In this document: positions 1-64,000 of the stretch, piece after piece
Layout of the letters: every line of letters starts with the position of its first letter
Numbering within the stretch: the first letter of the stretch is position 1
Notes under the pieces: generated by a model
What the model saw: the letters and a program-made list of their open reading frames with translations, nothing else
Databases searched by the model: none
Told to the model about the DNA's origin: nothing
From: an uncultured Candidatus Saccharibacteria bacterium
Lineage (GTDB): Bacteria > Patescibacteriota > Minisyncoccia > Phycocordibacterales > JACNGX01
Length of the DNA stretch: 64,000 nt
Assembly (NCBI GenBank): GCA_964621395.1
Contig: CAZULS010000002.1
Location: 23,306-87,305, forward strand
Direction: 5' to 3'
Program-made: the position numbers and the translations under genes

Positions 1-342
1 GTGTTGTATACCGGACCAAACAGCCAGCTTGTGGTGATGAGCATACCTGCGGGGAGCGATATCGGTGAGGAGGTGCATGAGCTTGATCAGTTTATTCGTC
101 TTGAAGAAGGGAAGGGTCAGGCGATTCTGAACGACGAAGTTCATGACATTGAAGATGATTGGGCGGTAGTGATTCCTGCCGGCATGAAGCACAATATTGT
201 GAATACCGGTGAGGAAGCGATGAAGCTCTACAGCGTGTATTCTCCGGCTGAGCATCGCGATGGTGTGGTGCATGCCACGAAAGAAGAAGCGGAAGCCGAT
301 GACGAACATTTCGACGGAACGATTACAGAGCAAGAAACCTAA
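1..342 (+). CDS. Cupin-domain protein, 5'-truncated by the window edge
   Basis: ORF runs from the window start (gtg) to TAA at 340-342. It is a small beta-barrel-like protein with an acidic C-terminus. The cupin assignment is from general sequence character only. Confidence 0.4.
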   Translation: MLYTGPNSQLVVMSIPAGSDIGEEVHELDQFIRLEEGKGQAILNDEVHDIEDDWAVVIPAGMKHNIVNTGEEAMKLYSVYSPAEHRDGVVHATKEEAEADDEHFDGTITEQET

Positions 343-410
343 AAAGGAATACGAAAAACGCCTGAAGCATGACAGGTCATGCTCGGCCAAGGGGAAAATG
401 AAATATGTAT

Positions 411-440
411 AAAGCGGCGCGGTCATGAATGACCGCGCCG
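411..440 (+). terminator. Rho-independent terminator hairpin (gcggcgcggtcatgaatgaccgcgccgc followed by ttt)
   Basis: A perfect GC-rich inverted repeat lies directly downstream of the cupin ORF. A near-identical hairpin recurs at ~39945. Confidence 0.6.
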
Positions 441-541
441 CTTTGCGCTTGCTTTTTTGTCTTTAGGAATGTATGGTGAGAGGAGGAATACACATAATGT
501 ACCTTATTATCTTTTGAACAAATCCAGATATGGAGGTGTCT

Positions 542-721
542 ATGGTAATGAATGGTCCGTTTTGGGGACAAGGGGATATCTTTCTGATAGTGATGTTGTT
601 CGGAGCGTTTCTCTTGTGGGGCGGTGTTCTTTTTGTACGCGAACTTCTGAGAGGATGGAATTGGGACAGAGCGACGCATCTTCTTGCAGAACTGTTCGCT
701 ATTGGTCCAAGGAGGAGGTAA
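542..721 (+). CDS. Small hydrophobic (membrane) protein, hypothetical
   Basis: An ATG is preceded by a ggagg RBS. The 59-aa product has two hydrophobic helices. The annotated upstream start at 530 lacks an RBS. Confidence 0.25.
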   Translation: MVMNGPFWGQGDIFLIVMLFGAFLLWGGVLFVRELLRGWNWDRATHLLAELFAIGPRRR

Positions 722-723
722 GT

Positions 724-1122
724 ATGGTGAACAAAAAGAAATCAACGGCATGGGGAGATTTATGGGATGTATTTTTCTCTTATAAACAGCTCCCTGATTC
801 GGTGAAAGAGGCAAAAAAACGGATTGGCGTCTTGCCACGATGGTCACGGTCAGAGAGACAATCCTTGATTATTTCAGTCCTCTTTTTACTGTTACTTCTC
901 GGAATGCCAAGAGATGGCAGGTCGAGGAATGGAAAAAAAGAGGAGATTTGTGAAGAGCCCGAGCAGGGCTCTTTTTTTGTGATCCTTAATTCTTCATTCT
1001 TATTTCATAATTCTGAAGCACGCGGCGGAGCTTTGCTCCGCCGCGTGCTTCCTGCTATACTTACACCATGGATATTGAGAAGCTTAATAAAAATCAGATC
1101 GTACTCCTTGTTCTTCTTGTGA
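724..1122 (+). CDS. Hypothetical small protein (doubtful)
   Basis: ATG at 724 sits 6 nt after a strong aggagg RBS. The product has a Leu-rich hydrophobic segment. It overlaps the next gene by ~55 nt and contains an internal GC hairpin (1018-1050), so it may not be real. Confidence 0.15.
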   Translation: MVNKKKSTAWGDLWDVFFSYKQLPDSVKEAKKRIGVLPRWSRSERQSLIISVLFLLLLLGMPRDGRSRNGKKEEICEEPEQGSFFVILNSSFLFHNSEARGGALLRRVLPAILTPWILRSLIKIRSYSLFFL

Positions 1123-1943
1123 GTTTCGTAACCTCGATTGCAACAGGTATCGTGACGGTAACGCTTATGGACCAGGCCCCGCCGGGGATTACACAGACGA
1201 TCAACCGCGTAGTTGAGCGCACGGTGGAGACGGTGGAAAAGGTGGTTGTTGATGACACAGGAAAGACGGTTATTGAAGAAGTAGTCATTTCAGAAGAGAA
1301 TGCCATTGCCGATGCCGTGGCTCTCGCCTCGCCATCGCTTGCACGATTGTATGTGGATGGCGCTGAGGGTGTGGAGATATTTTCCGCACTTGCATTTCCC
1401 GTCCCTGAATATGGTGTACTCGTGACGGATGCAGGGTCTGTATTGGTTGATGGTGTGTATAGTGCCCGCGATGAAGCGGGAAATACATTTGAAGCACGGG
1501 TCATTGCTGAAGATATAACAAGTGGCGTTGCTGTACTTGAAATCATAAGCGAAGGAGCAACGCTTCCGATTATTCCCTTTGGGAATGAAGGAAACTTCCG
1601 TCTCGGGCAACGTATTATCGCTCTTGGTGGCAGTGAGAGCAATGAGATTGCATCGGGTATGATTGTGAGTGATCCAACGGTATCCCCCTTTGCCACGGAT
1701 ATCTCTCGAGGGAGCAGATTTGCCGGGGGCATGGCTCTCACAATCGGAGGAAATATTGCCGGCATGATTCGATCACAAGAGGGAAATGTCGTTATTATTG
1801 CGCCTTCATCCATTCTCTTGGCCGTGCGCACCATTCTTGGCGTGGAAACGAATGACACGGGAGCAGGAGAAGACTCCATAGTGTCGCCTGAGACACAAAC
1901 AGCCGCAGTTTCAGAAGCATTCTCCGAAGAAGAGGAGAATTGA
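1068..1943 (+). CDS. Membrane-anchored trypsin-like (S1/HtrA-fold) domain protein, catalytic triad apparently degenerate
   Basis: N-terminal TM helix (IVLLVLLVSFVTSIATGIV) followed by a region with HtrA-like layout. GVLVTDAGSV, DITSGVAVLEI and ALGGSESN sit where the His, Asp and GNSGGPL motifs would be, and the catalytic His and Ser are not evident. Confidence 0.4.
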   Translation: MDIEKLNKNQIVLLVLLVSFVTSIATGIVTVTLMDQAPPGITQTINRVVERTVETVEKVVVDDTGKTVIEEVVISEENAIADAVALASPSLARLYVDGAEGVEIFSALAFPVPEYGVLVTDAGSVLVDGVYSARDEAGNTFEARVIAEDITSGVAVLEIISEGATLPIIPFGNEGNFRLGQRIIALGGSESNEIASGMIVSDPTVSPFATDISRGSRFAGGMALTIGGNIAGMIRSQEGNVVIIAPSSILLAVRTILGVETNDTGAGEDSIVSPETQTAAVSEAFSEEEEN

Positions 1944-1968
1944 CTTCCACAACAGAATATTGTACAAT
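1940..1968 (+). promoter_or_regulatory. Sigma70-type promoter for clpB: TTGACT-17 nt-TACAAT
   Basis: TTGACT at 1940-1945, a 17-nt spacer, and TACAAT at 1963-1968, about 55 nt upstream of the clpB start. Confidence 0.55.
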
Positions 1969-2024
1969 ACTCATACGAATGATTCGTAACATGTATATTC
2001 GTATCTATTTGTAATTCGATTTAT

Positions 2025-4733
2025 ATGATGCCTCCAATGAACAATTTTACGACGAAGGCGAAAGAAGCGATTCGTCGTGCCCATGAGCTTGCCATTGAGC
2101 GCGGACAAAATCATGTCTCGCCGCTCCATCTCATGACCGCGCTCCTCCTTGAAGAAGAGGGCGTGATTATTGCCGCTCTTGAGCGTATGGAAGTGGATAT
2201 TATTCTGCTTTCCGATACCTTGCTTGATGTGATTGAATCGGAGGGTAATGCAAGTGTGTTGTCGCCGTCGTATCAGATATATCTCACTCCCGAGCTTGCG
2301 CAGGTACTTGAAGCGTCGGTGCGGTTTGCGCAGCACATGAAAGATGAATTTGTTTCCACCGAACACCTTTTCTTGGCAATGCTTGATGTGGCAAATCCTG
2401 CTCGTGAGGTGATTGCCCGATTTCGTATTGATAAAGATGAAATGTTGCGCGTGATTGAAGAATTGCGCGATCAGCATATCACCGATGCAACACCGCCGAA
2501 AAAAGCGCGTGCGCTTATGAAGTATGCGCGCAATCTCACGGCACTTGCCGCCGAAGACAAACTCGATCCGGTGATTGGCCGCGATAATGAAATCAGGCGT
2601 ATCATGGAAATTCTCTCGCGCCGCACAAAAAACAATCCGATTTTGATTGGTGAGCCGGGCGTGGGAAAAACTGCCATTGCTGAAGGGCTCGCCGTGCGTA
2701 TTGCCAAGGGCGACGCGCCGGATTCTCTGAAGGATAAAGAAATCGTTGGGCTTGATCTTGGTCTTCTCATTGCCGGAACAAAATTCCGCGGTGAATTCGA
2801 GGAGCGATTTAAAACAGTGATGAAAGAGGTGGAGCGTTCTGAAGGAAAGATTATTCTCTTTATCGACGAGCTTCATACGATTGTGGGCGCCGGTGCGGCC
2901 GAAGGATCGATTGATGCATCGAATATGCTCAAGCCCGCGCTTGCGCGCGGCGAATTGCGCGTTGTCGGTGCCACCACCTTGAAGGAATACCAAAAATACG
3001 TGGAGAAAGACGCGGCGCTCGCGCGCCGCTTCCAGCCCGTGTATATCGATGAGCCGTCTCTTGCTGATGCTGTCGCTATCATGCGCGGACTGAAAGAAAA
3101 GTATGAGCTGTATCACGGCGTGCGTATTACCGATGACGCGATTGTCTCAGCTGTGGAGCTTTCCTCGCGCTATATCACCGGACGTTTTTTGCCGGATAAG
3201 GCGGTAGACCTCGTGGATGAGGCGGCTTCGTCGCTGCGTATTTCGCTTGAAAGTATGCCGCCAGAGCTTGAAGAGACACATCGCGCGGTGATGCGCCTTG
3301 AGGTGGAGAAGGAGGCGCTTCGAAAAGACACCGGCACGGGGATTGACCCGGCGATTGCCAAGAAAGCAAAGGCGCGTTTGCGTGCAATTGAAAAGGAGAT
3401 TGCCGACTTGAAAGAAAAAACGCGTGAAGTGGAGCTGAAATGGAAGAATGAAAAAGAGCTTTTGAACGATATCCGCACGCTGAAGAAAAATCTTGAGAGT
3501 TTGCGCCTTGACGCTGAGAAAGCAGAGCTGCGTTCTGATTTGGGAACCGCTGCTGAAATCCTCTACGGCAAAATTCCGGTTATTGAGAGTGAACTTACTA
3601 CCAAAACAAAGCGCTTGAAGGGTTTGCAGAAGCGTCGCCGTATTCTCAAAGAAGAAATTACCGAAGAGGAAATTGCCGCCGTGGTTGCGCGCTGGACGGG
3701 CGTACCCGTCTCACGCATGCTTGAGGAGGAAACGAAGAAGCTTGCGCGTATGGAAGAGGAATTACAGAAGCGCGTGATTGGTCAGAATGAAGCGGTAAAG
3801 AAGGTGGCTGATGCCGTGAAGCGCTCACGCGTGGGAGTCGGAGACCCAAATCGCCCCATCGGCTCATTTATGTTTCTTGGTCCGACCGGTGTCGGGAAAA
3901 CCGAGCTTACGAAAGCACTCGCATCGTTTATGTTTGATGATGAAAGAGCGCTGGTACGCGTGGATATGTCGGAATACATGGAACGTCATTCCACGGCGAA
4001 ACTCCTGGGCGCGCCTCCTGGGTACGTTGGCTACGATGAAGCGGGACAATTGACGGAAGCGGTGCGCCACCGTCCGTATTCGGTGGTGCTCTTTGATGAA
4101 ATTGAGAAGGCGCATCCGGAAGTGTTTAACGTGCTTCTTCAGGTATTGGATGAAGGACAGCTCACCGATTCCAAAGGACGCACCATCAACTTCAAGAATA
4201 CGATTGTGATTCTCACTTCCAACATCGGCTCCGAGCACATCGATCGTATGCAAACCATCGGATTTTCCAATGGCGATGAGAAGGAGGATTATGATGACGC
4301 GAAAGATAAGGTGATGAACAGTTTGCGTGATCATTTCCGTCCGGAATTCTTGAATCGCCTTGACGATATTGTGCTCTTCAATATCCTTTCGGAAGAGACT
4401 GTGCGTGATATTGTGGATGTGCAAATCGCTATCGCAGAGAAACGTCTTGCCGAAAAAGACATTGTGCTTTCGGTGACACCTGCGGCGCGTACGCTTATGG
4501 GGAAGAAAGGATACAATCCGCAATACGGTGCGCGTCCGCTCAGGCGCTTGGTGCAGACGGATATTCTGACACCGGTGGCAAGTGCTATGATCGACGAAGG
4601 CATTATGAATGGCGGAAAAGTGACCGTGGACGTGAAAGGCGATGAGCTTGTGGTGAATGCCGAGGCGAAGAGAAAGAAGTCTCGAAAAACGACGAAGAAG
4701 CCGGCAGCGAAAAAAACGGCGAAGGTGGGGTAG
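2025..4733 (+). CDS. clpB: ATP-dependent chaperone ClpB (two AAA+ modules with coiled-coil middle domain)
   Basis: N-terminal Clp repeats, Walker A GEPGVGKT and a second GPTGVGKT, a long coiled-coil M domain, a sensor region, and a Lys-rich tail. Start could be 2025, 2028 or 2037. Confidence 0.93.
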
Positions 4734-4858
4734 GGGAAACGGTAGATGAGCTTAAAAAGGAGAATAGGAGATTACAAATTAAGGATTAAAAAAGGACACC
4801 CGCGCCGCGGGCGTTTGGGTTGCGACATGCAAAAAACATGTTACAATACCTCCCACTT

Positions 4859-4942
4859 GCGTCGGTGGCGGAGTGGTCAATCGCAGCAGACTGTAAATCT
4901 GCCGGCTTTATGCCTACGTTGGTTCAAATCCAACCCGGCGCA
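4859..4942 (+). tRNA. tRNA-Tyr (anticodon GTA), type II with long variable arm; CCA not encoded
   Basis: Acceptor GCGTCGG/CCGGCGC with one G-U pair. Anticodon stem-loop GCAGA-CTGTAAA-TCTGC. Variable arm CGGCTTTATGCC. T arm GTTGG-TTCAAAT-CCAAC. Discriminator A. Confidence 0.75.
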
Positions 4943-4985
4943 CAAATAAAAGAGCCCTTTATGGGCTCTTTTATTTGTGCGCCGG
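4936..4985 (+). terminator. Long perfect palindrome/terminator overlapping the tRNA-Tyr 3' acceptor strand
   Basis: ccggcgcacaaataaaagagccc-ttta-gggctcttttatttgtgcgccgg forms a ~23-bp stem. Confidence 0.6.
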
Positions 4986-5031
4986 GAGCAAGCCAACTGC
5001 TTGGCTTGCGTTCGGATTTAAATATGAATTA

Positions 5032-5457
5032 TCATTCGGGACGTATCAGCTTGAAAGCGGGACTATAATCTTCAGAGAGATAGCGCGGACCTTTCCCGAG
5101 CTCCTTTTTCACAAGTTTTGCCTTTTCGAATTCATATCCTTTTTCTTCCATTTTTTGATAGATTTTAATGACCTCAGGAGATACGCCGTAATCACTCTCG
5201 AAATTAAGATTATTATTGATACAATATTGAAGGACTTTTTCATACAACAGCGTTCCGTATCCTTTCCCGGACTCTTGCACACTTACATTAGAAATTTTGA
5301 GAGTGTCACCGTGTTTTTCAAGTACCATACCACCTATATTTTCTGGCAAGGTAACGAATACAGTGTCCCCTGTATCTTCTATCTGTATATCATCTAATGA
5401 TACGTATTCTGACCGAGATGGTGAATTTTCAGAAATGTTCTTCATACTACATATCAT
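5032..5457 (-). CDS. GNAT-family N-acetyltransferase
   Basis: Q-x-x-G-x-G acetyl-CoA motif (VQESGKGYGTLL) in a 141-aa protein of typical GNAT size. Confidence 0.6.
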   Translation of the reverse strand: MICSMKNISENSPSRSEYVSLDDIQIEDTGDTVFVTLPENIGGMVLEKHGDTLKISNVSVQESGKGYGTLLYEKVLQYCINNNLNFESDYGVSPEVIKIYQKMEEKGYEFEKAKLVKKELGKGPRYLSEDYSPAFKLIRPE

Positions 5458-5536
5458 AACAGGAATAGTCGCCTTTTATAACCCTCTGGGTTTTTTCTTT
5501 TGAAACACCATAAAAATGCGGTATCATTAAAGCATA

Positions 5537-6316
5537 ATGAAAAAAGCACATGCAGTGGCTCTGTTTACCTATCTCCGCAAAACGGCGGCGTTTGTTTTTT
5601 TGATTGCACTGTTGGCTATTACCGCGGACGTGCTAAGGTTTGTGACAATGATTGCTGCGTCACCGACAATTGGCCCGGCGGGTACTTCACTCGATCGTCC
5701 GTATGAGCAGGACATTCCCGGGGCGGACATGCGTATTCTCATTGCAGGTGACAGCACTGCCGTGGGTGTGGGTGCTTACACGCCAAGAGAAACTATTGCC
5801 GGAAGGTTGGCGGAGGATGTTCCGGACGCTGCTGTTGAGAACAGTGCGGTATCGGGAGCAAAGATTATTGATGTGATAGAGCAGTTTGATACTATTGAAG
5901 GGAGATACACCATGATTCTCGTCCAAGTTGGGGCTAATGATATTATTTACTTTTCAGACGAGTCGGAAATACAAGCCCAAGTAGGGGATATGATGAGTGA
6001 GGCGTATAAACACTCAAGTACGATTGTTGTGTTGGCGCCATTTGATGTGAGTATTGTCCCGCTTTTGCCACGTGTGTTGAGCCCTGTCTTTGCGACACGC
6101 TCCTCAGATATTTTGGGAGTCATGAAAGAAGTTGTGGAAGAGAAGGGAGGTATATTTATCGACTTGTATAAAAGCGAGGAAGAAAAGCAATTTGCGGAAC
6201 ATACCGATACATTTTTCTCGGCAGATTCTTTCCATCCGAGCAGTGATGGGTACGCACTCGCATACGAACGTATCAAAAAAGAATTGTGTGAGCGTGAGAT
6301 ATTGTGTGTGGAATAA
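5537..6316 (+). CDS. SGNH/GDSL-family hydrolase with N-terminal TM/signal segment
   Basis: Block I ILIAGDSTAVG (GDS), block III GANDI, block V DSFHPS (DxxH). N-terminal hydrophobic helix. Confidence 0.75.
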   Translation: MKKAHAVALFTYLRKTAAFVFLIALLAITADVLRFVTMIAASPTIGPAGTSLDRPYEQDIPGADMRILIAGDSTAVGVGAYTPRETIAGRLAEDVPDAAVENSAVSGAKIIDVIEQFDTIEGRYTMILVQVGANDIIYFSDESEIQAQVGDMMSEAYKHSSTIVVLAPFDVSIVPLLPRVLSPVFATRSSDILGVMKEVVEEKGGIFIDLYKSEEEKQFAEHTDTFFSADSFHPSSDGYALAYERIKKELCEREILCVE

Positions 6317-6370
6317 TTGTGTTTGATATGGTATCGTATGGTGACCGTATTGTTTTGTGTTAGAACATAC

Positions 6371-6441
6371 GGGAGATTAGTTAAGTGGCATAACAGCGGT
6401 CTCCAAAACCGCGGTCGGGGGTTCGATTCCCTCATCTCCCG
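6371..6441 (+). tRNA. tRNA-Trp (anticodon CCA); CCA tail not encoded
   Basis: Acceptor GGGAGAT/ATCTCCC. Anticodon stem-loop GCGGT-CTCCAAA-ACCGC. T loop TTCGATT. Discriminator G. Confidence 0.8.
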
Positions 6442-6450
6442 CCCTGCACC

Positions 6451-6480
6451 AAACACCACTCCCGAAAGGGAGTGGTGTTT
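6451..6480. terminator. Bidirectional terminator hairpin (aaacaccactccc-gaaa-gggagtggtgttt)
   Basis: Perfect 13-bp stem between tRNA-Trp (+) and the 3' end of the pfkB-like gene (-). Confidence 0.6.
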
Positions 6481-6499
6481 GGATTTCGCTTAGTTTAAT

Positions 6500-7492
6500 C
6501 TATACGATCTTCTTCGGTTCGTAGTCTGTGGGGCGGTTTGCCAGGTATTCTTCTAGCTTTTCGCGGGTGAGAAGACCTTCTTGCGCGCCAATACCTTGGA
6601 CAACCGACATGGAATTGATTGGTCCCCACATAAGCGCTTCGGATACCGGCTTGCCCAACACAAGCGCTGAGGTGAAGGTGCTTGAGAATGAGTCGCCGGC
6701 ACCGGTGCGTTCATACGGCGGAGCAGGATCCGGATACGGTGGCATAAACCATACACCTCCTTCTTCCGCAGCGTAGGCGCCTTTCGGTCCGTCGGTAATC
6801 ACTGCAATATTGGGGCCGAGTGTACGCATCTTTTGAGCAAGCTCTTCGGGTGAGCTATCGTCATCGCCGAGAATGAGCCGTGCCTCTTCCACATTACAGA
6901 AAAATACTTCTGTCTGCGCGTATAAGTCTTTGAGTTTTTCATAACCGAGCTTGATCTGGAACGTCCCGGGCTGGAATGCCAATTTCACATTCGGATGCTC
7001 TTCACAGTATGTGGCGATGGCGTGGTGATAGTCCATGGAGTTTTCACCGACGGAAGAGAAGTAAATCCATTTTGGCTCGCCGAGATCAGGGAGCGTGTAG
7101 TCGTATTCCTCATGCTTGATGAGAATGGTGCGCTCTGCCTTGTGCCAAAGAACATAATGATAATTGCTTACTTTGCCGGGATGAACGGTGATGAAGTCGC
7201 CCTCGACACCGTTTCCCTTGAGTGTCTCTATATCCTCCTTTCCATGTGCATCGTCGCCGAGATCGGTGACGAGTGCCGAGCGAAGACCAAGACGTGCGGC
7301 AGATACCGCGGCATTAGCGCTGTTGCCCACAGCCGGAACGACCGTTGCCGACTCAAACGGAATTTTTGAGCCATTGGTAAGACAGATTTTTTCCTCCTTT
7401 TCTTCTTCGTCGAAAAAAACACTTGCGTGATTGATGCGAATAAAGACGTCGGTAACCGTGTCGCCGATAGCGATGAAATCAAATTGCTCCAT
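6500..7492 (-). CDS. PfkB-family carbohydrate/nucleoside kinase (ribokinase-like)
   Basis: N-terminal IGDTVTDVF and Gly-rich region, plus the C-terminal anion-hole motif ERTGAGDSFSS (the DTxGAGD signature). Confidence 0.8.
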   Translation of the reverse strand: MEQFDFIAIGDTVTDVFIRINHASVFFDEEEKEEKICLTNGSKIPFESATVVPAVGNSANAAVSAARLGLRSALVTDLGDDAHGKEDIETLKGNGVEGDFITVHPGKVSNYHYVLWHKAERTILIKHEEYDYTLPDLGEPKWIYFSSVGENSMDYHHAIATYCEEHPNVKLAFQPGTFQIKLGYEKLKDLYAQTEVFFCNVEEARLILGDDDSSPEELAQKMRTLGPNIAVITDGPKGAYAAEEGGVWFMPPYPDPAPPYERTGAGDSFSSTFTSALVLGKPVSEALMWGPINSMSVVQGIGAQEGLLTREKLEEYLANRPTDYEPKKIV

Positions 7493-7614
7493 AAGTATCG
7501 ATAAATATCAGTATAAACTGATGTGAATAATGCTTCTATGGTAGCATAAAGTTGTTATGTTGCGGATAGAGACAAAAGTTGAGGGATGTGGTTATTGGAA
7601 TATGGTGGGGGAAT

Positions 7615-7720
7615 AGGGAAGTTGTTAGTTGGTAGTTTTTAGTTTTTAGTGGGCGCGGCTACGCCGCGCCTTAAGGATAAGAAAAAGTGGCGGCACCGAA
7701 GGTGCCGCCACTTTTTCTTT
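7615..7720. repeat. Composite intergenic repeat module, copy 1
   Basis: gggaagttgttagttggtagtttttagtttttag, then the palindrome ggcgcggctacgccgcgcc, then the hairpin gtggcggcaccgaaggtgccgccac with a T-run. Related modules at 11032-11133, 23992-24050 and 56195-56250. Confidence 0.7.
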
Positions 7721-7755
7721 TCCTTGCTCTGAAACATTGTCTTAAGAGGTTGTGT

Positions 7756-7806
7756 AAAAACCAAGGTTGAGCTTTGGTATATATACCAAAGCTCAACCTT
7801 GGTTTT
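7756..7806. repeat. Family-B palindrome (aaaaaccaaggttgagctttggtatatataccaaagctcaaccttggtttt)
   Basis: Near-perfect ~50-bp palindrome. Paralogues at 9317-9366 and 24551-24592 carry compensatory arm changes. Confidence 0.7.
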
Positions 7807-7955
7807 CGTGATTCTGAATCACCAGAACATCACCCGGCTCTTTCCCAGAAAGGGCTGGGTGATGTTCGGCAAGAGTTTAGAATGACAGCAAGCAATGCAT
7901 AAATAAAAAAGACCTTGTGTTTTTGCGTGTACACAAGGTCTTCAAGTAATGGTAA

Positions 7956-8348
7956 TCAAAGAGGAGCCACAACACAGTCTCTGGCTATGTTTTCGGGGTA
8001 AAGGAAACTCACCCCATCTTCGCCGTCGAGGATAATCCAGATGACTTTCTCTCCTGAGTTGTCATATGGATTTTTTGGACCGATACCAATGACTGTGTAA
8101 TAACATTCATCATCGGCATCATATACCCTCATGTTGTGTTCCAGGGCGACTTCGTCGTAAGTCAGATATTCCCCGAGTCCTTCATTAGAAATTTCAAGTT
8201 CAATTCTTGTTCCGTCTGCGGCGCAGACGTAAATCCTTTTTGTTGATCCAGACAATGCAAGCACGCAATTGTCCCAAGCGACAGAAGTTTGGTCGAAGAT
8301 TTTTCCAATACTTGACCCTGTCTTACCTAAGAGATATTCCCAATTCAT
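7956..8348 (-). CDS. Hypothetical protein (130 aa)
   Basis: Clean ORF with mixed composition and no recognisable motif. Confidence 0.4.
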   Translation of the reverse strand: MNWEYLLGKTGSSIGKIFDQTSVAWDNCVLALSGSTKRIYVCAADGTRIELEISNEGLGEYLTYDEVALEHNMRVYDADDECYYTVIGIGPKNPYDNSGEKVIWIILDGEDGVSFLYPENIARDCVVAPL

Positions 8349-8533
8349 GTTGTCTCCTCGTTGTTTTTGTTGAGAGTAATGCCTGGCGATACTACGACTA
8401 AGCTATCACATATCGTAGTATCTGTCAACAATTGACCCCGACCCTAAAATGTGTACAATACGGAGCACTGATACATTGATTATCACCGATTTTTTGATTT
8501 TTCTTTTTTGTTTTTAATTTTTTATTTCTATTT

Positions 8534-9178
8534 ATGACACTCACCATTGAAGCAATTCATCGTCCTATGACACGCAAGGCAGAAGCACTTCGAGCAGAAG
8601 GGCGTGTACCGGCTGTTGTGTACGGTCCGACAACCGACAATATTCCGCTTTCCATCAATGCACGTGCGTTTAAGAAGGTATGGCATGAGGCGGGTGAGAC
8701 GACCGTGATTGGCGTATCTGTCGACGACAAGACAATCGACGTGCTTATTCAGGAGGTGGCGGTGCATCCGGTGTCCGGTGAGCCGATTCACGCTGATTTC
8801 TATGCTGTGGACAAGACAAAGAAGGTGGAAGTAAACATTCCGCTTTCATTCGACGGCGTGGCGCCTGCGGTGAAAGATTTGGGCGGTACGCTTGTGAAGG
8901 TACTTCATGAAATTACCGTGAGCGGTCTTCCCGACAATCTTCCGAGTGAGATTGTGGTGGATATCGCTTCTCTGAAAGAACTCGACAGCGTGATTGCCGT
9001 AAAAGACGTGTCACTTCCCGAAGGTGTGGAGGCGGCGATGCCTGAGGACGATGTGGTCGCATCCATATCTGTGCAGGAAGAAGAACCGGAAGAGACGACC
9101 GAAGCACCGGACCTTGAATCCATTGAAGTTGAGCAGAAGGGTAAGAAGGAGGAGGAAGGGGAAGAGAAGGAAGAATAA
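8534..9178 (+). CDS. rplY: 50S ribosomal protein L25 / general stress protein Ctc
   Basis: Typical L25 N-domain (AVVYGP, TVIGVSVDDKTIDVLIQEV, HADFY) plus the Ctc-type C-domain and an acidic tail. Confidence 0.85.
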   Translation: MTLTIEAIHRPMTRKAEALRAEGRVPAVVYGPTTDNIPLSINARAFKKVWHEAGETTVIGVSVDDKTIDVLIQEVAVHPVSGEPIHADFYAVDKTKKVEVNIPLSFDGVAPAVKDLGGTLVKVLHEITVSGLPDNLPSEIVVDIASLKELDSVIAVKDVSLPEGVEAAMPEDDVVASISVQEEEPEETTEAPDLESIEVEQKGKKEEEGEEKEE

Positions 9179-9257
9179 AGAATTACGAATTATGAATAGA
9201 AAAAGTGGCGGCACCTTCGGTGCCGCCACTTTTTTCCATACCCTATCCCATATTCCC

Positions 9258-9395
9258 GTCATCCCGCACTTGATGCGGGATCTCGAGAGAGTGGTTTCGA
9301 AAAGTGGAATTCGGACAAAACCAAAGTTCACCTTTGGTATTCATACCAAAGGTGAACTTTGGTTTTGTAAGATCCCGCATCAAGTGCGGGATGAC
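9258..9395. repeat. ~140-bp compound imperfect palindrome
   Basis: GTCATCCCGCA-CTTGA-TGCGGGAT at 9258-9283, a family-B palindrome at 9317-9366, and the inverted hairpin AGATCCCGCATCAAGTGCGGGATGAC at 9370-9395. Together they form a nested palindrome. Confidence 0.7.
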
Positions 9396-9508
9396 ACTAT
9401 ATATTTCGTTGTTACGCGAGCGCAGCTCGCGCCTGCTTGCCGTTAGGCATACATATTTCGTATTTCATACTCCTAACTAACTTCTAGCTGTAAGCTAAAA
9501 ATGATACA

Positions 9509-10954
9509 ATGATATGCATGAATACGAATGATATATTCGGTATATCTCTTGCGAGGGTCGTCTCCGGGCTTGTTGCTTTTGTGTGTATTTTGGGCGTATG
9601 TGCCACGGGGCTTTCGCTTGTGCATGCCGATGACACGGACGAGCGTCGTGCCGAGCTTGAAGCGGAGCTTGCGGAAGTGCAGGCGGAGTATGAAGAATTG
9701 GAACGACAGAAAAATGCCCTGCAGCGCGAAAGCGTGTCGTATGAGCGCGATTTGGAAATTCTCAATTATCAAATCAATCAGGCCGCGGCGGTTATCAGAT
9801 CGCTTAATCTCGGCATTGAAGACCTCAATATCGATATTGATAAAAAAGAAGAAATCATCGGTTTCCTTTCCGATAAACTTTCTCGACAGAAGCGCTCACT
9901 CGGTCAGCTCATCAAAAAAACAGACGAACTCGATTCCTTCTCACTTGTGGAGGTCATGTTGTCGAATAAAAACCTCTCCGAATTTTTTATCGATTTGGAT
10001 TCTTTTGACGCCATTGAAAAGTCATTGAATGAATCATTCCGAGAAATCGAGACGACAAAAGAGTTTACCCATGAGCAAAAGAGTGCGCTCGAGTCCACAC
10101 TGGAAGAGCAGATTGAGCTTCGCAATATGGAGCTTTTTGAGAAAGCGCAGATTGACGAAAAGCAAAAAGAGAAATCGGATCTTCTGAATCTCAAAGAAGA
10201 GGAGATTAAAACATATGAATCATCGCTTGAAGAAAAGGAGAAAACGATTGCCGAGATTAAGGCAGCACTCTTCTCCCTTCGTGACTCCACCGACATTTCA
10301 TTCGGTGAGGCGGTGGAATATGCAAGAATTGCATCCTCAAAAACAGGTGTCCGCCCGGCACTTGTATTGGCAATTCTGAAGCGCGAATCGGATATGGGGA
10401 AAAATGTGGGCACGTGTAATCGTCCCGGTGACTCGCGCGATTGGGACGACATCATGCCCGGTCCGGTGCATTATCGCAATTATGTCGCCAATGGAAAATC
10501 GTGTATCGGCGCTGCTTCACCGTGTTCGTGGCGCGACGACCAAACCACCTTCCTTGATATTGCCGATCGTCTCGGTATTGATTACAATTCCGTGCCGCTT
10601 TCGTGTCCGGCGGGGGCGAGCTTGTGGGGTGGTGCGATGGGACCGGCGCAGTTTATCCCAACGACATGGAGCTTGCTCGAAGACCGTATCGGACAGCTCA
10701 CCGGACATAATCCGCCATCGCCGTGGGATCCGTATGATGCTTTTGTTGCTTCAGCCATGCTTCTGAAAGACAACGGCGCTACGAAATCATATTCAGGATG
10801 CAATCAAACGACCAGCGCGGAGAAATGTGCGGCGTTGCGCTACTTTGCCGGTTGGGGACAGCCATATTCGCTCGGTGAACTCTCATACGGAAATTACGTT
10901 ATGGAATGGGCGGCAGAATATCAAAGCCAGATTGATATTTTGGATGGGGAGTAG
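9509..10954 (+). CDS. Secreted/membrane-anchored coiled-coil protein with a C-terminal lysozyme-like (SLT-type transglycosylase-like) domain
   Basis: Signal/TM helix, ~250 aa of heptad-rich coiled coil, then a Cys-rich globular domain with ALVLAILKRESDMG (the E-S catalytic motif of lytic transglycosylases). Confidence 0.45.
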   Translation: MICMNTNDIFGISLARVVSGLVAFVCILGVCATGLSLVHADDTDERRAELEAELAEVQAEYEELERQKNALQRESVSYERDLEILNYQINQAAAVIRSLNLGIEDLNIDIDKKEEIIGFLSDKLSRQKRSLGQLIKKTDELDSFSLVEVMLSNKNLSEFFIDLDSFDAIEKSLNESFREIETTKEFTHEQKSALESTLEEQIELRNMELFEKAQIDEKQKEKSDLLNLKEEEIKTYESSLEEKEKTIAEIKAALFSLRDSTDISFGEAVEYARIASSKTGVRPALVLAILKRESDMGKNVGTCNRPGDSRDWDDIMPGPVHYRNYVANGKSCIGAASPCSWRDDQTTFLDIADRLGIDYNSVPLSCPAGASLWGGAMGPAQFIPTTWSLLEDRIGQLTGHNPPSPWDPYDAFVASAMLLKDNGATKSYSGCNQTTSAEKCAALRYFAGWGQPYSLGELSYGNYVMEWAAEYQSQIDILDGE

Positions 10955-11031
10955 AGAAATGATAGGTTGGGAGTCAAGAGTGAAGAGTTGAGAGATGAGA
11001 GATGTGGTTGTTGGAGTTTAGCCAAAAGATA

Positions 11032-11133
11032 GGGAAGTTTTTAGTGGGTAGTTTTTAGTTTTTAGGAACGGCGCGCTACGCGCGCCTTAAAGATGAAGAA
11101 AGCGGCGGCACCTTCGGTGCCGCCGCTTTTTCT
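11032..11133. repeat. Composite intergenic repeat module, copy 2 (ends in a terminator hairpin)
   Basis: gggaagtttttagtgggtagtttttagtttttag, then ggcgcgctacgcgcgcc, then gcggcggcaccttcggtgccgccgc with a T-run. Confidence 0.7.
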
Positions 11134-11376
11134 ATTCCTTGCTTTGCCCGAGCATGGCTTACCATGCTTTAAGGTCATCCCGCACTCTTGCCCCGCTCAG
11201 TTTTCCTTTTTCTTGAAAACTGGGGCGTGGGTGATGCGAGATCTTCGAGTTTTTACCATAAAATTGGTAATTTTCGATGAAAATCGAGCTGCCCTTGACA
11301 ATATATATCAATATGGTAGATATATTATAGGAAGTCAAATGAGTAAAATATTGTTAATCTCAAAAAAAGAACAACA

Positions 11377-11763
11377 ATGGTACAAGAAACAACGAAAGAA
11401 GCTTTTAATCTTCGCCCGCAAAGTGTCGTCGTTGCCCTTGACAGGATGGGTTTCTCTATTGAGGAAACATATCATCCTGCAACATATGCAAAAAGCGGTT
11501 TGTATGCGGGGCAGTCTCTTCGTATCAGTGCGCACCACAAAAGGTGCGATATACGCGTCACTATCTACGGCAACGAGTTGTCAGTAGAGGAACGCGCGAA
11601 GATAAACGAGAATCTTCCTCCTGTGGTACCCAAGACTTTTACCGAATTTAGAGTCTTCAGTTCCGTTGGAGATAGCGAAAAAATAGAAGAAAATATCGTA
11701 GAAGCTAAGGGATTTTACAACAACTTCCTCACAGTGGTTAATAGCCACATAATAGAGAGCTAA
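11377..11763 (+). CDS. Hypothetical protein (128 aa)
   Basis: ORF with balanced composition, followed by the terminator hairpin tgtggagcatcgctgctccactttttt (11789-11815). The overlapping annotated ORF 11093..11587 runs through the repeat module and is probably spurious. Confidence 0.4.
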   Translation: MVQETTKEAFNLRPQSVVVALDRMGFSIEETYHPATYAKSGLYAGQSLRISAHHKRCDIRVTIYGNELSVEERAKINENLPPVVPKTFTEFRVFSSVGDSEKIEENIVEAKGFYNNFLTVVNSHIIES

Positions 11764-11933
11764 CCTCTTGTAAAATCCATAGTACATTGTGCGGAGTGTG
11801 GAGCATCGCTGCTCCACTTTTTTGTGCTAGGCGGGGCGAAAGCCCCGCCGTATTCTCGTAACTCGATACTCGCAACTCGAAACTTACCGAACGTTGTATT
11901 CGAGCCCTTTTTTCTCTTAACTCACACCTCCTC

Positions 11934-11962
11934 TTGACTCTCAACTCGTAATCTTTTATACT
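11934..11962 (+). promoter_or_regulatory. Sigma70-type promoter for rpmE: TTGACT-17 nt-TATACT
   Basis: TTGACT at 11934-11939, a 17-nt spacer, TATACT at 11957-11962, and ATG at 11974. Confidence 0.6.
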
Positions 11963-11973
11963 CCTCCATACAT

Positions 11974-12228
11974 ATGAAAAAAGACATCCATCCCGACTTT
12001 CATACCGATACGAAGGCAACGTGCTCATGTGGCGCGGAATTTTCCGTTGGTTCTACGAAAGACGCGATTTCCATGGAAATCTGCAGCCGGTGTCATCCGT
12101 TTTATACCGGAAAAGAAAAGGTGCTTGATACTGCCGGTCGCGTGGACAAATTCAAGCAACGCATGGCGAAAGCTGCCGCGTCTAAGTCGTCGAAGACGAC
12201 CGACCAAGGAAAGGAAGACAAAAAATAG
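11974..12228 (+). CDS. rpmE: 50S ribosomal protein L31
   Basis: [10 protein letters not shown] start, the Zn-ribbon CSCG...[10 protein letters not shown], and DTAGRVDKF. Confidence 0.9.
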
Positions 12229-12242
12229 CTCAATATATAAAG

Positions 12243-12276
12243 AAACCGCGCTTTTCCTGTGGGAAAAGCGCGGTTT
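12243..12276 (+). terminator. Rho-independent terminator after rpmE
   Basis: aaaccgcgcttttcc-tgtg-ggaaaagcgcggttt followed by tcgtct. Confidence 0.6.
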
Positions 12277-12371
12277 CGTCTGTATAATGAAGCCGCTAAG
12301 AGTTACCCGCGGTCTTCCTGCTAGGTTTAACCTAGAAAAGTTATCCACAGTTTGTTCCAAAGGTTTAACCT

Positions 12372-13364
12372 TTGGAAAATCCAAGAATAAATATGAGCGA
12401 TACATTGCCACCAATTGAAGAATTGAAAGAAAATCCAAAAACCGCATTCCTTGTCGGCGAGCTTGAGCGTGTGGAGAGTGAGATGGGGAAGACACGTGCG
12501 CTCGCTGAGAGTGATCCGGGCATGGCGGAGCTTGCCGAAAGTGAGCTTGCGGACTTGGAAGCACAGAAAAAGGGTATCGAAGAGCAGGTGAAGAAAATTG
12601 TGAAAGCTGAGGAAGAAGAGCAACGTTTCCCGAATGAACTTATCTTGGAAGTGCGCGCCGGCGCCGGCGGGGAAGAAGCTGCGCTTTTTGCCCAAGAACT
12701 TGCTGAGATGTATGAACGATATGCCGAGCGCAGAGCGTGGCAATTTCGTAAGCTCGATGTGTCGGAGAGCGAGCTTGGCGGCTATAAAGAGGGAACATTC
12801 GAAATCAAAGGACTTGGTTGCTATAAAGATCTGCGCTATGAAATGGGTGTACATCGCGTGCAGCGTATTCCCGCCACGGAGAAGCAGGGGCGTATCCATA
12901 CCTCCACAGCATCGGTTGCAATTATGCCGGTGCGTAAAAAGACGACGATTACGATTGATCCATCGGAGCTTGATATTGAATTCTCCCGATCGGGCGGTGC
13001 CGGCGGACAAAATGTGAATAAAGTGGAAACGGCTGTGCGTCTCATTCACAAGCCGACAGGCATAGCGGTGCGCTGCCAATCCGAGCGAACACAGCAGAAG
13101 AATAGAGAGAAGGCCCTTGGGTTGCTCGAGGCGCGTCTTCAGGCTGAAAAGGATGAAGAGGAGGCGAAAAAGCACGCCGATACGCGCCGAGATCAGATTG
13201 GTACCGGTGACCGATCTGAAAAAATCCGCACATATAATGTGCCGCAAAATCGCGTGACTGATCACCGCATCAAAGAATCATGGCATAATATCGAAGGGAT
13301 TTTGGGAGGTGATTTGGATGATATTGTAGAGGCGTTTATAGAACCAGTCTCATTGAAAACGTGA
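12372..13364 (+). CDS. prfA: Peptide chain release factor 1
   Basis: GGQ motif ([10 protein letters not shown]) and the RF1-type PAT tripeptide (RIPATE). Likely true start at 12393 (MSDTLPP). Confidence 0.88.
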
Positions 13365-13546
13365 AAAAAGAATCGTACTCAAGAGCTGCGCTTGGCAGTT
13401 CTCGCACTCACACTGCGGCTGCACCTTGTCGCTCAACCACACCGTACGATAGTACGCTGTAGTCTCCGCGACGTCGGCTCGCTCGCAGTGTGAGCGCGAG
13501 AACAGCCATTTTCAGTGAGACTGGTTCTAGAACCAGAGGGAGAATA
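13339..13546. ncRNA. Structured ~170-200-nt element, E-family copy 1 (candidate ncRNA / structured repeat)
   Basis: Outer stem pairs the last codons of prfA (13339-13362) with 13506-13530. A 20-bp inner stem gttctcgcactcacactgcg/cgcagtgtgagcgcgagaac encloses conserved loops and a cgtac-n-gtacg hairpin. Paralogues lie at 31405-31612 and 59809-59940. Confidence 0.5.
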
Positions 13547-13702
13547 AAAGTTTATTTTGAGTTTTCCACATATTGCCAAGATCCCCTTTCTTCTTGCGGT
13601 TGAAATACGGTATACTAAAGATAGCTCATAGTGGCTGTCTTTTTCCGTGTATTTCCTTGTGATGTGTGAAATGGCGCGGTCTCATTTAATTATTTTAATC
13701 AA

Positions 13703-16129
13703 TTGTATTTTTGTATGTCTTATATTACGAAAGTCTTCTCCGCGCTCACTCTCGTATGTGCTCTGTGTGGTATTGCCTCACTTGCATATGCGCAAGAAGT
13801 GGAGACTGTTGAATTTACCATTGTGGCGGAGGTGTCTGTCTTTGATGCTTCTGTTGTTCAAGAACAGAATACGCTCACAGCGTCATTTATCATTGCCAAC
13901 GGTGCCGATACCGTTCAATCCGACATTCGCTACGGTATGGAGTTATGGAGTGTTTCAGCGCAGCAAGGTGAGGCATCCATTCGCGTCCACACAGCTGTTG
14001 CCGATGAAACGATTGCGCTCGCTCCGGGAGAAGTTCGTGCAAAGGCAATAACTGCCACTATACCAACATCTCTTTCTGGACTCTACAGAGTATCTATTGT
14101 TGCCGAAACATTGAGTGGCATGCCACTGGGACGTACCTCAGCCGGCTTTGTCCAACTGGAGGAGACAGCAGGTGGCAGCACAGTGATTAATCAAAGCACG
14201 TGTTATACGGAAGTTTCCGGTGGCGACACAGCATACTCCACTCGACAGGGTGTGGATGTGACAGCCACAGAAACACTTACCATGACCTGTGACGTAGTCC
14301 ACAGTGGTGGAGACACCACACTCACTCCACTTTTTGTGACCACCGAACGATCACTCTATGGTGAAGAAGTGGGAAGCGATACCGGCACATCAGTATCCCT
14401 TACCGAAGGTGTACAAGAGGTTATCTTCACTATCCCAACTCCTCTAGCTCCTCAGGCATACGATACAACAGTAACTCTTTATGATGCATCGTCTGCTGTG
14501 TCCAACACAGCGAGCATCCACTATGTTGTCCAAGGTGCGAGCGCTACCATCCAAAACATCACGCTTGATAATACAACCTATCAAGAGGGGGACACAGCCA
14601 CTGCATCTCTCTTTGTGACCGGTATTGCCGGTGCATTCCCTGACGCTCGCAATGAAGCAGGGTCACTTTCAAATCCCACTCTTGTCGCCACGCTTGAAAG
14701 CGTATCAGGTATTGCCTGTGCTGAGCCGGTGAGCACCTCCCTTACAGAACTTGAAGTAGAGAACACCGCGTTTGTCGATGTATCATTTGCCGTGACTCGT
14801 ACGTGTCCTGATGCAACCGTTTCTCTCGAAGTGAAGGATGATTCGGGTGTTTTGGCTTCACATACAGCTGTAACCATGGCGACGCCCGAGGCGGCAGGAC
14901 CCGCATCTGCAATTGCCATTATTGTCTTAGTGGTTATTGCCGGTGTGGTCATCTTTATTGTCACCCGTGCTGACAAGAAGTTGCCGACGGCAGCGATTAT
15001 GATTGTGGTTGTTTCTGCAATGTTTGTGTGGGGAGGAGGTGTCGAAGCATATAAGTACAAGTCAACAAAAGAGAGTATGAAGGTAGGAGGAACGAGTTTT
15101 ACCGCGGTCTTCAAGAGAATTGTCTTAAGCACTACAGATGTTGCGATATTTACACTGCAGGGGAGTATCAACAGAAAAGAATATAATCCTGGAGAGAATG
15201 TGTTGGTTGATGCAAGCATCCGGTCTTCAGTGTGTAACAACACATCTTCCGAAGTGGGCATGGGCTGGGCCGTCAATGAAGGTGAAATCAGAGGATTGTT
15301 TACTCAGACGATTGATAATAGTGATACAAAAGGATATGGATGTCAAAACTCGGCAGGGTGGTGTAATATTCATGAGACGGCAGCTTTTGACCAATATTTA
15401 GTCCCGAGCCCTGGTGAGCACAATGCACGATTTGCTATCACAGGATTTGCGCTCCATGAAGATACAGGACACAAAGAGACAATTATAGGCAATATTCTTA
15501 TTCCTTTCACCGTTATTGCACCGCCAGATCCTGTTGCCTCTCTCAACGCTCAACCCAACATTGTCTTTGAAGGAGATAGCACCCTTCTCACATGGACATC
15601 TGCAAATGTGGCTTCCTGTGTGGCAGAATCCAATCCTCCGGTATCCGGTTGGGAGGGAAGCGTTACCGCTGATATGCAAGACAGCATGATTGTTGGTCCG
15701 TTGGCGCTTGTCGATCCGCCGGTGTATCTCTTCTCGATTTCATGTATTAACGATGAGAATGAAATTGTCGAAGACTCTGTTCAAGTGTTCGTAGAAGAGA
15801 AAACACTTCCGGAATGTTCTGACGGCGCCGAGAACGACGGCGACGGGTGGATTGATGAGGAAGACCCTGGTTGTATCAATGATGGCATCTATGATCCAAA
15901 TGACGACAATGAAAGCAATGATTCACCGGCATGTTCTGATGGTTCCGACAATGATGATGACAATCAAATAGATGCTGCCGATCCAGGATGTAGTAATGGC
16001 AATGATCCCGATGAATCGGATGAGCCAACGGAACCCGAGGACGATGGTGACGATACTGCAGATCCGGGAGATGGAGGTGATACAGGAGATACTGTCGATC
16101 CTGATGAGATTGACTTCTCGGAGTTCTAA
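13703..16129 (+). CDS. Large cell-surface protein with central TM anchor and Asp-rich tandem C-terminal repeats
   Basis: Signal peptide (likely ATG at 13715), Thr/Ser/Val-rich beta-type extracellular region, two TM helices at ~aa 395-440, and a C-terminal duplicated CSDG-x-NDGDGWIDEEDPGC acidic motif resembling calcium-binding repeats. Confidence 0.55.
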   Translation: MYFCMSYITKVFSALTLVCALCGIASLAYAQEVETVEFTIVAEVSVFDASVVQEQNTLTASFIIANGADTVQSDIRYGMELWSVSAQQGEASIRVHTAVADETIALAPGEVRAKAITATIPTSLSGLYRVSIVAETLSGMPLGRTSAGFVQLEETAGGSTVINQSTCYTEVSGGDTAYSTRQGVDVTATETLTMTCDVVHSGGDTTLTPLFVTTERSLYGEEVGSDTGTSVSLTEGVQEVIFTIPTPLAPQAYDTTVTLYDASSAVSNTASIHYVVQGASATIQNITLDNTTYQEGDTATASLFVTGIAGAFPDARNEAGSLSNPTLVATLESVSGIACAEPVSTSLTELEVENTAFVDVSFAVTRTCPDATVSLEVKDDSGVLASHTAVTMATPEAAGPASAIAIIVLVVIAGVVIFIVTRADKKLPTAAIMIVVVSAMFVWGGGVEAYKYKSTKESMKVGGTSFTAVFKRIVLSTTDVAIFTLQGSINRKEYNPGENVLVDASIRSSVCNNTSSEVGMGWAVNEGEIRGLFTQTIDNSDTKGYGCQNSAGWCNIHETAAFDQYLVPSPGEHNARFAITGFALHEDTGHKETIIGNILIPFTVIAPPDPVASLNAQPNIVFEGDSTLLTWTSANVASCVAESNPPVSGWEGSVTADMQDSMIVGPLALVDPPVYLFSISCINDENEIVEDSVQVFVEEKTLPECSDGAENDGDGWIDEEDPGCINDGIYDPNDDNESNDSPACSDGSDNDDDNQIDAADPGCSNGNDPDESDEPTEPEDDGDDTADPGDGGDTGDTVDPDEIDFSEF

Positions 16130-16150
16130 TGTCCATTTCCAGCACTCGTG

Positions 16151-16183
16151 CAAATACGCCCTTCAAGGGCGTATTTGTTTTTA
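16151..16183 (+). terminator. Rho-independent terminator
   Basis: caaatacgccc-ttcaa-gggcgtatttg followed by a T-run. Confidence 0.65.
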
Positions 16184-16253
16184 TGGACTCATAAGACGAG
16201 AACATATCTGGTGCTTGCGCTTTTTTCTTTTCTCTGCTAGTATTTTACCCTAT

Positions 16254-16979
16254 ATGAACAAGACCGTAAGTGTTTCCGATATGTTTAACGCAGGGGCCCA
16301 TTTTGGGTACTCCAAAGCACGCCGTCATCCTTCCATGAAGAAATTCATCTTTGGCGTGAAGAATAAGACCGAAGTCTTTGATCTTGAAAAGACTGCCGGT
16401 TGCCTTTCTGATGTTGAAGCGTATGTTGCCGAGCTTGCCGAAGGTGGTAAAAAGATTCTCTTTGTCGGCAGCAAACCTGAAGCGCGAAAGGTGGTTGAAG
16501 GTGCTGGTAACGCACTCTCTATGCCATATGTGGCATCACGATGGATTGGCGGTACACTTACCAACTTTTCTGAAGTGAAAAAGCGCGTGGCGCGATTGGA
16601 GGAGCTTACCGAGAAGCGTGAAAAAGGTGAACTCTCTGTGTATACCAAAAAGGAACGTTTGCTCTTTGATCGCGAGATTGAAGATCTGGAAGCGCGTTTT
16701 GGCGGTTTGCGTGGTATGAAAGAAATGCCAGCAGCACTCTTTGTTGTTGATCCGAAGGCTGAAGAGATTGCTGTTCTTGAAGCACAGAAAAAGGGGATTC
16801 CTGTCTTGGCGCTTGCATCATCGGATTGTGATGCGAAAGCGGTGAAGTTGGTGATTCCGGCAAACGATTCTTCACGCGGCAGTATCGAACTCTTTGTGAC
16901 CAAGGTTGTAGAGGCGTACAAGAGCGGACAGGGCAAGAAAAAAGAAGAAAAGAAAGAGGAACATACGAATAACGAATAA
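16254..16979 (+). CDS. rpsB: 30S ribosomal protein S2
   Basis: MFNAGAHFGYSKARRHPSMKKFIFG, VASRWIGGTLTNF, and a Lys/Glu tail. The annotated ORF begins at 15972, but the Met at 16254 fits the S2 N-terminus. Confidence 0.9.
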   Translation: MNKTVSVSDMFNAGAHFGYSKARRHPSMKKFIFGVKNKTEVFDLEKTAGCLSDVEAYVAELAEGGKKILFVGSKPEARKVVEGAGNALSMPYVASRWIGGTLTNFSEVKKRVARLEELTEKREKGELSVYTKKERLLFDREIEDLEARFGGLRGMKEMPAALFVVDPKAEEIAVLEAQKKGIPVLALASSDCDAKAVKLVIPANDSSRGSIELFVTKVVEAYKSGQGKKKEEKKEEHTNNE

Positions 16980-17304
16980 TACATTGGGTACGAAGTACGA
17001 ACACATACGAACATACGAAGACTGCTCGCAGTGAGTCACTTGTTGTCATCAAGCACCATACTTTTGACTTCGTGAAGAATATATTCTCTTCAGAAACATA
17101 TTTACTGACAAGCATATTCATTTTCAAACACATAAGTATGGTGCTCGATCCAGGAAACGTACGAAGATTCTGAATCAAGTTCAGGATGACATCGAAAGTG
17201 GTTTATATGTCAAAAATCAGATTCGTATGTTCGTACCAATTCGTAGTTCGTAACTTCTTAATTTCCTAACTTACTAATCTCCTAATTTACTAACGTACTA
17301 TCGT

Positions 17305-17892
17305 ATGGTAACCACAGACAATATCAAAGCATTACGTGAAAAGACCGGTGTATCGGTCATGCAGTGTAAAAAGGCCCTTGAAGAAGCCGGTGGCGACATG
17401 GAGAAAGCAACCATCCTTCTCCATAAATTGAGCAGTGCGGCGGCTGAGAAGAAGGCAGATCGTGAGCTTGGCGCAGGAACAGTTGCCGGCTATACTCACA
17501 CAAGTGGCACAGTTGGCGCCATGGTGGAGCTTTTGTGCGAGACGGATTTTGTCGCAAAGAATGAAGAATTCAAAGCGCTCGCATACGATATAGCTATGCA
17601 TGTTGCGGCGGCACAGCCGGTGTATCTTTCTATGGACGATGTGGATGAAGAGGAGCGTGCAAAAGCTAAGGAGGCATTCAAGAAAGAGGTGGAGGAATCT
17701 GATAAGCCTGAAGATATCAAAGAAAAGATGCTTGAAGGAAAGATCACGAATTACCTCAAGGAAAAAGTGTTGCTCGAGCAGGCATTTATTAAAGATCCGA
17801 ATATGACGATTGGTGCTTTGGTGGACGGCGCGGTACAGAAGTTTGGAGAAAAGACACAGCTCGGTCGTTTTGCGCGTTTTTCAATTGATTAA
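17305..17892 (+). CDS. tsf: Elongation factor Ts (short form)
   Basis: N-terminal UBA-like IKALREKTGVSVMQCKKALEEAGGDMEKA and the conserved core LCETDFVAKN. Confidence 0.88.
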   Translation: MVTTDNIKALREKTGVSVMQCKKALEEAGGDMEKATILLHKLSSAAAEKKADRELGAGTVAGYTHTSGTVGAMVELLCETDFVAKNEEFKALAYDIAMHVAAAQPVYLSMDDVDEEERAKAKEAFKKEVEESDKPEDIKEKMLEGKITNYLKEKVLLEQAFIKDPNMTIGALVDGAVQKFGEKTQLGRFARFSID

Positions 17893-17928
17893 GCGTGCAT
17901 TCACTGGAGTTTTAAGTAGACAGGTTCT

Positions 17929-18402
17929 ATGGACATTGTTCTTCCCATTGCTCTCATAACGGCACTTGCGTGTGTGGAGGTCTGTGCGGCACTTCTCTAT
18001 CGCGGATGGGAATTGTCGCGTGAGGATGTGCCCGAACATATTCACACCCATCGTGCAATGCGCACATATGCCGAAGACAGTGTTGATCGTATGGTTACTG
18101 TCCTTAAGGCTGGTATTGCACGAACATGGCACTCTCATATCATTCCCGCAGGAGTACGTGTGAAAAAAAATATTGTCCGGGCGGCGGCAGACTTTGCCCC
18201 CACGGCATATGTCATGCGAGTGTATAATGCAATTCGTGGACTGCATACAGGACATGAACATGAGGAGGGAGAAAACGCATCGTCATTTCTTCAGGAAGTA
18301 CATGCGCATAAAAATGGAAATACGCATACGTATGAGAAACAGGTTTCAGAAGAACGTGCAGAAGAAAGTAGCAAAAAAGCGGAGGAGCATGACAAGAAGT
18401 AG
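17929..18402 (+). CDS. Hypothetical His-rich protein
   Basis: N-terminal TM helix and multiple His clusters (HTGHEHEEGE, HAHKNGNTHTYE). A metal-binding role is speculative. Confidence 0.4.
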   Translation: MDIVLPIALITALACVEVCAALLYRGWELSREDVPEHIHTHRAMRTYAEDSVDRMVTVLKAGIARTWHSHIIPAGVRVKKNIVRAAADFAPTAYVMRVYNAIRGLHTGHEHEEGENASSFLQEVHAHKNGNTHTYEKQVSEERAEESSKKAEEHDKK

Positions 18403-18448
18403 TTTTCATTGTATTATCAACGAAGTCCGTCTTCGCTTGAGTCTATAG

Positions 18449-18524
18449 TGCCGATGTAGCTCAGTTGGTAGAGCAACGGTTTTGTAAACCGTCGGTCGTC
18501 GGTTCGAGTCCGACCATCGGCTCC
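18449..18524 (+). tRNA. tRNA-Thr (anticodon TGT), CCA encoded
   Basis: GCCGATG acceptor, D arm GCTCAGTTGGTAGAGC, anticodon stem-loop ACGGT-TTTGTAA-ACCGT, T arm GTCGG-TTCGAGT-CCGAC, then CATCGGC-T-CCA. Confidence 0.85.
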
Positions 18525-18691
18525 ACAATACAAATGAGAAATACGAAAAATGAAATATGTATAGGTCGCGCTGCCACGCAACCTTGGCGTATATTCTCCT
18601 ATCGATATCATGCCGCATGATATGGGATGGGTACGAAAAGAGCTCACAAAGAAAAGCCCCCTCAGGGGCTTTTCTTTATGGGCCTGGGGTC

Positions 18692-19402
18692 TTATTCCTC
18701 GCTGTCGTCTTCAGCAGTCGTTGTGGCGGTTTCTTCTTCCTCGTCGGGGATTTTGAGTGATTCGGGGAGGAGACTTTCAATGGTTTCTCTGCTTTGGAAG
18801 CCGGCGAAGACGGTGTCGTCGAGAATAATCGCAGGCAGTGTTTCGGCTGAGATACCATAGAGCGCAACGAGCGTCTCCACAGCCGAGAGAGCAATGTGAT
18901 AGTCAAAAGCGTAGACGCGCACGCCCGGATAGTGTTCACGAATATATGTCAGCACATATCCCTCCCTTTCACAATCGGCACAATCACCTTCATTGGAATA
19001 GAAATAGAGAATGGAAACGGGTTCGTCGCCGCAGGCGCGACCGATTTTTTTCATGAGAAGATAATCTTTGATTTGGAGAAGCGAGTAGTATTCCTTGAGT
19101 CGAATCACTTCCTCGTCGTCTGAGCCGCGGCGTGCTTCCATGTATCCAAGGCGGCTGGCGAGGGAATTGATTTCGCGGGAGAGGACGGAATTATCAATAT
19201 CGTCGCAGGAGACCTCTGCCAAAAGATCGAATTGAGTTTCAATGGAGAGAATGTCGATGGAGATATTATCTTCAATGGATTTGATTTCACTCAAACGGCG
19301 TTCCTGAAGAAAGCCGGAAATCCACATGGCGGCAATGAAGATAAGGACGGTAATAAGAAGCGCGAGTGCGTATTTTTTCCAGTCGATAGGGCGAGAATCC
19401 AT
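18692..19402 (-). CDS. Membrane-anchored thioredoxin-fold (CxxC) protein with acidic C-terminal tail
   Basis: N-terminal TM helix, a CADC motif in YFYSNEGDCADCEREGY consistent with a thioredoxin/DsbA-like fold, and a C-terminal EEEETATTTAEDDSEE tail. Confidence 0.4.
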   Translation of the reverse strand: MDSRPIDWKKYALALLITVLIFIAAMWISGFLQERRLSEIKSIEDNISIDILSIETQFDLLAEVSCDDIDNSVLSREINSLASRLGYMEARRGSDDEEVIRLKEYYSLLQIKDYLLMKKIGRACGDEPVSILYFYSNEGDCADCEREGYVLTYIREHYPGVRVYAFDYHIALSAVETLVALYGISAETLPAIILDDTVFAGFQSRETIESLLPESLKIPDEEEETATTTAEDDSEE

Positions 19403-19431
19403 AGTGGGGCTATACTAGCACGAACAAGTGT

Positions 19432-20688
19432 TTACCGCCAGGAGACTTTTCGGGCGGTGAGTGTTTTGTACAAAGCGACGATATTCCACGAAAGAGCGAC
19501 CAGACCGTAGATGAGGAGAAAGAGAATAATGTCCGGGGAGAAGCGCATCTTTTCTCCGGCGAGTTTTTTGCCGATCAAAATCAACACAACCGTGAGAAGC
19601 ATGATGAAGATGGAGAGGAATAACAGCGCATCGGTATTGAAGAAAAACCAGTCCGGAGAGGTAAGAGATGCGGGGACGTCAACACCGACAGTGCGGATGC
19701 GCGAAATGCCTTTCACCACCGATGTGCTTGTTGAGGAAATGAGAGTGCCGAAAAGAATGAGGGAGCCGATGAGAAAGAGAATTGCCGATGGCAACATGAG
19801 CAAGGAAAGATCGCCGTAGCGAGGCGTGAAAAAGAGGTGGCGATAATCACGGGCATTATTGAGGAAACCGTATGTCCAGCGCAGACGCTGTTTGAAGAGT
19901 CCTTTTGTACTGTGAGGACCGACTGTGTACACATACGCATCATGGCGATTGGCTATCCGGTAATGATTACTTTGCATGCGCATGGCGTATTCCATGTCCT
20001 CGGTAAGGTAGGCGTGTTTGTAGCGTCCTAATGTGTCAAACACTTCGGTGCGCACGAAGGAAAATGGTCCTGGGATAACATACAGCGCACCGATAGCGGC
20101 GCTGGTTTTTCGCATGAATACGGCAAAGAAATATTCGGTGCGCTGCAGAATACGCGCGAGCGTATTGGCATTGTGGATGGTCATGGCGGGTGTGACGGCT
20201 TTTGTGTCCGGCTCTTTCAGGAAAGTGTCGACGATACGCATGAGTGCCTCTTTGTGTACGAACGAATCAGCATCGAGGAGGCCAACGAGGTCGCTTGTGA
20301 CATGCTCGAGTCCGAGATTCACGGCTGTGTGCTTGCCGCCGTTTTCTTTCTGGAAGAGTGTGATTTGAGGATGATTGTTGTATTCTTGAATAATGTTCCA
20401 CGTATTGTCAGTACTGCCGTCGTCGATGATGAAGATACTGAGCTTGTTTTGCGGATAATTGAGTTTGAGAAGAGACTCAACAGTGCCTTTCACAGTAGTT
20501 TCTTCATTCCAGCACGGCACAATGATAGTGACAGAAGGGAGGTTTTCAGGGCGGGTATAATCGACCCCTTTTTTCTCCTTCGGTTCTTTTCTCGTCCAGT
20601 CTTCGAAAAATGAGATAAGAAAATATACCTCCAAGAAGAGGGAAATGAAGAGTAGTATATATGTGATAATAAGAGTAAAATCGGACAT
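19432..20688 (-). CDS. Family-2 processive glycosyltransferase (membrane-integrated, cellulose/chitin/PNAG-synthase-like)
   Basis: GT-A core with IIVPCWNEE and the DDGSTD DxD motif, the QRLRW (QxxRW) processivity motif, and multiple TM helices at both ends. Confidence 0.8.
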   Translation of the reverse strand: MSDFTLIITYILLFISLFLEVYFLISFFEDWTRKEPKEKKGVDYTRPENLPSVTIIVPCWNEETTVKGTVESLLKLNYPQNKLSIFIIDDGSTDNTWNIIQEYNNHPQITLFQKENGGKHTAVNLGLEHVTSDLVGLLDADSFVHKEALMRIVDTFLKEPDTKAVTPAMTIHNANTLARILQRTEYFFAVFMRKTSAAIGALYVIPGPFSFVRTEVFDTLGRYKHAYLTEDMEYAMRMQSNHYRIANRHDAYVYTVGPHSTKGLFKQRLRWTYGFLNNARDYRHLFFTPRYGDLSLLMLPSAILFLIGSLILFGTLISSTSTSVVKGISRIRTVGVDVPASLTSPDWFFFNTDALLFLSIFIMLLTVVLILIGKKLAGEKMRFSPDIILFLLIYGLVALSWNIVALYKTLTARKVSWR

Positions 20689-20819
20689 GGATGGTATATG
20701 TTCTTAACAATACGCCAAAATGAAGAAAAAGACAATTTTATCACATGGAGGTATTGAACATTGGAAATTATTTCAGTACACTGAAGGAAGAAAATAATGT
20801 TTCTTCAAGGAGGTGTTTC

Positions 20820-21032
20820 ATGACATTTCAAGATATTGCGAGGATAGTGTATGTTCTTACGGGTATCTTTTTCACAGAACGGGCAGTACATGTTGTGCAA
20901 ATAGCATGGGATACGAAAGATATTCCCACAGTTACTTCTGTTGTTTTTGTGTACATGGCCGTTTTGTACATTTTCGTAAGGGCACAGTACATTAATCAGA
21001 CAACAAAGAGGGACAATATTTACCCTCTATAA
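20820..21032 (+). CDS. Small two-helix membrane protein, hypothetical
   Basis: ATG at 20820 is preceded by an aggagg RBS (20808-20813). The 70-aa product is hydrophobic. Confidence 0.3.
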
Positions 21033-21057
21033 GCCTCGGGTTTCCGGGGTTTTTATA

Positions 21058-21837
21058 TTGGTATATATGATGCAGAGGTGTCCAAATTATGCTATCCTCT
21101 TCCATATGGAAATGCAAAAGCCGTTCTCAATGCACCCTCTCTCACGCGTGATCAATGACATCACACGGGCATTTGTGGAGCTTGGATTTGAAGTGGCAAC
21201 GGGTCCTGAAATGGAGGATGGCTATCACAACTTTGATGCACTCAATGTCCCCAAAGATCATCCGGCACGCGATATGCAGGACACGTTTTGGATTAAGGGC
21301 ATGGAGGATATGCTTTTGCGCACCCATACCTCACCGATGCAATCAAGGTATATGGAGAAACACGAACCGCCGTTTGCTATTGTGGTTCCGGGCAAGGTCT
21401 TTCGCAATGAGGCAACTGATATGACACATGAGGTGCAATTTCAACAAATTGAATGTTTGGTTGTAGGTGAAGATATAACTTTTGCAAATCTTAAATGGAC
21501 ACTTGAACACTTTCTGAAGAAGCTCTTTGGTGACGATATTACCATTCAGCTTCGTCCGGGATATTTTCCGTTTGTGGAGCCGGGCGTGGAGATTGATATG
21601 CGCTGTTTCCGCTGCGGCGGAGAGGGGTGTCCGTCGTGTAAGGGTTCGGGGTGGATTGAAATTCTTGGCGGTGGCATGGTGCATCCGAACGTGCTTGCCG
21701 AAGGAGGTATTGATTCTGAGAAATGGCAGGGATTTGCCTTTGGCGTTGGTCCGGACCGCATTGCCATGCTCCGCTACGGCATTCCCGATGTGCGCCTGCT
21801 CTACAGCGGCGATGTGCGCGTGAGTGGACAATTCTAA
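21058..21837 (+). CDS. pheS: Phenylalanine--tRNA ligase alpha subunit (catalytic core only)
   Basis: Class II motifs: motif 2 region [18 protein letters not shown], motif 3 [20 protein letters not shown], and a Zn-ribbon-like [12 protein letters not shown]. The start is uncertain and may be an internal Met near 21130. Confidence 0.85.
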
Positions 21838-21840
21838 AAA

Positions 21841-21997
21841 ATTACGAATTACGAATAACGCGAATATACGAATATGCAGCAACATCTTTGATTTGTATTT
21901 TATCTACTGTGAAATATAACACGATACATGAAAATCGTAAGCCCGAAGCAAATAGAGAACCCTTTCGTATATTCGTATTGTATTCGTAATTCGTAAT
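21841..21997. repeat. ~30-bp inverted repeats flanking the pheS-pheT spacer
   Basis: attacgaattacgaataacgcgaatatacgaatatg (21841-21876) and cgtatattcgtattgtattcgtaattcgtaat (21966-21997) are reverse complements, built from cgtaattcgtaa-type words. Confidence 0.6.
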
Positions 21998-22006
21998 GTG
22001 TAGCTT

Positions 22007-23929
22007 ATGCTCGTATCATACAATAAACTCCAAACATATTTCTCCGAGCCGTTGCCAAAGCCCGAGGAGCTGAAAGACGTGATTACACGCCGTGCATTTG
22101 AGGTGGAAGAAATGCATGAAAAAAATGGCGATACACTCATTGATATTGATATTTTACCCAATCGTGCTCACGACTGTCTTTCACATCGCGGTATTGCGAA
22201 AGAAATCGCCGTCCTCACCGGTCTTGCCTATGCGGAGCCGAATATTGAGCCGGTAGCTGAAGAATCTCAAGCAAGCATTGCCGTTGATGTGCAGAGCTCA
22301 AAGCTGTGCCGCAGATATATAGGCCGTGTGGTAGAGGGAGTGAAGGTTGGTCCTGCACCTGAAAAAGGGAGAGTGTTTCTTGAGAATCGTGGAGATCGTT
22401 CGATTAGCAATGTGGTGGATGCCACGAATGTCACCCTTTTTGATACTGGTCAGCCGCTTCATGCGTTTGATGCTGATAAGGTGGAGGGCGGCTTGACGGT
22501 GCGTCTCGCACAAGAAGGGGAGAGTATGACAACACTCGATGGCGCGGAGCTTGCTCTCACGGAAGAGGATTTGGTGATTGCTGATCAAGGAGGTGTGCTT
22601 GCGCTTGCAGGTGTAAAGGGCGGCACGAAAGCGGAGGTGGATGAGGGAACGACGCGCATCATTCTTGAATCAGCAAATTTTGATCCGGCTTCAGTACGAA
22701 AAAGTGCGAATCGTCACGGTATCAAGACGGACGCCTCAAAGCGTTTTGAAAATGAGCTCTCTGCCGAGACGGCACGTGTTGGCATGGATGAAGTATCAGC
22801 TCTTATTAAGAAATGGATGCCAGAAAGTGTATGTGGTCCCATTACAGACGTGTATTCGAATCCGGAGGAAGATGTAACAGTGGAAGTGTCGCTCGAGAAG
22901 ATGAGTGGCGTGCTTGGCACGGCGATAGCATCTGAGACGGTGGAGGAGATTTTCGATAAGCTTCATTTCGCGTATGAAAAAGCAGGAAGTGTATACACAA
23001 TAACGCCACCGAAAGAGCGTTTGGATATTCGTATTGCCGAAGATGTGGCAGAGGAGGTGGGGCGGATCTATGGCTATGAACATATCGCAGCCTTACCGCT
23101 TCCGAATATGCCGGAGCCTGTCGTGGAGAAAGAATTTTTCTTCGCCAATCGCGTGCGTAAAGAACTTTCTTCCGCAGGGTTCAAGGAAATATGTACCTCA
23201 TCATTCCGCGCACAAGGAAGTATTGAAGTGCTGTATCCGGCAGCGAGTGATAAGGCGTTTCTCCGCACCACTCTTGCCGACATGATGGAGGATCGCCTCA
23301 TTTTTAATGCACGCAATGCCGCGCTCTTTGGCGAGAGCGACGTGAAGCTTTTTGAAATCGGCCATGTGTTTGATGCTGAGGACGGTGAGCGTTTGATGTG
23401 TGCGCTTGGTGTGATGCACAAGGAGATGAAGCCACGGAAAGCCACGGAAAAAGCGCGAGGCGAGGTGAAGGATATGGTGGCAAAAATTACCTATAGCTGC
23501 GGGGGTGATGAAGGAGATATCGACGAAGCGCTGACAGAATTTCCCGGGGGCTGCACCCTAGAATTTGATTTTGGTGCATTTATCGACAAGCTCGATATTC
23601 CTGCCGGGTACGGCGATGTTCTTGAGACGCCCAATAACCAACCTATATACAAAGATTTTTCCGCATATCCTTTTATGACACGCGACGTGGCATTTTGGAC
23701 ACCGGGCGATATTTCAGAAGAAGAGGCAAAGAGTGAGATGATTGGGGAGGGGAGCGAGCTTCTTATGCGCACGGATCTCTTTGATGTCTTTGAAAAAGAC
23801 GGGCGAACGTCGTATGCTTTTCGCCTGGTCTTCCAAGCCAAAGAGCGCACGCTCACCGATGAAGAAGTGAACGAAATTATGAATGATGTCTATGCGCGCA
23901 TTGAAGCGAGGGGGTGGGAGGCACGGTGA
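22007..23929 (+). CDS. pheT: Phenylalanine--tRNA ligase beta subunit (shortened, lacks the N-terminal tRNA-binding domain)
   Basis: B3/B4 and B5 domains plus a C-terminal class-II-like domain (DVYSNPEED, GYEHIAALP, FEIGHVF). A tandem 10-nt duplication gccacggaaa x2 lies at 23428-23447. Confidence 0.85.
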   Translation: MLVSYNKLQTYFSEPLPKPEELKDVITRRAFEVEEMHEKNGDTLIDIDILPNRAHDCLSHRGIAKEIAVLTGLAYAEPNIEPVAEESQASIAVDVQSSKLCRRYIGRVVEGVKVGPAPEKGRVFLENRGDRSISNVVDATNVTLFDTGQPLHAFDADKVEGGLTVRLAQEGESMTTLDGAELALTEEDLVIADQGGVLALAGVKGGTKAEVDEGTTRIILESANFDPASVRKSANRHGIKTDASKRFENELSAETARVGMDEVSALIKKWMPESVCGPITDVYSNPEEDVTVEVSLEKMSGVLGTAIASETVEEIFDKLHFAYEKAGSVYTITPPKERLDIRIAEDVAEEVGRIYGYEHIAALPLPNMPEPVVEKEFFFANRVRKELSSAGFKEICTSSFRAQGSIEVLYPAASDKAFLRTTLADMMEDRLIFNARNAALFGESDVKLFEIGHVFDAEDGERLMCALGVMHKEMKPRKATEKARGEVKDMVAKITYSCGGDEGDIDEALTEFPGGCTLEFDFGAFIDKLDIPAGYGDVLETPNNQPIYKDFSAYPFMTRDVAFWTPGDISEEEAKSEMIGEGSELLMRTDLFDVFEKDGRTSYAFRLVFQAKERTLTDEEVNEIMNDVYARIEARGWEAR

Positions 23930-23991
23930 TCGCTTACTCCTTTACTTGTCATTCCCAACTTGATTGGGAATCTTCGCGGATGTGGTAAGAA

Positions 23992-24050
23992 GGGCAAGTT
24001 TTTAGTTGCTAGTTTTTAGTTTTTAGCCAGGCGCGGCTTACGCCGCGCCT
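23992..24050. repeat. Composite intergenic repeat module, copy 3
   Basis: agggcaagtttttagttgctagtttttagtttttag followed by ggcgcggcttacgccgcgcc. It is preceded by an ATTCCCAA-CTTGA-TTGGGAAT hairpin at ~23944-23971. Confidence 0.7.
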
Positions 24051-24098
24051 GCAAAGAAATAAAAAGATGCCGGATACTGTGACCCGGCCAAGTGTGCG

Positions 24099-24380
24099 TT
24101 AGTCCGCAAGGAATTTGATAGGACATCTTTCTTGAAATTTTCGCATTTCGTTCTTGAATCTCTGCACAATGACATAACCCAGGAGAGCAAAGATTGCAAG
24201 AACTCCAGTTATGAGCAAGCTTGGTATCCTTTGTTCCTGAAGAAGCATCGCTGATGTTGCTCCAGCGATTATCAAAAACAAAAAGATTACCGGATAAAGA
24301 AAGCGTATTGTCGTCTTCCTTTTATTATTGTCCCTACGATCAATCTTATAGTCAACCGCTTTTTGTGAAAGTGGTAACAT
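24099..24380 (-). CDS. Small membrane protein, hypothetical (93 aa, 2 TM)
   Basis: Hydrophobic helices with basic flanks. Confidence 0.35.
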   Translation of the reverse strand: MLPLSQKAVDYKIDRRDNNKRKTTIRFLYPVIFLFLIIAGATSAMLLQEQRIPSLLITGVLAIFALLGYVIVQRFKNEMRKFQERCPIKFLAD

Positions 24381-24550
24381 CTTTATAAGAATTCAGTGTT
24401 TTCTTGCAAAATTGCAAACTTCTTTCTGAGTACAGACTAGCATATATGAATAAAAAAGTCAATAGCGCGGAAAAGGGTGATTTTTGGTATAATGGGGAGG
24501 TCATTGAATGGGTCCATTCGGGCCTTTTTATAGGTAATATTGGTGAATTC

Positions 24551-24640
24551 CCAAGGTTAAACCTTGGTATTTATACCAAGGTTTAACCTTGGGAGCTCAG
24601 AGCACGAAGATCCCGCATCAAGTGCGGGATGACAGCAGAA
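24551..24640. repeat. Family-B palindrome plus REP-like hairpin
   Basis: ccaaggttaaaccttggtatttataccaaggtttaaccttgg followed by agatcccgcatcaagtgcgggatgac. It is part of a 560-bp repeat-filled intergenic region upstream of gyrB. Confidence 0.7.
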
Positions 24641-24939
24641 AGAAGTATCTTGTCATCCAGCCCCACTTTCACTAATTACCTTTAAATAACACTAGTCGTC
24701 AAAGAGTTCAGCTAACGAAATGTGGTAATCGTACTTAATCAGTGAAAGTGGGGCTGGATCCAGAGCAGAATCAGGTTGGTCGCATATCCTTGTAGATTCC
24801 TGGTCACCAGAGCCCCACCCAGCCCTTTTCCGAGAAAGAGCTGGGTCGAGCTCGGCAGGAGCCGGGAATGACAGCTTATAGATTTTTGTTTTTCCATTTA
24901 TTTTTTATCGTTTATAGTTAACCGTTCATCGTTTTATCC

Positions 24940-27147
24940 ATGCCAGCCAAGAAAGAGACAACCAAAAAAACTGCCGAGAAAACTAAAAAATCAAATGGCT
25001 CGCCTAAACCGTCGAAAACGACGGTCGGCCAAGCCGGACATCATTACGATGCGTCGGATATTTCGGTGCTCGAGGGACTGGAGCCGGTGCGCAAGCGTCC
25101 GGGTATGTATATCGGATCCACGGGCGTGGACGGACTCCATCATTTGGTATGGGAGATTTTCGACAATGGTCGCGATGAGGCAATGGGCGGGTATGCGAAC
25201 CATGTGGAGGTGGTGATTCTGTCGGGTAATCGTATTCGCATCGCTGACAACGGTCGTGGTATTCCGGTGGATATGCACAAAAAGACAAAAGTCTCCGCAC
25301 TTGAAACGATCATGACAACACTCCATGCCGGAGGTAAGTTTGGTGGCGATGGTTATGCGAAGGCTACAGGAGGTCTTCACGGTGTCGGTGCCTCGGTGGT
25401 GAATGCACTTTCTTCGTACACGAAGGTCATGGTGCATCGCGATGGCGGTTTACACATGCAGGAATACAATACCGGAAAGGCGAAAGCAAAGGTAAAGAAG
25501 CTTGGCGCATCAAAAGCACATGGGACGATTGTTGTCTTCCAGCCCGATAAGGATGTCTTCTCCGAAACTGAATTTTCATGGAATAAAATTGTGCAACATA
25601 TTCTGCAACAGGCGTATTTGGTGAAGGGTTTGCGGGTGTCGGCATATGATGCTCGAGAGTACGCGGGGGATGTCGACTTGGAAGGCAAGGACATTCATTT
25701 TGTCTCCGAGCTGGAGCTTGCACTTCCTTCGCAATCATATTTCTTTGAAGGAGGATTGGTGTCGCTTGTGCGTCACAATAATGAATTCCAGAAACCGATT
25801 CACAAGAATATTTTCTTTGTGGAAAAAGAAACGGATGACGGTGTTTCGGTGGAAGTGGCATTTCAGTATGTGGATGATATTTCCGCGCGTCTCTCGGCAT
25901 TTGCCAATTCCACGCCGACGATTGAAGGTGGTATGCATGTGACCGGCTTTAAGACAGCGCTCACACGCGGGCTCAATTCCTATGCGCGAAAGAATAAGAT
26001 TCTCAAGGAGAGTGATGAGAATTTCACCGGTGATGATGTGCTCGAAGGAATCACGGCAGTGGTATCGGTGAAGCTCAAGGAGATTCAATTTGAAGGACAA
26101 ACCAAAGCAAAGCTCGGAAGCGTGGAGGCGCGCGGTGCTGTGGAGACGGTCTTTGGTGAAGCGTTGGGAGAGTTTCTTGAAGAACATCCCGATGACGGCA
26201 AGGCGATTGTGCAGAAGGTGATTTTGGCGCTCAAGGCGCGTAAGGCGGCTAAGGCAGCGAAAGATTCGGTGTTGCGCAAAGGTGCACTGGAAGGCATGAC
26301 ACTGCCAGGGAAATTGGCAGACTGCCAAACAAAAAGTGCCGCAGATTCCGAGCTCTTTATCGTGGAGGGAGACTCAGCGGGTGGTACGGCAAAATCGGGG
26401 CGTGATCGAAAGACACAGGCGATTTTGCCTTTGCGTGGTAAGATTTTGAATGTGGAGCGCGCGCGTTTGGACAAGATGCTTGCCTCCGAGCAAATCAAAA
26501 ATATTGTGGTGGCACTTGGGGCGGCAATTGGTGATGCGCTTGATATGGAAAAACTCCGTTATCACAAGATTATTATTGCAACCGACGCCGATGTCGATGG
26601 TTCCCACATCGACACACTTCTTCTCACACTCTTTTTCCGTTATTTCCGTCCGGTTATCGATGGGGGCTTTCTCTACATTGCCATGCCGCCTCTCTATAAG
26701 ATTAAAAAAGGAAAGGAGGTGTTTTATGCATTCACTGATGCTGATAAGGCGGAGATTTTGAAATCACTGGGCGTGGAAGATATGGAGGAGGCACCGGATT
26801 ATGGCCTAGACTCCTCTCTAGAAGAGTCGGCCAAAGAAGGCGAGGAGAGTGAGGAAGCTGAAGATGAAGGCCTAAACGCCGACAAGTCGGCATCGGCCAA
26901 GGAAGAGCCTGAAGCAAAGAAAAAAGCTGGCAAAGTACACATCCAGAGGTATAAGGGTCTCGGTGAAATGAATCAAGACGAGCTTTGGGAGACGACCATG
27001 GATCCGGAGAATCGACTTCTCAAACAAGTGACCATTGAAGACGCTGAAGAAGCAAATCGTGTCTTCGACACCCTCATGGGCACCGACGTATCCTCTCGCA
27101 AAACCTTCATCCAAAACAATGCAAAGTACGCAAATATCGATGCGTAA
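24940..27147 (+). CDS. gyrB: DNA gyrase subunit B
   Basis: GHKL ATPase region (LEGLEPVRKRPGMYIGSTG), Toprim region (EGDSAGG), and the C-terminal QRYKGLGEMN motif. An acidic ~45-aa insertion before QRYKGLGEM contains the in-frame palindromic element at 26870-26907. Confidence 0.93.
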   Translation: MPAKKETTKKTAEKTKKSNGSPKPSKTTVGQAGHHYDASDISVLEGLEPVRKRPGMYIGSTGVDGLHHLVWEIFDNGRDEAMGGYANHVEVVILSGNRIRIADNGRGIPVDMHKKTKVSALETIMTTLHAGGKFGGDGYAKATGGLHGVGASVVNALSSYTKVMVHRDGGLHMQEYNTGKAKAKVKKLGASKAHGTIVVFQPDKDVFSETEFSWNKIVQHILQQAYLVKGLRVSAYDAREYAGDVDLEGKDIHFVSELELALPSQSYFFEGGLVSLVRHNNEFQKPIHKNIFFVEKETDDGVSVEVAFQYVDDISARLSAFANSTPTIEGGMHVTGFKTALTRGLNSYARKNKILKESDENFTGDDVLEGITAVVSVKLKEIQFEGQTKAKLGSVEARGAVETVFGEALGEFLEEHPDDGKAIVQKVILALKARKAAKAAKDSVLRKGALEGMTLPGKLADCQTKSAADSELFIVEGDSAGGTAKSGRDRKTQAILPLRGKILNVERARLDKMLASEQIKNIVVALGAAIGDALDMEKLRYHKIIIATDADVDGSHIDTLLLTLFFRYFRPVIDGGFLYIAMPPLYKIKKGKEVFYAFTDADKAEILKSLGVEDMEEAPDYGLDSSLEESAKEGEESEEAEDEGLNADKSASAKEEPEAKKKAGKVHIQRYKGLGEMNQDELWETTMDPENRLLKQVTIEDAEEANRVFDTLMGTDVSSRKTFIQNNAKYANIDA

Positions 27148-27267
27148 GTCTTGAAAAATGAAAAACGAAATATGAAATACGTATACAGCCGCGGACCCTT
27201 TGGGCCCGCGACTGCTCATGAATTGATTTTTACGAACGAGAAGATTCGTGCGTATATTTTTGTCTTA

Positions 27268-27293
27268 CACAAAAAAAGCCGGATAATCATCCG
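27268..27293 (-). terminator. Terminator for the lipoprotein gene (on the minus strand: gccggatgattatccggc + T-run)
   Basis: Plus-strand text aaaaaaagccggataatcatccggc. Confidence 0.55.
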
Positions 27294-27298
27294 GCAGG

Positions 27299-27613
27299 TC
27301 AGAATTCTTTATACCAAACAATTCTTGTTGGTTGGGTCATGCTGAGGAAGACAATCTTATTTCTTCCGTCTTTTGTCTCATAAATAGCTATAAAAGAAAA
27401 CAATATCCTCTCTTTCCTCGTACCATGAGGAGAGAGAAGAGACACGGGGACAAAAGAACCGCCGCTGTCTCCTATTTTCTCAATTAGGACTTCTTCTTTG
27501 AAATCTTTTTGCCTGTGAAGCAGTTGACGCGCATCTTGAATGGATGCCTTCTCTTTTGTACACCCCAACAAAAATATACACAGTATAAAGACCATGGAAA
27601 TTAGTTGTTTCAT
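27299..27613 (-). CDS. Lipoprotein, hypothetical
   Basis: Signal peptide with a lipobox (FLLGC). Confidence 0.45.
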   Translation of the reverse strand: MKQLISMVFILCIFLLGCTKEKASIQDARQLLHRQKDFKEEVLIEKIGDSGGSFVPVSLLSPHGTRKERILFSFIAIYETKDGRNKIVFLSMTQPTRIVWYKEF

Positions 27614-27795
27614 CGCTCTCTCCAGATGTGTATTCTAAAATACTGTTTACAAGATTAAGTCTGCGCAAATAGTAATATACGTAGATACATAAATCAAGCA
27701 TGTGACAAAAGCGTGGCGACCTTCGGTCGCCGCGCTTTTGTCTTTTGGTGTTTGTTATTTTTTGTTTGTCTTTTCTAATTTCCAACTTCTAATCT

Positions 27796-27987
27796 CTAAA
27801 TAATCTTCTTCAATTCCTCGGTCAATTTTTTGATATTGTCTTCTTTTTCACTCGCCACTTCTTTCCAGAGTGCTTCGAGTTCGGGGATGCTTCTGGCATC
27901 GGCAAGATAATCATCTTTGATGCGCCAGAGACTGGTATATTCCTGCACGAGCTGACGCATGATGTTGTATGCATTGTTATCAATCAT
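27796..27987 (-). CDS. Small hypothetical protein (63 aa, helical, charged)
   Basis: Clean short ORF with no motif. Confidence 0.25.
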   Translation of the reverse strand: MIDNNAYNIMRQLVQEYTSLWRIKDDYLADARSIPELEALWKEVASEKEDNIKKLTEELKKII

Positions 27988-28174
27988 GAGAAAAACGATT
28001 AACTATTAACGATAAACTATACACGAATGAGTGTCGTTTCTGACGTAACGAGAAACTCAGGGTTTTGTACATGATGTTTGCATTAGTCCTTGACCCCGCA
28101 TCACCAAGCTCCATTTTCACTAAAGTGAAAAAAGTGCTCGGCACAGAGTGCGGGATGACAGCAGTATAAGTATA

Positions 28175-28918
28175 TCACGCCTCATCTCTCTTTCGTATAA
28201 TCTCAGTGGCCTCAGAAAGCTGCTCCTGCGTGTTTACGCCGAGGATATCGGTGTGATCGGGAGCTGTGTAGGCAGTCACGAGAAGTCCTTTGTCGTGGAA
28301 GATGCCAATGATATCGGTGATGTAGTATTCATTTTGAGCGTTATGACTACTGAGCTCTTCAAGAGCAGGAAGAAGGTATTCTTTACGAAAGAGATACGTG
28401 CCGGAATTGACCTCTCCAACAGCGCGTTCTTCATCGTTTGCGTCTTTTTCCTCCACGATACGTATCACAGCACCGCTACTATCACGAATAATGCGACCAT
28501 ATGCATATGGATTGGGAATATGTGCCGAGAGAATAGTTGCCGCTCCGCCATTGGCACGATGATGTTCAAGCGTGCCGGACAATGTTTCCGGAGTAATGAG
28601 AGGGTTATCTGCGGAGAGAACAAGCACGTCTTCTTCGGGTGCTTTAGAAAGGATTGTTTGCACCGCCCGCACCGCACCGCCCGTACCGTTTAAGCACTCT
28701 TGGACGCCATATAGGGGGCTGTATGTGTCGCATGTGGCGCGAACTTCGTCTGATGAAGGACTCACGACGATAACAAGACGAGTCTTACCGACACCGCGCG
28801 CAGCCTCGATTACATAGTGAATGAGCGGTTTCTTTTCGATCGTATGAAGTGGCTTAGGCAAAGAAGAATGCATCCGCGAACCTTTGCCCGCAGCCATGAT
28901 GACGGTAATGAATGACAT
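28175..28918 (-). CDS. Sugar-phosphate nucleotidyltransferase (GlmU N-terminal-like; no left-handed-beta-helix acetyltransferase domain)
   Basis: N-terminal MAAGKGSRM pyrophosphorylase signature, LNGTGGA, and a 247-aa length corresponding to the uridyltransferase domain only. Confidence 0.75.
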   Translation of the reverse strand: MSFITVIMAAGKGSRMHSSLPKPLHTIEKKPLIHYVIEAARGVGKTRLVIVVSPSSDEVRATCDTYSPLYGVQECLNGTGGAVRAVQTILSKAPEEDVLVLSADNPLITPETLSGTLEHHRANGGAATILSAHIPNPYAYGRIIRDSSGAVIRIVEEKDANDEERAVGEVNSGTYLFRKEYLLPALEELSSHNAQNEYYITDIIGIFHDKGLLVTAYTAPDHTDILGVNTQEQLSEATEIIRKRDEA

Positions 28919-29023
28919 GAAAGAATGTTGGAATTAAAACAGTCGTCATTCCTGGCTTGAACCCCAAGCCAGAGGCGGGGCAAGCAGGAATCCAGGCAGG
29001 AGCAGGTTGGTTGTATGGCTTTG

Positions 29024-29102
29024 TAGATTCCCGCTCGGAGGCGGGAATGACAGCAAACAGACTGAAAAAGTAACCACTGTCATCCCGCACTTGATGCGGG
29101 AT
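29024..29102. repeat. Pair of REP-like hairpins
   Basis: gattcccgctcggaggcgggaatgac at ~29024-29051 and gtcatcccgcacttgatgcgggatct at ~29078-29102, preceded by the hairpin ctggcttgaaccccaagccag. Confidence 0.7.
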
Positions 29103-29112
29103 CTCGCCATAT

Positions 29113-30969
29113 TTACTTCGCTTCTTTAGGTTTCTGTGCGCGGTTTTCAATTTCTTCTTTCAGACGCGCAATGAGATCGCTTTCGGAGAGTTCGCCGATT
29201 TTATCAGCATCACGAGATTCGAGGGTTACGCCACCGCTCGCCACTTCCGCGTCACCGATGACGGCAAAGTACGGCACCTTTTCGGTCTTCACGGCACGAA
29301 TCTTTTTACCAAGCGTTTCATTGCTCTCGTCGAGGATTGCACGAACGCCCGCTTCTTTTAGCACATCGAGGATATGTGCTGCATGTTCTTTGTGTGCATC
29401 GGCAATCGGCAGAATACGAATCTGCTCAGGAGCGAGCCAGAGCGGGAATTTCCCGGCGGTGTGTTCAATGAGAACTCCCATAAAGCGTTCCATAGAGCCA
29501 AACGGCGCACGGTGAATCACGACCGGACGATGCTTTTCACCGTTCTCACCAACATACGTAAGGTCAAAGCGCTCAGGCATCACATAATCTACCTGCACGG
29601 TGCCGAGTTGCCATTCGCGACCAATAGCGTCGCGTACGATGAAGTCGATTTTGGGTCCGTAGAAGCTCGCTTCACCAACGCCAATGAAGTATTTGATGCC
29701 CATTCTGTCTGCCGCTTCTTTCACATCTTTTTCCGCCTGCTTCCACACATCAGCGGTCCCCCCGTATTTATCCTGATTTTCTGGATCGTGGAGCGAGAGG
29801 CGTGTCTGTACATTATCAAAACCGAGTGTCTTGAATACAAAGTGCGTCAAGTCAACGGCATTACAGATCTCATCTACAAGCTGATCAGGGCGACAATAAA
29901 TGTGTGAGTCGTCTTGTGTGAAGCCGCGCGCGCGAGTAAGTCCGTTTAATTCACCCGATTGTTCATGACGATAGACGGTACCAAACTCTGCAAAACGGAT
30001 CGGCAAGTCGCGATAACTCTTGGGTGATGAATTGTACATTACATGATGGTGAGGGCAGTTCATCGGTTTCAAGAGATATTCTTCTTCTTTGCCGGTGTCG
30101 TCCACATAGGTGAGCGGAGGAAATTGTGAATCGCTGTAGTACGGATAGTGGCCAGAACAACGATACAAATCAAGATTACCGATATGTGGTGTATATACAG
30201 GCACATAACCACGTCGCTTTTGCTCCGCGCGGAGGAATTCCTCGAGTTCAGTTCGTATGATGGCTCCATTCGGAAGCCACAGCGGAAGTCCTGAGCCGAC
30301 TTCGGGTGAGAGAAGGAAAAGACGCATCTCTTTACCAATGACACGATGGTCGCGTTTCTTCGCCTCTTCCATGAATACAAGATACTCGTCAAGCACCTCT
30401 TTATTCTCAAATGCCACGCCATAGATGCGGGTGAGCATGTCGTTCTCCTCACTTCCTTTCCAGTATGCTCCGGCAATTGCAGAAAGGGAAAAGCTCTCCG
30501 GATCGATATCGGAGCTTGTCTCCACATGCGGACCGGCACACAAATCAACAAAGTCGCCACTTTCGTAGACAGTTACATCGCGACCCTCTTCTTCATATTC
30601 ATCGATGAGTTCGAGCTTGTAGGGATTGTCAGCAAAAAGCGCGCGGGCTTCTTCAGCGGAAACAGCTCTTTGTGTGAACGGAAGATTTCCTGAAATGAGC
30701 TTTTTCATCTCTTTCTCAAGAGAGGGGAGTGATTCGGGAGTAATGCTCACACCTTCCGGAAAAGCGAAGTCGTAATAAAAGCCATTATCAATCGCCGGAC
30801 CCATGCCGATTTTCGTGCCCGGATACTTTTTCACTACTGCCGCCGCCAAAAGATGGGCGAGTGAATGACGTGATGTTTCAAGGGGTATTGGGGTATTCAT
30901 ATAATAGAAACGATAAACGATAAACGATAAAAAGTAAAGCAGGACAATAATAAAAAAAACCGGCATCAT
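29113..30969 (-). CDS. thrS: Threonine--tRNA ligase (no N-terminal TGS/editing extension)
   Basis: Class II core with MNCPHHHVMY and FGTVYRHEQSGELNGLTRARGFTQDDSHIY, plus an anticodon-binding domain. The true start is probably the internal Met at ~30900 (MNTPIPL). Confidence 0.92.
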   Translation of the reverse strand: MMPVFFIIVLLYFLSFIVYRFYYMNTPIPLETSRHSLAHLLAAAVVKKYPGTKIGMGPAIDNGFYYDFAFPEGVSITPESLPSLEKEMKKLISGNLPFTQRAVSAEEARALFADNPYKLELIDEYEEEGRDVTVYESGDFVDLCAGPHVETSSDIDPESFSLSAIAGAYWKGSEENDMLTRIYGVAFENKEVLDEYLVFMEEAKKRDHRVIGKEMRLFLLSPEVGSGLPLWLPNGAIIRTELEEFLRAEQKRRGYVPVYTPHIGNLDLYRCSGHYPYYSDSQFPPLTYVDDTGKEEEYLLKPMNCPHHHVMYNSSPKSYRDLPIRFAEFGTVYRHEQSGELNGLTRARGFTQDDSHIYCRPDQLVDEICNAVDLTHFVFKTLGFDNVQTRLSLHDPENQDKYGGTADVWKQAEKDVKEAADRMGIKYFIGVGEASFYGPKIDFIVRDAIGREWQLGTVQVDYVMPERFDLTYVGENGEKHRPVVIHRAPFGSMERFMGVLIEHTAGKFPLWLAPEQIRILPIADAHKEHAAHILDVLKEAGVRAILDESNETLGKKIRAVKTEKVPYFAVIGDAEVASGGVTLESRDADKIGELSESDLIARLKEEIENRAQKPKEAK

Positions 30970-31026
30970 GTAATCATGTGCCGGTCGGCAGAGTTTATGT
31001 TTCTCGTTTTAAGTAACACTGCCTTT

Positions 31027-31269
31027 TTATGATTTGTCTTTGAGAAAGCATATTCCGCAACCAGTAAGTGCCTCCACTATAAGTATCACAATACAAGAGG
31101 TAATGTAGGTCCCGATGATAGGGAGTATGCCCTGGGGATTGATAATCAGCACAGGAATTACCCCCGTAAGTGTAACGTGTATAAAAAACACCACTTCTTC
31201 ATCTGTATGAATAGCGAGAATAAGACTTGTCACTGCCAAGGCAATGAAGATAATCAATGTAGTGGTCAT
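31027..31269 (-). CDS. Small membrane protein, hypothetical (80 aa)
   Basis: Two hydrophobic helices. Confidence 0.35.
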   Translation of the reverse strand: MTTTLIIFIALAVTSLILAIHTDEEVVFFIHVTLTGVIPVLIINPQGILPIIGTYITSCIVILIVEALTGCGICFLKDKS

Positions 31270-31404
31270 TTGCGTCTCCCGTATAGAGTTAAATTATTCA
31301 CAGAGCTTACTAAGGCGGATTATATACCACCTCTATGGCCTGTCAATAAGCGGCGCGTGAGCGCCGCTTGTGTGTGTTTGTTCCATATTCCATTTTTTCC
31401 AACT

Positions 31405-31612
31405 TCGAGTTTCTAGAACCGGTCTCACTGAAAACGGCTTGTTCTCGTGCCCAAACAGCGAGCGAACCAACGTCGCGGAGACCACAACGTACCGTTCGTA
31501 CGTTGTGGTTGAGCGACAAGGTGTAGCCGCTGTTTGGGCGCGAGAACTGCCAAGCACAGCTCTTGAATATGTTTCCATTATTTTTTAACGTTTTCAGTGA
31601 GGATGGTTCTCA
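31405..31612. ncRNA. Structured element, E-family copy 2 (inverted relative to copy 1, immediately 3' of dnaE)
   Basis: Inner stem gttctcgtgcccaaacagcg/cgctgtttgggcgcgagaac carries compensatory changes relative to copy 1 (ctcacact/agtgtgag versus cccaaaca/tgtttggg). It has a perfect 11-bp hairpin accacaacgtac-cgttc-gtacgttgtggt and the conserved ttgagcgacaaggtg and cgtcgcggagac segments. Confidence 0.5.
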
Positions 31613-31615
31613 TTT

Positions 31616-34600
31616 CTAACCTTCCTCTTTTTTCAACTCTTTTACCGCATCGGCGATGACGGAGATGTCGCCATTGCGGGTGGAGAATTTCCCTTGCACG
31701 GCGATGCACGTATCCACTTCGAGAAGGTCTTTGAACTCTACAAATACTTTCGGGAAGATGACCACTTCAATGGTGTCGTGGAAATCGGCAATGCGGATAA
31801 ATGCCATGCGCTCACCTTTTTTGGTGAGAAGAGCACGCACATCTTCGATAATGCCGGCGACGATTGCGCGTGAACCGTCGCGAGCGTTTTCTTTCAGTGT
31901 TACCAGATTCATACCGCGTTCTTCAAAACGTGCACGAAATACCTCAAGAGGGTGTCCGGAAATATACAAACCAAGAAGCTCTTTTTCCCACATGAGCATC
32001 TGTTCTTCTGAAATCGCCTCTTTTTCTTTCAGTCGGAATGAGGGAATAGAGGATTCATCCATGAGTCCGAAAATCGTTCCTTGATCTTTGCACGCGCCAT
32101 GGTGCTCATGGTGATAATTGGCAGCCTCTTCAATATTGCCTATGAGTGTACTGCGGTCGCCAAAAGAATCTGTTGAGCCACTTTTCATGAGCGCTTCGAG
32201 AGACTTGCGGTTGAGATTTTTGTGTTCAATGCGCTCGAGGAATTCTCCCAGGGATGAAAATGGACCGTGTTCTTTTCGCTCGGCAATAATGGCATCGGAA
32301 ATATCGGTACCGAGATTTTTTACGGTGTACAGACCGAATCTAATACTATCTCTCTCCTCTTCTTTGCGCACCACGGTAAAGTCACCAAAACTCTCATTCA
32401 CATCCGGCGGGAGAACGGGAATATCCATGCGTTTACACTCGGCAATAATTTCCGCCACTTTCTCGGTGTCGCCGGCTTCCGCGGAAAGCACGGCAGTCAT
32501 GTATTCCACCGGATAGTGTGCCTTCATGTATGCCGTCTTATACGCCAAGTTTCCGTAGCTTGCGGCATGTGCTTTGTTGAAACCGTAGGCGGCGAATGTT
32601 TCAATCTGATTCCAGAGCTCTTGCGCAGCTCTCGGTGTCATCTCGTGCTCGACACATCCTTCGATAAAGCGCTTCTTCTGCTTTGCCATTTCCTCGGGAA
32701 TTTTCTTACCCACCGCCTTGCGGAATTTGTCGGCCTCGCCCCAGGAGTATCCCGCGAGGTGTACGGCAATGAGGAGAATATCGTCTTGATAAATCAAAAT
32801 ACCATATGTGGGTTCAAGGAACTCTTTCAGGCGCGGATCGAGATAGGTTACCTTGGAGGGATCTTTTTTGCGTTCGATATAATCGGGAATAAATGCCATT
32901 GGGCCCGGACGATAGAGTGCAACCATAGCGTTGATGTCGTCGATGTTGGTGGGGCGAAGCTCCATGAGCCACTTGGTCATGCCGGCACTAGCCATTTGAA
33001 AGACGCCCATCGTCCTTCCTTGAGCGAGCATCGTATATGTTTTCACGTCATCAAGCGGCAGGGTATCAAGATTGATTTCTATACCATGAAGCTGCTCTAC
33101 AAGACGAACAGAGTGCTCAAGCATGGCAAGGTTGGTGATGCCGAGGAAGTCAAATTTCAAAAGTCCCGCGTCTTCCACGGCATGCATGTCGTATTGTGTG
33201 ATGATTTTTCCTCCCTTTGGATCGTACTGCACAGGCGTGAACGTGGTCATCTCAGCCGGAGCAATCACCACGCCCGCGGCATGAACGGAAATGTGCCGGG
33301 CACACCCTTCGATTTGTCGGGCGGTGTTGATAATCTCTTGTGCTTCGGCGGATTCGTCATAGAGTTTTTTCAGATCTGGCTCTTCTTCAAGTGCACGCTC
33401 GATGGTCATGGGAAATCCTTGTGAGCCGGGAGGGATGAGCTTCGCAATCATGTCGCCGGTATTATAGGAATGGCCGAGAGCACGGGCGACATCGCGCACT
33501 GAACCGCGCGCAAGCATGGTACCGAATGTACCAATCTGAGCAACGCGATTTTCACCGTATTTTTCCCGAGCATACGCAATGACTTCATCGCGACGATTGT
33601 CGGCAAAGTCCATATCGATATCCGGTGCCGACGGGCGCTCCGGGTTGAGAAAACGCTCGAAGGGGAGACGATAATCCAGCGGGTTGATGCTGGTAATAAA
33701 GGTGAGATATGCCACGAGAGAGCCCGCGGCCGATCCTCGGGTGTTGGTGAGGATGCCGTTATTTTTTGCAAAGGTGAGGAGATCGGAAACCACAAGAAAG
33801 TATGGAGAATAACCCTTGGTCTTGATGATATCGAGCTCGTATTCAATACGCTCCTCAACTTCCGGTGTGCGGGTAAGCCCGCGCTTTTCAATGCCTTCAA
33901 GGGTAATGCGACGCAATTCATCGTCGTAATTGGTGTGTTCCGGAATGACAAAGTCGGGGAAAACCCAATTGCCGAGCTCAAGAGAAAGTGTGCACTTCTC
34001 AGCGATGGCAAGCGTATTTGCGAGTGCCTCGGGTGCATCGGCGAAGAATTCCTGCGCCTGCTCCTGAGATATGAAAGAAAAATCGGGTGTATCCTCCATG
34101 AAACCCACATCCTCGGCAACGGTATTACCCGAACCGATGGCAATCATGATTTCGCGAATGCGGTGGTCTTCCGCTTTGAGATAATACACATCGTGCGCGG
34201 CAACGAGCGGCACATTTTCCGTATGAGCAAAATCGACGATTTTTTTCCGACGCTCCATCTGGCCCTCCATTTCCGGATGGTGTGTGATTTCAAGATAGAA
34301 ATCTTCATACATCGCCTGATATTCCGCAACGCGCGCTTTCGCGCGCTCCGTATCACCCTGAGCAAGCATGTCGGCAATGTCGCCTGAGAATTGCGGATTG
34401 ATACACACGAGCCCTTCGGAGTGCTGCCTCATGAGCTCCATGTCGATACGGGGTTTGTAGTAGAAACCTTCAAGGTACGACTTACTCACCAAACGCATGA
34501 GGTTGTAATATCCTTCAGTGTTTTTTGCAAGAAGGACAATGCGGTGCCGACGATTATCAATACCCGGGCGTTTGTCGTGACGGTTTTCAAGCGCGACATA

Positions 34601-34810
34601 AAAATCCACGCCGATGATTGGCTTCACACCTTCTTTTTCACATCGTGTGTAGAATTCAATTGCGCCGTAAAGGTTTCCCGCATCAGTGAGGGCAAGCGCC
34701 GGCATACCGGCGTCCTTTGCTGCGGCAACCAATTCCGGAATCTTCGGCAATGCCGAAAGGAGAGAATAGTGACTATGGGTGTGAAGATGGACGAAGGAGG
34801 GAGTGCTCAT
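31616..34810 (-). CDS. dnaE: DNA polymerase III alpha subunit
   Basis: N-terminal PHP domain (VHLHTHSHYSLL), polymerase core, and OB fold, over 1064 aa. Confidence 0.95.
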   Translation of the reverse strand: MSTPSFVHLHTHSHYSLLSALPKIPELVAAAKDAGMPALALTDAGNLYGAIEFYTRCEKEGVKPIIGVDFYVALENRHDKRPGIDNRRHRIVLLAKNTEGYYNLMRLVSKSYLEGFYYKPRIDMELMRQHSEGLVCINPQFSGDIADMLAQGDTERAKARVAEYQAMYEDFYLEITHHPEMEGQMERRKKIVDFAHTENVPLVAAHDVYYLKAEDHRIREIMIAIGSGNTVAEDVGFMEDTPDFSFISQEQAQEFFADAPEALANTLAIAEKCTLSLELGNWVFPDFVIPEHTNYDDELRRITLEGIEKRGLTRTPEVEERIEYELDIIKTKGYSPYFLVVSDLLTFAKNNGILTNTRGSAAGSLVAYLTFITSINPLDYRLPFERFLNPERPSAPDIDMDFADNRRDEVIAYAREKYGENRVAQIGTFGTMLARGSVRDVARALGHSYNTGDMIAKLIPPGSQGFPMTIERALEEEPDLKKLYDESAEAQEIINTARQIEGCARHISVHAAGVVIAPAEMTTFTPVQYDPKGGKIITQYDMHAVEDAGLLKFDFLGITNLAMLEHSVRLVEQLHGIEINLDTLPLDDVKTYTMLAQGRTMGVFQMASAGMTKWLMELRPTNIDDINAMVALYRPGPMAFIPDYIERKKDPSKVTYLDPRLKEFLEPTYGILIYQDDILLIAVHLAGYSWGEADKFRKAVGKKIPEEMAKQKKRFIEGCVEHEMTPRAAQELWNQIETFAAYGFNKAHAASYGNLAYKTAYMKAHYPVEYMTAVLSAEAGDTEKVAEIIAECKRMDIPVLPPDVNESFGDFTVVRKEEERDSIRFGLYTVKNLGTDISDAIIAERKEHGPFSSLGEFLERIEHKNLNRKSLEALMKSGSTDSFGDRSTLIGNIEEAANYHHEHHGACKDQGTIFGLMDESSIPSFRLKEKEAISEEQMLMWEKELLGLYISGHPLEVFRARFEERGMNLVTLKENARDGSRAIVAGIIEDVRALLTKKGERMAFIRIADFHDTIEVVIFPKVFVEFKDLLEVDTCIAVQGKFSTRNGDISVIADAVKELKKEEG

Positions 34811-35023
34811 GGTGGGGTAAGTATAGCATATGAGCTTATAGCTTTTAGCTTGTAGCTTAGAGGATGTGGTTGTGTATTTTCTCCACTGTCATCCTACACT
34901 TGATGCGGGAATCTTCGCTAATTTCCGAAAGGACGGACCTGTCTGCAAAGTCTGAAAAAGTGTGGTGTAATATTTCCAAAATCTCGTTTGTCCCTGCTTA
35001 TGTATCCGTAGTACAATACAGAT

Positions 35024-35533
35024 ATGAAAGCCCAGAAAGGAACCACCGCATACGTTGATGGAGCGAATTTGCACAGAGGAATTATGTCCTCGGGGTGGCA
35101 TCTTGATTATGCACGTTTTCGTGTATGGCTGACAGATAAATATGGAGTAGAAAAGGCATATATGTTTATCGGTATGATACCGAAGTATGCCGATATGTAC
35201 GCACGACTACAGAGGGCGGGATTCATTCTCGTATTCAAGGAGGTTGTGTATGACGGAGACGGAAGACCAAAGGGGAATTGTGATGCTGATTTGGTGACGC
35301 AGGCAATGAAAGATGTGTATGAGGAGGACACAAAACAAGCGATTCTCGTCTCAAGTGATGGTGACTATACACCTTTGGTAAAATTTTGGCAGGAAAAAGG
35401 TGTTGCACGCGCAATCCTTTCTCCGGCCCCTGAGGGGAAATGCTCCGTTCTCTTAAGACGAACGGAGGTAGGCATTGTGTATTTAAACGACAAGAAAAAG
35501 ATATTGGAAGTACGGAAGTCTGGTTCTAAATGA
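35024..35533 (+). CDS. NYN/LabA-like (PIN-fold) domain protein
   Basis: AYVDGANL, DADL and SSDGDY acidic-residue motifs with the spacing of NYN/DUF88 ribonuclease-like domains. Confidence 0.65.
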   Translation: MKAQKGTTAYVDGANLHRGIMSSGWHLDYARFRVWLTDKYGVEKAYMFIGMIPKYADMYARLQRAGFILVFKEVVYDGDGRPKGNCDADLVTQAMKDVYEEDTKQAILVSSDGDYTPLVKFWQEKGVARAILSPAPEGKCSVLLRRTEVGIVYLNDKKKILEVRKSGSK

Positions 35534-35684
35534 AAAAGCCCCCGATGAGGACGAGCCTCACCAGGGTCTTTTCCATAGTGATACGTATAGTGTAGCCGCT
35601 CCAACAGAAAAGTCAAGGGGCTTATCTGCGGAAACAAAAAGCAGAGCTCACGCTCTGCTTTTTCTATTTCCGAATTTCTAGTTT

Positions 35685-36269
35685 CTAACTTCTATCTCTA
35701 AAATTCTTCCACATCTGGCTCGGGATCGGTTTTCCTTCGGAGCCGACGTATTTGCTGTTTAAGGAGTCGGCGTGGTCGGCATTGTATGGGCGTTCGGATG
35801 ATGAGGAGACGCGCTCGAAGACCATCTGCGCAATCGGCATTTTGTAGTACAGCAAGATGGGAAGGGAAGCGGTATTGAAAAGATCGAGTGTCATGTTTAC
35901 GGTATTGCCCGGATCAAGGAAGCCGGCGGTTACGTGAATCATGAGTCCGAGACGACCAACGGAACTTTTCCCTTCAAGACGGCCGACCATATTTTCTGAG
36001 ACACCCGTCTTTTCATAAATCATGCCGAGGGCGAATTCGCCTGGATGGAGAATGAATGGCTCATCTTCATCAATCTCCACGTCTATCATGAGGTCTTCCA
36101 CCGGCTTCTTTGCGTCGATCAGTGCGCTTTTATTGCGGTCGTACACGAGAAAATGCTTGCCGAGGCGGAGGTCCACGGAAGCAGGTTGGAGCATGGCATC
36201 ATTATATGGGTCGATGAAGATGTCATCTTTCGCAATAGCATCTTTAATGTCGCGGTCGGAGAGAATCAT
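35685..36269 (-). CDS. dcd: dCTP deaminase
   Basis: MILSDRDI, PASVDLRLG, and a typical dUTPase-fold length. Confidence 0.9.
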   Translation of the reverse strand: MILSDRDIKDAIAKDDIFIDPYNDAMLQPASVDLRLGKHFLVYDRNKSALIDAKKPVEDLMIDVEIDEDEPFILHPGEFALGMIYEKTGVSENMVGRLEGKSSVGRLGLMIHVTAGFLDPGNTVNMTLDLFNTASLPILLYYKMPIAQMVFERVSSSSERPYNADHADSLNSKYVGSEGKPIPSQMWKNFRDRS

Positions 36270-36403
36270 ACTTTAGGAGATTAGGAGAATAAGAATTAGG
36301 AGATTAATACGTCGCTACGCGACTTTCTTAGGTTTATTTTAGCACAGTTTCTCTTTTTTAATACTAACTTCCTAATTTCCTCCCATACTGCTATACTTAT
36401 AGC

Positions 36404-37006
36404 ATGAGAATTACCCATATCGTGGGTATAGATGAAGCGGGGCGTGGCTCTCTTGCCGGCCCTGTGTGCGTCGGCGTCGTTGCCGTGCCGGTGGAAAGGG
36501 AAGAGGATGTTTGCATGATGTTTCGGCGGCTTGAGGGGCGTGATTCAAAGCGTTGGTCGGAAACAAAGCGCGAGAAATGGTTTGAGAAGATTCGAGATAC
36601 TCAGTGCAGAAACATGCTTGTCTATGGTTCGGCGTTGGTTGGTTCGCGCAGTGTGGATGAGAGTGGCATCGTGCCGTCGATTAATACCGCGCTCGGAAGG
36701 GCATTGCGAAAGATGGGACTTGATCCGGCGACGTGTGATGTGCGTTTGGATGGCGGCTTGTTTGCTCCGCGCACATATCTAAACCAAGAGACAATTGTGA
36801 AAGGGGATGAAAGAGATGTTGTGATTTCTATGGCGTCGATTGTGGCAAAGGTGACCCGTGATCGAAAAATGCGCCGCTTGGCACGTGTGTATCCGGCGTA
36901 TGCCTTTGATATTCATAAAGGATACGGTACCGAAAGGCATTATTTGGCGATAGGGAAGAACGGCCTATGCCCGGAGCATCGGCGTACGTTTTTGATAAAA
37001 CACTAA
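36404..37006 (+). CDS. rnhB: Ribonuclease HII
   Basis: GIDEAGRGSLAGPV catalytic motif at the N-terminus. Confidence 0.9.
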   Translation: MRITHIVGIDEAGRGSLAGPVCVGVVAVPVEREEDVCMMFRRLEGRDSKRWSETKREKWFEKIRDTQCRNMLVYGSALVGSRSVDESGIVPSINTALGRALRKMGLDPATCDVRLDGGLFAPRTYLNQETIVKGDERDVVISMASIVAKVTRDRKMRRLARVYPAYAFDIHKGYGTERHYLAIGKNGLCPEHRRTFLIKH

Positions 37007-37097
37007 CGAAAGAATTATCTAAGGAACAGAAAAAGTAGAATAGTGTTTATGGACTTTTGTTCATACTTCGTAATTCTTGATTCTCCATGCTGAAAAA

Positions 37098-37147
37098 AGC
37101 AAGGGCGTGGGTCGGCCTAAAGCCGACCCACGCCCTTGCTTTTTTTC
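37098..37147 (+). terminator. Strong rho-independent terminator (18-bp stem + T7)
   Basis: gcaagggcgtgggtcggc-ctaaa-gccgacccacgcccttgc followed by ttttttt. Confidence 0.75.
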
Positions 37148-37173
37148 GGGTATCTGCTATAGTATCCACCACT

Positions 37174-37440
37174 ATGTCAGTACGCATGCGCCATACGCGC
37201 TCTCATACAAAGAATCGTCGTTCACATCACGCGCTCTCAGCACCGCGTCTTTCGACGTGTGCCAATTGTGGCGCTGAGCATATTCGCCATCGTATGTGTG
37301 GTGAATGTGGTACGTATCGCGGTCGTGAAGTGATTGATATTGTTGCGCAGAAAGAACGCAAGATCGAACGCGCAAAGAACAAAGCAAAATCCATGGGCAA
37401 AGACCCTGCTGAAGTCTCAACGCAAAAAAAGAAGAAATAA
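37174..37440 (+). CDS. rpmF: 50S ribosomal protein L32
   Basis: MSVRMRHTRSHTKNRRSH, the Zn-ribbon CANCG...CGECGTYRG, and a Lys tail. The annotated ORF starts at 37087 and runs through the terminator. Confidence 0.85.
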   Translation: MSVRMRHTRSHTKNRRSHHALSAPRLSTCANCGAEHIRHRMCGECGTYRGREVIDIVAQKERKIERAKNKAKSMGKDPAEVSTQKKKK

Positions 37441-37455
37441 ATGCTTGCCGGCTGA

Positions 37456-37552
37456 CGCACTCATATTCCGGCTGCAAATCGCTCAAAGCACCTCGAAGTA
37501 CGAGAGTACTCCATCGGTGCTTTTCACGATTTTCGCTCGGAATATGAGCGCG
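37456..37552 (+). other. ~95-nt nested stem-loop element 3' of rpmF (structured RNA or terminator complex)
   Basis: A 15-bp outer stem cgcactcatattccg/cggaatatgagcgcg (one G-U) encloses an 8-bp stem aaagcacc/ggtgcttt and an inner agtac/gtact hairpin. Confidence 0.4.
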
Positions 37553-37840
37553 TCACGCTCGACATGAGACTTTGCGCAGGGTCTGGACATAAAAGATGCC
37601 GAAACAAAAGCACGAAAGGAAGAAAAGGTGGAGAAAAAAGAGAAGGTGTCTGCAACGAAAGAAAAGAAGGCAAAAAAGCCTGTAGCAAAGAAATCCACAA
37701 GCACGAAAGCGAAATCCACGAAAAAGTCTGAAAAATAGTGTATAATATAAACGGAACCGAAACGGTGCCGTTTGTTGTTTAGACGACTCTAAACATCCGT
37801 CGCCGTTTCTGTTTCTAGATTTATTCAATAGCTCTTTAGA

Positions 37841-38731
37841 ATGGCAAATAGACACTTGTGCAGAAGTATCGTGATGCAATCACTCTTTGAGTGGGATTTT
37901 GGCGGGTATACTGCCGATATAACAGAAATTGTGCATCGCAATGCAGAAGAATTCGCACCCGGGGAGACGCATACACCTTTTATGCTTACGCTCGCCGAAG
38001 GTGTGGTGAAAAAACACGCGAAACTTGATGAGATCATTTCGGTCGCCGCACCGGAATGGCCAATCGAAAAAATAGCAACGCTCAATAGAACCGTGCTCCG
38101 CATCGGTCTCTACGAGCTTCTTTTTGGCAATCACTCTGATGTGCCGCCGAAGGTTGCTATCAATGAAGCAATTGAGCTTGCCAAGACATTTGGTGGGGAC
38201 ACCAGCAGTCGTTTTGTAAACGGTGTTCTCGGTGCCGTGTATCGAGAAATGGGTGAGCCGGGCAAAGAACAAAAATCTCAGAAGAAGCAGCCGATTGATC
38301 GAAGCACACTTCCCATAGACCGTCTCATTGGCGCTGTGGTCTATGCCCGGACCGATGAGGGTCTTCGTTTGGGTCTCATTAAAGATGTCTTCGGTAAATG
38401 GACAATGGTGAAGGGCCACCTGAAAGAAGGAGAAGACGATGAGGCGGCCGTGCGAAGAAAAGTGCCGGATGAAATGGGTGCTGAGGTGAGTGAGGTGCGC
38501 GATCTTCTTGGTGAAAATGAGTATTTGGCAAATACCGATGACGGCGGGAAAATTCGCAAGCAGGTAAAATATTATCTCGTGGAAGCACACTACGGTGAGC
38601 TTCGCGCAGGTGAATCAGGCGGTATCGAGGATGCGGCATGGTTCCCGCTTGAAGAGGTTGCCGATCTCACTATGTACGACGATATCGTGCCTATCATTAC
38701 CAAGGGCGTGGAGCTTTTGATGGAGCGATGA
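37841..38731 (+). CDS. NusB-like antitermination domain fused to a NUDIX hydrolase domain
   Basis: N-terminal NusB signature (LNRTVLRIGLYELLF, AINEAIELAKTFGGDTSSRFVNGVLG). The C-terminal half has a Nudix-box-like GHLKEGEDDEAAVRRKVPDEMGAEV. Confidence 0.7.
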   Translation: MANRHLCRSIVMQSLFEWDFGGYTADITEIVHRNAEEFAPGETHTPFMLTLAEGVVKKHAKLDEIISVAAPEWPIEKIATLNRTVLRIGLYELLFGNHSDVPPKVAINEAIELAKTFGGDTSSRFVNGVLGAVYREMGEPGKEQKSQKKQPIDRSTLPIDRLIGAVVYARTDEGLRLGLIKDVFGKWTMVKGHLKEGEDDEAAVRRKVPDEMGAEVSEVRDLLGENEYLANTDDGGKIRKQVKYYLVEAHYGELRAGESGGIEDAAWFPLEEVADLTMYDDIVPIITKGVELLMER

Positions 38732-38744
38732 CATCTATGATGTC

Positions 38745-38822
38745 ATCCCGCACTTGATGCGGGATCTCGTAATTTTTTGCACATACTCTCTTTATCTGGA
38801 TTCCTGGTCAAGCCAGGAATGA
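38745..38822. repeat. Pair of REP-like hairpins
   Basis: gtcatcccgcacttgatgcgggatct and ggattcctggtcaagccaggaatgac. Confidence 0.7.
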
Positions 38823-38853
38823 CGATACTTACTGTTATTAGGTACATTCTCTT

Positions 38854-39555
38854 ATGGAAGAATCAAATCTTACAGCTTTTCTCAAACGTGCCGGCGTGGA
38901 AATGTCCGATATGCAGATTCTCATGCAGGCATTTACCCACCGCTCGTACTTAAACGAACATCCTAATCTTGGTTACGGTCATAATGAGCGCCTGGAATTT
39001 TTGGGTGACGCAGTGCTCGAGCTTTCTGTGACCGATTATCTTTATCGAGAGTATCCGGAGGAATCGGAAGGAGAGCTCACCGCATATCGCGCCGCACTGG
39101 TAAATACAGTGAGTATTTCAAGTGCAGCGAAGAGACTCGGCATGGAAGAGTGCCTGCAGCTTTCGCGCGGAGAAGCCAGGGGGACGGAAAAAGCACGCCA
39201 GTATATTCTTGCCAATACCTTTGAGGCAGTGATTGGCGCCATCTATCTTGACCAAGGGTATGAAGCGGCGGACCGTTTTATTAGTACTCATCTGACGCCG
39301 ACGATTACCGATATTATTAAAAAGCGTCTCTGGCAGGACGCCAAGAGCTATTTCCAAGAGCGTGCGCAAGACAAAGTGAATATCACGCCATCGTATAAGG
39401 TGGTGAAGGAAAGCGGTCCAGATCACGACAAGCAATTCACAGTGGGAGTGTATCTCGGGGAAGAGCTCGTAGCGAAAGGAAACGGTCGTTCCAAACAAGA
39501 CGCCGAACAAGAAGCGGCAGGCAATGCACTTGATGCTAAGGAGTGGCGAACCTAA
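38854..39555 (+). CDS. rnc: Ribonuclease III
   Basis: ERLEFLGDAVLEL signature, NTFEAVIGAIYLDQG, and a C-terminal dsRBD. Confidence 0.92.
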   Translation: MEESNLTAFLKRAGVEMSDMQILMQAFTHRSYLNEHPNLGYGHNERLEFLGDAVLELSVTDYLYREYPEESEGELTAYRAALVNTVSISSAAKRLGMEECLQLSRGEARGTEKARQYILANTFEAVIGAIYLDQGYEAADRFISTHLTPTITDIIKKRLWQDAKSYFQERAQDKVNITPSYKVVKESGPDHDKQFTVGVYLGEELVAKGNGRSKQDAEQEAAGNALDAKEWRT

Positions 39556-39718
39556 ATCAATGCCACTTCTCTTTCAGAAAAAAGAGAAGTGGCATTGATC
39601 GGTCAGAGGAAGAGTAAACTTGCCGTCATTCATTTCATACTTGATGCGGGATCTAAAAATAAAAAAACCAAAGAAAACACAAAACACTGCGAGCATGTAT
39701 GCTCGCAGTGTTTTGTGT

Positions 39719-39924
39719 TCCCAACGCCCTCTCTTGTCATTCCGGCCTCCGAGCCGGAATCCAGGGTCTTGTGCATATTATTTATGTCTGACTGGATTCT
39801 GAATCAAGTTCAGAATGACAAGTTATTACTTTCCACTGTCATTCCCGCCTCCGAGCGGGAATCTTCACAGAATCATCCTCAGAGGTTAGCTTGGGGAGAT
39901 CCCGCATCAAGTGCGGGATGACAC
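39719..39924. repeat. BIME-like cluster of four REP-like hairpins in alternating orientation
   Basis: GTCATTCCGGC-CTCCGA-GCCGGAAT (+), ATTCTGAA-TCAAG-TTCAGAATGAC (-), GTCATTCCCGC-CTCCGA-GCGGGAAT (+), AGATCCCGCATCAAGTGCGGGATGAC (-). A gcaacgcgatcatgaatgaccgcgctgc terminator-like hairpin follows at ~39945-39972. Confidence 0.75.
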
Positions 39925-40064
39925 AAAATAGAGTATAGAAAAAGCAACGCGATCATGAATGACCGCGCTGCTTTCTGTGCCGTTGACATACAGAGTGTAT
40001 AATGCTTAACTAACTATGGTCCTAAAAAGTTGTTTCAGGTTTAATCCAAAAGGAGAAGAGAACG

Positions 40065-40553
40065 ATGGGTAATACTACACAGAAGCTACCTTCAGAAGAA
40101 GTGTTTATGCAAGCACTTCAAATACTTAACCAGTCAGGACATCTCTTTGAAGACTATCTTGCGAAATCAGTTATTTCACGACAGGTTAAGTTATTGCAAC
40201 AGCAAAAACCGGAATCTCTTGAAATTTTGTCGTCTTCTGAGTTATTAGACCTCTTTTTCGACGTTCCTCTTCCTTCTTCTCGAGAACAAGTTGTTGTCAT
40301 GAACGAAATTGTTTCTCGATTTGAGAAGGTTGATGATTTCACGGGCGTGTATGAACTTTATAAAAGTTCTGAAATGTTTTCCGCACTATGGGGACGTGCA
40401 CATGAGAGAATATTTCTTTGCGGTTGGTTATCGAAATGCGAGACAGAGAATCACGTGCGTGAAGTATGGGAAAAGGCGGTGGGAAGTAGGTGCCACCTCT
40501 ACTCCATGTTCCTTATTCTGAAACGCCTTGCTGAAATTATTACCAAAGAGTGA
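40065..40553 (+). CDS. Hypothetical protein (162 aa)
   Basis: Clean ORF with no motif, followed by the terminator taacgactgtgtgagcagtcgtttttt (~40620-40647). Confidence 0.4.
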   Translation: MGNTTQKLPSEEVFMQALQILNQSGHLFEDYLAKSVISRQVKLLQQQKPESLEILSSSELLDLFFDVPLPSSREQVVVMNEIVSRFEKVDDFTGVYELYKSSEMFSALWGRAHERIFLCGWLSKCETENHVREVWEKAVGSRCHLYSMFLILKRLAEIITKE

Positions 40554-40661
40554 ACAAGGCCGTTTCAAAAGACTGTACAAGAAGTACAGTCTTTTTTCTA
40601 TTTTAGTCGTAACTTCTCTTAACGACTGTGTGAGCAGTCGTTTTTTGCTATAATACAGAGC

Positions 40662-42914
40662 ATGCTGAAATCGATTGAGGTGCAGGGGTTTAAGTCGTTT
40701 GCGAAGAAGAGCGAGCTTGAATTCTCCGCACCTATTTCTTGTATTGTGGGGCCCAACGGTTCCGGAAAATCAAATGTCACCGAGGCGCTGCGCTTTGTCT
40801 TGGGTGAGCAGTCTATGAAATCGCTTCGCAGCAAACGCGGAGAGGATTTGATTTGGAGCGGGTCGCAGGGGGCGCCGCGTTCGGGACGAGCGAGTGTGGA
40901 GATTGTCTTTGATAATACAAAGCGCATGTTTGATATGGATTTCGATGAAGTGTCGCTCAAACGCGTGGTCTCACGCGACGGAACAAACGAATATTTTGTG
41001 AATGGCTCGGCGGTGCGCCTGAAAGATGTGATGGAGCTTCTCTCCTCAGTGCATGTGGGCGCGTCCGGGCATCATATTATTTCCCAAGGAGAGGCGGACC
41101 GTATTTTGAATACATCGGCGAAAGAGCGTCGCAATATTGTGGAAGATGCGCTCGGTTTGAAAATTTATCACTTCAAGATTGCCGAGAGCGAAAAGAAGCT
41201 CAAGAAAACAGAGGAGAACATGAAGGAGGTGGAGGCTTTGCGAAGAGAGATTGCGCCTCATATGCGTTTCCTCAAAAAGCAGGTGGAGAAGGTGGAGAAG
41301 GCTCAAGAGCTTCGAGAAAAGCTCCGCGGACTCTATGTGGAGTATCTCAAGCGTGAGTCGCTCTATCTTGCGCATGCCGGAGATGAATACGAAACAAAAA
41401 AGAAAGAGCTTTCTCACAAACTTGAAGCGGTGGAGAAACGCATTGCCGAGGCACAAGCACGCATTGCCGGCCAAGAGAAGGGAGAGGACGTGGAGGATAC
41501 GTCAAAGCGATTACAGCTTGAAGAGGCGGTGAAAAAAGCACGTGAGAGAAAGGAGGTGGCGGGCAAAGAGCTCGGGCGCATTGAAGGTATGCTTTCAATT
41601 ACCGAAGGGCGTATTGCGCGTGCTGAAAAAGAGACCTATCATCCCGTGAGTCACGAATCAGTAACGCGTTTTCTTGATGGATTAGAGGAAGCGCTGAAAG
41701 ACACGAGCGACACCAGTATGCTCGGACGTATCCTCATGGATGTGAAAAAGCGCATTGAAGATTTTCGCTCGTCGGTCGTGAGCGAGAGTAAGGAAGCGGA
41801 AATTGCTGCTGCCGCCGAAGAGAAGGTGCGATTGGAGACAGAGCGAAAGGAAGCACATGATTTCTTTGAACACGCGGGAAACGATGAAGACGCGGCGCGG
41901 CGCGCACTGGCCGCTTACGAACACGAAGTAGCGGAAGAGAAAAGCGCATCACACACTGCCGAAACGGAACTCTATGCGTATCGCGCGGAAAGAAACGAGA
42001 TTTCTGCACAGATGGCACGTGTGGAGGACACTCTGGCGCGTATTGAAAAAGACTCGCACGTCTTTGAAGAAGAGATTCGTGAAGGCATGGTGCTCATTGG
42101 CGGTGCTATTCGAGATTTTGATACGTATGTATGTGATGAGACAGAAGCACTGAATGAAGCGCGCGAGGCCCAGGAGGATCGCCGTCGCAGTATTGAGCGT
42201 ATTAAGATTCGCTTAGAGGAGACAGGGGTTGGCGGGGGAGAAGACGTGCTGAAGGAATACGAAGAGACAGCAGAGCGCGATGGATTCCTTGCTTCACAGC
42301 TCGGTGATTTGGAAGAGACAGCCACATCACTTCGCACACTTGCAGCTGAGTTGGAGGCAGAGCTTGATACGGCGTTTAAGAGTGGTTTGGAGAAAATCAA
42401 TGAACAATTCAATACCTTTTTCACGCTTATGTTTGGTGGGGGAAATGCCGCACTCAAACTGGTAAAAATGGAAAAGCGCAAGAAGAAAGATGAGGAGATT
42501 GATATTGATATGGATAATATGGACGGAAGCCTAAACGCCGACGAGTCGGCGTCGGCCGAGGAGGGAATCGATATTGCGGTGTCGTTGCCACGAAAGAAAA
42601 TCCACGGACTGCAGATGCTCTCAGGTGGGGAGCGTGCACTGACATCTATTGCACTCATCTTTGCCATGTCGCAGATCAACCCGCCGCCGTTTCTCGTCCT
42701 TGATGAAACGGACGCGGCACTCGATGAAGCCAATTCGCGCCGCTATGGCGACATGCTCGAGAATCTTGCAAAGCATTCCCAGCTTATTGTGGTGACCCAC
42801 AATCGCGAGACGATGTCACGGGCAGGTGTGCTCTACGGTGTGACTATGGGATCCGACGCTGTTTCTCGCCTCATCTCAGTGAAGCTCGAAGAAGCTGCGG
42901 CGTATGCGAAATGA
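40662..42914 (+). CDS. smc: SMC-family chromosome-segregation-type ABC ATPase (short coiled coil, 750 aa)
   Basis: N-terminal IEVQGFKSFA...GPNGSGKSN, long coiled-coil middle, ABC signature LSGGERALTSIAL, Walker B/D-loop FLVLDETDAALD. It contains the in-frame palindromic element at 42529-42566. An extended -10 TGcTATAAT lies at 40638-40646. Confidence 0.8.
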   Translation: MLKSIEVQGFKSFAKKSELEFSAPISCIVGPNGSGKSNVTEALRFVLGEQSMKSLRSKRGEDLIWSGSQGAPRSGRASVEIVFDNTKRMFDMDFDEVSLKRVVSRDGTNEYFVNGSAVRLKDVMELLSSVHVGASGHHIISQGEADRILNTSAKERRNIVEDALGLKIYHFKIAESEKKLKKTEENMKEVEALRREIAPHMRFLKKQVEKVEKAQELREKLRGLYVEYLKRESLYLAHAGDEYETKKKELSHKLEAVEKRIAEAQARIAGQEKGEDVEDTSKRLQLEEAVKKARERKEVAGKELGRIEGMLSITEGRIARAEKETYHPVSHESVTRFLDGLEEALKDTSDTSMLGRILMDVKKRIEDFRSSVVSESKEAEIAAAAEEKVRLETERKEAHDFFEHAGNDEDAARRALAAYEHEVAEEKSASHTAETELYAYRAERNEISAQMARVEDTLARIEKDSHVFEEEIREGMVLIGGAIRDFDTYVCDETEALNEAREAQEDRRRSIERIKIRLEETGVGGGEDVLKEYEETAERDGFLASQLGDLEETATSLRTLAAELEAELDTAFKSGLEKINEQFNTFFTLMFGGGNAALKLVKMEKRKKKDEEIDIDMDNMDGSLNADESASAEEGIDIAVSLPRKKIHGLQMLSGGERALTSIALIFAMSQINPPPFLVLDETDAALDEANSRRYGDMLENLAKHSQLIVVTHNRETMSRAGVLYGVTMGSDAVSRLISVKLEEAAAYAK

Positions 42915-42966
42915 TTTTGAAATATGAAGAACGAAATATGAAATATGTATAAAACAGAGCAATCTT

Positions 42967-43047
42967 CTCCTCCGTCATCCCGCACTTGATGCGGGATCTC
43001 GAGCAAGTGCTTTCATAAAATAAGATTCCCGATCAAGTCGGGAATGA
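42967..43047. repeat. Pair of REP-like hairpins
   Basis: gtcatcccgcacttgatgcgggatct and gattcccgatcaagtcgggaatgac. Confidence 0.7.
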
Positions 43048-43127
43048 CAAAAAATAGAAAAAGAAAAAGGCGCGATGTTCCTTCAGGAACATCGCGCCGT
43101 CTCGATTTTCGCGGTACCATATTATAT

Positions 43128-43514
43128 ATGAAACATATTTCACCAGTATTTTCGATAATCATTATTGGTCTTGTTGTCGGATATGTACTAACCGACTTTG
43201 TCTTCATTGGAGATTGGACATATCTTTTCATTGTTCCCTCGTTATTCGGTATCGCAGTTGTTTTGGCGCAGAAAGGAAATCGCAGTATTGATTTTCTAAA
43301 ATACTTGGCGATAGGGTCTATGTTGTTCGGTGTGTTCATGCCAGCTCTTCATTATGGGAAGATGTGGTATTTGTATAGCGAAAAGATGAGCATGACGTTT
43401 GATATGATGATAACACAAAGCGTCATGCCAACAGTTTTTTATTTTACAACCGTAAGTTTTATTGCGGGACTTCTCGCTATTGTTGCGCGAGGATTTTGGG
43501 GTATGAGGAAATAA
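43128..43514 (+). CDS. Integral membrane protein, hypothetical (4 TM)
   Basis: ATG at 43128 (MKHISPVF). The annotated upstream extension to 43044 lies in repeats. Followed by REP-like hairpins at 43514-43540 and 43567-43591. Confidence 0.45.
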   Translation: MKHISPVFSIIIIGLVVGYVLTDFVFIGDWTYLFIVPSLFGIAVVLAQKGNRSIDFLKYLAIGSMLFGVFMPALHYGKMWYLYSEKMSMTFDMMITQSVMPTVFYFTTVSFIAGLLAIVARGFWGMRK

Positions 43515-43678
43515 TATGGTGTCATTCTGAACTCGATTCAGAATCTATCCCGATGTTGTCTTTAATGACGAAGATTCCGCATCAAGTGCGGAATGACAGA
43601 GAATAGAAAAAAGAAAAAGGCGCGATGTTCCCGAAGGAACACCGCGCCTTTTGGCTTGAGAAAGTAAAAACCCGGCAA

Positions 43679-44401
43679 TTATGCGCCGGGCTTTGCTCGT
43701 TTCTTAAACGTTTTCACATCTGCATGACCAGACACCAGTGCGACCGGCAATGATGCGAAGAATGCCACAAACGGTGTTGCAATGAACGTTTGGGTTGTGT
43801 TCCATTTGTGCCATACGTCCCCGAGACAGAAGAGTGTAAAAATACTCACTCCAATGGTGCCAACAAGGTGAACGGTCTCCTTTGTAAACACCTCTGTATC
43901 ATCACCAACAGCAAGAAAGAATCCGAAGAGACACAGACCAATGAGCTGAACATAGTGTACTGCCGTTGTTATTATCTCGCTGCACAGAAAGATAATACTC
44001 GCAATGACAAGGATAACAAGGGTCCCTATTGTCATACATTTGTCATTGAGGAACGTTGGATACATCTTTGTGTCTTGGAATAATCTTTTCGATGCCGCAA
44101 CAAGAAAGAGTGGTTGCACAAATATGTATTGCGCTTCTCCATGTGCGAAATACGTGTAGAGAAAGATTGAGAAGAACATGAGTGCAGCCAAAACAACAGA
44201 TACGCGCATCTGTGTTCTGTCTTTTGTAATCAAATAGTTGACTGCCAGTACATCCGCGAGGATATAGAAGACAGAAATGAGAACGAATTCCGTTTTGTTC
44301 CCTGTGACATCAAGTGACAGCGCGATAGTGAGTGAAATGATGAAGAAAGGAGCTGTCAGAATTTGGAGACGATACGGCTCCAGTGCTTTTGGTAATGACA
44401 T
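43679..44401 (-). CDS. Integral membrane protein, hypothetical (~7 TM)
   Basis: Hydrophobic multi-helix ORF. Confidence 0.45.
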   Translation of the reverse strand: MSLPKALEPYRLQILTAPFFIISLTIALSLDVTGNKTEFVLISVFYILADVLAVNYLITKDRTQMRVSVVLAALMFFSIFLYTYFAHGEAQYIFVQPLFLVAASKRLFQDTKMYPTFLNDKCMTIGTLVILVIASIIFLCSEIITTAVHYVQLIGLCLFGFFLAVGDDTEVFTKETVHLVGTIGVSIFTLFCLGDVWHKWNTTQTFIATPFVAFFASLPVALVSGHADVKTFKKRAKPGA

Positions 44402-44551
44402 CGTCTTCTGGTTTTAGTGTGATTGAAGGTACAGGTATTGGCGTATAGTAATCATTATTTGATTGATATGCAAGCAAAAAGCGCGGGCGTATGCCCGCGC
44501 TTTTTACTGTCTCTTGCAAAGCCACATTACCTATTTTCTAATTCCTAACTT

Positions 44552-46690
44552 CTAACTCCTATCCTCTATCACCTCCATATCAAGCGAACGGGTGGCGATG
44601 TCGGCGCGGACGAGACGCACGCGAACATGATCGCCCACGCGGTAGCGCTTTTTGGTGCGTTGTCCCACGAGTGCATACTGTGCTTGATCGTACTCATACA
44701 TGTCATCACTTAGTGTGCGCACGTGTACCAATCCATCGCCGAGTGTTTCTGCCTCTTGCACGAAGAAGCCGAAGTTGGTCACACCGGAGATGGTACCTTC
44801 AAATTCTTCTCCCACGCGGCCTTTGAGATATTCCACTTGCTTATATTTCACAGACGAACGCTCCGCTTCAGCGGCTTTTGCTTCGCGTTCGGAGGCGTAC
44901 CGCGTCATCACTTCGTAGCGCTCGAGCTCTTCTTCACTCGCACGATTTTCCGCAAGTTCGTGTGCAAGCAAACGGTGCACCATGAGATCGGGATATCGGC
45001 GAATAGGAGAGGTGAAGTGTGTGTAATGCTCAAAAGCAAGTCCGTAGTGTCCGATATTGTTTGTGGAATAGATTGCCTTTGCCATGGAGCGAATAGCCGC
45101 GGTGGTGATCACACGTTCTTCCTCAGAGCCTTCAATTGCTTTGAGAAGCGTGTTGATATCGCGAGAATCCGGACCTTCACCTTCTTTGCCAAGCGGCAGG
45201 TCATAGCCGAGTGTTTTCACAAATGTAGCAAGCTCGGCAATGCGGTCTTCGTTGGGGACATCATGCACGCGATACACAAAAGAATCAGCCACTGCCGGAT
45301 TGGCACGGTCGATATACTCAGCTACGCGCTTATTCGCCAGAAGCATCAAATCTTCCACCAATTTGTGAGCGGCGAAGCGTTCTTTTATTTTCACCCCTGT
45401 GGGCACACCACTTGCATCCAGCGTGAATTTTACTTCTTGTGTTTCAAAGGCGATGGCGCCTTTTTCAAACCGCTCTTTGCGGAGCGCTTCAGACACCGCG
45501 TTGAGCGAAGTGAGCGCTTCAGTGTGCGGACTCTCGGCACCTTCAAGCACTGCTTGTGCATCTTCATAGGTGAAGCGCTTGTCGGAATAGATCACACTGC
45601 GACCAAACCATTCCTTGGTAATATCCACAGCACCTCTCCGAAGTGCCGTGCGGTCAATTTCAAAGACGGCAGAGAAGGCGAGTTTGTCTTCTTCCGGATT
45701 CAAACTGCATACATCATTGGAAAGCACTTCCGGAAGCATCGGGATGGTGCGGTCTACCAGATACACTGATGTGGCACGTGTGGCAGCCTCGGCATCAATA
45801 GCGCCACCGGGTGTCACATAGTGTGAGACATCGGCAATGTGCACGCCCACTTCGATTGTCTTCTCATTTATCACACGGAAGGAAAGTGCGTCATCAAAAT
45901 CCTTCGCATCTTCCGGGTCGATGGTGCAGGTGAAGATATCGCGCATATCACGACGCTTTGCAATTTCTTCTTCCGAAATACTCCGATCAATGAGCGAAGC
46001 CTCGCGTTCTACCTCTTCGGGAAAATCAGGAGCAATACCGCGTTCGAAACACACAGCGCGCATTTCTGTTTCGTGATCGCCCGCCATACCGATACGCTCA
46101 AGCACCTGGCCTTTTGGGGTGGTGTTGGCGTCATTCCATGGATGCATGTTCACATACACTTTCTCGCCTTCGCGCACGGGCGTGGTGTCGTCTGTGATAC
46201 AAATCTTCACATACATGCGATTGTCATCAGGGACGACAGACGTGCCACATTCTTCTTTCACCACGGTGCCCACAAAGCGCATGCGTGTGCGGGTGATAAT
46301 CTCTTCCACACGGCCCTGTATTTCACCGCGCATGTTTTTGCCTGTGGTGTGCACGCGGACGATATCACCATGAAAAGCGGTGCCCAAATGTTCCGGCTCA
46401 ATGCGCACACGCTCGGTACTCTCAGACGAAAGGGGAATATATCCCACGCCTTTACCGGTGATGGAGATGATTCCTTCCAGCTCTTTTGTCTTTATCTTTC
46501 CGCGCTTCGGCTTGCCCGTCATTCCTTTGCCTGCGCCCGCTTTCGGGTGGGCAGGCTTGCCCTTAGCGCCTGAAAAACCCCGACGTGAATCGGATTTCGT
46601 GCCCGGGCGTTTCTTTGAAGCGCCTTTTCGAGGAGCCTTGCTCCCTTTAGATTTGAATTGTTTCATTGTGCGCAGTATAGCAGAAACCAC
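44552..46690 (-). CDS. rnr: Ribonuclease R / RNase II-family 3'-5' exoribonuclease
   Basis: Cold-shock/OB N-region, RNB domain (HIADVSHYV), a C-terminal S1 domain, and a Lys-rich N-terminal extension. Start is possibly at the internal Met ~46666. Confidence 0.9.
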   Translation of the reverse strand: MVSAILRTMKQFKSKGSKAPRKGASKKRPGTKSDSRRGFSGAKGKPAHPKAGAGKGMTGKPKRGKIKTKELEGIISITGKGVGYIPLSSESTERVRIEPEHLGTAFHGDIVRVHTTGKNMRGEIQGRVEEIITRTRMRFVGTVVKEECGTSVVPDDNRMYVKICITDDTTPVREGEKVYVNMHPWNDANTTPKGQVLERIGMAGDHETEMRAVCFERGIAPDFPEEVEREASLIDRSISEEEIAKRRDMRDIFTCTIDPEDAKDFDDALSFRVINEKTIEVGVHIADVSHYVTPGGAIDAEAATRATSVYLVDRTIPMLPEVLSNDVCSLNPEEDKLAFSAVFEIDRTALRRGAVDITKEWFGRSVIYSDKRFTYEDAQAVLEGAESPHTEALTSLNAVSEALRKERFEKGAIAFETQEVKFTLDASGVPTGVKIKERFAAHKLVEDLMLLANKRVAEYIDRANPAVADSFVYRVHDVPNEDRIAELATFVKTLGYDLPLGKEGEGPDSRDINTLLKAIEGSEEERVITTAAIRSMAKAIYSTNNIGHYGLAFEHYTHFTSPIRRYPDLMVHRLLAHELAENRASEEELERYEVMTRYASEREAKAAEAERSSVKYKQVEYLKGRVGEEFEGTISGVTNFGFFVQEAETLGDGLVHVRTLSDDMYEYDQAQYALVGQRTKKRYRVGDHVRVRLVRADIATRSLDMEVIEDRS

Positions 46691-46732
46691 TTTTGCTTGC
46701 CAGATGTGCGAGGGTGTGCTAGGATATGCCCC

Positions 46733-47269
46733 ATGTTAAAAATACGTTTACAACGCGTTGGCCGTAAACATGACCCGTCTTTCCGCGTGGTGGTGACGGA
46801 TTCTCGTTTCGCTGCTCAGAGTGGTAAGGCGCTTGAAGTACTCGGTTCATATAACCCGCGTTTCGATAACCCAACACTCAAAGAAGATCGTATCAAGGAA
46901 TGGATTGCCAAAGGTGCGCAGACATCCGGTACGGTACACAACATCCTCGTTGGCGCAGGTATTATTGAAGGGAAGAAGGTGAATGTGCTCCCGAAGAAGG
47001 CACCGATTAAGAAGGAGAATGAAGACCAAAACGCCGACGAGTCGGCATCGGTCAAGGAGGCAGAAGCGGAAGCTCCGGTGGCGGAAGAAGCATCGTCTGA
47101 GACACCAGCTGACCAAAATTCCTCTGAAGAGGAATTGGTCAAGGAAGAAGCTGCACCTGAAGCTCTAGCTGAAGAGAAGGCAGAAGAGACATCTCAAGAA
47201 GAAGCACCAACTGAAGCTGAAGCATCTGAAGATGCACCGGCTGAAGAGGAAGAGAAGAAAGAAGAGTAA
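46733..47269 (+). CDS. rpsP: 30S ribosomal protein S16 with long acidic C-terminal extension
   Basis: MLKIRLQRVGRKHDPSFRVVVTDSR S16 core. The ~90-aa Glu/Ala-rich tail contains the in-frame palindromic element at 47025-47062. Confidence 0.88.
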   Translation: MLKIRLQRVGRKHDPSFRVVVTDSRFAAQSGKALEVLGSYNPRFDNPTLKEDRIKEWIAKGAQTSGTVHNILVGAGIIEGKKVNVLPKKAPIKKENEDQNADESASVKEAEAEAPVAEEASSETPADQNSSEEELVKEEAAPEALAEEKAEETSQEEAPTEAEASEDAPAEEEEKKEE

Positions 47270-47282
47270 TATAATAATCCAA

Positions 47283-47390
47283 AAACAGCCTGACACCACT
47301 TTTACATTTCTTTTCAAGAAACACCGTCTCGTGACGGTGTTTCTTGAATCATGATATAAACGTCTTCGTAATCGAAAGTGGTGTCAGGCT
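47283..47390 (+). terminator. Nested terminator: 21-bp outer inverted repeat enclosing a 13-bp hairpin
   Basis: aaaacagcctgacaccacttt ... aagaaacaccgtc-tcgt-gacggtgtttctt ... aaagtggtgtcaggctgtttt. Confidence 0.6.
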
Positions 47391-47472
47391 GTTTTGTGTT
47401 TGACCCAACAATTCCCAACGTGTATTCTAGAGGAAGGAATTTGTTTTTTCTAACACTTAATCATACAACGCT

Positions 47473-47748
47473 ATGCAGGTACAAATGATTACTGTGGTCT
47501 TTTTGATGTTTACCACAATTTTTGCTTGGGGTTTGAGCGCAAGCATGGAGGATGAGGGATTTAAATGGAAAGGTCTCTCGGGTATGTTTCTCATCATTGT
47601 TCTGTTTTGCGGAACAGTTGGGGTACTTCCTTTTGCGCTTCCCCTTGATCAAGTGGAGGCACTTGCGTCCCCGTTAGCTATTGTTGCCTTCTTGGCATAC
47701 GTAGTTCCTTTGTTTGCTCACCGAAGACAAAAACACATCGCATCCTGA
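47473..47748 (+). CDS. Small membrane protein, hypothetical (91 aa)
   Basis: Three hydrophobic helices. Confidence 0.35.
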   Translation: MQVQMITVVFLMFTTIFAWGLSASMEDEGFKWKGLSGMFLIIVLFCGTVGVLPFALPLDQVEALASPLAIVAFLAYVVPLFAHRRQKHIAS

Positions 47749-47843
47749 GAGGTGCGATTTTTATTTGACTCCCCAACACAAAAAAGGTATGTTTTAGAGC
47801 ATTATAGTTCCTTAATTTTGAATGTAACTTAAACAGGAAGACG

Positions 47844-48131
47844 ATGGTAGACATACATCCTTTTCTCCTAGCCACAATTGTATTACTTCTTGTGGCAGGA
47901 ATGTTGTATTCGTTTGAAAGGACCAGACTCCTTTCTTTTGTTCCGAATATAATTGGCGTTTTCTTTTCTGGCCTTACGGGAGTACATATGTTTAGTGAGG
48001 GTCTCCATGATACGATGGCCCCTCTATTTTTCTTCTCCCCTGTGTTGGTGATAGCCGGGACAGAGTTTCTTCTTGCCTTTCTGTTCAAAAAAGCAAAGAA
48101 GGCATTGACACAAAAACCATGCACTGAGTAA
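47844..48131 (+). CDS. Small membrane protein, hypothetical (95 aa)
   Basis: Hydrophobic helices, similar in style to the preceding ORF. Confidence 0.35.
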   Translation: MVDIHPFLLATIVLLLVAGMLYSFERTRLLSFVPNIIGVFFSGLTGVHMFSEGLHDTMAPLFFFSPVLVIAGTEFLLAFLFKKAKKALTQKPCTE

Positions 48132-48219
48132 AGCATGGTTTTTTTATTTGCATTGATTGTGATTTTCAAGTACAATAGGGCACATATCGTACTGTGAGGT
48201 ACGAATACATTATTGATAA

Positions 48220-48594
48220 TTGTTGCATATATACCATATGGAAGCAGATCAAGCTTTTTTGGAGTTTGTTGTAAAGGCGATTGTTGACAATCCGGACGCT
48301 GTGAAGGTCGATCGTAAGACCGACGACATGGGCGTTCTTCTCACTCTCGATGTCGATCGTGAAGACATGGGTAAGGTAATTGGAAAGAGCGGAAACACCG
48401 CAAAGTCGATTCGTACGCTCCTCCGCGTTGTGGGCATGAAGAATGACGCACGCGTAAACCTTAAGATTGAAGAACCTGTTGGCGGTCTCCGCGACACCGG
48501 TAGCTACGGTGGGGGAGAAGCTCCGGCAGGAGACAGTGCTCCGTCTTCAGCAGCGGCAGATCTCGACGCTGCAATGGACGCACTCAAGGACTAA
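48220..48594 (+). CDS. KH-domain RNA-binding protein (YlqC/UPF0109-like), part of the rpsP-trmD operon
   Basis: KH GXXG loop in VIGKSGNTAKSIRTLL, and the conserved position after rpsP. Confidence 0.75.
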   Translation: MLHIYHMEADQAFLEFVVKAIVDNPDAVKVDRKTDDMGVLLTLDVDREDMGKVIGKSGNTAKSIRTLLRVVGMKNDARVNLKIEEPVGGLRDTGSYGGGEAPAGDSAPSSAAADLDAAMDALKD

Positions 48595-48650
48595 AGCGAC
48601 TAAAAAAGAAAAAAATCCTATAACATTGCCAAGGTAATGTTCGGATATAC

Positions 48651-48726
48651 AAAAAAGTGCCCAAAAGGGCACTTTTTTGCAGCACATAAGAACACACGCG
48701 CAAGCTAAAGCCTGCGCGTGTGTTCT
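48651..48726. terminator. Two consecutive terminator hairpins at the left boundary of the AT-rich island
   Basis: aaaaaagtgcccaaaagggcacttttttgc and gaacacacgcgcaag-ctaaag-cctgcgcgtgtgttc. Confidence 0.6.
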
Positions 48727-48881
48727 TTCAAGTACAAAGAATTATAATTATATAATTCCTGTAAATCACCGGCTTCTAAAGAGTACGGAAAGATGTTATA
48801 ATGTGAAAAATATTGTATTGAGCGTAATATGGAAGCAGACAAAGAGAATACTTTACATCAATACATTCTTAAACTAAGAAT

Positions 48882-49862
48882 ATGGCAAACAAAAATTCAG
48901 CACAAATGATAACGGGGAAATCTTTCGAGTATGCTCTTCTTGTTTCGTTTGAGGATAAGTTAAAGAGTAAAACCAACCTTGAAGTAATTAAGAACTCAGC
49001 TTTTTATGTTGCAAAAAGTTGTTTCGACAGTGTCTCTCCGAGCAAAAGAAGCGAGTATCTTTTATCAGCAAGTTTTGCTGTGAATTTTCTAATGGATATA
49101 GAACCTAGACTCTCAAACGATATGGGCAAAGATGATGTTCTTCAGCTTGAAATTTTATCTGATGATTATGGTAAGACAGGCGATGTTCGTGATGTGCTTG
49201 CTATCAGATTACTTCAGAAATGGGAAATTGGAGTTTCTGCAAAGAATAACCATAAAGCAGTTAAACATCCGCGACTATCTTCAGATATAGATTTTGGTGA
49301 TAAGTGGCTAGGCATTAAGGCGTCAGAAAAATATTTTGATGCAGTGGTGCCCATATTTGACCTTCTTAAGAAGATTAAAAAAGAGAGTGAGGGAAAGAAA
49401 AAATGGAATGAACTAAAAAATTATCACGCAGAGATATACGTACCAATCCTTCAGGCATTTGTAGAGGAGTTGAGAAGTCTTTATAAAAAGAATCCTAAAA
49501 AGGTAGCCTCAAATTTAGTTGCATATCTTGTTGGTAATAGGGATTTCTATAAGGTAATCAAGGGCAAGAACTCTGTAGAAATTCACGCTTATAATTTGAA
49601 CGGGACATTAAATTTACCTTTCAAGGAAATTCAGCCAAAATACAAGACCCCTAAAGTTCCTCTTCCTACGGAGATTACCGATATAGTCTTCAAAACCGAC
49701 AGTGATACAACAGTAATAGTTACTATGAACAATGACTGGACACTATCTTTTAGGATTCATAGTGCAAGTTCTAGAGTCGAACCATCTTTAAAGTTTGATA
49801 TAAATCTATTGAAGTCACCAAAGAAATTATTCAAGAATACACTGAATATCAGTCACGATTAA
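48882..49862 (+). CDS. Putative Type II restriction endonuclease (partner of the adjacent GGCC-type m5C methyltransferase)
   Basis: A 326-aa Lys-rich protein with no recognisable catalytic motif. Its stop is 3 nt before the MTase start, so the two are translationally coupled. Size and context match HaeIII-family REases. The assignment rests on association. Confidence 0.5.
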   Translation: MANKNSAQMITGKSFEYALLVSFEDKLKSKTNLEVIKNSAFYVAKSCFDSVSPSKRSEYLLSASFAVNFLMDIEPRLSNDMGKDDVLQLEILSDDYGKTGDVRDVLAIRLLQKWEIGVSAKNNHKAVKHPRLSSDIDFGDKWLGIKASEKYFDAVVPIFDLLKKIKKESEGKKKWNELKNYHAEIYVPILQAFVEELRSLYKKNPKKVASNLVAYLVGNRDFYKVIKGKNSVEIHAYNLNGTLNLPFKEIQPKYKTPKVPLPTEITDIVFKTDSDTTVIVTMNNDWTLSFRIHSASSRVEPSLKFDINLLKSPKKLFKNTLNISHD

Positions 49863-49864
49863 CT

Positions 49865-50842
49865 ATGAAATTAGTATCTTTGTTTACAGGCGCAGGAGGG
49901 CTTGATCTCGGATTTGAAAAGGTCGGTTTTCAGGTTATTTGGGCAAATGAATTCGATAAATCAATATGGAAGACTTTTGAACATAATTTTCCACATACAA
50001 AATTAGATAAGAAGAGCATCACAGAAGTTCAATCATGTGAAGTACCGGACGCAGACGGGTTTATTGGCGGACCTCCTTGTCAGAGCTGGAGTGAAGCAGG
50101 TGCCGGACGAGGGATAGACGATAAGCGTGGACAACTCTTTCATGATTATATTCGTCTTCTAAAGGATAAACAGCCGAAGTTTTTCCTTGCTGAAAATGTA
50201 TCCGGCATTCTTCATCCCAAACATTCGGAAGCTTTTTCAAATATTATCAAGGAATTTGAGAACGCAGGATATGTTGTGTCTCAAAAATTATTAAATGCGA
50301 ACGATTATGATGTTCCACAGGATAGATTACGTGTCATCATCATTGGATATCACAAGGATCTAGGAAAGAAGTTTGAATTTCCTGAGCCACAAATATATAA
50401 ACCTGTTCTCAGGGACGCTATTTATGACTTGCGCAGAGCGAAGCCGGCCAAAGATAGGAACAAGACAAATGGTGAGAGTTTGGAAATACCGAATCATGAA
50501 TATATGAACGGCGGTTTTTCGACGATTTACATGTCTAGAAATCGTGTGCGAGCTTGGGATGAGCCATCATTTACAATACAGGCAGGTGGTCGTCATGCGC
50601 CAATTCATCCACAGGCCCCGAAAATGAAATTCATCGAACAAAATAAAAGAATCTTTGTCCCTGGGTACGAAGATAAGTATCGTCGGCTGTCTGTTCGAGA
50701 GTGCGCGAGAATCCAGACGTTTCCGGATGATTTTATATTTAAATATAACGATGTTGCGAATGGATATAAAATGATCGGTAACGCTGTGCCAGTTAATTTT
50801 GCGAAGCATATTGCACGGAAGATAATGGATGATTTAGTATAG
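49865..50842 (+). CDS. DNA (cytosine-5)-methyltransferase, M.HaeIII-like
   Basis: Motif I LFTGAGGLDLGF, motif IV GGPPCQSWSEAG, motif VI FLAENV, motif VIII QDRLRVIIIG, motif X GNAVPVNF, in a 325-aa protein with a short target-recognition domain. The overall sequence strongly recalls the HaeIII/NgoPII GGCC group. Confidence 0.9.
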   Translation: MKLVSLFTGAGGLDLGFEKVGFQVIWANEFDKSIWKTFEHNFPHTKLDKKSITEVQSCEVPDADGFIGGPPCQSWSEAGAGRGIDDKRGQLFHDYIRLLKDKQPKFFLAENVSGILHPKHSEAFSNIIKEFENAGYVVSQKLLNANDYDVPQDRLRVIIIGYHKDLGKKFEFPEPQIYKPVLRDAIYDLRRAKPAKDRNKTNGESLEIPNHEYMNGGFSTIYMSRNRVRAWDEPSFTIQAGGRHAPIHPQAPKMKFIEQNKRIFVPGYEDKYRRLSVRECARIQTFPDDFIFKYNDVANGYKMIGNAVPVNFAKHIARKIMDDLV

Positions 50843-50846
50843 AGAT

Positions 50847-52784
50847 ATGAGAATTATAGAACGTATAGAAATCGCCTATTTTCGCTCTTTTCCTGAAAGT
50901 ACGATTATAAAAGATTGCAGGGACTTGAATGTCTTTTCTGGTGCGAATGATTCGGGAAAATCAAATATTCTTAGAGCATTAAATCTCTTTTTTTCGGAAA
51001 CGAAAACAGATTTTTATCAGATGATTGATTTTGAAAAAGATTTTTCTAAAGAGAGAGAGAATGTCGTTACGAAAGACACGGTGAAGGGTAAGAAATTTTT
51101 TCGTATCAGTATCTTGTTTAACAAAAAAGGTCTCGGCATATCCTCAACTGTTCTACCGGATTCGTTTTGGGTTGAGAAGGTTTGGGATAAAGAAGGTTCA
51201 ATGACTTCTAGAAAAACGAAGAATGGTAAACGACAACTTATATATGATGATGGTGCTAGCAAAAGGCAGACAAAGGTAGAGACTGCCACGACGATGTTTT
51301 TGAAAAAAATAGATTTTGCCTATGTCCCAGCGATAAGGGATAAATCTTTTTTTGACTATTTGAAGAAGGAATACCAAGATTCTCTTGGGCGCAAAATTTC
51401 TCGTCTGACTAACATTGCTACAGACGATAAGAGGACCATTGAAGAGTGGCTGAATATTTTAACAGTTGGTGACTTAACTGAGCAACTCGATAAAAAGATA
51501 GATCAGGAGTCAAAGGCTCTTATGAAAAAATTTAAAGAGTATACTCATGAGATAAAAGAGTCCGCCTTTTCTATCCCTAATTTAAAACTTGATTTTTCAC
51601 AAGTCCTTGAGATTGCAACTGAGCAGAATATCTACCTTCCTTTTCGTGGTGATGGGGTTCAGGCGAAATTTATTCCACAGATAATGACGGAGATTACGAA
51701 GAATAAAAAGACCCCAATTGTCATATGGGGCTTTGAAGAACCAGAAAATTCACTGGAATATAGAAATGCCCAACAGTTTGCCGAATTACTTCTCAGTGAG
51801 AGCTTAAAGGAAAAACAAGTGTTCGTTACTAGTCATGCATTTAATTTTATTGCCCTACAAGGTGAAAACGTATCTCAGTATAGAGTCTATAAAGGTGAGA
51901 AAAATGAAACGAATATTACCTCTTTGAACGTAGAACAAAGTTCTATTTTTGAAAAAAGCGATAGAGACCTTTTGTCAGAGGAGTTGGGTGTTTTTGAGTT
52001 AAACAATGAACTGAGGTCAGTCTATAGCCTGAAAATTAATGAGATAAATCTCTTTAAGGAAAAAAAGTCAGAATACGAAAGACTGTTATCTTCCAGACCA
52101 GACAAGATATTTATTTGTGAAGACTCAAAGCCAAACATTGTTTCTTTGTGGGAGAGGTTTTTGGTGGACCTTGATATTCAGGACGTCAAAGTTATGTCAT
52201 CCGAAGGTTCAACACAAAATATTGTCGAATTAGGAATTCTTCATCAGAAAAAGCTTGATCCAGAATATAATCCATCTGTATTTAGGCAAATTGATAGAGA
52301 CGGACTAACTGATGGTCAGATGAAGGCTCTTGAAGAAAAACTCTTTAGGCAATTTAAGAGAGATATAAAGAAATATGAGTATTCTTTTCTTCCTGTTAAC
52401 GAGATTGAGAATTTTGCGGTTATTCAGAAAGAAGATATTTTCAATGGAGATTTTTGGAAAGTAAATCAAAAAAAGATAGAGGATAAATTTATGAGTACAG
52501 TAGAGGGAAGTTCGAAAAAGTTCTCAAAACTATTTGACACAGAAACTGAGAAAAGAGAATGGTTATTATTTCGGGATAAGGGTGGCGGCTTCTCTTCTGT
52601 TTATAAAGGGATGAGAGACTTCGCACAAAAAGACGGGAATAGATTTTTTCCTGGTAAAGATATTTGCAAGGAGATAGATAATTTCTCAGGAATTACTTTT
52701 TTAACTCACCTTGCTCCAGAGACATATTCGGAGGATTTGAAAGAGTATCTTAGTAGTATTAAAAATTTTTTTGAAGAATCATAG
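50847..52784 (+). CDS. ABC-type ATPase (AAA_15/AAA_21-like) fused to a C-terminal Toprim/DUF4435-like nuclease domain; OLD-family / fused PARIS (AriAB)-like / Gabija GajA-like defence protein
   Basis: N-terminal IERIEIAYFRSF and Walker A GANDSGKSN (nt ~50941-50967), Walker B/D-loop IVIWGFEEPENSLE, H-loop VFVTSHA. The C-terminal domain has a conserved Glu in IFICEDSKPN (nt ~52110), DxD in RQIDRDGLTD (nt ~52290), and FLPVNEIENFAV. The start is 4 nt after the MTase stop. Confidence 0.7.
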   Translation: MRIIERIEIAYFRSFPESTIIKDCRDLNVFSGANDSGKSNILRALNLFFSETKTDFYQMIDFEKDFSKERENVVTKDTVKGKKFFRISILFNKKGLGISSTVLPDSFWVEKVWDKEGSMTSRKTKNGKRQLIYDDGASKRQTKVETATTMFLKKIDFAYVPAIRDKSFFDYLKKEYQDSLGRKISRLTNIATDDKRTIEEWLNILTVGDLTEQLDKKIDQESKALMKKFKEYTHEIKESAFSIPNLKLDFSQVLEIATEQNIYLPFRGDGVQAKFIPQIMTEITKNKKTPIVIWGFEEPENSLEYRNAQQFAELLLSESLKEKQVFVTSHAFNFIALQGENVSQYRVYKGEKNETNITSLNVEQSSIFEKSDRDLLSEELGVFELNNELRSVYSLKINEINLFKEKKSEYERLLSSRPDKIFICEDSKPNIVSLWERFLVDLDIQDVKVMSSEGSTQNIVELGILHQKKLDPEYNPSVFRQIDRDGLTDGQMKALEEKLFRQFKRDIKKYEYSFLPVNEIENFAVIQKEDIFNGDFWKVNQKKIEDKFMSTVEGSSKKFSKLFDTETEKREWLLFRDKGGGFSSVYKGMRDFAQKDGNRFFPGKDICKEIDNFSGITFLTHLAPETYSEDLKEYLSSIKNFFEES

Positions 52785-52879
52785 CCAATAATTTATCTCC
52801 TTTCCGATATTTGCATTCTCAGGAAGACCAGATCTTAGAGAGTGCGAATATGAGGAGAGTAGATTCGTAATTCGTAACT

Positions 52880-53548
52880 ATGCATTTTCATGTGATTACA
52901 ATTTTTCCTGAGATGGTGCGGGGGTATGTTGACTCTGCGCTTCTTTTGCGTGCGCAGAAGGAGAAAAAGATTTCCGTGTCGTGTTATGATCCGCGAGATT
53001 TTACGAAAGATAAATGGCGGAAGATTGATGACCGTCCGTATGGGGGCGGGCCTGGTATGGTGATGGAAGCGGAGCCTATTTTGAAGGCGGTGAAGAAGGC
53101 GCGAGGGAAAAAGCTTGTATCATCGAAGACCGGCCAAGGGGAAAAGGTGAAGACGATTATTGTGTCGCCGCGCGGTGAGCAATTTTCAAATGACATGGCG
53201 GAGAAATGGGCGAAGCGCTACGACCATCTCGTGATTATTTCGGGGCGGTATGAGGGGATTGACGCGCGTGTGAAAAAGGCGCTTCGGGCTGAGGAGATTT
53301 CTATGGGGCCGTATGTTCTTACCGGCGGGGAAGTGCCGGCAATGGCGATTATTGATGCGACGGCGCGACGGATTCCGGGAGTTCTTGGAAATGAAGAATC
53401 GCCGGAGGAATACCGAGTAGCTTCGGGGGAGACATACACCCGTCCGGAGGTATTTACCTATGAAGGAAAACAATATCGCGTGCCGAAGGTGCTTCTTTCG
53501 GGGGATCATGGTGCGATAGAGGAGTGGAGACGGAAAAGCTCCAAATAA
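52880..53548 (+). CDS. trmD: tRNA (guanine37-N1)-methyltransferase
   Basis: MHFHVITIFPEM, DDRPYGGGPGMVM, and the SPOUT-knot region ISGRYEGIDARV. Confidence 0.92.
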   Translation: MHFHVITIFPEMVRGYVDSALLLRAQKEKKISVSCYDPRDFTKDKWRKIDDRPYGGGPGMVMEAEPILKAVKKARGKKLVSSKTGQGEKVKTIIVSPRGEQFSNDMAEKWAKRYDHLVIISGRYEGIDARVKKALRAEEISMGPYVLTGGEVPAMAIIDATARRIPGVLGNEESPEEYRVASGETYTRPEVFTYEGKQYRVPKVLLSGDHGAIEEWRRKSSK

Positions 53549-53597
53549 CAATATTCAAATACAAAATAAATCACAATTTCGAAAAAGTAGATGAAAA

Positions 53598-53702
53598 ACT
53601 GGATTCCCGCTCGTGGGCGGGAATGACAAGAACTGCGTTGGGAATGATAAAAAGGTAGGGAAGTACACAGAAGCACGCAGCGGCACCGAAGGTGCCGCCG
53701 CG
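53598..53702. repeat. REP-like hairpin plus recurring terminator hairpin
   Basis: ggattcccgctcgtgggcgggaatgac, and gcggcaccgaaggtgccgcc, the same stem as at 7687, 9205 and 11102. Confidence 0.65.
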
Positions 53703-53830
53703 CGCTTGTTTCTTTGGGTATTGGGATTTCGGTATTATTTGTTATTTGGTGCTTGGAGTTTGTGTTTTGTCCTTCTGTATCCACAGAGGGCTGATTGGTA
53801 CTTCTTTCTTCGGTCGGGTATAATATATCT

Positions 53831-54892
53831 ATGAATTACAAAACAGAACTCGAAGATCTGATCGTGACCGTCATCCGAGAGAATGCATCAGATATTCACT
53901 TTTCCGTGGGGCGCAGGCCGACGATTCGTGTGTCCGGTTCCTTGGTGCCGCTCGCAAAGAAAAATATTCTCACCACCGAAGACACACTCGGCTTTCTTAC
54001 GGAGCTTACCCCCGAAGAGAAGAAAGAAGAATTTCTCCAGACCCAAGAACTCGATTTTTCCTATGAATACGGGCAAGAGGCGCGTTTTAGGTGTAATGCA
54101 TCATTCCAGCGCGGCAGTATTTCCATTGCCATGCGTCTTATCCCGCGCAAGATTCGCACGCTTGAGGAACTCTCTTTGCCGCTTGTCTTGGGCGACTTTG
54201 CCATGAAGCAACAGGGCTTCTTCCTTGTGGTGGGGCCGGTGGGGCAAGGAAAGTCGACCACGCTTGCTGCGATGATTGATCTTGTGAATCACAAACGCAC
54301 AGAACATATTGTGACGATTGAGGATCCGATTGAGTATGTCTACGATCAAGACAAGAGTATTATCGATCAGCGCGAAGTGCGGGTTGATACGAAAGATTTC
54401 TCCACGGCGCTCAGAAGTGCGTTCCGCCAGGATATTGATGTGCTTCTCGTCGGTGAGATGCGCGGAACAGAAACGATGTCCACAGCGGTAACCGCCGCAG
54501 AAACCGGACACCTGGTCTTCTCCACGCTCCACACCAACAATGCCGCACAAACTATCGATCGTATTATCGACTCATTCCCGCCCGAGCAGCAAGATCAGAT
54601 TCGTATTCAGCTTGCCGGTAGCTTGAACGGTATTTTCTCTCAGCGTCTTATTCCGCGCATTTCCGGCGGTATGATTCCGGCGTATGAGCTTCTCATCAAT
54701 AATAAAGCGGTGGCAAATCTTATCCGCGAAGGGCGCACACATGAAATCAATGTGCTTATTGAAACAGGTATGGAACAAGGTATGATTGACATGAATAAGT
54801 CACTCGCTGAGCTTGTCCGTGCAGGGGAGATTCGCCCCGATGATGCCTACACGCATTCGTTTAATCCGCGCGGTCTTGAACGACTCATTTAG
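53831..54892 (+). CDS. pilT: Type IV pilus retraction ATPase PilT
   Basis: Walker A GPVGQGKSTT, Asp box, Walker B DVLLVGEMRG, His box FSTLHTN. The Met at 53831 (MNYKTELEDLI) sits just after a TATAAT at ~53815-53820, so the mRNA is nearly leaderless. Confidence 0.88.
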   Translation: MNYKTELEDLIVTVIRENASDIHFSVGRRPTIRVSGSLVPLAKKNILTTEDTLGFLTELTPEEKKEEFLQTQELDFSYEYGQEARFRCNASFQRGSISIAMRLIPRKIRTLEELSLPLVLGDFAMKQQGFFLVVGPVGQGKSTTLAAMIDLVNHKRTEHIVTIEDPIEYVYDQDKSIIDQREVRVDTKDFSTALRSAFRQDIDVLLVGEMRGTETMSTAVTAAETGHLVFSTLHTNNAAQTIDRIIDSFPPEQQDQIRIQLAGSLNGIFSQRLIPRISGGMIPAYELLINNKAVANLIREGRTHEINVLIETGMEQGMIDMNKSLAELVRAGEIRPDDAYTHSFNPRGLERLI

Positions 54893-54918
54893 GAGCACGT
54901 GAATCCGATATCTCGACT

Positions 54919-56130
54919 ATGTTATTTGCCTATAAAATCATTACCCAAGACGGGGAAGAAAAAGAAGGAACTATTGAAGCAATCAATCGCGAGGTTGCCA
55001 TTTCGTCGTTGCAGCGACGTGGCTTCATTATCGTTGCTTTGAATGAGGCAAGCGGAGGCGGCGGTTCACTTTTGTCGATGGAAATCGACATGTTTCAGCG
55101 TGTGACCAATAAAGAGATTGTGATGGTCTCACGTCAGATTGCGACGCTCTTTGATGCACATGTCTCAGCTCTCCGGGCATTTCGTTTGCTTTCCGCCGAG
55201 GTGGAGAATCCGCTCCTTTCAAGAATTATGGTGGCGGTTGCTGATGATATTCAAGGAGGTGTATCACTTTCCAAGGCACTTTCCAAGCACCCGAAGGCCT
55301 TCTCGGATTTCTATGTGAACATGGTGAAGGCCGGGGAAGAATCGGGTAATTTGAACGAAACCTTCATGTACTTGGCGGATTATTTGGATCGTTCGTATGA
55401 GCTTACCTCAAAGACAAAAAACGCCCTTGTGTATCCGGCATTTGTAATTGCGACATTCTTTGTGGTGATGACGCTCATGCTCACCATGGTGATTCCGCGT
55501 TTGTCGGTGATTTTGACGGAAACCGGTCAGGAGATTCCGGTATACACGAAAATAGTGTTGGCGATCAGTTCATTTTTGACCACATACGGTATTTTCTTCT
55601 TGATTGCACTGATTATCGGCGGATTTTTCCTCTTTCGTTATGCGCAAACGGATGAAGGGTCTCGTGCGCTCTCGCGTTTGAAACTCGAAACGCCATACTT
55701 GGGAAATCTCTACACAAAACTCTACCTCTCTCGTATTGCCGACAATATGAATACGATGCTTTCCTCGGGAATCTCTATGGTGCGTGCGATTGAGATTACG
55801 TCGAGTGTTGTGGGCGATGAAGACTATCGCAAAACACTGCTTGATGTGGCACAAGATGTGAAAGCCGGTTCGGCATTTTCCGCGGCACTCGAGCAGTATC
55901 CGACTATGCCGGGTATTTTGGTGCAGATGGTGCGCGTGGGTGAAGAAACCGGTGAGCTTGGCAATATTTTGAAAACACTTGCTGCCTTTTATAAGCGCGA
56001 AGTAAACAATGCCGTCGACACCTTGGTGGGATTGATTGAGCCGTTTATGATTGTGGTCCTCGGTTTGGGCGTATCCACACTTCTCGCTTCCGTGCTCGTA
56101 CCGATTTACAATATCACTGCGGGGATTTAG
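54919..56130 (+). CDS. pilC: Type IV pilus / type II secretion platform protein (PilC/GspF family)
   Basis: Two GspF-type repeats with three TM helices in a 403-aa protein, typical of PilC. Confidence 0.85.
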   Translation: MLFAYKIITQDGEEKEGTIEAINREVAISSLQRRGFIIVALNEASGGGGSLLSMEIDMFQRVTNKEIVMVSRQIATLFDAHVSALRAFRLLSAEVENPLLSRIMVAVADDIQGGVSLSKALSKHPKAFSDFYVNMVKAGEESGNLNETFMYLADYLDRSYELTSKTKNALVYPAFVIATFFVVMTLMLTMVIPRLSVILTETGQEIPVYTKIVLAISSFLTTYGIFFLIALIIGGFFLFRYAQTDEGSRALSRLKLETPYLGNLYTKLYLSRIADNMNTMLSSGISMVRAIEITSSVVGDEDYRKTLLDVAQDVKAGSAFSAALEQYPTMPGILVQMVRVGEETGELGNILKTLAAFYKREVNNAVDTLVGLIEPFMIVVLGLGVSTLLASVLVPIYNITAGI

Positions 56131-56194
56131 GTTAGCTTATAGCTTTTGGCTTGTAGCTTATAGAAAGCGGTTGTTTGGATGTAGTGAGGAAATA

Positions 56195-56250
56195 GGGAAG
56201 TTGTTAGTTTTTAGTTGGTAGTTATTAGACAGGCGCGCTGACGCGCGCCT
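56195..56250. repeat. Composite intergenic repeat module, copy 4
   Basis: gggaagttgttagtttttagttggtagttattag followed by ggcgcgctgacgcgcgcc. It is flanked by agcttatagcttttggcttgtagctta word repeats, also seen at ~34840. Confidence 0.7.
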
Positions 56251-56293
56251 TCTCTATAAGCTATCAGCTAAAAGCTCTAAGCTAATGTTGGTA

Positions 56294-56322
56294 TTGACAA
56301 AAATAGGCATATAGATTATACT
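56294..56322 (+). promoter_or_regulatory. Sigma70-type promoter for rpoB: TTGACA-17 nt-TATACT, followed by a ~250-nt structured leader
   Basis: TTGACA at 56294-56299 and TATACT at 56317-56322. The leader holds the nested hairpins cattccga...tcggaatg and gcaagatatcttgc. Confidence 0.6.
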
Positions 56323-56569
56323 CTCCATACTACTAAGATTGAGTCATGAAAGCGTAGTGCATTATTTATTCTCCCTCCATTTAATGCATACGACTGCCGA
56401 ATAATTGTATCCATTCCGAAGAAGCAAGATATCTTGCTCTCTTTTTGTGTTGTATATCGGAATGAGGCATTATGAGCACTGTGCTGGAGGAGTTTGTTAT
56501 AAGCTTATTTAATAGTCTTTTCGAGGGTGGAGCGCGGGAGGAGGCGTTCTATCATCGTGATAGTTTGTT

Positions 56570-59500
56570 ATGGCGACAAAACAGAAATATTTCTCACGAT
56601 TCAGAAAGCCGCTCGCAAAAATGCCAAACTTGATGGAGAATCAGTTGGCGTCGTTTGAGTGGTTCGTGAAAGATGGTATCAAAGAAATCTTTGATGAGTT
56701 TTCTCCAATCAGCGACTATTCGGGCAAGAAATTTGAGCTCACGTTTGAATCCATCGAGCTCGATAAGCCGAAAGTAAGCGAGCATGAAGCGAAAGTGGGC
56801 GAGGCGACGTATGAGGCGCCGCTCAAGGTTCGCGTGAAGCTCAAAAACAAAACGCTCGGCACGGAGAAGGAGCAGGAGATGTTCATGGCGGATGTACCGC
56901 TCATGACAGAGCACGGCACTTTCGTGATCAACGGCGTGGAGCGTGTGGTTGTGCCGCAGCTTGCGCGAAGCTTCGGTGTGATGTTTATTGCAAACGACGT
57001 GAAGGGCGTGCAGTATTTCGGATCAAAGATTATTCCGGCACGCGGTGCGTGGGTGGAATTTGAAAGCGACCCTGACGGCTGTATCTACGTGCGCGTGGAC
57101 AAGAAGCGTAAGTTTCATGTCTCGTCGCTCTTGCGTGTCTTTGCGGCCGGAGCATCCGATAAGGAAATCATTGCCGCGTTTAAAAAGGACGAAGAAACAA
57201 AGAAGGCAATTGAGCTTACCTTTGAGAAAGATCCGGCAAAAACGCTTGAAGACTCATATATTGAAATCTATCGTCGCCTCCGCGACGGCGAGCTTGCTGC
57301 AGCGAATAATGCACGCGATTTTGTGATAAGCCTCTTTAGCAAGGAAAAATACGATCTCTCTCCGGTAGGGCGTTTTCGTATGAATAAGCGTTTTGGCGCT
57401 TCGATTGAAGACAAGACGATCCACGAACAGCGCACTATTCAGTTTGATGACGTGGTGTCGATTGTGTCGCACATTGTGGAGCTCAATCACACTCCGGATG
57501 CCACGGAAGACAATATCGATCACCTCGGCTCTCGCCGCGTGCGCTTCTTTGGTGAAATGATGCAGCAGAAAGTGCGTATCGGTATGACGCAGATGAAGCG
57601 TAATATCCAAGACCGCATGTCCACCGTGGATTCTGATACCACACTGCCGGTGAACCTCATTTCTCCGCGACCGCTTCAGGCGCGCATGAAAGAGTTTTTC
57701 ACCACGAACCAGCTCTCGCAGTTCATGTCGCAGATCAATATTTTGAATGAGGTGGAACATCTCCGCACGCTTTCGGCACTTGGTCCGGGAGGACTCACAC
57801 GCGAGCGCGCCGGTCTTGAAGTGCGCGACGTGCACCCATCGCACTATGGACGTGTGTGTCCGATTCATACGCCGGAAGGCCCGAACATTGGTTTGATTGT
57901 GCACCTTTCCGTGTACGCTCGTGTGAACCGTTTCGGTATGATTGAAACACCGTATGCGAAAGTGAAGAAGGGTGTGATTACCGATGAGATTGTATTTTTG
58001 GATGCCTTTGAAGAAGAGCAGTGTTATATTGCGCATGCTGCTTCGGGCGTGGACGAGAAGGGCAAGTTTACCGAGGCAACAGTGGCTGTGCGTCATAAAG
58101 GGCGTCCGACACTTGTTGCGCGTGAAGATGTGGAATATATCGACGTGGCAACCAATCAGGCGTTTTCTGTGGCAACATCGATGATTCCGTTCTTGGAACA
58201 CAATGACGCCAACCGTGCGCTCATGGGCTCCAACATGCAAAAACAGGCTGTGCCATGTGTGCGACCTGAGGCACCGCTCGTGATTACCGGTATGGAAGAC
58301 CGCGCTGCGCGCGACACCGGCCGACTCGTGCTCGCAGAAGAAGCGGGAGAGATCACCAAATCAGATGCGAAGAAGATTGTGGTGAAGGAGACAAAGAACG
58401 GTAAAGAGCGCACCTACGAACTTCTCAATTACATGCGCACCAATGAATCGACGGTGCTTCATCAGCGCCCTTCCGTGTCGGTGGGCGACAAGGTGAAGCG
58501 TGGTGATGTGCTTGCAGACGTGTCGTCTTCTGTCGATGGTCGCATGGCAATCGGACAAAACGCGCTTGTTGCCTTCATGCTTTGGGATGGTGCCAATTAT
58601 GAAGACGCTATCATTATTTCCGAACGGCTCGTGCGCGAAAACAAATTCTCCAGCATTAAGATTGAAACATTCTCCGCGAAGGTGCGTGAGACAAAGCTTG
58701 GTCCGGAAGTGACGACACACGATATTCCGAATGTTGGTGAAGCGAAGCTCAAAGACCTCGATGAAGAAGGAGTGGTTCGCATCGGTGCGGAAGTGGAATC
58801 CGGCGATATTTTGGTCGGACGTATTACTCCAAAAGGGGAGACGGAACTCACCGCTGAAGAGCGCTTGCTTCGCAGCATCTTTGGTGATAAAGCACGTGAT
58901 GTGAAAGACACCTCACTGCGCATGGAACACGGAAAGCGTGGACGCGTGGTGGGCGTGAAGGTTTTCTCACGTGACCGCGGCGATAATCTCGATTCCGGTG
59001 TGATGAAGGAAATTCATGTGGAAGTTGCCACGATGCGCAATATCTCGGTGGGTGATAAGCTTGCCGGTCGTCATGGAAACAAGGGTGTTGTTTCCCGCAT
59101 TTTGCCGGTGGAAGACATGCCGTTTATGGAGGATGGAACACCGGTGGATATCATTCTCACACCGCTTGGTGTGCCGTCGCGTATGAACCTCGGTCAGGTA
59201 CTTGAGCTCCACCTTGGGCTCGCAGCACATGAGCTTGGCTATCAGGCTGTGGTGCCAACATTTCTTGGAGCAACCGAAGAAGAGATCAAAGCAGAGCTCA
59301 AGGAAGCCGGCTTTAATGAAAACGGAAAGATGAAGCTCCACGACGGACGCACCGGACGCGCATTTGAGCAGGACATTGCCGTGGGGTATATGCACATGCT
59401 CAAGCTCAATCACATGGTGCAAGATAAGATTCACATGCGTTCGATTGGTCCATACTCGCTCATTACTCAGCAGCCGCTCGGAGGAAAGGCGCAGGAAGGT

Positions 59501-59767
59501 GGGCAGCGTTTTGGAGAGATGGAAGTCTGGGCGCTCGAAGGATACGGTGCCGCCCATGTTTTGCGCGAAATGCTCACAGTCAAATCAGACGATATTCTCG
59601 GTCGAACAGCCACATTTGATGCCATCGTGAAGGGCGACGAGCTGAAAGCTCCGAATACTCCGGCATCATTCAATGTGCTCTTATCAAACCTTCGCGGTCT
59701 CGGACTCGATGTCGCACTCGAACATATCAATGTGACGAAAGAGGAATCCGAAGACGAGGATGCGTAA
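56570..59767 (+). CDS. rpoB: DNA-directed RNA polymerase subunit beta
   Basis: Full-length beta subunit (1065 aa) with the conserved GRHGNKGV, SRMNLGQ and LGGKAQEGGQRFGEME regions. Confidence 0.97.
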   Translation: MATKQKYFSRFRKPLAKMPNLMENQLASFEWFVKDGIKEIFDEFSPISDYSGKKFELTFESIELDKPKVSEHEAKVGEATYEAPLKVRVKLKNKTLGTEKEQEMFMADVPLMTEHGTFVINGVERVVVPQLARSFGVMFIANDVKGVQYFGSKIIPARGAWVEFESDPDGCIYVRVDKKRKFHVSSLLRVFAAGASDKEIIAAFKKDEETKKAIELTFEKDPAKTLEDSYIEIYRRLRDGELAAANNARDFVISLFSKEKYDLSPVGRFRMNKRFGASIEDKTIHEQRTIQFDDVVSIVSHIVELNHTPDATEDNIDHLGSRRVRFFGEMMQQKVRIGMTQMKRNIQDRMSTVDSDTTLPVNLISPRPLQARMKEFFTTNQLSQFMSQINILNEVEHLRTLSALGPGGLTRERAGLEVRDVHPSHYGRVCPIHTPEGPNIGLIVHLSVYARVNRFGMIETPYAKVKKGVITDEIVFLDAFEEEQCYIAHAASGVDEKGKFTEATVAVRHKGRPTLVAREDVEYIDVATNQAFSVATSMIPFLEHNDANRALMGSNMQKQAVPCVRPEAPLVITGMEDRAARDTGRLVLAEEAGEITKSDAKKIVVKETKNGKERTYELLNYMRTNESTVLHQRPSVSVGDKVKRGDVLADVSSSVDGRMAIGQNALVAFMLWDGANYEDAIIISERLVRENKFSSIKIETFSAKVRETKLGPEVTTHDIPNVGEAKLKDLDEEGVVRIGAEVESGDILVGRITPKGETELTAEERLLRSIFGDKARDVKDTSLRMEHGKRGRVVGVKVFSRDRGDNLDSGVMKEIHVEVATMRNISVGDKLAGRHGNKGVVSRILPVEDMPFMEDGTPVDIILTPLGVPSRMNLGQVLELHLGLAAHELGYQAVVPTFLGATEEEIKAELKEAGFNENGKMKLHDGRTGRAFEQDIAVGYMHMLKLNHMVQDKIHMRSIGPYSLITQQPLGGKAQEGGQRFGEMEVWALEGYGAAHVLREMLTVKSDDILGRTATFDAIVKGDELKAPNTPASFNVLLSNLRGLGLDVALEHINVTKEESEDEDA

Positions 59768-59808
59768 TTATATTAACCAAGAACCTTTCTCATATTAAAT
59801 GGCTTATA

Positions 59809-59940
59809 CTCGTGCCAAGGATTCGAGCGAGTCGCAGTCTCGGAGGGTGAAACGTACTATTCGTACGTTGAGACCGAGAGACAAGACGCAGCCGAATACT
59901 TGGTGCGAGGATTGCCAAGCTCTCACACGAAGTGTGGCAA
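59809..59940. ncRNA. Structured element, E-family copy 3 (in the rpoB-rpoC spacer, inverted relative to copy 1)
   Basis: Outer stem ctcgtgccaag/cttggtgcgag, with two G-U pairs in the plus sense only. Inner segments aacgtactattcgtacgtt, gtctcgg/ccgagac and gagcgag match copies 1 and 2 when reverse-complemented. Confidence 0.45.
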
Positions 59941-59962
59941 ACAATATCAGGAGCGGTTTAAT

Positions 59963-62900
59963 ATGAGACAGGTTCTAATAACTATGAACACACACAACAC
60001 ACATGATGACGGTGCGATTGCGAATGATTTCGATGCGATTTCGATTCGTCTTGCCAGCCCTGATGCAATTAAGAACTGGTCCTACGGTGAGGTGACAAAA
60101 CCTGAAACGATCAACTACCGTACCGGTCGCAGTGAACGCGGAGGACTCTTCGATGAGCGTATCTTTGGTCCGGAAAAGGACTATGAATGTTACTGTGGAA
60201 AATACCGTCGTATTCGATATAAAGGTATTGTTTGCGAAAAGTGCGGCGTTGAGGTAACACGTGCGAGCGTGCGTCGTGAACGCATGGGTCACATCGAGCT
60301 TGCGAGCCCGGTGGCGCATATTTGGTTCCTGCGCGGTATTCCGTCGCGCCTCGGGCTGCTTCTTGACACTTCACAGCAAGACCTCGAGAAGGTAGTCTAC
60401 TTTGCCGGCTACATCATTACGAAAGTGAATAATGATGAGCGCAATCGTCTTCTCTCTGAAATGGACAGCGAATACAAGATGAAGTCGAAAGCCGCGGCAA
60501 ATGACACAGAGAAAGACAAGCTCAAAGAAGCGCTTTCGGAAGCAAAACGCGAGCTCTCGTCCATTCAGGTGGGGCTGGTGATTGATGAGACACAATACCA
60601 TCGGTATTCCGTAAAATACGGAACGATGTTTGAAGCGCGTATCGGTGCCGAGGCATTGTATGATTTGTGTTCGGCAATCGAACTCCCCGCAATGGAAAAA
60701 CAGCTCGCTGAGAGACTGGAGAAAGCGGGAAGCGCTGAGAAAACAAAGCTCAATAAACGTCTCTCGCTCGTGCGCTCCATGATCGCTTCGAACATTCGTC
60801 CGGAGTGGATGTTTATTTCGGTGATCCCGGTGATTCCGCCGGGCATTCGTCCGATGGTGCCGCTTGAAGGCGGACGCTATGCCGCCTCTGATGTCAACGA
60901 TCTCTATCGTCGTGTGATCAATCGAAACAATCGTCTTGCCAAGCTCAAAGAAATTGGTGCGCCGGATGTGATTTTGCGTAATGAAAAGCGTATCCTTCAG
61001 GAAGCGGTAGATGCCCTTATCGACAATTCCATGCGCCATCAGACGCAGACGGGTATGGTGGGTGGTCAGCGTCGCGCACTAAAGTCAATTGCCGACGCAC
61101 TTAAAGGAAAGCAGGGTATCTTTCGTCAGAACCTTCTGGGAAAGCGAGTAGATTATTCCGGTCGAAGCGTGATCGTCGTTGGTTCCAATTTGAAGCTCTC
61201 ACAGTGTGGATTGCCGAAGAAGATGGCGCTTGAGCTTTTCCGTCCGTTTGTGATTTCCAAACTCCTTGAACGTGAGCTCGCGTATAATATTCGCGGAGCA
61301 AATCGTCTGATTGAAGAAGGTATTCCGGAAGTGTGGGCAATTCTCGAAGAGGTGATTGAAGGAAAGTATGTGCTTCTCAACCGTGCGCCAACACTGCACC
61401 GCCTCGGTATTCAGGCATTCCGCCCTATCCTCATCGAAGGAAACGCTATTCAGGTGCATCCGCTTGTGTGTACCGCCTTCAATGCCGACTTCGATGGCGA
61501 CCAAATGGCCGTGCACGTGCCGCTCTCGGAAGAAGCACAAGAAGAGGCAGCTGAGCTTATGGCGTCGAATAAGAACCTTCTCGGTCCCGGAAGCGGTGAT
61601 CCGATTGTGAAGCCGTCACAGGATATTGTGCTTGGGTGTTATTGGATGACAAAAGAAATCGAAGGACAAAAAGGAGAAGGGAAGATGTTTCCGACTCCCA
61701 ACAGTGCCATTACCGCATACGACTTTGAGCAGGTAGACTTCCGCGCGAAGATTTTGGTTGCAGGATCGGATCATCCGAAGTATGCGCACTTTGAGGGCAA
61801 GCCGTTTGAGACGACTGTGGGGCGTTTGCTCTTCAACAGTGTGTTGCCGAATGATTTCCCGTATGTGAATGAGGTGGTTGGGAAAAAAGACCTTGCCCGC
61901 ATTATTGATGCACTCATCGTGAAGTATGGTGTGGACGCAACGCCGGATATGCTCGATAAGATTAAAGCTTTCGGATTCAAGTATGCGACAGTCTCAGGTG
62001 CGACATTCAGCATGGATGACGTGCAAGTGCCGGAAGGCAAAAAAGCACTTGTGGAGGAAGCGCGAAAAGAAATCGAAGATGTGGAGGAGCAATTTGCCGA
62101 CGGACTCCTTTCGGGAGAAGAGCGCTATCGTCGCGTGATTGAAATCTGGCAGGGTGTTGTGGGTGAGGTGGAGAAACTCATTCCCGGGACGCTCGATGAG
62201 CACGGACCGATCAACGACATGGTGCGCTCAGGTGCCCGCGGTACCATTACTCAGGTGCGCCAGATGGCGGGTATGAAGGGTATTATTACCAACACTGCCG
62301 GCGCGGCCATCGACTTCCCGATTATTCCTTCCAATAAAGAAGGTCTGTCACCGCTTGAATACTTCATTACCACGCACGGTTCACGTAAGGGTTTGGCCGA
62401 CACCGCGCTTCAAACAGCGAAGGCCGGATACCTCACGCGCCGACTTGTGTATGTTGCCGATAGTGTGATTGTGACGGAAGAGGATTGTGGTACGAAAGAA
62501 GGACGCACCGTGAAGCGCATGAATGAATCGGGCTTTGCGGTGTCGCTTGCGAAGAATATTCGCGGTCGTGTACTTCTTGAGGATGTAAAAGATGCCGACG
62601 GTAAGGTGCTCTATAAGAAGGGTGACCTTCTTGGCAAAGACGAAGCACAAAAGATTGAAGATGCCGGTGTGGAAGAAGTGAAAGTGCGTTCGGTTCTCGG
62701 ATGTAACGCCAAGCATGGTGTGTGTCAGAAGTGTTATGGAACTGATCTTGGCCGCGGACGCGAAGTGGCTCTCGGAGAGCCGGTGGGCGTTGTGGCTGCT
62801 CAAGCTATTGGTGAGCCGGGTACACAGCTGACGATGCGTACCTTCCACTCCGGAGGTGTTGCCACCGAAGGTGGAGATATCACCATGGGCCTTCCCCGTG

Positions 62901-63610
62901 TGGAAGAAGTGTTTGAACGTCGCACCCCGAAATCAAAGGCAGTGATTGCCACCGCCGCAGGTGAGGTAAGCGCTGTGAAGAAAGAAGGTGCAGAGCATAT
63001 TGTTTCGGTGATTCTCGACAAGGCGAAAGGCAAGAAGGGAGAAACTGAATATGTGATTCCGTATCGCCGCAGTCCGATTGTGAAAGCGGGGCAGAGGATT
63101 GAGAAGGGAGATTTCCTTTCCGACGGATCTGCTCATATTCCCGAGCTCTTCAAGTATGCCGGCGCAGAACGCACGCAAGAATACATCATTAGTGAAATTA
63201 GCAAGATTTACGACCTCCAAGGTGCGAGTGTGTCACGTAAACACATTGAAGTGATTGTGAGCCAGATGTTCTCACGCTACCGCATTAAAGATGCGGGCGA
63301 TAGTACATTCGTGCAAGGACAAGTCATCGAACGCAGTGAGCTCATGGCGGCGAATCGCGCACTTTCCGAAGAAGGAAAAGAAGAAGCAAAGGGTGAACAG
63401 CTTGTCTTGGGTATTACGGAAGTATCACTTACCACCAAGAGCTTTCTTGCAGCCGCTTCCTTCCAGCACACCCCGCGTATCTTGATTGAAAACGCAGTGA
63501 AGGGAAGTGTTGATCGTCTGACCGGTATCAAAGAAAATGTCATCCTCGGACGCATTATTCCGGCAGGAACCGGATATTCTGAAGAGGAGTGGGAGAAGAA
63601 GAGTGCGTAG
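59963..63610 (+). CDS. rpoC: DNA-directed RNA polymerase subunit beta'
   Basis: Zn-binding CGKYRRIRYKGIVCEKCG, the catalytic NADFDGDQM, and the trigger loop. The ATG at ~59963 follows an aggag RBS. The annotated start at 59900 would read through repeat copy 3. Confidence 0.96.
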   Translation: MRQVLITMNTHNTHDDGAIANDFDAISIRLASPDAIKNWSYGEVTKPETINYRTGRSERGGLFDERIFGPEKDYECYCGKYRRIRYKGIVCEKCGVEVTRASVRRERMGHIELASPVAHIWFLRGIPSRLGLLLDTSQQDLEKVVYFAGYIITKVNNDERNRLLSEMDSEYKMKSKAAANDTEKDKLKEALSEAKRELSSIQVGLVIDETQYHRYSVKYGTMFEARIGAEALYDLCSAIELPAMEKQLAERLEKAGSAEKTKLNKRLSLVRSMIASNIRPEWMFISVIPVIPPGIRPMVPLEGGRYAASDVNDLYRRVINRNNRLAKLKEIGAPDVILRNEKRILQEAVDALIDNSMRHQTQTGMVGGQRRALKSIADALKGKQGIFRQNLLGKRVDYSGRSVIVVGSNLKLSQCGLPKKMALELFRPFVISKLLERELAYNIRGANRLIEEGIPEVWAILEEVIEGKYVLLNRAPTLHRLGIQAFRPILIEGNAIQVHPLVCTAFNADFDGDQMAVHVPLSEEAQEEAAELMASNKNLLGPGSGDPIVKPSQDIVLGCYWMTKEIEGQKGEGKMFPTPNSAITAYDFEQVDFRAKILVAGSDHPKYAHFEGKPFETTVGRLLFNSVLPNDFPYVNEVVGKKDLARIIDALIVKYGVDATPDMLDKIKAFGFKYATVSGATFSMDDVQVPEGKKALVEEARKEIEDVEEQFADGLLSGEERYRRVIEIWQGVVGEVEKLIPGTLDEHGPINDMVRSGARGTITQVRQMAGMKGIITNTAGAAIDFPIIPSNKEGLSPLEYFITTHGSRKGLADTALQTAKAGYLTRRLVYVADSVIVTEEDCGTKEGRTVKRMNESGFAVSLAKNIRGRVLLEDVKDADGKVLYKKGDLLGKDEAQKIEDAGVEEVKVRSVLGCNAKHGVCQKCYGTDLGRGREVALGEPVGVVAAQAIGEPGTQLTMRTFHSGGVATEGGDITMGLPRVEEVFERRTPKSKAVIATAAGEVSAVKKEGAEHIVSVILDKAKGKKGETEYVIPYRRSPIVKAGQRIEKGDFLSDGSAHIPELFKYAGAERTQEYIISEISKIYDLQGASVSRKHIEVIVSQMFSRYRIKDAGDSTFVQGQVIERSELMAANRALSEEGKEEAKGEQLVLGITEVSLTTKSFLAAASFQHTPRILIENAVKGSVDRLTGIKENVILGRIIPAGTGYSEEEWEKKSA

Positions 63611-63649
63611 GACCTCTTTTGCGGTGCTGTGCACAGAAGTTGTTTATCT

Positions 63650-64000
63650 ATGTCTGACACCGTCCGCACAATTAAAGAGCGCTTGAATATCGTGGATGTT
63701 ATCGGCGGCTATGTCGATTTGAAGCAAGCAGGCGCGAGCTATAAGGGGTGCTGTCCTTTTCATAATGAAAAGACACCGAGCTTCTTCGTCTCACCTGAGC
63801 GAGGAACCTTTCACTGCTTTGGCTGCGGACGCGGTGGCGATATCTTCACATTCATTGAAGAGCAAGAAGGACTTGATTTTAAAGGCGCGCTCACATTCCT
63901 GGCACATCGTGCCGGTGTGGAGCTTGTGCCGGAAGCCCCGGAGAAACGAGAATTGCGTGATCGCATGTATGAGGCAATGGAGCAGGCGACAATCTTTTTC
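63650..64000 (+). CDS. dnaG: DNA primase, 5' fragment (continues beyond the window)
   Basis: CHC2 zinc finger CCPFHNEKTPSF...FHCFGCGRGGD. The ORF is open to the window end. Confidence 0.85.
   Translation, partial: MSDTVRTIKERLNIVDVIGGYVDLKQAGASYKGCCPFHNEKTPSFFVSPERGTFHCFGCGRGGDIFTFIEEQEGLDFKGALTFLAHRAGVELVPEAPEKRELRDRMYEAMEQATIFF

Follow-up and report, generated by a model that had tools for sequence, protein, structure and literature searches.

A composite, AT-rich defence island joining a HaeIII-type restriction-modification cassette to an OLD/PARIS-like ATPase protein in an uncultured Candidatus Saccharibacteria bacterium

Defence islands containing restriction-modification (R-M) genes are of a kind already known, and precedents have been described in which ABC ATPase-TOPRIM defences lie within other systems and are triggered by anti-restriction proteins (bioRxiv 10.1101/2024.01.29.577857, PMC9122126, PMC11464382). 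In PARIS, the ABC ATPase AriA is paired with the DUF4435/Toprim effector AriB, which it releases, and the system senses anti-restriction proteins (PMC9122126, PMC11464382). Members of the OLD family (P2 Old, Ts OLD (6P74), GajA, and the retron-Eco8 effector) place an ABC ATPase with an insertion ahead of a C-terminal Toprim-like and helical region, and occur alone (Class 1), with a UvrD-like helicase (Class 2), or in a retron (Class 3). [quoted passage not shown] In EcoprrI, PrrC lies in a type I locus. Among type IIP systems, the HaeIII system recognizes GG^CC, and its methyltransferase M.HaeIII is represented by PDB 1DCT. The locus described here was compared with all of these.

The window, that is, the whole stretch of 64,000 nucleotides analysed, contains a strain-specific AT-rich block (48681..52878, hereafter the island, without assigned strand); all other features given below lie on the plus strand. 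The conserved flanks comprise rpsP, whose product is Ribosomal_S16 (Pfam), and a KhpA/B-type KH-domain protein gene (48238..48594; KH_KhpA-B, E 3.4e-21) on the left, and trmD (52880..53548; tRNA_m1G_MT, 1e-43) on the right. The GC content of 48740-52860 was 36.1% versus 47.9% in the remaining window, the lowest among all 4.1-kb windows, and the 1-kb windows with a GC content <40% all fell within 47.25-53.25 kb. Likewise, GC3 was 0.32-0.35 in the three island genes versus 0.50-0.55 in the KH gene, trmD, pilT, and pilC. The tetranucleotide L1 distance from block to host was 0.465 (z = 13.7; 105 non-island 4-kb windows, mean 0.165, sd 0.022). No other part of the window is as AT-rich as the three island genes (48882-52784) or departs as far from the rest in composition. 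The low-GC block that an earlier note on this DNA had placed between the KH gene and trmD was thus confirmed, with GC clearly below that of its flanks.

Comparison with relatives gave a consistent picture. The closest relative (L005), with TrmD and KH protein 87% and 96.6% identical at the amino acid level, respectively, lacked the three genes at this position: blastn homology ended at 48680 and restarted at 52879, at the trmD ATG, which sets the island edges. There, the layout is rpsP-KH-[489 bp with a small MazE/AbrB-like ORF]-trmD. The island was also missing from every other relative showing the KH-trmD junction. As such, the earlier reading of a horizontally acquired defence locus is supported, the block being a compositional outlier that the closest relative lacks. 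That the three genes could instead have been inherited vertically in an ancient arrangement, or be an artefact of assembly, is hardly credible. The former is refuted by their absence from the closest and all other junction-showing relatives and by the extreme deviation in tetranucleotides and GC3; an R-M cassette common to distant Patescibacteria at 75-82% identity also speaks against this alternative. The identical arrangement on two independent Logan contigs (runs SRR8146440 and SRR8146441) speaks for a genuine locus and against a chimera. As for mobility, neither an integrase or transposase ORF or domain (ORF list and domain search of the window) nor direct repeats bridging both edges (48.6-48.9 kb versus 52.7-52.9 kb) were found, as had been noted before. 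Of the marks of a genomic island borne by an integrase or transposase, the locus shows a foreign composition and is lacking in close relatives, and a recombinase and flanking repeats were not found.

In other relatives, the KH-trmD spacer measured 69-1352 bp, and its longer versions held unrelated, mostly low-GC ORFs of NUDIX, Trp-repressor-like, membrane, and unknown types. After the KH gene, a first hairpin (48650..48679) consists of an A-run, a 13-bp perfect stem, and a T-run (-20 kcal/mol, z -6.9 by folding), and it is kept in the island-free closest relative (9296-9372, 84% nucleotide identity). Because this hairpin is conserved where the island is missing and the spacers of other genomes carry unrelated cargo, the KH-trmD spacer is a recurrent, pre-existing variable hotspot, and the proposal that the island had freshly split an rpsP-KH-trmD operon was abandoned. 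Two hairpins had been taken to mark the left edge; both exist, but the first is a native terminator outside the island. The second (48688..48727), an inverted repeat with 19-nt arms that are 95% complementary (-28.4 kcal/mol, z -7.7 by folding), lies on the island side, had no counterpart in the closest relative by blastn, and is possibly an insulating terminator. The absence of rimM, which had been tied to the island, is real; however, rimM was equally absent from rpsP-KH-trmD in 13 of the 13 relatives showing both the KH gene and trmD, and its absence is a lineage trait unrelated to the island.

The island carries three tightly packed genes on one strand, as previously described, with spacers of 2 and 4 nt instead of the reported 3 and 4 nt (TAA-ct-ATG and TAG-agat-ATG, both read directly). 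The gene identities proposed earlier also held, namely a restriction endonuclease now assigned to the HaeIII family, an M.HaeIII-like m5C methyltransferase, and an ABC ATPase that ends in a nuclease-like domain akin to those of OLD and PARIS proteins. The R gene (48882..49862) encodes a type II restriction endonuclease of 326 aa, whose residues 12-311 matched positions 1-296 of the 298 in the Pfam model RE_HaeIII (E 3.1e-97), a full-length match, and which was also recognized by PADLOC as REase_II (1e-100). Its homologues formed >120 clusters at 75-82% identity, and those with a named source were mostly from Patescibacteria. The M gene (49865..50842) encodes a C5-cytosine DNA methyltransferase of 325 aa (Pfam DNA_methylase, 5.2e-99), whose residues 1-321 aligned with M.HaeIII, the variable target-recognition region included (E 9.5e-125). 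Moreover, no 4-bp palindrome was more strongly depleted in the host DNA than GGCC (70 observed versus 155 expected, O/E 0.45, z -8.5). Judged from sequence, the adjacent and co-oriented R and M genes are a HaeIII-type type IIP R-M pair, with a probable specificity for GGCC. The cassette differs from the HaeIII system in its order of R then M, the 2-nt spacer, and the attached third gene, and it lacks the controller (HTH) gene present in the close cassettes of L131 and L133.

Cassettes of the same R(326)-M(325) layout occur at 75-76% nucleotide identity in other Patescibacteria (L131-L133) without the ATPase gene, and nucleotide similarity to them stops exactly at the end of M. The cassette is widespread in Patescibacteria, usually without the ATPase. 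Since these cassettes match that of the island only as far as the M gene, and the nearest relatives of the island ATPase sit in type I R-M operons, the island is of composite origin, uniting an R-M cassette with an ATPase-nuclease-like module.

The third ORF (50847..52784) encodes a 645-aa protein, with an N-terminal ABC ATPase domain of the OLD/AAA_15 type (~aa 1-345; 50847..51881) and a Toprim-like domain with a helical subdomain (aa 410-645; 52074..52781) as a predicted nuclease effector. The ATPase domain matched AAA_15 (1.7e-17, 64.6 bits), AAA_21 (38.2 bits), and SMC_N in Pfam, and its ABC motifs were all invariant, comprising Walker A GxxxSGKSN (K38), the GDG signature (G268-D-G270), Walker B FEEPE (F296-E-E-P-E300), and TxH (T328/H330). 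Matches to PADLOC models were weak and confined to the ATPase portion (AriA as the best, 1.6e-17; HEC-01A, 1e-11), with no family-level match. For the C-terminal domain, the predicted structure (pLDDT 96) has a four-strand alpha/beta fold and suggests a Toprim-like topology, with acidic motifs at the strand ends where they are expected (candidate metal-binding residues E425, D483xD485, and E519). In the Toprim fold of OLD nucleases, the acidic residues that bind metal follow beta1 (E) and beta3 (DxD). At the sequence level, a link to Toprim or DUF4435 was found by none of Pfam, PDB-sequence profile, hhalign, and HMMER. Pfam searches with the last 305 (aa 341-645) or 265 aa returned no family at E<=10, DUF4435, Toprim, and OLD-like_TOPRIM included; NCBIfam gave no match; the profile against PDB sequences met no OLD, AriB, or Toprim chain and only weak Csm2 matches (E 0.016); and an exhaustive HMMER search recovered its own family alone. 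VED/DFD/EIEH motifs of the classical form occur in a sister clade with ~50% identical ATPases, of which two members match PF20469; hhalign placed these motifs in register with the domain, non-significantly (E 0.11). The C-terminal domain is best described as a predicted, divergent Toprim-like metal-dependent nuclease effector.

Relative to PARIS, the 645-aa protein combines an AAA_15/AAA_21 ATPase with a predicted Toprim-like effector in one polypeptide, as in AriAB fusions, and the spacing of E425...D483xD485...E519 parallels E26...D88xE90...E122 of AriB; a logical tie to restriction is also shared. The ATPase scores exceed those of the published PARIS rule (32 bits for AAA_15 and 27 bits for AAA_21; PMC9122126), but the rule also asks for DUF4435 (PF14491) at >=27 bits, which was undetected even at E<=10, so that the published detection rule fails. 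In addition, effector release of the kind seen with AriA and AriB is impossible for a fused protein. The OLD family shows the domain order predicted here and supplied the best full-length PDB matches of the model in Foldseek (retron-Eco8 OLD effector, GajA, and Ts OLD). The ABC ATPase motifs of OLD proteins were all found, whereas a sequence-recognizable C-terminal Toprim domain was not, neither OLD-like_TOPRIM nor Toprim being matched in Pfam, and the R-M context of the island differs from those of the three OLD classes.

With 84 representatives among 1.84 billion clusters, the domain family is rare. It is associated with R-M genes: of the roughly 21 contexts, at least 8 were operonic with or adjacent to them, on an informal comparison far above the expectation for a random gene. 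In four diverged loci (L003, L043, L046, and L050), the family gene was embedded between hsdM and hsdS with overlaps of 4-26 nt (4-11 nt in all but one locus), and the ATPases were 35-54% identical to the query. This nesting resembles that of PrrC in EcoprrI and follows the "guilt-by-embedding" pattern of HEC-01/HEC-04 (bioRxiv 10.1101/2024.01.29.577857), although it is these relatives that lie within type I hsd operons and the island partner is type II. The alpha/beta fold of the C-terminal domain is also unlike the PrrC-type anticodon nuclease domain, and no PrrC or RloC match was among the Pfam and PADLOC matches listed. Elsewhere, the gene followed a methyltransferase and RE_BsaWI (L053, with gaps to the neighbouring gene of 2-4 nt there and in the island), overlapped a downstream RE_TdeIII gene (L057), or adjoined an Eco57I/MmeI-type enzyme (L127). 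About half of the family members were solitary or in mobile elements without R-M genes (L044, L049, L128, L129, and L130), and thus the partnership is not obligatory. RmuC, of a DNA recombination nuclease family, was encoded directly downstream in L044; in L057 its gene is the second one downstream, RE_TdeIII coming first.

It is considered rather likely that a composite defence island was acquired here by horizontal transfer, in which the ATPase-nuclease would serve as a second line coupled to restriction. We infer the nuclease activity, its trigger, and its coupling to the R-M enzymes as follows. The first module (R then M), which appears to circulate widely among Patescibacteria, would methylate and restrict GGCC. 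The second, starting 4 nt downstream of M and probably co-transcribed, would be an OLD/PARIS-like single polypeptide with the ABC ATPase as sensor or switch and the divergent Toprim-like domain as metal-dependent nuclease. It would stay latent until infection signals that restriction has been evaded or inhibited; an ATP-dependent conformational change would then activate the Toprim-like domain, which may cleave DNA (as OLD/GajA) or tRNA (as AriB) and so abort the infection.

A distinctly less probable account, which nevertheless carries real weight, holds that two independent defences share the island, the HaeIII-type system working alone and the ATPase-Toprim-like protein being an autonomous OLD (Class 1-like) or fused-PARIS-like protein, an uncoupled hitch-hiker through defence-gene clustering. 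The solitary family members are consistent with such autonomy, as are the HaeIII-type cassettes whose similarity ends at the M stop without an ATPase, the spread of partners over three kinds of R-M system (types I, II, and IIG), which speaks against the use of a specific protein-protein interface, and the published fused AriAB (PMC9122126) and single-gene OLD (PMC10568477) proteins that act alone. Set against it are the embedding between hsdM and hsdS in four diverged loci, the 2-4 nt gaps or overlap with type II partners, and the frequency of R-M-adjacent contexts. The single combined system proposed in the earlier note is supported only in part, in view of the composite origin, the cassettes without the ATPase, and the type I R-M operons that hold its nearest relatives; the two modules may plausibly be coupled in function.

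It is improbable that the protein acts as a DNA-level restriction helper, an ATP-dependent exo- or endonuclease destroying blunt GG^CC fragments or processing DNA ends in place of RecBCD/AddAB-type degradation, which is said to be missing from small Patescibacteria genomes. The RmuC neighbours point in this direction; however, solitary family members cannot depend on a partner endonuclease. Returning to the second-line reading, the 645-aa protein might, tentatively, belong to an undescribed rare family of restriction-guarding sensor-effectors, in which an OLD-type ABC ATPase with a highly divergent Toprim-like nuclease has repeatedly become part of R-M operons, whatever their type. If so, the family would be a general-purpose "anti-anti-restriction" module, separate from both PARIS and PrrC, that fires on restriction bypass; it sits beside type IIG enzymes, behind type II pairs, or within hsdM-hsdS pairs, and would here be grafted onto a Patescibacteria HaeIII cassette.

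Further features were located at both ends of the island. At the right edge, a long imperfect hairpin without a T-run (52795..52864; -33.3 kcal/mol, z -4.5 by folding) occupies the 95-nt spacer before trmD; no Rfam family reached its gathering score, and the sequence is unique within the window. At the left, an extended -10-like element read from the sequence, TGTTATAAT (48794..48802), precedes the R gene by 80 nt and is a candidate island promoter, and a promoter consensus scan gave a sole, weaker site at 48852-48881.

The KH-protein gene (48238-48594) and trmD (52880-53548) are separated by an AT-rich block at 48681-52878 that carries three ORFs on the + strand, namely gene 1, a HaeIII-family restriction endonuclease (R; 48882-49862, 326 aa), gene 2, an M.HaeIII-like methyltransferase (M; 49865-50842, 325 aa), and gene 3, an ATPase protein (50847-52784, 645 aa). 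The intergenic spacers are 2 nt (R/M) and 4 nt (M/gene 3); thus, the tight packing described in the earlier note and its 4-nt spacing were borne out, with the other spacing corrected from 3 to 2 nt. The GC content of 48740-52860 was 36.1% versus 47.9% in the remaining window, representing the minimum among 4.1-kb windows, and all 1-kb windows below 40% GC were confined to 47.25-53.25 kb. In addition, GC3 was 0.32-0.35 in the three island genes and 0.50-0.55 in the KH gene, trmD, pilT and pilC, and the block's tetranucleotide distance to the host lay 13.7 sd above that of 105 non-island windows, so that the low-GC block first seen by eye is a compositional outlier by both measures. The same locus was carried by two independent contigs (runs SRR8146440 and SRR8146441).

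A TrmD-based scan with one genome per species yielded 38 loci. In the 13 Parcubacteria/Paceibacteria-type loci showing both genes, the KH-trmD distance was 69-1352 bp, and the gene order was (RNase R, opposite strand) rpsP-KH-trmD wherever the contig also had rpsP. In the closest relative, L005 (Parcubacteria MAG NIOZ-UU136; 96.6% identity for KH and 87% for TrmD), nucleotide homology to the window extended past a first hairpin up to 48680 and returned at 52879, one base ahead of the trmD ATG, with 489 bp and a small MazE/AbrB-like ORF between the two breaks. The KH-trmD spacers of other relatives (L009, L013, L016, L041, and L042) contained unrelated ORFs (Trp-repressor-like, NUDIX, a 200-aa membrane protein, and unknowns), with a GC content mostly below that of their surroundings. 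The three island genes were found neither in L005 nor in any of the 13 loci, and an ancient conserved arrangement is therefore rejected. These comparisons indicate that the island was acquired, or took the place of other cargo, at an intergenic site that varies recurrently. As the earlier note had reported, no recombinase gene was detected among the block ORFs and domains, and a search for direct or inverted repeats bridging the two island edges was likewise empty; the KH-trmD spacer is a hotspot that recurrently takes up cargo without recombinase signatures. The earlier note was also right that rimM is missing at this locus, but its tie to the island did not hold, since rimM was found in 0 of the 13 KH-trmD loci; its absence is a lineage trait. 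A tblastn search of the rest of the window with an approximate E. coli RimM query gave no match below E 3.7, which is no more than a lead to its absence there.

Two strong hairpins at the left edge, as proposed earlier, were confirmed by repeat finding and folding at 48650-48679 (-20 kcal/mol, z -6.9) and 48688-48727 (-28.4 kcal/mol, z -7.7); a consensus terminator scan had missed both owing to its own definition. The homology with L005 and the comparison of the 13 loci identify the first as the KH gene's own terminator. The island-side hairpin lies upstream of the three-gene block, a candidate extended -10-like element of the island's own (TGTTATAAT) occurs at 48794-48802, and there is no terminator ahead of trmD; the block is apparently transcribed as a single unit. 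In the 95 nt that separate the stop codon of the ATPase gene from trmD, a long imperfect hairpin (52795-52864, -33.3 kcal/mol, z -4.5) was present as a single copy in the window and had no T-run; it could be a processing site, a trmD regulator or an edge remnant, and an Rfam scan of 48.5-53 kb that included it revealed no match reaching the gathering score. Moreover, the rpsP-KH interval (47270-48237, ~40% GC) held two small hydrophobic ORFs without a Pfam match (47473-47748 and 47844-48131; 91 and 95 aa), both missing from L005, where the rpsP-KH gap is ~155 nt; this pair is a second, smaller indel within the same gene cluster.

For the restriction endonuclease candidate, Pfam RE_HaeIII matched gene 1 across the whole model (3.1e-97), PADLOC REase_II matched it too, and gene 2 aligned with M.HaeIII (1DCT) over residues 1-321 (E 9.5e-125), a span that takes in the variable target-recognition region. 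Both assignments of the earlier note were thus upheld, and a complete HaeIII-type R-M pair is present, with GGCC specificity a well-founded inference from these two matches. The endonuclease had 4161 homologues at E<=1e-20, and this HaeIII-type cassette is common to many clusters at about 80% protein identity, with more than 120 endonuclease clusters at 75-82%, those with a source name being mostly Patescibacteria. Three loci from these clusters, those of the closest endonuclease homologues (L131, L132, and L133), had the same pair (R of 326 aa, M of 325-327 aa), each in different surroundings: near terminase and recombinase genes in one, behind AbiE genes (a pair) in another, and ahead of a second m5C methyltransferase and a HATPase_c_3/Ymh protein in the third. 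A gene for a 68-69-aa HTH controller lies upstream of the pair in two of the three and is not found in the window. None of the three carried the 645-aa ATPase, and their nucleotide similarity to the window (75-76%, spanning 48865/48881-50835) ended with M, demonstrating that the island is composite. The locus is thus a foreign, composite three-gene block.

In gene 3, the ~345 N-terminal aa form an ABC ATPase (AAA_15 1.7e-17, SMC_N, and AAA_21) with the Walker A, GDG signature, Walker B FEEPE, and H-loop invariant in a 39-member alignment. PADLOC models matched this part only, and weakly (AriA 1.6e-17, AbiLi, NsnB, GajA, and HEC-01A), and tblastn against a plasmid collection gave five weak matches, which lay mostly in the ATPase region, covered 51-76% of the query and never reached its full length. 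The C-terminal ~235 aa had no match in Pfam (E<=10) or NCBIfam, and phmmer and profile searches against PDB sequences returned ATPase matches only, besides a weak match of the helical tail (aa 553-640, window ~52500-52770) to the type III CRISPR protein Csm2 (E 0.016), which is probably due to chance. Current defence pipelines would probably report just an 'AAA ATPase', as this domain escapes Pfam, NCBIfam, and PADLOC alike.

When 1.84 billion representatives were searched exhaustively with the profile, only 84 proteins with the C-terminal domain were recovered; a word-indexed profile search had added 22 proteins. In near-complete entries (about 590-700 aa), the domain was C-terminal, behind an ABC ATPase in every checked family member, and the shorter ones resemble fragments or may come from split genes. 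Bridging through these 22 and 84 proteins led only to the same family and its fragments, with none annotated as DUF4435 or Toprim and no remote relative. Several database entries are stand-alone C-domains (209-275 aa), and in the metagenomic locus L055 the ATPase part (4658-5707, 349 aa) and the C-domain (5774-6592, 272 aa) are separate consecutive ORFs; such cases may represent a two-gene form resembling AriA/AriB, or else frameshifts or mere fragments.

The family alignment revealed the invariant residues P418, E425-D426, W435, S452, E461, R480, D483, D485, V517, E519, E521, N522, and K604. AlphaFold2 (pLDDT 81 over the entire protein, 96 when the domain was modelled separately) predicted a beta-alpha core of four strands and, after it, a helical subdomain; E425/D426 follow strand 1, D483xD485 strand 3, and E519xE521 strand 4. 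In this predicted structure, the acidic residues sit at the canonical Toprim placement, and their spacing resembles that of E26/D88/E90/E122 in AriB (PMC11464382). Foldseek with the full-length model ranked the retron-Eco8 OLD effector, GajA, and Ts OLD first, and gave nothing significant for the isolated domain. A sister clade with an ATPase about 50% identical, including two PF20469-positive members, has classical VED...FDFD...EIEH motifs; hhalign of the domain profile against this clade (alignment A5) placed ICED/VED and DRD/DFD in register without significance, and likewise gave nothing significant against the OLD-like relatives P0035 (PF20469-positive) and P0016. For comparison, PH0156 was the top HHpred match of a lactococcal DUF4435 AriB-like protein (PMC11381338). 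Gene 3 therefore encodes an intact ABC ATPase joined to a predicted Toprim-like domain whose acidic residues are invariant. The architecture is OLD/PARIS-like, and the putative effector domain is a very divergent one. Of the OLD/PARIS-like fusion named in the earlier note, the ATPase and the architecture were retained; sequence criteria do not place the protein in the family.

Contexts of this ATPase family were drawn from loci positive for both domain HMMs and from additional look-ups. Four diverged loci (L003, L043, L046, and L050) had the order hsdM-X-hsdS, X being the ATPase homologue, with overlapping codons. Further contexts were N6_N4 methyltransferase-RE_BsaWI-X (L053, 2-nt gap), X-RE_TdeIII (L057, 14-nt overlap), a weak TaqI_C-like ORF 2 nt upstream (L081), and a divergent, adjoining 1016-aa Eco57I/MmeI-type enzyme (L127). 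R-M genes adjoin the family in at least eight of ~21 contexts, window included, a lower bound because six loci are known from aggregated Pfam counts only. Solitary or mobile-element members also occurred (L044, between dUTPase and RmuC; L049; L113, followed by two AbiH genes; L128, L129, and L130). Across these contexts, the family is frequently wired into R-M operons, and one protein family occurs both inside type I operons and as an attachment to type II pairs; the reading that R-M and ATPase are independent, co-resident defence genes is unlikely, though the solitary members of the family give it some weight. RmuC is encoded downstream of the homologue in L044, as the next gene, and in the unrelated L057, two genes on and past RE_TdeIII.

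Because of the precedents of PARIS (PMC9122126; PMC11464382), OLD/Gabija (PMC10568477), and embedded ABC-ATPase defences, among them PrrC and HEC-04 (bioRxiv 10.1101/2024.01.29.577857), it is proposed that the gene 3 protein may be a latent ATP-gated nuclease, its working likened to that of the OLD/PARIS family, which would act as a second line once restriction is evaded or inhibited and, when activated, would abort infection. The same putative nuclease could instead be a restriction helper degrading DNA ends or fragments, which is considered quite improbable. The locus offers a small three-gene construct for asking whether OLD/PARIS-like ATPase-nucleases couple to restriction enzymes. No new principle is involved, as R-M islands, ATPase-Toprim backup defences, and embedding in R-M loci are already published; new are the rare effector-domain family unrecognised by current models, its attachment to a type II cassette, and, in Parcubacteria, the hotspot between KH and trmD.

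In the host part of the window, GGCC was the most depleted of the sixteen 4-bp palindromes (70 observed vs 155 expected, O/E 0.45, z -8.5; maximal-order Markov model). GGCC was also depleted in L005 (6 vs 20 expected, O/E 0.29) and in the relative L006 (O/E 0.63), whereas L007, L009-L011, and L013, five relatives at a greater distance, showed next to no avoidance (O/E 0.83-1.14), indicating that the lineage has long been exposed to GGCC restriction. Since avoidance is strong in L005, which lacks the island at this site, it is older than, or independent of, this insertion. The hotspot, the cassette and this avoidance inform how tiny, host-dependent Patescibacteria exchange and position defence genes. 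Outside 48681-52878, GATC was the second most depleted 4-bp palindrome of the window (157 observed vs 259 expected, O/E 0.61, z -8.4), a hint that a GATC-specific restriction system may also have acted on this DNA.

Follow-up and report, generated by a model that had tools for sequence, protein, structure and literature searches.

The closest described counterpart of the locus reported here is the HaeIII restriction-modification (R-M) system of Haemophilus aegyptius, a two-gene Type IIP system that cleaves at GG^CC and whose methyltransferase, M.HaeIII, is represented by the structures 1DCT and 3UBT. HaeIII, NgoPII, and BsuRI have been treated as convergent GGCC enzymes whose restriction endonuclease (REase) families are unrelated (PMC4081073). 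Related points of reference are HinP1I (2FKC, 1YNM) and MspI, which are monomeric PD-(D/E)xK REases, and a set of ABC-ATPase proteins that comprises OLD, GajA, and the retron-Eco8 effector, in all of which an N-terminal ABC ATPase carries a coiled-coil insert. HEC-04 is an embedded ABC-ATPase-TOPRIM defence that occurs as a single-gene module in other defence operons (10.1101/2024.01.29.577857), and Class 1 OLDs have been described as not adjoining other defence genes (PMC10568477). Within the window, that is, the whole 64-kb stretch of DNA that we analysed, we find a locus that is best read as an intact HaeIII-family Type IIP R-M system lying on a 4.2-kb low-GC segment with a separate OLD-like gene, a reading to which we assign a probability of about 0.85. 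The R-M pair shares its two-gene Type IIP organization with HaeIII and differs from it in its host, which is Patescibacteria-like to judge by the names of homologues, in the sequence of its target recognition domain (TRD), and in forming part of a composite island.

Several lines of evidence establish the family of the first gene, here called R, whose 326-aa product is encoded on the forward strand at 48882-49862. A preliminary description had placed this reading frame and its 325-aa neighbor M (49865-50842, forward strand) correctly, and the NCBI gene call for R differs from it in starting at Met9, which yields 318 aa. That description had nevertheless called the product of R unrecognisable and devoid of any motif, which the Pfam search that it proposed contradicts: RE_HaeIII (PF09556) matches R end to end, covering model positions 1-296 of 298 at E=3.1e-97, with a score of 325.8 bits where the cutoff lies at 25. 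Furthermore, the PADLOC REase_II model PDLC03430 matches R with E=1e-100. With the threshold set at E<=1, Pfam gave no match besides RE_HaeIII and a spurious one to Rotamase_2; RE_NgoPII was absent, so that the REase is a member of the HaeIII family rather than the NgoPII family. NgoPII and BsuRI share the predicted recognition sequence of R but belong to unrelated REase families. No model in NCBIfam matched R, and a PHROGs search gave nothing meaningful. The homologues of R number 4168 and fall into 849 clusters at 50% identity, some of them bearing the name 'HaeIII family restriction endonuclease', and the relatives in Patescibacteria, which are about 80% identical to R, are already annotated as HaeIII family, all of which refutes the alternative of a novel partner. 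Judged by its sequence, R would be a textbook HaeIII-family REase, a placement that implies neither a new nuclease family nor an unusual R-M architecture.

The conservation of individual residues is in keeping with this placement. An alignment of 72 sequences of the family that are 32-58% identical shows nine invariant residues (G12, E74, D101, D104, K128, W142, G218, W286, and R291) and three more that are at least 90% conserved (S119, K121, and N123), and R of the window holds every one of them. An AF2 model of R has a pLDDT of 96.9, and its sole PDB fold neighbor is HinP1I, to which it is weakly matched (probability 0.92, E=4.5e-3, TM 0.32-0.40); the alignment takes in 235-243 columns of a target that is 241-247 residues long, the sequence identity is 11%, and R is longer by about 80 aa. 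The PDB sequence search with R gave noise alone (best match the IL-18 receptor, E=0.07), and the family of R therefore has no solved structure. Based on the model, we propose that the nuclease core of R may be of the PD-(D/E)xK type, with a variant motif made up of D101/D104 and S119-x-K121 and with E74 on a helix, which is similar to the Asp ... S/Q/N-x-K variant of HinP1I and MspI. This assignment of catalytic residues is tentative, given how weakly the model matches HinP1I. Should the fold indeed resemble that of HinP1I, R might cleave as a monomer in two steps.

The second gene encodes a C5-cytosine DNA methyltransferase that resembles M.HaeIII and carries the canonical motifs, as had been proposed. 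Pfam DNA_methylase covers M over its full length (E=5e-99), TIGR00675 (dcm) matches it with E=5e-84, and the motifs GGPPCQSWS, LAENV, QDRxR, RECARIQ-FPD, and GNAVPV occur in canonical order. Residues 1-321 of M align with residues 1-321 of 1DCT (E=1e-124 for 1DCT/3UBT), and the two proteins are collinear and 59% identical over these 321 aa with 2 gaps; the catalytic C71 and E109 of M.HaeIII are both kept. Within the TRD (residues 166-262 of M.HaeIII), 48 of the 97 positions (49%) are identical, and a single one-residue gap interrupts the alignment, which shows no rearrangement. I221, R225, R227, and R243 are identical in the two proteins, and we take these four positions to be the ones that touch the bases of GGCC when M.HaeIII is bound to DNA (Reinisch et al. 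1995). The TRD thus gives no sign of another specificity, and the predicted activity of M is methylation of host DNA at C5 of the inner cytosine in GGCC, by which it would protect that DNA from R; R, in turn, would cut unmethylated GGCC in incoming DNA, presumably at the same position as HaeIII.

R and M are closely spaced without overlapping. The TAA stop codon of R occupies 49860-49862 and the ATG of M begins at 49865, which leaves a gap of 2 nt, so the 3-nt gap and the overlap with the start region of M that had been reported need correction. The order of R followed by M with a gap of 2-4 nt recurs in three related cassettes (L005, L007, and L009), which are 75-76% identical to the window at the DNA level, with the similarity restricted to the two ORFs. 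The same order and spacing are found in cassettes of Patescibacteria and Parcubacteria assigned to the 'HaeIII family' (e.g., GCA_016217555.1 and GCA_030583705.1), whose REases are 79-82% identical to R. The cassettes differ in their companions: L005 and L009 carry a 68-69-aa HTH_3 controller (C) gene 4 nt upstream of R and L007 carries a DUF7695 gene, both of which are lacking in the window, whereas the OLD-like gene that follows M in the window is lacking from all three. A tblastn search of the whole window with the C proteins of L005 and L009 gave a best E of 1.7, and a 66-aa ORF with a TTG start (48677-48877), which overlaps the hairpins described below, has no similarity to C proteins. 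The pair would therefore do without a C protein, unlike many of its sister cassettes. By direct reading of the sequence, we identified a candidate promoter for the island, the extended -10-like element TGtTATAAT at 48794-48802 on the forward strand, about 80 nt upstream of the start of R; a consensus promoter scan did not report this element and yielded no -35 match. R and M are probably co-transcribed, R first, from a promoter borne by the island. The HaeIII cassette is mobile among Patescibacteria-type genomes, and the window clearly illustrates how a small R-M cassette moves between such reduced genomes.

The island itself spans 48681-52878 and has a GC content of 0.35-0.40, against about 0.48 in its flanks. 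Its limits were obtained by comparison with the closest relative, L095, whose TrmD, KH, and RNase R proteins are 87%, 93%, and 84% identical to those of the window and in which the slot between the KH gene and trmD is just 338 bp long and contains a 53-aa ORF. By blastn, homology to L095 stops at 48680 and restarts at 52879. The last stretch common to the two is a perfect hairpin with a 13-bp stem and runs of A and T on either side (48650-48679, forward strand), which is probably the terminator of the KH-protein gene, and a second hairpin, with a 19-bp stem that is 95% complementary, marks the left edge of the island (48688-48727, forward strand). The island was thus inserted between this terminator and trmD, which is the gene downstream of the third ORF, or replaced what lay there; in our reading, the 4.2-kb segment replaced the spacer between the KH gene and trmD. 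The cassette has landed inside the conserved rpsP-KH-trmD ribosomal/tRNA-modification operon. A search for repeats, tRNA genes, or integrase signatures that might explain its mobility revealed no flanking direct or inverted repeats; a distance of 30 kb separates it from the nearest tRNA gene, and an Rfam scan returned tRNAs only.

The locus had been described as a two-gene unit, but a third co-oriented ORF of what is probably the same operon (ORF3, 50847-52784, forward strand, 645 aa) begins 4 nt past the stop codon of M, so that the island holds three genes and, as predicted from their sequences, carries a separate OLD-like ABC-ATPase defence gene beside the HaeIII R-M pair. In ORF3, an ABC ATPase of the OLD lineage (residue 1 to approximately 340) is followed by a coiled-coil linker and then by a C-terminal domain of some 230 aa, from approximately residue 415 to 645. 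The matches to Pfam AAA_15 (E=1.7e-17), AAA_21, and SMC_N and to the PADLOC models AriA, AbiLi, GajA, and HEC-01A are all confined to the N-terminal part. Foldseek, applied to the whole chain, ranks three PDB entries highest: 8x5i (GajA), 9lpa (the retron-Eco8 effector), and 6p74 (Thermus OLD). The ATPase has its Walker A (GxxxSGKSN), signature (RGDG, with G268, D269, and G270 conserved), Walker B (FEEPE), and H-loop (TxH330) motifs, all of them fully or almost fully invariant. Assignment of ORF3 to Gabija (GajA+GajB) was rejected, given that the island contains no UvrD-like GajB/helicase gene, and so was assignment to PARIS (AriA+AriB), given that it contains no DUF4435 AriB gene.

The C-terminal domain of ORF3 matches none of the profiles and folds with which it was compared. 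There was no Pfam match in 26 family members, no PDB profile match to the alignment of either the whole protein or the C-terminus alone, no PADLOC match to the domain by itself, and no match to Toprim, DUF4435, or OLD profiles; the BFVD viral fold library and hhalign comparisons with three groups of alternative C-termini gave no domain-level match, and the hhalign probability against OLD-like TOPRIM C-termini was below 7%. The domain nonetheless has invariant residues of its own (E425, D426, D483, D485, E519, E521, N522, G603, and K604), and its predicted (beta-alpha)x4 core places E425/D426 after the strand 420-424, D483xD485 after 477-482, and E519/E521 after 510-514. At the corresponding junction, a sister protein whose N-terminus is 75% identical to that of ORF3 carries a true OLD-like TOPRIM domain (PF20469). 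We regard ORF3 as the more interesting lead of the locus, as it belongs to an R-M-embedded family and its C-terminal domain may have been swapped relative to the genuine OLD-type Toprim of a near-identical sister. Like HEC-04, members of this family often occur as single-gene modules in other defence operons, and their frequent embedding in R-M loci sets them apart from Class 1 OLDs as described (PMC10568477). A speculative proposal, which we consider unlikely as a whole, is that the family may be an undescribed branch of the OLD lineage in which a conserved ABC-ATPase 'sensor' is joined, in place of Toprim, to a sequence-orphan effector with invariant E-D, DxD, ExEN, and GK motifs and which is specialised for R-M operons, where it lies between the hsdM and hsdS genes of Type I systems and here behind a Type II HaeIII pair, guarding restriction and modification and firing upon their subversion. 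If this were true, the logic of PrrC and PARIS would extend to a new effector.

This raises the question of whether the three genes might form one integrated system, in which the OLD-like ATPase would be coupled to the R-M pair as a back-up effector that is set off by phage inhibition of restriction or modification, by analogy with PrrC and EcoprrI or with PARIS, which acts upon the appearance of anti-restriction proteins. ORF3 lies on the same strand as M at a distance of only 4 nt and has the same low GC, no strong terminator or promoter separates the two genes, and the closest full-length homologues of ORF3 (54% and 45-46% identical) are flanked by hsdM and hsdS in an arrangement where stop and start codons overlap. 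Among 83 neighboring proteins from 23 loci of the ORF3 family there are 9 HsdS and 5 HsdM, and an exact hsdM-X-hsdS embedding is seen in five loci (L015, L011, L022, L026, and L028). The defensive role of embedded ABC-ATPase/TOPRIM genes has been validated, with PrrC as a precedent (10.1101/2024.01.29.577857). However, the sister cassettes L005, L007, and L009 carry other genes or none downstream of the HaeIII pair, the DNA homology to them ends at the stop codon of M, and several members of the ORF3 family stand alone (L012, L013, and L014); moreover, a shared defence island does not require functional coupling. ORF3 is outside the conserved HaeIII R-M cassette, and we consider its integration with the pair to be conceivable but rather unlikely.

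The assignment of GGCC specificity to the HaeIII-family pair rests on the methyltransferase, the Pfam family of R, and the depletion of GGCC sites. A count of these sites against expectation, as suggested in the preliminary description, gave 72 in the window where 161 were expected (O/E 0.45, z=-8.8), which makes GGCC the most depleted of the 16 4-bp palindromes; together with the full-length RE_HaeIII match and the collinear TRD, this supports the earlier suggestion that R is a GGCC-specific REase of the HaeIII family. The depletion of GATC is about as strong, so that GGCC depletion alone is not specific proof of specificity. On three other contigs that bear a HaeIII cassette, the O/E of GGCC is 0.47-0.64, and in three of four distant relatives (TrmD identity 52-61%) it is 1.0-1.27. 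L095, which is free of the island at the trmD locus, is nevertheless GGCC-poor, with 3 sites observed and 12 expected in 7.9 kb, which indicates that the depletion predates this insertion or reflects another copy elsewhere. One might argue from the GATC depletion and from a TRD that is only 49% identical to that of M.HaeIII that the specificity of the pair has drifted to a related or degenerate site. This is very unlikely given that the TRD contains no indel larger than one residue and retains all four putative GGCC-contacting residues and that GGCC ranks first for depletion. The pair could also be inactive, the cassette being silent or the REase decaying beside what is now an orphan methyltransferase; in favor of this, one might adduce the lack of a C protein and of a recognisable -35 element in a genome that comes from a metagenome. 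Yet both ORFs are full length with all family-invariant residues and m5C motifs intact, they share about 80% protein identity with the sister cassettes at 75-76% DNA identity and without frameshifts, and two runs independently yielded an assembly of the same sequence, all of which makes an inactive cassette very unlikely. We therefore retain the reading of an intact HaeIII-family system, which would be active, in a host that shows matching avoidance of GGCC; its assignment as a GGCC R-M system helps to predict methylation and to choose cloning strategies for uncultured Patescibacteria. A cluster of four GGCC sites (26803-26895) falls within an acidic insert of gyrB and is of no particular note.

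By sequence analysis, the restriction-modification pair passes every test of membership in the HaeIII family that such analysis can apply. The preliminary description had correctly placed the two forward-strand open reading frames, the 326-aa endonuclease R at 48882-49862 and the 325-aa methyltransferase M at 49865-50842, and had given them both a 3-nt gap and an overlap at the start of M; in fact the TAA stop of R ends at 49862 and the ATG of M begins at 49865, leaving 2 nt and no overlap. R had been called unrecognisable and put forward as a candidate HaeIII-family endonuclease. The candidacy is borne out and the adjective is not: R aligns with positions 1-296 of the 298 in Pfam RE_HaeIII (PF09556; E=3.1e-97) and matches the PADLOC Type II REase model PDLC03430 (E=1e-100). 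A search of 5.8 billion proteins returned 4168 homologues of R, and when representatives of 50%-identity clusters were searched exhaustively, 849 clusters were found; the homologues that are 79-82% identical come from Parcubacteria/Patescibacteria MAGs, and several of these already bear the name "HaeIII family restriction endonuclease". Public MAGs already contain annotated HaeIII cassettes that are near-identical, and the pair therefore adds to a known family; the main points that remain are the insertion of a composite island into a reduced genome's core operon and a restriction-modification-associated OLD-lineage protein with an orphan effector domain. We reject an NgoPII or BsuRI lineage for R, which has no Pfam match to either of these unrelated lineages; HaeIII, NgoPII, and BsuRI are treated as convergent in the literature (PMC4081073).

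In an alignment of 72 R family sequences (32-58% identity), G12, E74, D101, D104, K128, W142, G218, W286, and R291 are invariant and S119, K121, and N123 are conserved in at least 90%, and R retains all of these residues. A PDB sequence search found no solved structure for any family member. The AlphaFold model built from the same alignment (pLDDT 96.9, pTM 0.92) has one PDB neighbor, the monomeric PD-(D/E)xK enzyme HinP1I (2FKC/1YNM; probability 0.92, E=4.5e-3, ~240 aligned columns). R is predicted to cleave GGCC sites that lack methylation on incoming DNA, and from this weak fold match it may do so as a monomer, in two steps. Tentatively, R has a PD-(D/E)xK variant, GDVRD (101-104) followed after ~15 residues by S119-A-K121, within the third strand of the core (114-122), which may resemble the D...QxK motif of HinP1I. 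We infer that no PD-(D/E)xK motif was seen earlier because the family uses this variant.

The claim that M (METHYLTRANSFERASE) is M.HaeIII-like holds. It has a full-length Pfam DNA_methylase match (E=5e-99), and its residues 1-321 align with residues 1-321 of crystallized M.HaeIII (1DCT, 3UBT; E=1e-124) at 59% identity with two single-residue gaps. By region, M shares 102/166 residues with M.HaeIII in the catalytic N-terminal part, 48/97 in the variable region for target recognition, and 39/63 in the C-terminal part. Cys71 and Glu109, the catalytic residues, are the same in both proteins, as are I221, R225, R227, and R243, which are reported to contact DNA in the DNA complex of M.HaeIII (Reinisch et al. 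1995). These similarities and shared residues make GGCC the best-supported prediction for the specificity of M, and the most likely reading is that M would methylate GGCC in host DNA.

The site count that had been proposed as a check reveals that, of all 16 four-base palindromes, GGCC is the rarest in the window relative to expectation, with 72 sites against 161 expected under a maximal-order Markov model (O/E 0.45, z=-8.8) and 193 expected from base composition. O/E is 0.47-0.64 on other contigs with a HaeIII cassette; of four loci distantly related to the host locus, three give 1.02, 1.13, and 1.27 and the fourth 0.67. L095, a metagenome contig and the closest relative, has no island at this locus and yet is also GGCC-poor (3 sites where 12 would be expected). 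The depletion thus belongs to the lineage and did not arise from this one insertion. For GATC, depletion across the whole window is of about equal strength (163 against 276 expected, O/E 0.59, z=-9.0), and no GATC-specific restriction-modification gene was seen near the island; related contigs likewise have few GATC sites (O/E 0.52-0.83). Four GGCC sites cluster within 93 bp (26803-26895), in an acidic low-complexity insert of a gyrB-like gene (24940-27147), and this cluster is probably incidental.

The island lies downstream of RNase R and rpsP, between the gene for a KH-domain protein (48220-48594) and trmD (52880-53548). L095 has RNase R, rpsP, KH, and TrmD in matching order at 84-93% identity, and its gap between KH terminator and trmD is only 338 bp. 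Nucleotide homology of L095 to the window stops at 48680 and restarts at 52879, which marks 48681-52878 (4.2 kb), on this comparison, as a segment inserted or replaced in a variable slot between the KH terminator and trmD. The counterpart in L095 (6662-6999) holds a 53-aa ORF (MKKHVRKIVKNGRESYYINIPKEIARELRW...) that looks AbrB/SpoVT-like by eye. We found no flanking repeats, integrase, or tRNA gene to account for mobility of the island. The hairpin of the probable KH terminator (48650-48679) is directly followed, just inside the left edge, by a second hairpin (48688-48727) with a 2-nt loop and a 19-bp stem that is 95% complementary. A candidate promoter is the TGnTATAAT element at 48794-48802. 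The G+C contents of R, M, and a third ORF (0.35, 0.40, and 0.35) form a trough against ~0.48 in the window. Two small hydrophobic ORFs, 47473-47748 (91 aa) and 47844-48131 (95 aa), separate rpsP from the KH gene; tblastn found no counterparts in L095, where rpsP and KH are adjacent. The ribosomal protein S16 gene (46658-47269) encodes an acidic Glu/Ala-rich C-terminal extension of ~100 aa, which is not alignable with L095, whereas residues 1-102 show 92% identity.

The third gene (50847-52784, forward strand, 645 aa), which was absent from the preliminary description, starts 4 nt past the M stop and encodes an ATPase of the OLD lineage. Pfam assigns residues 1 to ~340 to the ABC ATPases (AAA_15/AAA_21/SMC_N type), and weak PADLOC matches to AriA, AbiLi, GajA, HEC-01A, and Old involve the N-terminal part only. 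The best PDB neighbors of its AlphaFold model (mean pLDDT 77.7; mostly ~90 or above for residues 420-645) are Gabija GajA (8x5i, 8sm3), the retron-Eco8 effector (9lpa), and Thermus OLD (6p74), with E from 3e-14 to 5e-12. The C-terminal domain (~230 residues) is predicted to have a (beta-alpha)x4 core with invariant E425-D426 after the first strand, D483-x-D485 after the third, and E519-x-E521-N522 after the fourth, a placement expected of a Toprim domain, and with invariant G603-K604 further on. No profile in Pfam, PADLOC, or PDB matches this domain, however, and in hhalign comparisons with genuine OLD-like TOPRIM C-termini the probability stays under 7%. Two homologs, P0126 and P0155, are 75% identical across 487 N-terminal residues (ATPase and coiled coil) and have unrelated C-termini, of the window type in P0126 and PF20469 OLD-like TOPRIM in P0155. 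Similarity ends at the junction KIFICEDS/KVLFTEGPTD, exactly at the first effector-domain motif, which looks like a modular exchange of the effector domain on a sensor that is conserved.

Of the full-length homologs with retrieved neighborhoods, the two closest (54% and 45% identical) sit between hsdM and hsdS in Type I restriction-modification operons, with stop and start codons overlapping those of their neighbors. At 23 loci of the family, the 83 neighbor proteins include 9 that match Methylase_S and 5 that match HsdM_N and N6_Mtase; the exact hsdM-X-hsdS pattern occurs at L015, L011, L022, L026, and L028, and some members stand alone. This embedding fits the "guilt-by-embedding" picture, in which PrrC is the classic example of embedding in a restriction-modification system and ABC-ATPase-TOPRIM fusions such as HEC-04 have been shown to defend against phage (10.1101/2024.01.29.577857), unlike Class 1 OLD genes, which are described as not adjoining other defense genes (PMC10568477). 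We consider it unlikely that the OLD-like protein is functionally wired to the pair; it would instead share the operon as an ATP-dependent effector in its own right, probably a nuclease.

Sister cassettes on three contigs (L005, L007, and L009) occupy unrelated neighborhoods, and their DNA identity to the window (75-76%) is confined to R and M (~48865-50835). Two of the three have an HTH_3 controller gene of 68-69 aa 4 nt upstream of R (L005 5790-5996, L009 5787-5996), and L007 has a DUF7695 gene at the same distance (1881-2072). No controller gene lies upstream of R in the window, which carries two hairpins and TGnTATAAT instead; its cassette either lost the upstream controller or DUF7695 gene or never had one. 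Downstream, L009 has extra genes, a second m5C methyltransferase and a HATPase_c_3/Hypoth_Ymh gene.

Follow-up and report, generated by a model that had tools for sequence, protein, structure and literature searches.

Proteins that combine an ABC-ATPase sensor with a Toprim nuclease are already known, as are defence genes nested in other defence operons. ABC-ATPase–nuclease genes inside restriction–modification (R-M) or other defence operons are represented by PrrC, HEC-01, HEC-04 and merged AriAB. PrrC acts as a backup upon phage inhibition of restriction; its gene is flanked by hsdS and hsdR. An AriA hexamer releases the AriB effector in canonical PARIS. AbiL is also among the systems that combine such an ATPase with a Toprim nuclease, and RloA/RloB are R-M-linked ORFs. 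HEC-01 and HEC-04 are both embedded in Hma, and defence by HEC-04 requires its Walker A motif and its nuclease site (Payne et al., bioRxiv 2024). A sequence-only reading of the locus described here had such proteins either standing alone or working with a helicase, a view now outdated: PrrC, HEC-01, HEC-04 and merged AriAB had already been described.

The locus lies in a 64,000-nucleotide stretch of DNA (the window) from an uncultured Candidatus Saccharibacteria bacterium. Its central gene, here called X, follows an R-M pair and encodes an ABC ATPase with a Toprim-like C-terminal domain (table 1). The best explanation, with a probability of roughly 0.6, is that X is an autonomous, single-chain member of the OLD superfamily that has come to reside recurrently in R-M operons, where it would form a second, abortive-infection-type layer alongside R-M. 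The sequence-only reading had claimed a 645-aa product from an open reading frame at 50847-52784 on the forward strand; the frame is present, and every motif quoted from it was located at defined residues. X is a genuine gene, because 778 homologues were found and an identical protein, with the same neighbours, occurs on two further metagenome contigs. Key residues of both domains are unvarying in 64 full-length homologues (30-55% identity).

As had been proposed, the N-terminal part of X belongs to the AAA_15/AAA_21 ABC ATPases of the OLD/GajA/AriA group, with support from Pfam, PADLOC, PDB profiles and Foldseek. PF13175 (AAA_15) matches at E 1.7e-17 (64.6 bits, cut-off 32.1) and PF13304 at 38.2 bits (cut-off 27). 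GajA is the best PDB sequence-profile match of the ATPase (E 3e-12). The solved structures nearest to it are those of GajA, Thermus OLD and the retron-Eco8 effector, which Foldseek matched to the full model at E values between 1e-16 and 1e-14, in alignments that cover both domains. The motif IERIEIAYFRSF occupies residues 4-15, and a helical insertion interrupts the domain at about residues 166-232. The domain has the features of OLD-superfamily ATPases: the AAA_15/AAA_21 type, Walker A, Walker B, a signature-like motif and an H-loop. D269 is likewise invariant among the 64 homologues. Two other identities were rejected: the match to RecF or SMC repair ATPases is limited to the first ~45-110 residues, and that to MADS3 (E 3.5e-4) to the N-terminus.

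Table 1. Features of the R-M-X cassette and its flanks. Positions are those of the window; aa, residues of X.
Feature	Position	Strand	Evidence
khpA, KH-domain protein, left flank	48220..48594	+	PF13083 E 3.4e-21; 95.6% nt identity to L123
Horizontally acquired R, M, X cassette in variable khpA/trmD slot	48595..52878	+	GC dip, sister genome
Two tandem strong hairpins, khpA to cassette	48650..48727	+	fold energy -49 kcal/mol, z -9.4
Type II restriction endonuclease, HaeIII family	48882..49862	+	PF09556 E 3.1e-97; PADLOC REase_II E 1e-100
C5 cytosine DNA methyltransferase	49865..50842	+	PF00145 E 5.2e-99; TIGR00675 E 5e-84
X, ABC ATPase + Toprim-like protein	50847..52784	+	ORF; 778 homologues; full model pLDDT 83.7
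ABC ATPase domain, aa 4-333	50856..51845	+	AAA_15 E 1.7e-17; PDB profile; Foldseek
Walker A, GANDSGKSN, aa 32-40	50940..50966	+	N34, K38, S39, N40 invariant
Walker B / D-loop, IVIWGFEEPENSLE, aa 291-304	51717..51758	+	E297, E298, P299, E300, E304 invariant
H-loop, VTSHA, aa 327-331	51825..51839	+	T328, H330 invariant
Long linker helix, ATPase to C-terminal domain, aa 370-415	51954..52091	+	DSSP on model
Toprim-like four-stranded β/α core, aa 418-530	52098..52436	+	
ICEDS, aa 423-427, E425-D426 directly past β1	52113..52127	+	both invariant; strand 420-424
D483-R-D485 (DxD), directly past β3	52293..52301	+	D483, D485 invariant, R484 >=90%; strand 477-482
N518-E-I-E-N522, three residues past end of β4	52398..52412	+	E521, N522 invariant, E519 >=90%; strand 509-514
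C-terminal helical bundle, aa 534-645, near-invariant G603-K604	52446..52781	+	
trmD, right flank	52880..53548	+	PF01746 E 1e-43; 92.3% nt identity to L123

The position of X downstream of an R-M pair is as first described: a HaeIII-type endonuclease gene precedes a C5 methyltransferase gene that begins 2 nt past its stop codon, and the start codon of X lies 4 nt past the methyltransferase stop (TAG-agat-ATG). The two enzymes constitute a type II R-M pair, and the family name of the endonuclease would imply GGCC recognition. The GC content of the cassette is 0.38, against about 0.47 in the surroundings. In a sister genome (L123) the flanking khpA and trmD genes are 92-96% identical to those of the window, and between them lie pemK, small ORFs and a gene resembling dpnI. 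The khpA-trmD interval is a variable defence slot with a horizontally acquired cassette. Of the two hairpins that separate khpA from the cassette, the first is terminator-like, with an A run on one side and a U run on the other, and the second has 19-nt arms (inverted repeat I3); 27 nt of the hairpin region (48650-48676) are identical in L123. Scanning the interval between X and trmD revealed no terminator-like site, and neither direct repeats nor a tRNA integration site were found at the island borders. An Rfam scan returned tRNAs only.

The X family is rare, with 85 clusters among 1.84 billion representatives and a constant architecture. As judged by sequence comparison, it is small, isolated and so far unnamed. 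No member was found in the phage, viral and plasmid collections searched. Co-occurrence with R-M recurs across the family: at least 13 of 45 loci have X in or beside an R-M operon (type I, nine; type II, three; type IIG, one). In the nine type I loci the gene order is hsdM-X-hsdS, mostly with overlaps of 4-44 nt. The type II loci are the window, L106 (order M-R-X, 2-nt gap) and L109, in which X overlaps a TdeIII endonuclease gene; the type IIG enzyme gene is divergently oriented. Partners thus comprise HsdM/HsdS, HaeIII with a C5 enzyme, an N6/N4 methyltransferase with a BsaWI-like enzyme, a TdeIII-like enzyme and a type IIG enzyme. Where the X family is built into R-M operons, it is co-expressed with R-M, because its frames overlap or nearly abut those of the R-M genes. 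Other defence neighbours of X relatives are AbiH, PDC-S50, PDC-S05, HNH and Fic. At least 13 loci have only housekeeping or unannotated neighbours, with no R-M gene among the neighbours examined. R-M is therefore not required for the family, and the X gene is probably autonomous, since many relatives stand alone.

These neighbourhoods bear on a rather unlikely alternative, an obligate guard of the PrrC type. Contact with the R-M enzyme would keep X latent, a phage inhibitor of that enzyme would free it, and R, M and X would form a three-component unit of the kind suggested by the sequence-only reading. PrrC/EcoprrI is a precedent, and coupling of X to R-M is tight in 12 loci, X lying almost always right after hsdM and overlapping hsdS; the 4-nt gap between M and X in the window points the same way. 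However, an obligate unit is unlikely, because the partner changes between loci (type I, type II variants, divergent type IIG) and the loci without R-M neighbours are so many. It is also hard to picture how one conserved interface could fit enzymes so unrelated to one another. Distinctly unlikely is the broader proposal that X and its relatives serve as a dedicated, general 'R-M guardian', which would monitor the functional state of R-M enzymes as unrelated as those of types I, II and IIG, or detect phage proteins that disable them, and would be a fifth OLD-like class defined by R-M embedding. The unannotated Toprim variant and the ATPase insertions would then have evolved for such monitoring. 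If this were true, X would be a portable add-on that makes any R-M operon two-layered in CPR and other small-genome organisms, which are CRISPR-poor.

The C-terminal domain (model of residues ~395-645, pLDDT 95.4) consists of a β/α core and a helical bundle. The motifs ICEDSKPN (residues 423-430), IDRDGLTD (482-489) and FLPVNEIENF (514-523) contribute its acidic residues. The core bears the Toprim signature, a Glu past β1 and a DxD past β3, all three residues being invariant. Acidic residues are spaced by 58 and 36-38 positions, compared with 62 and 34 in AriB (E26-D88-E122). Sister clades with ATPases 45-53% identical to that of X have an E...DxD...ExE(N/H) C-terminal domain at the same position, annotated as PF20469 OLD-like Toprim in two of them (P0035 and P0036). 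One ATPase scaffold is seen to carry different Toprim or Toprim-like variants. Of the Toprim-like triad proposed at the outset, the invariant acidic residues past β1, β3 and β4 of the model stand, whereas no Toprim sequence profile matches. On the strength of the model and the conserved residues, the domain is probably a Toprim-type metal-dependent nuclease.

Profile searches set this domain apart. Residues 361-645, searched against Pfam, NCBIfam and PADLOC at E<=10, gave no match beyond a chance one to DUF6279 (E 0.14); none of PF14491, PF20469, PF13707 (RloB), AriB and Old was found on the domain at that threshold, and the label 'DUF4435-like' fails at the sequence level. PDB sequence profiles yielded chance matches only, to ribokinase and Csm2 (E 0.1-0.5), and an exhaustive HMMER search of the 1.84 billion representatives with the C-terminal profile recovered the X family alone. 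Alignment by hhalign to the PF20469-bearing Toprims of the sister clades is statistically unconvincing, with probabilities of 2% and 14%. At those probabilities, ICED is paired with vED/TEG, and IDRDG with FDFDxxG.

That X is a true but divergent merged PARIS (AriAB), sensing Ocr-like DNA mimics and cleaving tRNA, is very unlikely. The PARIS detection rule demands DUF4435 (PF14491) at >=27 bits together with AAA_15/21 (Rousset et al. 2022); AAA_15 passes in X, and PF14491 (E<=10) and the PADLOC AriB model are unmatched. Searching all ORFs of 125 loci and the 1.84 billion representatives with the C-terminal HMM brought up no split form with a freestanding AriB-like protein; the short matches resemble fragments at contig ends. 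Only a slight probability attaches to the C-terminal domain being no nuclease at all, and instead a receiver- or flavodoxin-like regulatory or Mg-binding module in a protein for, e.g., DNA repair or R-M regulation. Foldseek with the C-terminal model alone against the PDB gave no match below E 0.05, its top matches being receiver-like or flavodoxin-like, which counts against the Toprim reading.

If X is an autonomous second layer, its mode of action might be as follows. (i) The N-terminal ABC ATPase would be sensor and switch, linked by the long helix to the putative metal-dependent nuclease with its helical bundle. (ii) An infection cue, plausibly an anti-restriction protein or other phage counter-defence, would change the state of the ATPase. 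(iii) The changed state would license the Toprim nuclease, and host or phage nucleic acid would be cut. AriB, P2 Old and PrrC act on tRNA and GajA on DNA, and either could be the target of X. A backup role for R-M is plausible given the genomic association.

Beyond R-M, the defences of Patescibacteria (CPR) are, to our knowledge, poorly understood, and X is a tangible candidate for layered immunity among them. Apart from a generic AAA_15 label, Pfam, NCBIfam and PADLOC do not recognise the X branch; current defence-annotation pipelines would therefore miss its predicted nuclease half. With X, the embedding pattern known from type I R-M and Hma is seen in ordinary type II R-M operons as well. 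At about 3.9 kb, the R-M-X cassette is small enough for the guard hypothesis to be tested directly by cloning.

Among known systems, PrrC/EcoprrI resembles the X relatives in having an ABC-ATPase–nuclease gene inside a type I R-M operon, but PrrC has an anticodon-nuclease domain, not Toprim, and the relatives, unlike prrC, lie between hsdM and hsdS. HEC-04, like X, is a single-chain ABC ATPase–Toprim protein inside a multigene defence operon. Its host operon is Hma, however, and its C-terminal domain belongs to another sequence family than that of X; HEC-04 is not in the best 25 of 48 PADLOC families for X, any match being weaker than E 7e-7. AbiLi ranks second among the PADLOC matches, over the full extent of the ATPase (E 3.9e-13), whereas AbiL (AbiLi/AbiLii) and RloA/RloB are two-gene systems. 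Gabija GajA matches X structurally over its full length and by ATPase profile, but GajA models leave the Toprim region unmatched. The identity of X as Gabija (GajA) was rejected, there being no GajB UvrD-type helicase gene in the cassette or beside X, as was that as a retron Eco8 effector (class 3 OLD): NF038234 scores 28.8 bits against a cut-off of 250, no reverse-transcriptase gene lies nearby, and Rfam gave no retron ncRNA, its matches being tRNAs. PARIS and merged AriAB (class 4 OLD-like) differ in their DUF4435 domain, and release of AriB as in canonical PARIS is impossible in the same way for a fused protein. Membership of X in PARIS, GajA or class-1 Old cannot be claimed on sequence, because the C-terminal domain matches none of PF14491, PF20469, AriB and Old. 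Class 1 OLD (P2 Old type) shares with X the single chain of ABC ATPase and Toprim, with neither a helicase nor a reverse-transcriptase partner: the neighbours of X are the endonuclease, the methyltransferase and trmD, and several relatives are solitary. It differs in that the PADLOC Old model (PDLC02358) matches residues 2-202 of X only (E 9.3e-8), that X has no PF20469 or other Toprim profile match, and that the X family was not found in the phage, viral and plasmid collections searched and often sits inside R-M operons. X, whose best structural matches include the OLD proteins of Thermus and Burkholderia, is new as a sequence variant of the single-chain OLD/PARIS-like kind.

X, the third gene of the cassette, is a genuine open reading frame of 645 residues, and all seven motifs quoted in the sequence-only reading lie in its product at the places assigned to them. 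The restriction–modification (R-M) pair which that reading put directly upstream was identified by profiles as genes for a HaeIII-family endonuclease and a C5 methyltransferase. The gaps of 2 nt between these two genes and 4 nt between the methyltransferase gene and X (TAG-agat-ATG) give the three genes the geometry of co-transcription. Two independent metagenome contigs encode an identical X protein in the same gene neighbourhood.

Coordinates in the window, and R-M and related contexts of X family loci (L numbers)
Feature	Position or locus	Detail
Ribosomal protein S16 gene	46658-47269	also L001 3164-3700
Small ORFs, rpsP–khpA interval	47473-47748, 47844-48131	membrane-protein-like
khpA, left flank of island	48220-48594	
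khpA–trmD slot	48595-52878	L123 4222-6999
Shared 27-nt hairpin	48650-48676	
Two tandem hairpins	48650-48727	-49 kcal/mol, z -9.4
Type II endonuclease gene, HaeIII family	48882-49862	PF09556, E 3e-97
C5 cytosine methyltransferase gene	49865-50842	PF00145, E 5e-99
X	50847-52784 (+)	645 residues
X stop to trmD start	52785-52879	
trmD, right flank of island	52880-53548	
Type I R-M, X embedded	L003, L006, L011, L013, L085, L093, L095, L105, L119 (partial)	hsdM-X-hsdS
Type II R-M	the window	R.HaeIII-M.C5-X
Type II R-M	L106	N6/N4 MTase - BsaWI-like REase - X, 2-nt gap
Type II R-M	L109	TdeIII-like REase gene overlapped by X
Type IIG	L087	Eco57I/MmeI-like enzyme, divergent orientation
Fic genes and PDC-S05 candidate, type I operons	L003 11180-12316, L085 4472-5572, L006 6379-7416	co-embedded with X
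Fic gene	L114 4331-5086	adjoins X
RmuC-family gene	L086 9039-10082, L109 3041-4405	shortly 3' of X

RpoB encoded in the window shares 97% identity with a protein of a 'Parcubacteria group bacterium' and 81% with one of a Candidatus Yonathbacteria, which places the host among the CPR/Patescibacteria. The cassette stands out as an island of low GC (0.38 versus about 0.47 around it). The sister genome locus, L123, shares 92–96% nucleotide identity with the window in khpA and trmD. Its intervening slot carries a PemK toxin gene (pemK), a DpnI-like gene for a methyl-dependent endonuclease and small ORFs in place of the cassette. Because the contents differ, with the 27-nt hairpin alone in common, the slot is shown to be a variable defence hotspot and R-M-X an acquired cassette. 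No flanking repeats or tRNA genes were found at the island borders. On the left side, the two tandem hairpins, both strong, lie between khpA and the cassette. A terminator scan detected no terminator-like site between X and trmD; the essential trmD may therefore now be transcribed by read-through out of the acquired cassette. The rimM gene, which occupies this place in many bacteria, is absent between khpA and trmD in both the window (48594-52880) and L123. Upstream, the stretch from 47290 to 48163, which holds two small ORFs, has no counterpart in L123, so the same operon contains a further small indel. Depending on the start codon, ribosomal protein S16 comes out at 174–203 residues. Bacterial S16 typically has roughly 80–90 residues, so this lineage carries a long extension.

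The N-terminal domain of X is an intact ABC ATPase. Residues 4–333 match AAA_15 (64.6 bits, cut-off 32.1), with further matches to AAA_21 and SMC_N. Across 64 full-length homologues, the lysine of Walker A, a signature-like GDG, the EEPE of Walker B and the histidine of the H-loop are invariant. Searched against the PDB, a profile of these homologues retrieved GajA (E 3e-12) and Thermus OLD. The full-length AlphaFold model (pLDDT 83.7) is nearest to the retron-Eco8 effector, GajA and Thermus OLD (E 1e-14 to 1e-16), in alignments that span both domains. PADLOC matches are weak (40–62 bits) and limited to the ATPase (AriA, AbiLi, NsnB, GajA, HEC-01A and Old); NCBIfam matches to the retron Eco8 effector and MAD3 fall below threshold. 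No member-level match to a named family emerged from Pfam, PADLOC, NCBIfam, PDB profiles or model comparison.

The C-terminal domain is read, at a confidence of about 0.8, as a diverged Toprim of OLD/AriB type that lies outside every described Toprim family. Residues ~395–645 have no match in Pfam, NCBIfam or PADLOC down to E ≤ 10, nor any PDB match by profile. When 1.84 billion representatives were searched exhaustively with HMMER, only 85 clusters came back; all are proteins of 536–698 residues that carry the domain C-terminally, or fragments, and no AriB or OLD protein is among them. The domain model (pLDDT 95.4) has the order β-α-β-α-β-α-α-β-α followed by a helical bundle, which contains a near-invariant G603-K604. 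Invariant E425-D426 directly follows β1, invariant D483-x-D485 directly follows β3, and E519-x-E521-N522 lies three residues past the end of β4. As modelled, the invariant residues occupy Toprim metal-ligand positions, and the two-metal site is probably intact. The acidic spacing (58 and 36–38 residues) is like that of AriB E26/D88/E122 (62 and 34). Structural comparison listed PH0156 (2p62; 8.4, 160), the Burkholderia OLD C-terminal region (7.8, 147), AriB (7.3, 144) and Thermus OLD (7.3, 143).

Independent support for the Toprim reading comes from sister clades (proteins P0009–P0038; loci L007, L008, L010 and others), whose ATPase is 42–53% identical to that of X. The position of the X C-terminal domain is taken in these proteins by a domain with the motifs vED, FDFD and EIENLL, which in P0035 and P0036 is annotated as PF20469, an OLD-like Toprim. 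The two sister types are mutually homologous (hhalign 99.7%); the X domain aligns weakly with both (2–14% probability), in the correct register. A single ATPase scaffold thus seems either to have had its effector domain replaced or to carry one that diverged very fast. In the wider set of single-chain relatives whose C-termini differ, at least 17 of 65 loci have type I or Dcm genes no more than 4 kb away, a lower bound from a limited seed set.

Co-occurrence with R-M genes extends to the X family itself: of 45 distinct loci defined by the C-terminal HMM, at least 13 lie within or beside R-M operons. In the type I loci, X typically overlaps its upstream neighbour by 4 nt and its downstream neighbour by 4–44 nt. 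Some of these operons also contain Fic genes and a PDC-S05 candidate defence gene, and so hold several passenger genes at once. Further loci adjoin AbiH, PDC-S50, PDC-S05, HNH or Fic genes. In at least 13 loci, the neighbours are housekeeping or unannotated (for example dut/rmuC, ychF/COQ7, a comM-like gene, an MCP gene, a TonB receptor gene or ETF). Two unrelated loci have an RmuC-family gene shortly after X, which in L109 comes behind the TdeIII-like endonuclease gene; chance or a further association may explain this. The family is scattered over many phyla, with members in Paceibacterota, Saccharibacteria, a Deltaproteobacteria MAG, Spirochaetota, Pirellulales, Acidobacteriota and Chitinophaga. 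Searches of IMG/VR viral contigs, INPHARED phages and PLSDB plasmids did not find the C-terminal domain.

The scheme proposed for X rests on analogy to PARIS, P2 Old, GajA, HEC-04 and PrrC. (i) An ATPase dimer of X would sense an infection cue, possibly anti-restriction proteins. (ii) ATP binding or hydrolysis would license the fused predicted nuclease, with tRNA or DNA as its putative target. (iii) Growth arrest or nucleic-acid destruction would follow. The favoured reading is that X is an autonomous single-gene system which would gain co-regulation, co-transfer and complementary coverage from its R-M embedding. An obligate, physically coupled three-component unit of R, M and X is less favoured, since the R-M partners are unrelated to each other and many relatives are solitary.

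The proposed identities (OLD, PARIS or GajA) fail at the defining tests of each system. PARIS is ruled against by an unmatched DUF4435, GajA (Gabija) by the lack of a GajB gene, and Old by the lack of a full-length model match. The Eco8 effector misses the NCBIfam cut-off, and no reverse-transcriptase gene is present. The X family thus represents a known kind of system in a new sequence form. Its Toprim sub-family lacks annotation, and its links to type II R-M operons, besides those to type I, are documented. The cassette contradicts no current concept, and provides a compact, clean test case for layered R-M and abortive defence in CPR bacteria. Its X protein is built like class 1 OLD or merged AriAB; its R-M embedding is that of the PrrC and HEC paradigm.

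Follow-up and report, generated by a model that had tools for sequence, protein, structure and literature searches.

The window (the whole 64-kb stretch of DNA analysed here) belongs to a Candidatus Yonathbacteria-like lineage of the Patescibacteria, as placed by its RpoC, and carries rpoB followed by rpoC. From the rpoB stop codon (59765–59767) to the first conserved rpoC codon (59984) extends a spacer of 216 nt, which contains copy 3 of a dispersed repeat family (the E family). A sequence-only reading of this DNA had placed a structured element at 59809–59940; the stem-loop described there is real, but it represents only the core of a ~200-bp unit (59779–59977), the parts of which are as follows.

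59765–59778, forward strand: rpoB stop codon (59765–59767), then the 11-nt left spacer TTATATTAACC.
59779–59799, forward strand: left terminal inverted repeat AAGAACCTTTCTCATATTAAA, pairing with 59957–59977.
59801–59803, forward strand: GGC, with the predicted partner GCC at 59914–59916; invariant in 7/7 aligned copies.
59808–59823, forward strand: 5′ strand of stem P1, including ctcgtgccaag, with its partner at 59895–59909.
59824–59830, forward strand: invariant CGAGCGA, of which CG-A-GC pairs with the GCCG of 59891–59894.
59837–59845, forward strand: 5′ strand of P2 (GTCTC), then invariant GGAG, as placed by alignment and predicted fold.
59846–59875, forward strand: apical hairpin P3, composed of GGTGAAACGTAC, the loop TATTC and GTACGTTGAGACC.
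59876–59894, forward strand: 3′ side of the conserved core, in the order GA, GAGAC (P2), AA, GAC (P1b), GCA, GCCG.
59895–59909, forward strand: 3′ strand of stem P1, including cttggtgcgag.
59910–59956, forward strand: GCCAAG motif and 3′ bulge, in copy 3 with the local hairpin TTGCCA (59912–59917) / TGGCAA (59935–59940).
59957–59977, forward strand: right terminal inverted repeat TTTAATATGAGACAGGTTCTA, containing the in-frame ATG 59963.
59984–63610, forward strand: rpoC from its orthologous start (MNTHNTH...), by homology to relatives.

The stem described earlier, ctcgtgccaag (59809–59819) / cttggtgcgag (59899–59909), indeed pairs, with two G-U, and the 21-nt terminal inverted repeats (AAGAACCTTTCTCATATTAAA / TTTAATATGAGACAGGTTCTA) form an additional basal helix below it. 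The pairing of CGAGCGA leaves a bulged A and a GA / GNA internal loop, and this motif is retained even in the divergent copy 4, while P2, which is GTCTC in copy 3, is GTCGC elsewhere in the family with the compensating partner GCGAC. The 3′ bulge of copy 3 carries AGGAG at 59949–59953, a segment that is T-rich in other copies, copy 3 alone in the family being without the T-rich 3′ segment. The sense RNA of 59776–59980 has a minimum free energy of −93 kcal/mol, compared with −50.7 ± 4.0 for shuffles (z −10.6), and the antisense strand of the same region gives −74.5 kcal/mol (z −6.0).

The longest rpoC ORF opens with TTG at 59900 and has further in-frame ATGs at 59963 and 59984. The sequence-only reading had objected that a start at 59900 would wrongly translate through the element, and this objection is sound: the codon is merely the TTG of the longest ORF, and no rpoC product starting there is on record. 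Its own choice, ATG 59963 behind an AGGAG ribosome-binding site, is not sustained, as that codon is part of both the right inverted repeat and the 21-bp basal helix, and the homologues start at 59984. In L022, a relative whose RpoC is 96% identical and whose 216-nt spacer contains the orthologous element, the base at 59969 has changed from C to T, so that the 59963 frame reads ATG AGA TAG and ends after two codons. A Shine-Dalgarno (SD)-like motif was sought at −20 to −4 of 26 gene starts in the window and was present at none (0/26), so the AGGAG carries little weight, and many of the gene starts in the window have a TATACT-like box 6–7 nt upstream of the ATG, the sequence of which makes these genes look leaderless. 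In all five element-free relatives, rpoC begins ATGAACACACA (MNTH...), at the codon homologous to 59984. The NCBI annotation of the genome also starts rpoC at 59984 (1208 aa), while the Logan gene caller starts it at 59963 (1215 aa). Because the orthologues start there, SD motifs are absent and the 59963 frame is closed in L022, ATG 59984 is most likely the real start of rpoC, rather than 59900 or 59963, and the AGGAG-ATG at 59963 may act as a landing pad or re-initiation site.

Membership of a dispersed repeat family, as proposed earlier, is confirmed by four copies in the 64-kb window. A loop-based pattern retrieves exactly three of them (copies 1, 2 and 3; 0 expected), and a covariance model of the core adds a fourth, divergent copy at 37443–37566 on the reverse strand (E 4e-12), which scores 55 bits against 121–125 bits for the other window copies. 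By their inverted repeats, the complete units lie as follows.

13339–13529, reverse strand: copy 1, whose right repeat, read antisense, encodes the end of prfA, namely its final 8 codons and stop (IEPVSLKT-stop).
31414–31611, forward strand: copy 2, which follows the dnaE stop codon immediately and runs antisense to that gene; a TARA relative has an empty site here.
59779–59977, forward strand: copy 3, in the rpoB–rpoC spacer.
37401–37584, reverse strand: copy 4, which has inverted repeats of its own (AGACCCTGC..AAGTCTCA) and represents a divergent subfamily.

The unit size defined by these coordinates is 184–199 bp, and every complete copy is bounded on either side by a 21-nt inverted repeat. 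Housekeeping genes surround the copies, and two of the encoded proteins, RF1 and L32, owe a new C-terminus to the element: copy 4 breaks into the C-terminal tail of ribosomal protein L32 (rpmF), which is rich in Lys and Glu, and in prfA the final 8 codons, which differ in every relative (AFKVVGEHTE, AFHPVESEEE, etc.), have been replaced by copy 1. A metagenome scan identified five real homologues (L008, L010, L012, L013 and L014) in unrelated Patescibacteria contigs, where the stem sequences are wholly different and the loops and the inverted-repeat plan are retained; in L013 a matched change is present in both inverted repeats (AGCACC / GGTGCT). Two further metagenome matches (L009 and L011) are due to chance, as are the only 2 matches of a genome-contig scan, which fall in GC-rich coding DNA. 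No match to the element was found in viral contigs or in phage and plasmid collections.

All of these copies share a common plan. Its outer part comprises the 21-nt terminal inverted repeats, GGC/GCC, the long stem P1 and the invariant CG-A-GC/GCCG helix with a bulged A; its inner part contains purine-rich asymmetric loops (GA/GNA, GGA/GA), the 5-bp helix GTCGC/GCGAC and the apical hairpin; and its 3′ end has a bulge of ~40 nt after GCCAAG. The core has a G+C content of 53–60%. In an alignment of 7 sequences made with MAFFT, the loops CGAGCGA, GGAG, GACAAG, GNAGCCG and GCCAAG are invariant, while 31 of the 62 pairs predicted in the RNAalifold consensus structure have changed on both sides (14/18 in the P1 helix). 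Cells of the alignment are paired in 96.8% of cases, versus 78.7% in shuffles (0/500) and 34–41% with the partners slid, and the stem cells hold 23 G-U versus 4 A-C. The sense strand folds more stably than its complement by 7–19 kcal/mol in 8/8 copies. Relative to the neighbouring genes, copies 1, 2 and 4 and L014 are antisense, while copy 3, L012/L008 and L013 are sense; since this orientation is mixed and every copy prefers its own sense strand, including copies 1, 2 and 4, the preferred folding strand is a property of the element and not of the host mRNAs. The earlier remark that the G-U pairs favour the mRNA strand at rpoBC is thus correct for copy 3, although the asymmetry does not originate from rpoBC.

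Five related lineages (L003/L004, L005, L019/L020, L006/L007) have an rpoB–rpoC spacer of only 25–39 nt without the element, their RpoC identity to the window ranging from 79 to 94% where measured (94% for L003/L004, 91% for L005 and 79% for L006/L007). The element is therefore not conserved at rpoB–rpoC among relatives of the same gene order, a finding that the sequence-only reading itself had taken in advance as the mark of a selfish insertion. The copy 2 site in the TARA relative is empty and reads GGTTAGAAAT-TG-GAAACTCG, where the window has GGTTAGAAAT-GA-(GAACC...GGTTC)-TA-GAAACTCG; written out with GAAACTCGAAG as its right flank, the site is GGTTAGAAAT-TG-GAAACTCGAAG in TARA and GGTTAGAAAT-GA-(GAACC...GGTTC)-TA-GAAACTCGAAG in the window. 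The filled site minus the empty site equals the element plus 2 bp. TA is present at both ends in copy 1, L012 and L014, with one mismatch each in copies 2, 3 and L013, so that the 2-bp duplication is perfect in 3/6 main-family copies; in copy 3, the AA forming the first two bases of the left repeat (AAGAACCTTTCTCATATTAAA) sits where the putative 2-bp target duplication falls. At the copy 4 site the L32 tail is uninterrupted in the TARA scaffold and no clear duplication is visible, and the covariance model gives no match on 45 kb of syntenic TARA scaffold. Copy 3 itself is present in one relative (L022) and absent from the five lineages. The divergence from the window at four-fold sites is 0.34 for L022 and 0.41–0.45 for the others; L022 is thus the closest relative tested, which fits a single insertion on a branch shared with the window. 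Because five lineages lack the element and copy 2 has a clean empty site with a putative 2-bp duplication, the rpoB–rpoC element is, as judged by sequence comparison, a MITE-like palindromic mobile element rather than an ancestral rpoBC regulator, and copy 3 is not an ancestral regulator of the β/β′ ratio.

The family has the size of a MITE (<~300 bp), terminal inverted repeats and multiple dispersed copies with presence/absence polymorphism, and it is non-coding: the copies have no ORF in common, and between the window and L022 copy 3 has 5 non-synonymous changes and 1 synonymous change in its 55-aa ORF, by which a protein-coding reading is rejected. Bacterial MITEs are shorter than 200 bp, have inverted repeats and 5′-TA-3′ ends, form a stem-loop between their 5′ and 3′ ends and take part in gene fusions (PMC2229807). 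The element appears to work like the MITEs ERIC/IRU (127 bp, Enterobacteria), Correia/NEMIS (Neisseria) and RUP (Streptococcus, linked to IS630-Spn1): it shares with them a non-coding unit under ~200 bp that is dispersed and variable in presence among strains, terminal inverted repeats with 5′-TA-3′ ends and a putative short duplication, an RNA stem-loop from pairing of the 5′ and 3′ ends, probable co-transcription with neighbouring genes, and locations that are both intergenic and fused to gene ends (PMC2229807). It also resembles the Rickettsia palindromic elements (RPE), palindromic repeats tolerated in conserved genes or RNA genes of a reduced genome (PMC2229807); unlike RPE, which are in frame and encode a peptide segment, it only truncates or replaces the extreme 3′ ends of genes. 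Unlike in ERIC, Correia and RUP, which are A+T-rich, the core here is G+C-rich, the asymmetric loops are invariant while the stems are wholly replaced, one folding strand is preferred, and the host belongs to the Patescibacteria (CPR). The search of the 64-kb window and of the metagenome loci examined revealed no cognate IS and no transposase whose ends match. A 273-aa ORF in L013 was rejected as a transposase, as its match to a Sleeping-Beauty HTH is faint (16.8 bits, cut-off 43), and it looks like an HTH plus LAGLIDADG-type protein, not a DDE transposase.

Copy 3 has been kept almost unchanged between the window and L022, as seen from the divergence of the regions around it.

rpoC, four-fold sites: 162/472 (34%).
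rpoB, four-fold sites: 51/138 (37%).
Coding sequence overall: 11–13%.
rpoC–dnaG spacer: scrambled and heavily diverged, with an indel.
Element: 8/200 nt (4%).

The rate in copy 3 is thus ~9-fold below that of synonymous sites (P = 1.6e-26 when compared with the four-fold rate, P = 7e-5 with that of coding sequence as a whole), a constraint at the rpoB–rpoC locus beyond the neutral rate. Three of the 8 changes are C→T opposite G, by which a wobble pair of the sense strand is kept; C59915T and G59937A form a compensatory pair in the local hairpin TTGCCA/TGGCAA; two of the others break a pair, and one falls at a position already mismatched. The ~55 unpaired nt of the element have 0 changes, and the 11-nt left spacer (TTATATTAACC) does not differ either. 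Flanking differences resume at 59978, 59979 and 59982, directly past the right repeat, and on the left they extend up to 59758; with differences directly outside the right repeat, a transfer of the filled allele between strains by homologous recombination is rejected. Copy 1 behaves differently in the sister strain L021, where its scaffold is ~20% diverged, with indels, at a four-fold divergence of 18% in prfA, and its central hairpin has been swapped, exactly at the base, for an unrelated palindrome. The replacement palindrome occurs once in the window, at 24655–24759. On these sequence comparisons, copy 3 is either under purifying selection at rpoBC or homogenised by paralogues. Selection is favoured, because the copies within one genome are not homogenised, no donor of the copy 3 type exists in the window or the loci examined, and the 11-nt left spacer is unchanged too; the nearly unchanged copy 3 thus probably matters now for the expression of rpoC.

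The best explanation, which is held to be probable, is that the family is a ~200-bp non-coding, non-autonomous element of the MITE or palindromic-repeat type, and that copy 3 is now selected for a folded form needed in rpoC expression. The family would have spread within the Candidatus Yonathbacteria-like lineage, and one copy would have landed in the short rpoB–rpoC spacer in the common ancestor of the window strain and one close relative, where it would be co-transcribed with rpoBC in the sense orientation. The basal helix of the two inverted repeats would then loop out the whole insert in the rpoBC transcript, its base lying 11 nt after the rpoB stop and 6 nt before the native rpoC ATG (59984), so that the through-space distance between rpoB and rpoC would be comparable to the 25–39-nt spacer of the relatives, in which rpoC, without SD, is probably translated by coupling. 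Purifying selection may thus act on the fold for an undisturbed expression of rpoC. The fold could keep the 200-nt untranslated insert compact, could shield it from Rho or RNases, or could be a substrate of RNase III, which is encoded in the window at 38854–39555, giving an rpoC mRNA with a short leader; selection may possibly also act on loop-bound factors. The T-rich 3′ segment missing from copy 3 weakly fits a need for read-through into rpoC, an argument weakened by L021 copy 1, which likewise has no T run.

Pure selfish DNA without any role in rpoBC is rather unlikely, although it is the likeliest of the alternatives. The similarity of copy 3 between the strains would then be due to concerted evolution, that is, ectopic gene conversion from conserved master copies, or to a very recent re-insertion, and the slow rate could result from conversion by paralogous copies elsewhere in both genomes. 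The block of low divergence matches the element boundaries, as a conversion tract from another copy would, and copies do swap parts, as shown by the central hairpin of L021 copy 1, replaced at its base, and by L008, an apparent recombinant of two loci joined across the element. However, the window copies are not homogenised, copies 1 and 2 being 85–88% complementary over the compared segments, copy 3 visibly more different from both and copy 4 far more so; a 3′ segment of the copy 3 type occurs in no other copy of the 64-kb window or the loci examined; the scaffold of copy 1 changes roughly as fast as neutral sites do; and the unchanged left spacer lies outside the element.

Ordinary cut-and-paste MITEs have no need of invariant asymmetric loops or of a preferred folding strand; both features suggest that the element passes through a single-stranded stage, as RNA or ssDNA. 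One way to account for them is a REPIN-like element, not a cut-and-paste MITE, which moves as folded ssDNA via an HUH enzyme (of the RAYT or IS200/IS605 type), with the loops as recognition features and the sense bias as the transposed strand. REPINs, which are REP doublets mobilised by RAYT transposases, have a hairpin predicted in ssDNA or mRNA with frequent compensatory changes, are non-autonomous and insert into or next to one another (PMC3116915); the element is like them in these respects, in its compensatory changes as well as in the hairpin-for-hairpin replacement at one site. The asymmetry of the fold in 8/8 copies, whatever the local direction of transcription, and the invariant asymmetric loops would follow from such a route, and the window genome is full of other REP-like palindromes. 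The element is nevertheless about twice as long as a REPIN, its ends are true, plain inverted repeats and not pairs of small REP palindromes with GTAG/CGTC tags, the putative 2-bp duplication at the empty site of copy 2 is unexpected for HUH transposition, the orientation along the 64 kb is mixed, so no replication-strand bias exists, and neither a RAYT-like ORF nor TnpA is found in the window. REPIN or REP-RAYT identity in the strict sense is rejected by the non-palindromic terminal repeats and the absence of a RAYT-like ORF in the window, and the HUH route as a whole is considered unlikely.

The element is beyond a routine MITE in its invariant asymmetric loops, strand bias, exchangeable core, CPR host and frozen rpoBC copy. 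A bolder proposal, for now speculative and not expected to hold, is that the E family may represent a class of selfish nucleic acid in CPR that is new, structured and strand-specific. In it the loops would recruit a protein or do chemistry at the RNA or ssDNA stage, the central hairpins would be exchangeable, and domestication would have turned one copy, 96% identical between the two strains at a synonymous divergence of 34%, into an indispensable structured portion of the rpoBC mRNA.

In E. coli, the rplKAJL-rpoBC operon has an attenuator and an RNase III site in the rplL–rpoB spacer. Copy 3 is like these signals in being a stable RNA structure inside the transcript of an RNA polymerase operon, and the view raised by the sequence-only reading is that it could be a dedicated cis-regulatory RNA (attenuator, processing site or translational operator) tuning β/β′, with the start at 59963 behind AGGAG. 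The sense orientation, the very stable fold, the strong conservation between the two carrier strains, in which the unpaired AGGAG segment is included, and the loss of the T-rich 3′ segment in copy 3 alone would agree with such a role. Unlike the E. coli signals, however, copy 3 lies between rpoB and rpoC, is a recent mobile insertion not conserved among relatives, and yielded no terminator when scanned. Other copies of the element, mostly antisense, follow prfA and dnaE or lie within the rpmF tail; SD-like motifs precede none of the 26 gene starts; and the 59963 frame closes after two codons in L022, its ATG being buried in the basal helix. A dedicated regulator is thus improbable, as most relatives with the same operon have no element, while copy 3, at its ~9-fold slower rate, is not neutral junk at this locus.

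A multi-copy gene for a trans-acting structured RNA (protein-binding or catalytic), with the inverted repeats as closing helix, is very improbable: covariation of the RNA type with invariant purine-rich loops across very divergent copies and the preferred strand would suit it, but no promoter-like site exists in or beside any copy scanned, prfA and rpmF each share their 3′ end with a copy, presence varies among close strains, L021 does without the core at its copy 1 site, and no Rfam match appears even at E ≤ 10. Rfam 15, with its ribozyme, 6S, SRP and IS605/HEARO-type families, gives no match on any copy at the gathering threshold, and at E ≤ 10 none for copy 1 and the L012/L014 elements; the only overlapping Rfam match, mir-8517 on copy 3, is at chance level (14.9 bits versus a gathering threshold of 70, E 3.6). 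No sigma-70 promoter was detected inside the three copies covered by simple scans, and an intrinsic (Rho-independent) terminator is rejected, as none is present in the three copies scanned and no T run follows the hairpin of copy 3. IS110-type bridge RNA, retron ncRNA and TnpB/IscB guide RNA were also rejected, with no adjacent enzyme gene and only housekeeping neighbours; the loops, 2–5 nt long and invariant, are not complementary to the ends or flanks. By eye, hammerhead, twister and hairpin ribozyme cores do not fit, nor does a k-turn reading of the GGA/GA loop.

The placement of the rpoC start at 59984, rather than at 59900 or 59963, and the explanation of an odd 216-nt spacer in the most conserved operon of a reduced CPR genome come together with an undescribed palindromic mobile element whose stems covary as in an RNA, whose loops do not vary and which favours one folding strand; the non-coding elements of its host phylum are hardly charted. 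The family marks assembly breakpoints and alters the C-termini of RF1 and L32. Nature has in effect run an experiment at rpoB–rpoC: a pair of essential genes whose translation is probably coupled has recently received an insert, this insert has since been either frozen by selection or homogenised, and through it the tolerance or exaptation of such inserts becomes a testable question.

In L021, a sister strain that carries the locus of copy 1, the E element (a hairpin-forming, MITE-like mobile repeat) after prfA has had its central hairpin swapped, exactly at the hairpin base, for a palindrome of a second family, while its inverted repeats and its GCCAAG segment are retained. The second family and a further palindromic repeat, which resembles REP sequences, are located as follows.

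Window 24655-24759 and L021 3087-3191: palindromes of the second family, CCAGCCCCACTTTCACT ... AGTGAAAGTGGGGCTGG, whose middle part varies.
Window 9258, 9371, 17166, 24609, 29078, 34882, 38741, 39795, 39898, 42972, 43024 and 43573, among others, in both orientations: REP-like 26-nt palindrome.

The REP-like palindrome (GTCATCCCGCACTTGATGCGGGATCT and variants) is present in more than 12 copies in the window in both orientations, mostly at gene ends.

The flank of copy 1 (GAACCAG) is the same as the first 7 nt of the element itself (window 13529-13545 and 13335-13345) and forms with the element end the palindromic junction GGTTC-TA-GAACC, while the empty site corresponding to copy 2 reads GAAAC (locus L023, 13268-13285), which is similar to the flank of copy 1. 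These sequences may hint at the targeting of end-like sequences or at the remnant of an older copy. At positions 2433-2702 of the metagenome contig L008, the flank and repeat on the left are those of the locus on contig L013, and the repeat and flank on the right are those of the locus on contig L012; this mosaic is due either to recombination between two copies of the element or to an assembly that is chimeric across the repeat. Contig L013 carries, besides its E-element copy, the following ORF.

L013 663-1481, minus strand: ORF of 273 aa whose product has an HTH at the N-terminus and a motif of the ALYWAEGTK/NSDP type.

This ORF gives only a faint, sub-threshold match to the Sleeping-Beauty HTH and, judged by eye, looks like an HTH plus LAGLIDADG-like protein.

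In relatives, rpsB and tsf directly follow prfA, whereas in the window and L021 prfA is followed by the E element and then by an 808-aa ORF (window 13703-16129), which is Asp/Asn-rich and secreted-looking; the gene order has therefore changed at this junction. Elsewhere, window 48882-52784 holds an apparent restriction-modification or defence module, a cluster whose ORFs include one that resembles C5 cytosine methyltransferases (MKLVSLFTGAGGLDLGF...) and one of 645 aa that is AAA/ATPase-like.

Further repeats, and examples of gene starts, are located as follows.

Window 7680-7716, 9198-9234, 11095-11131 and 53670-53706: repeated G+C hairpin, AAAAAGTGGCGGCACCGAAGGTGCCGCCACTTTTT, flanked on both sides by A and T runs.
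Window 7590-7649, 11006-11065, 23967-24026, 34830-34873 and 56132-56285: AT-rich short tandem-like repeats, AGTTTTTAGTTTTTAG and AGCTTATAGCTTTTAGCTTGTAGCTTA.
Window 1068, 34810, 36404, 40662 and 19402: examples of the gene starts examined.

The G+C hairpin looks like a shared bidirectional terminator, and the AT-rich repeats recur 5' of genes, one of them just upstream of rpoB. None of the 26 gene starts examined in the window has an SD-like motif. At many of them, a TATACT/TATAAT box lies 6-7 nt 5' of the ATG, which suggests that leaderless or very short-leader mRNAs are widespread in this genome.
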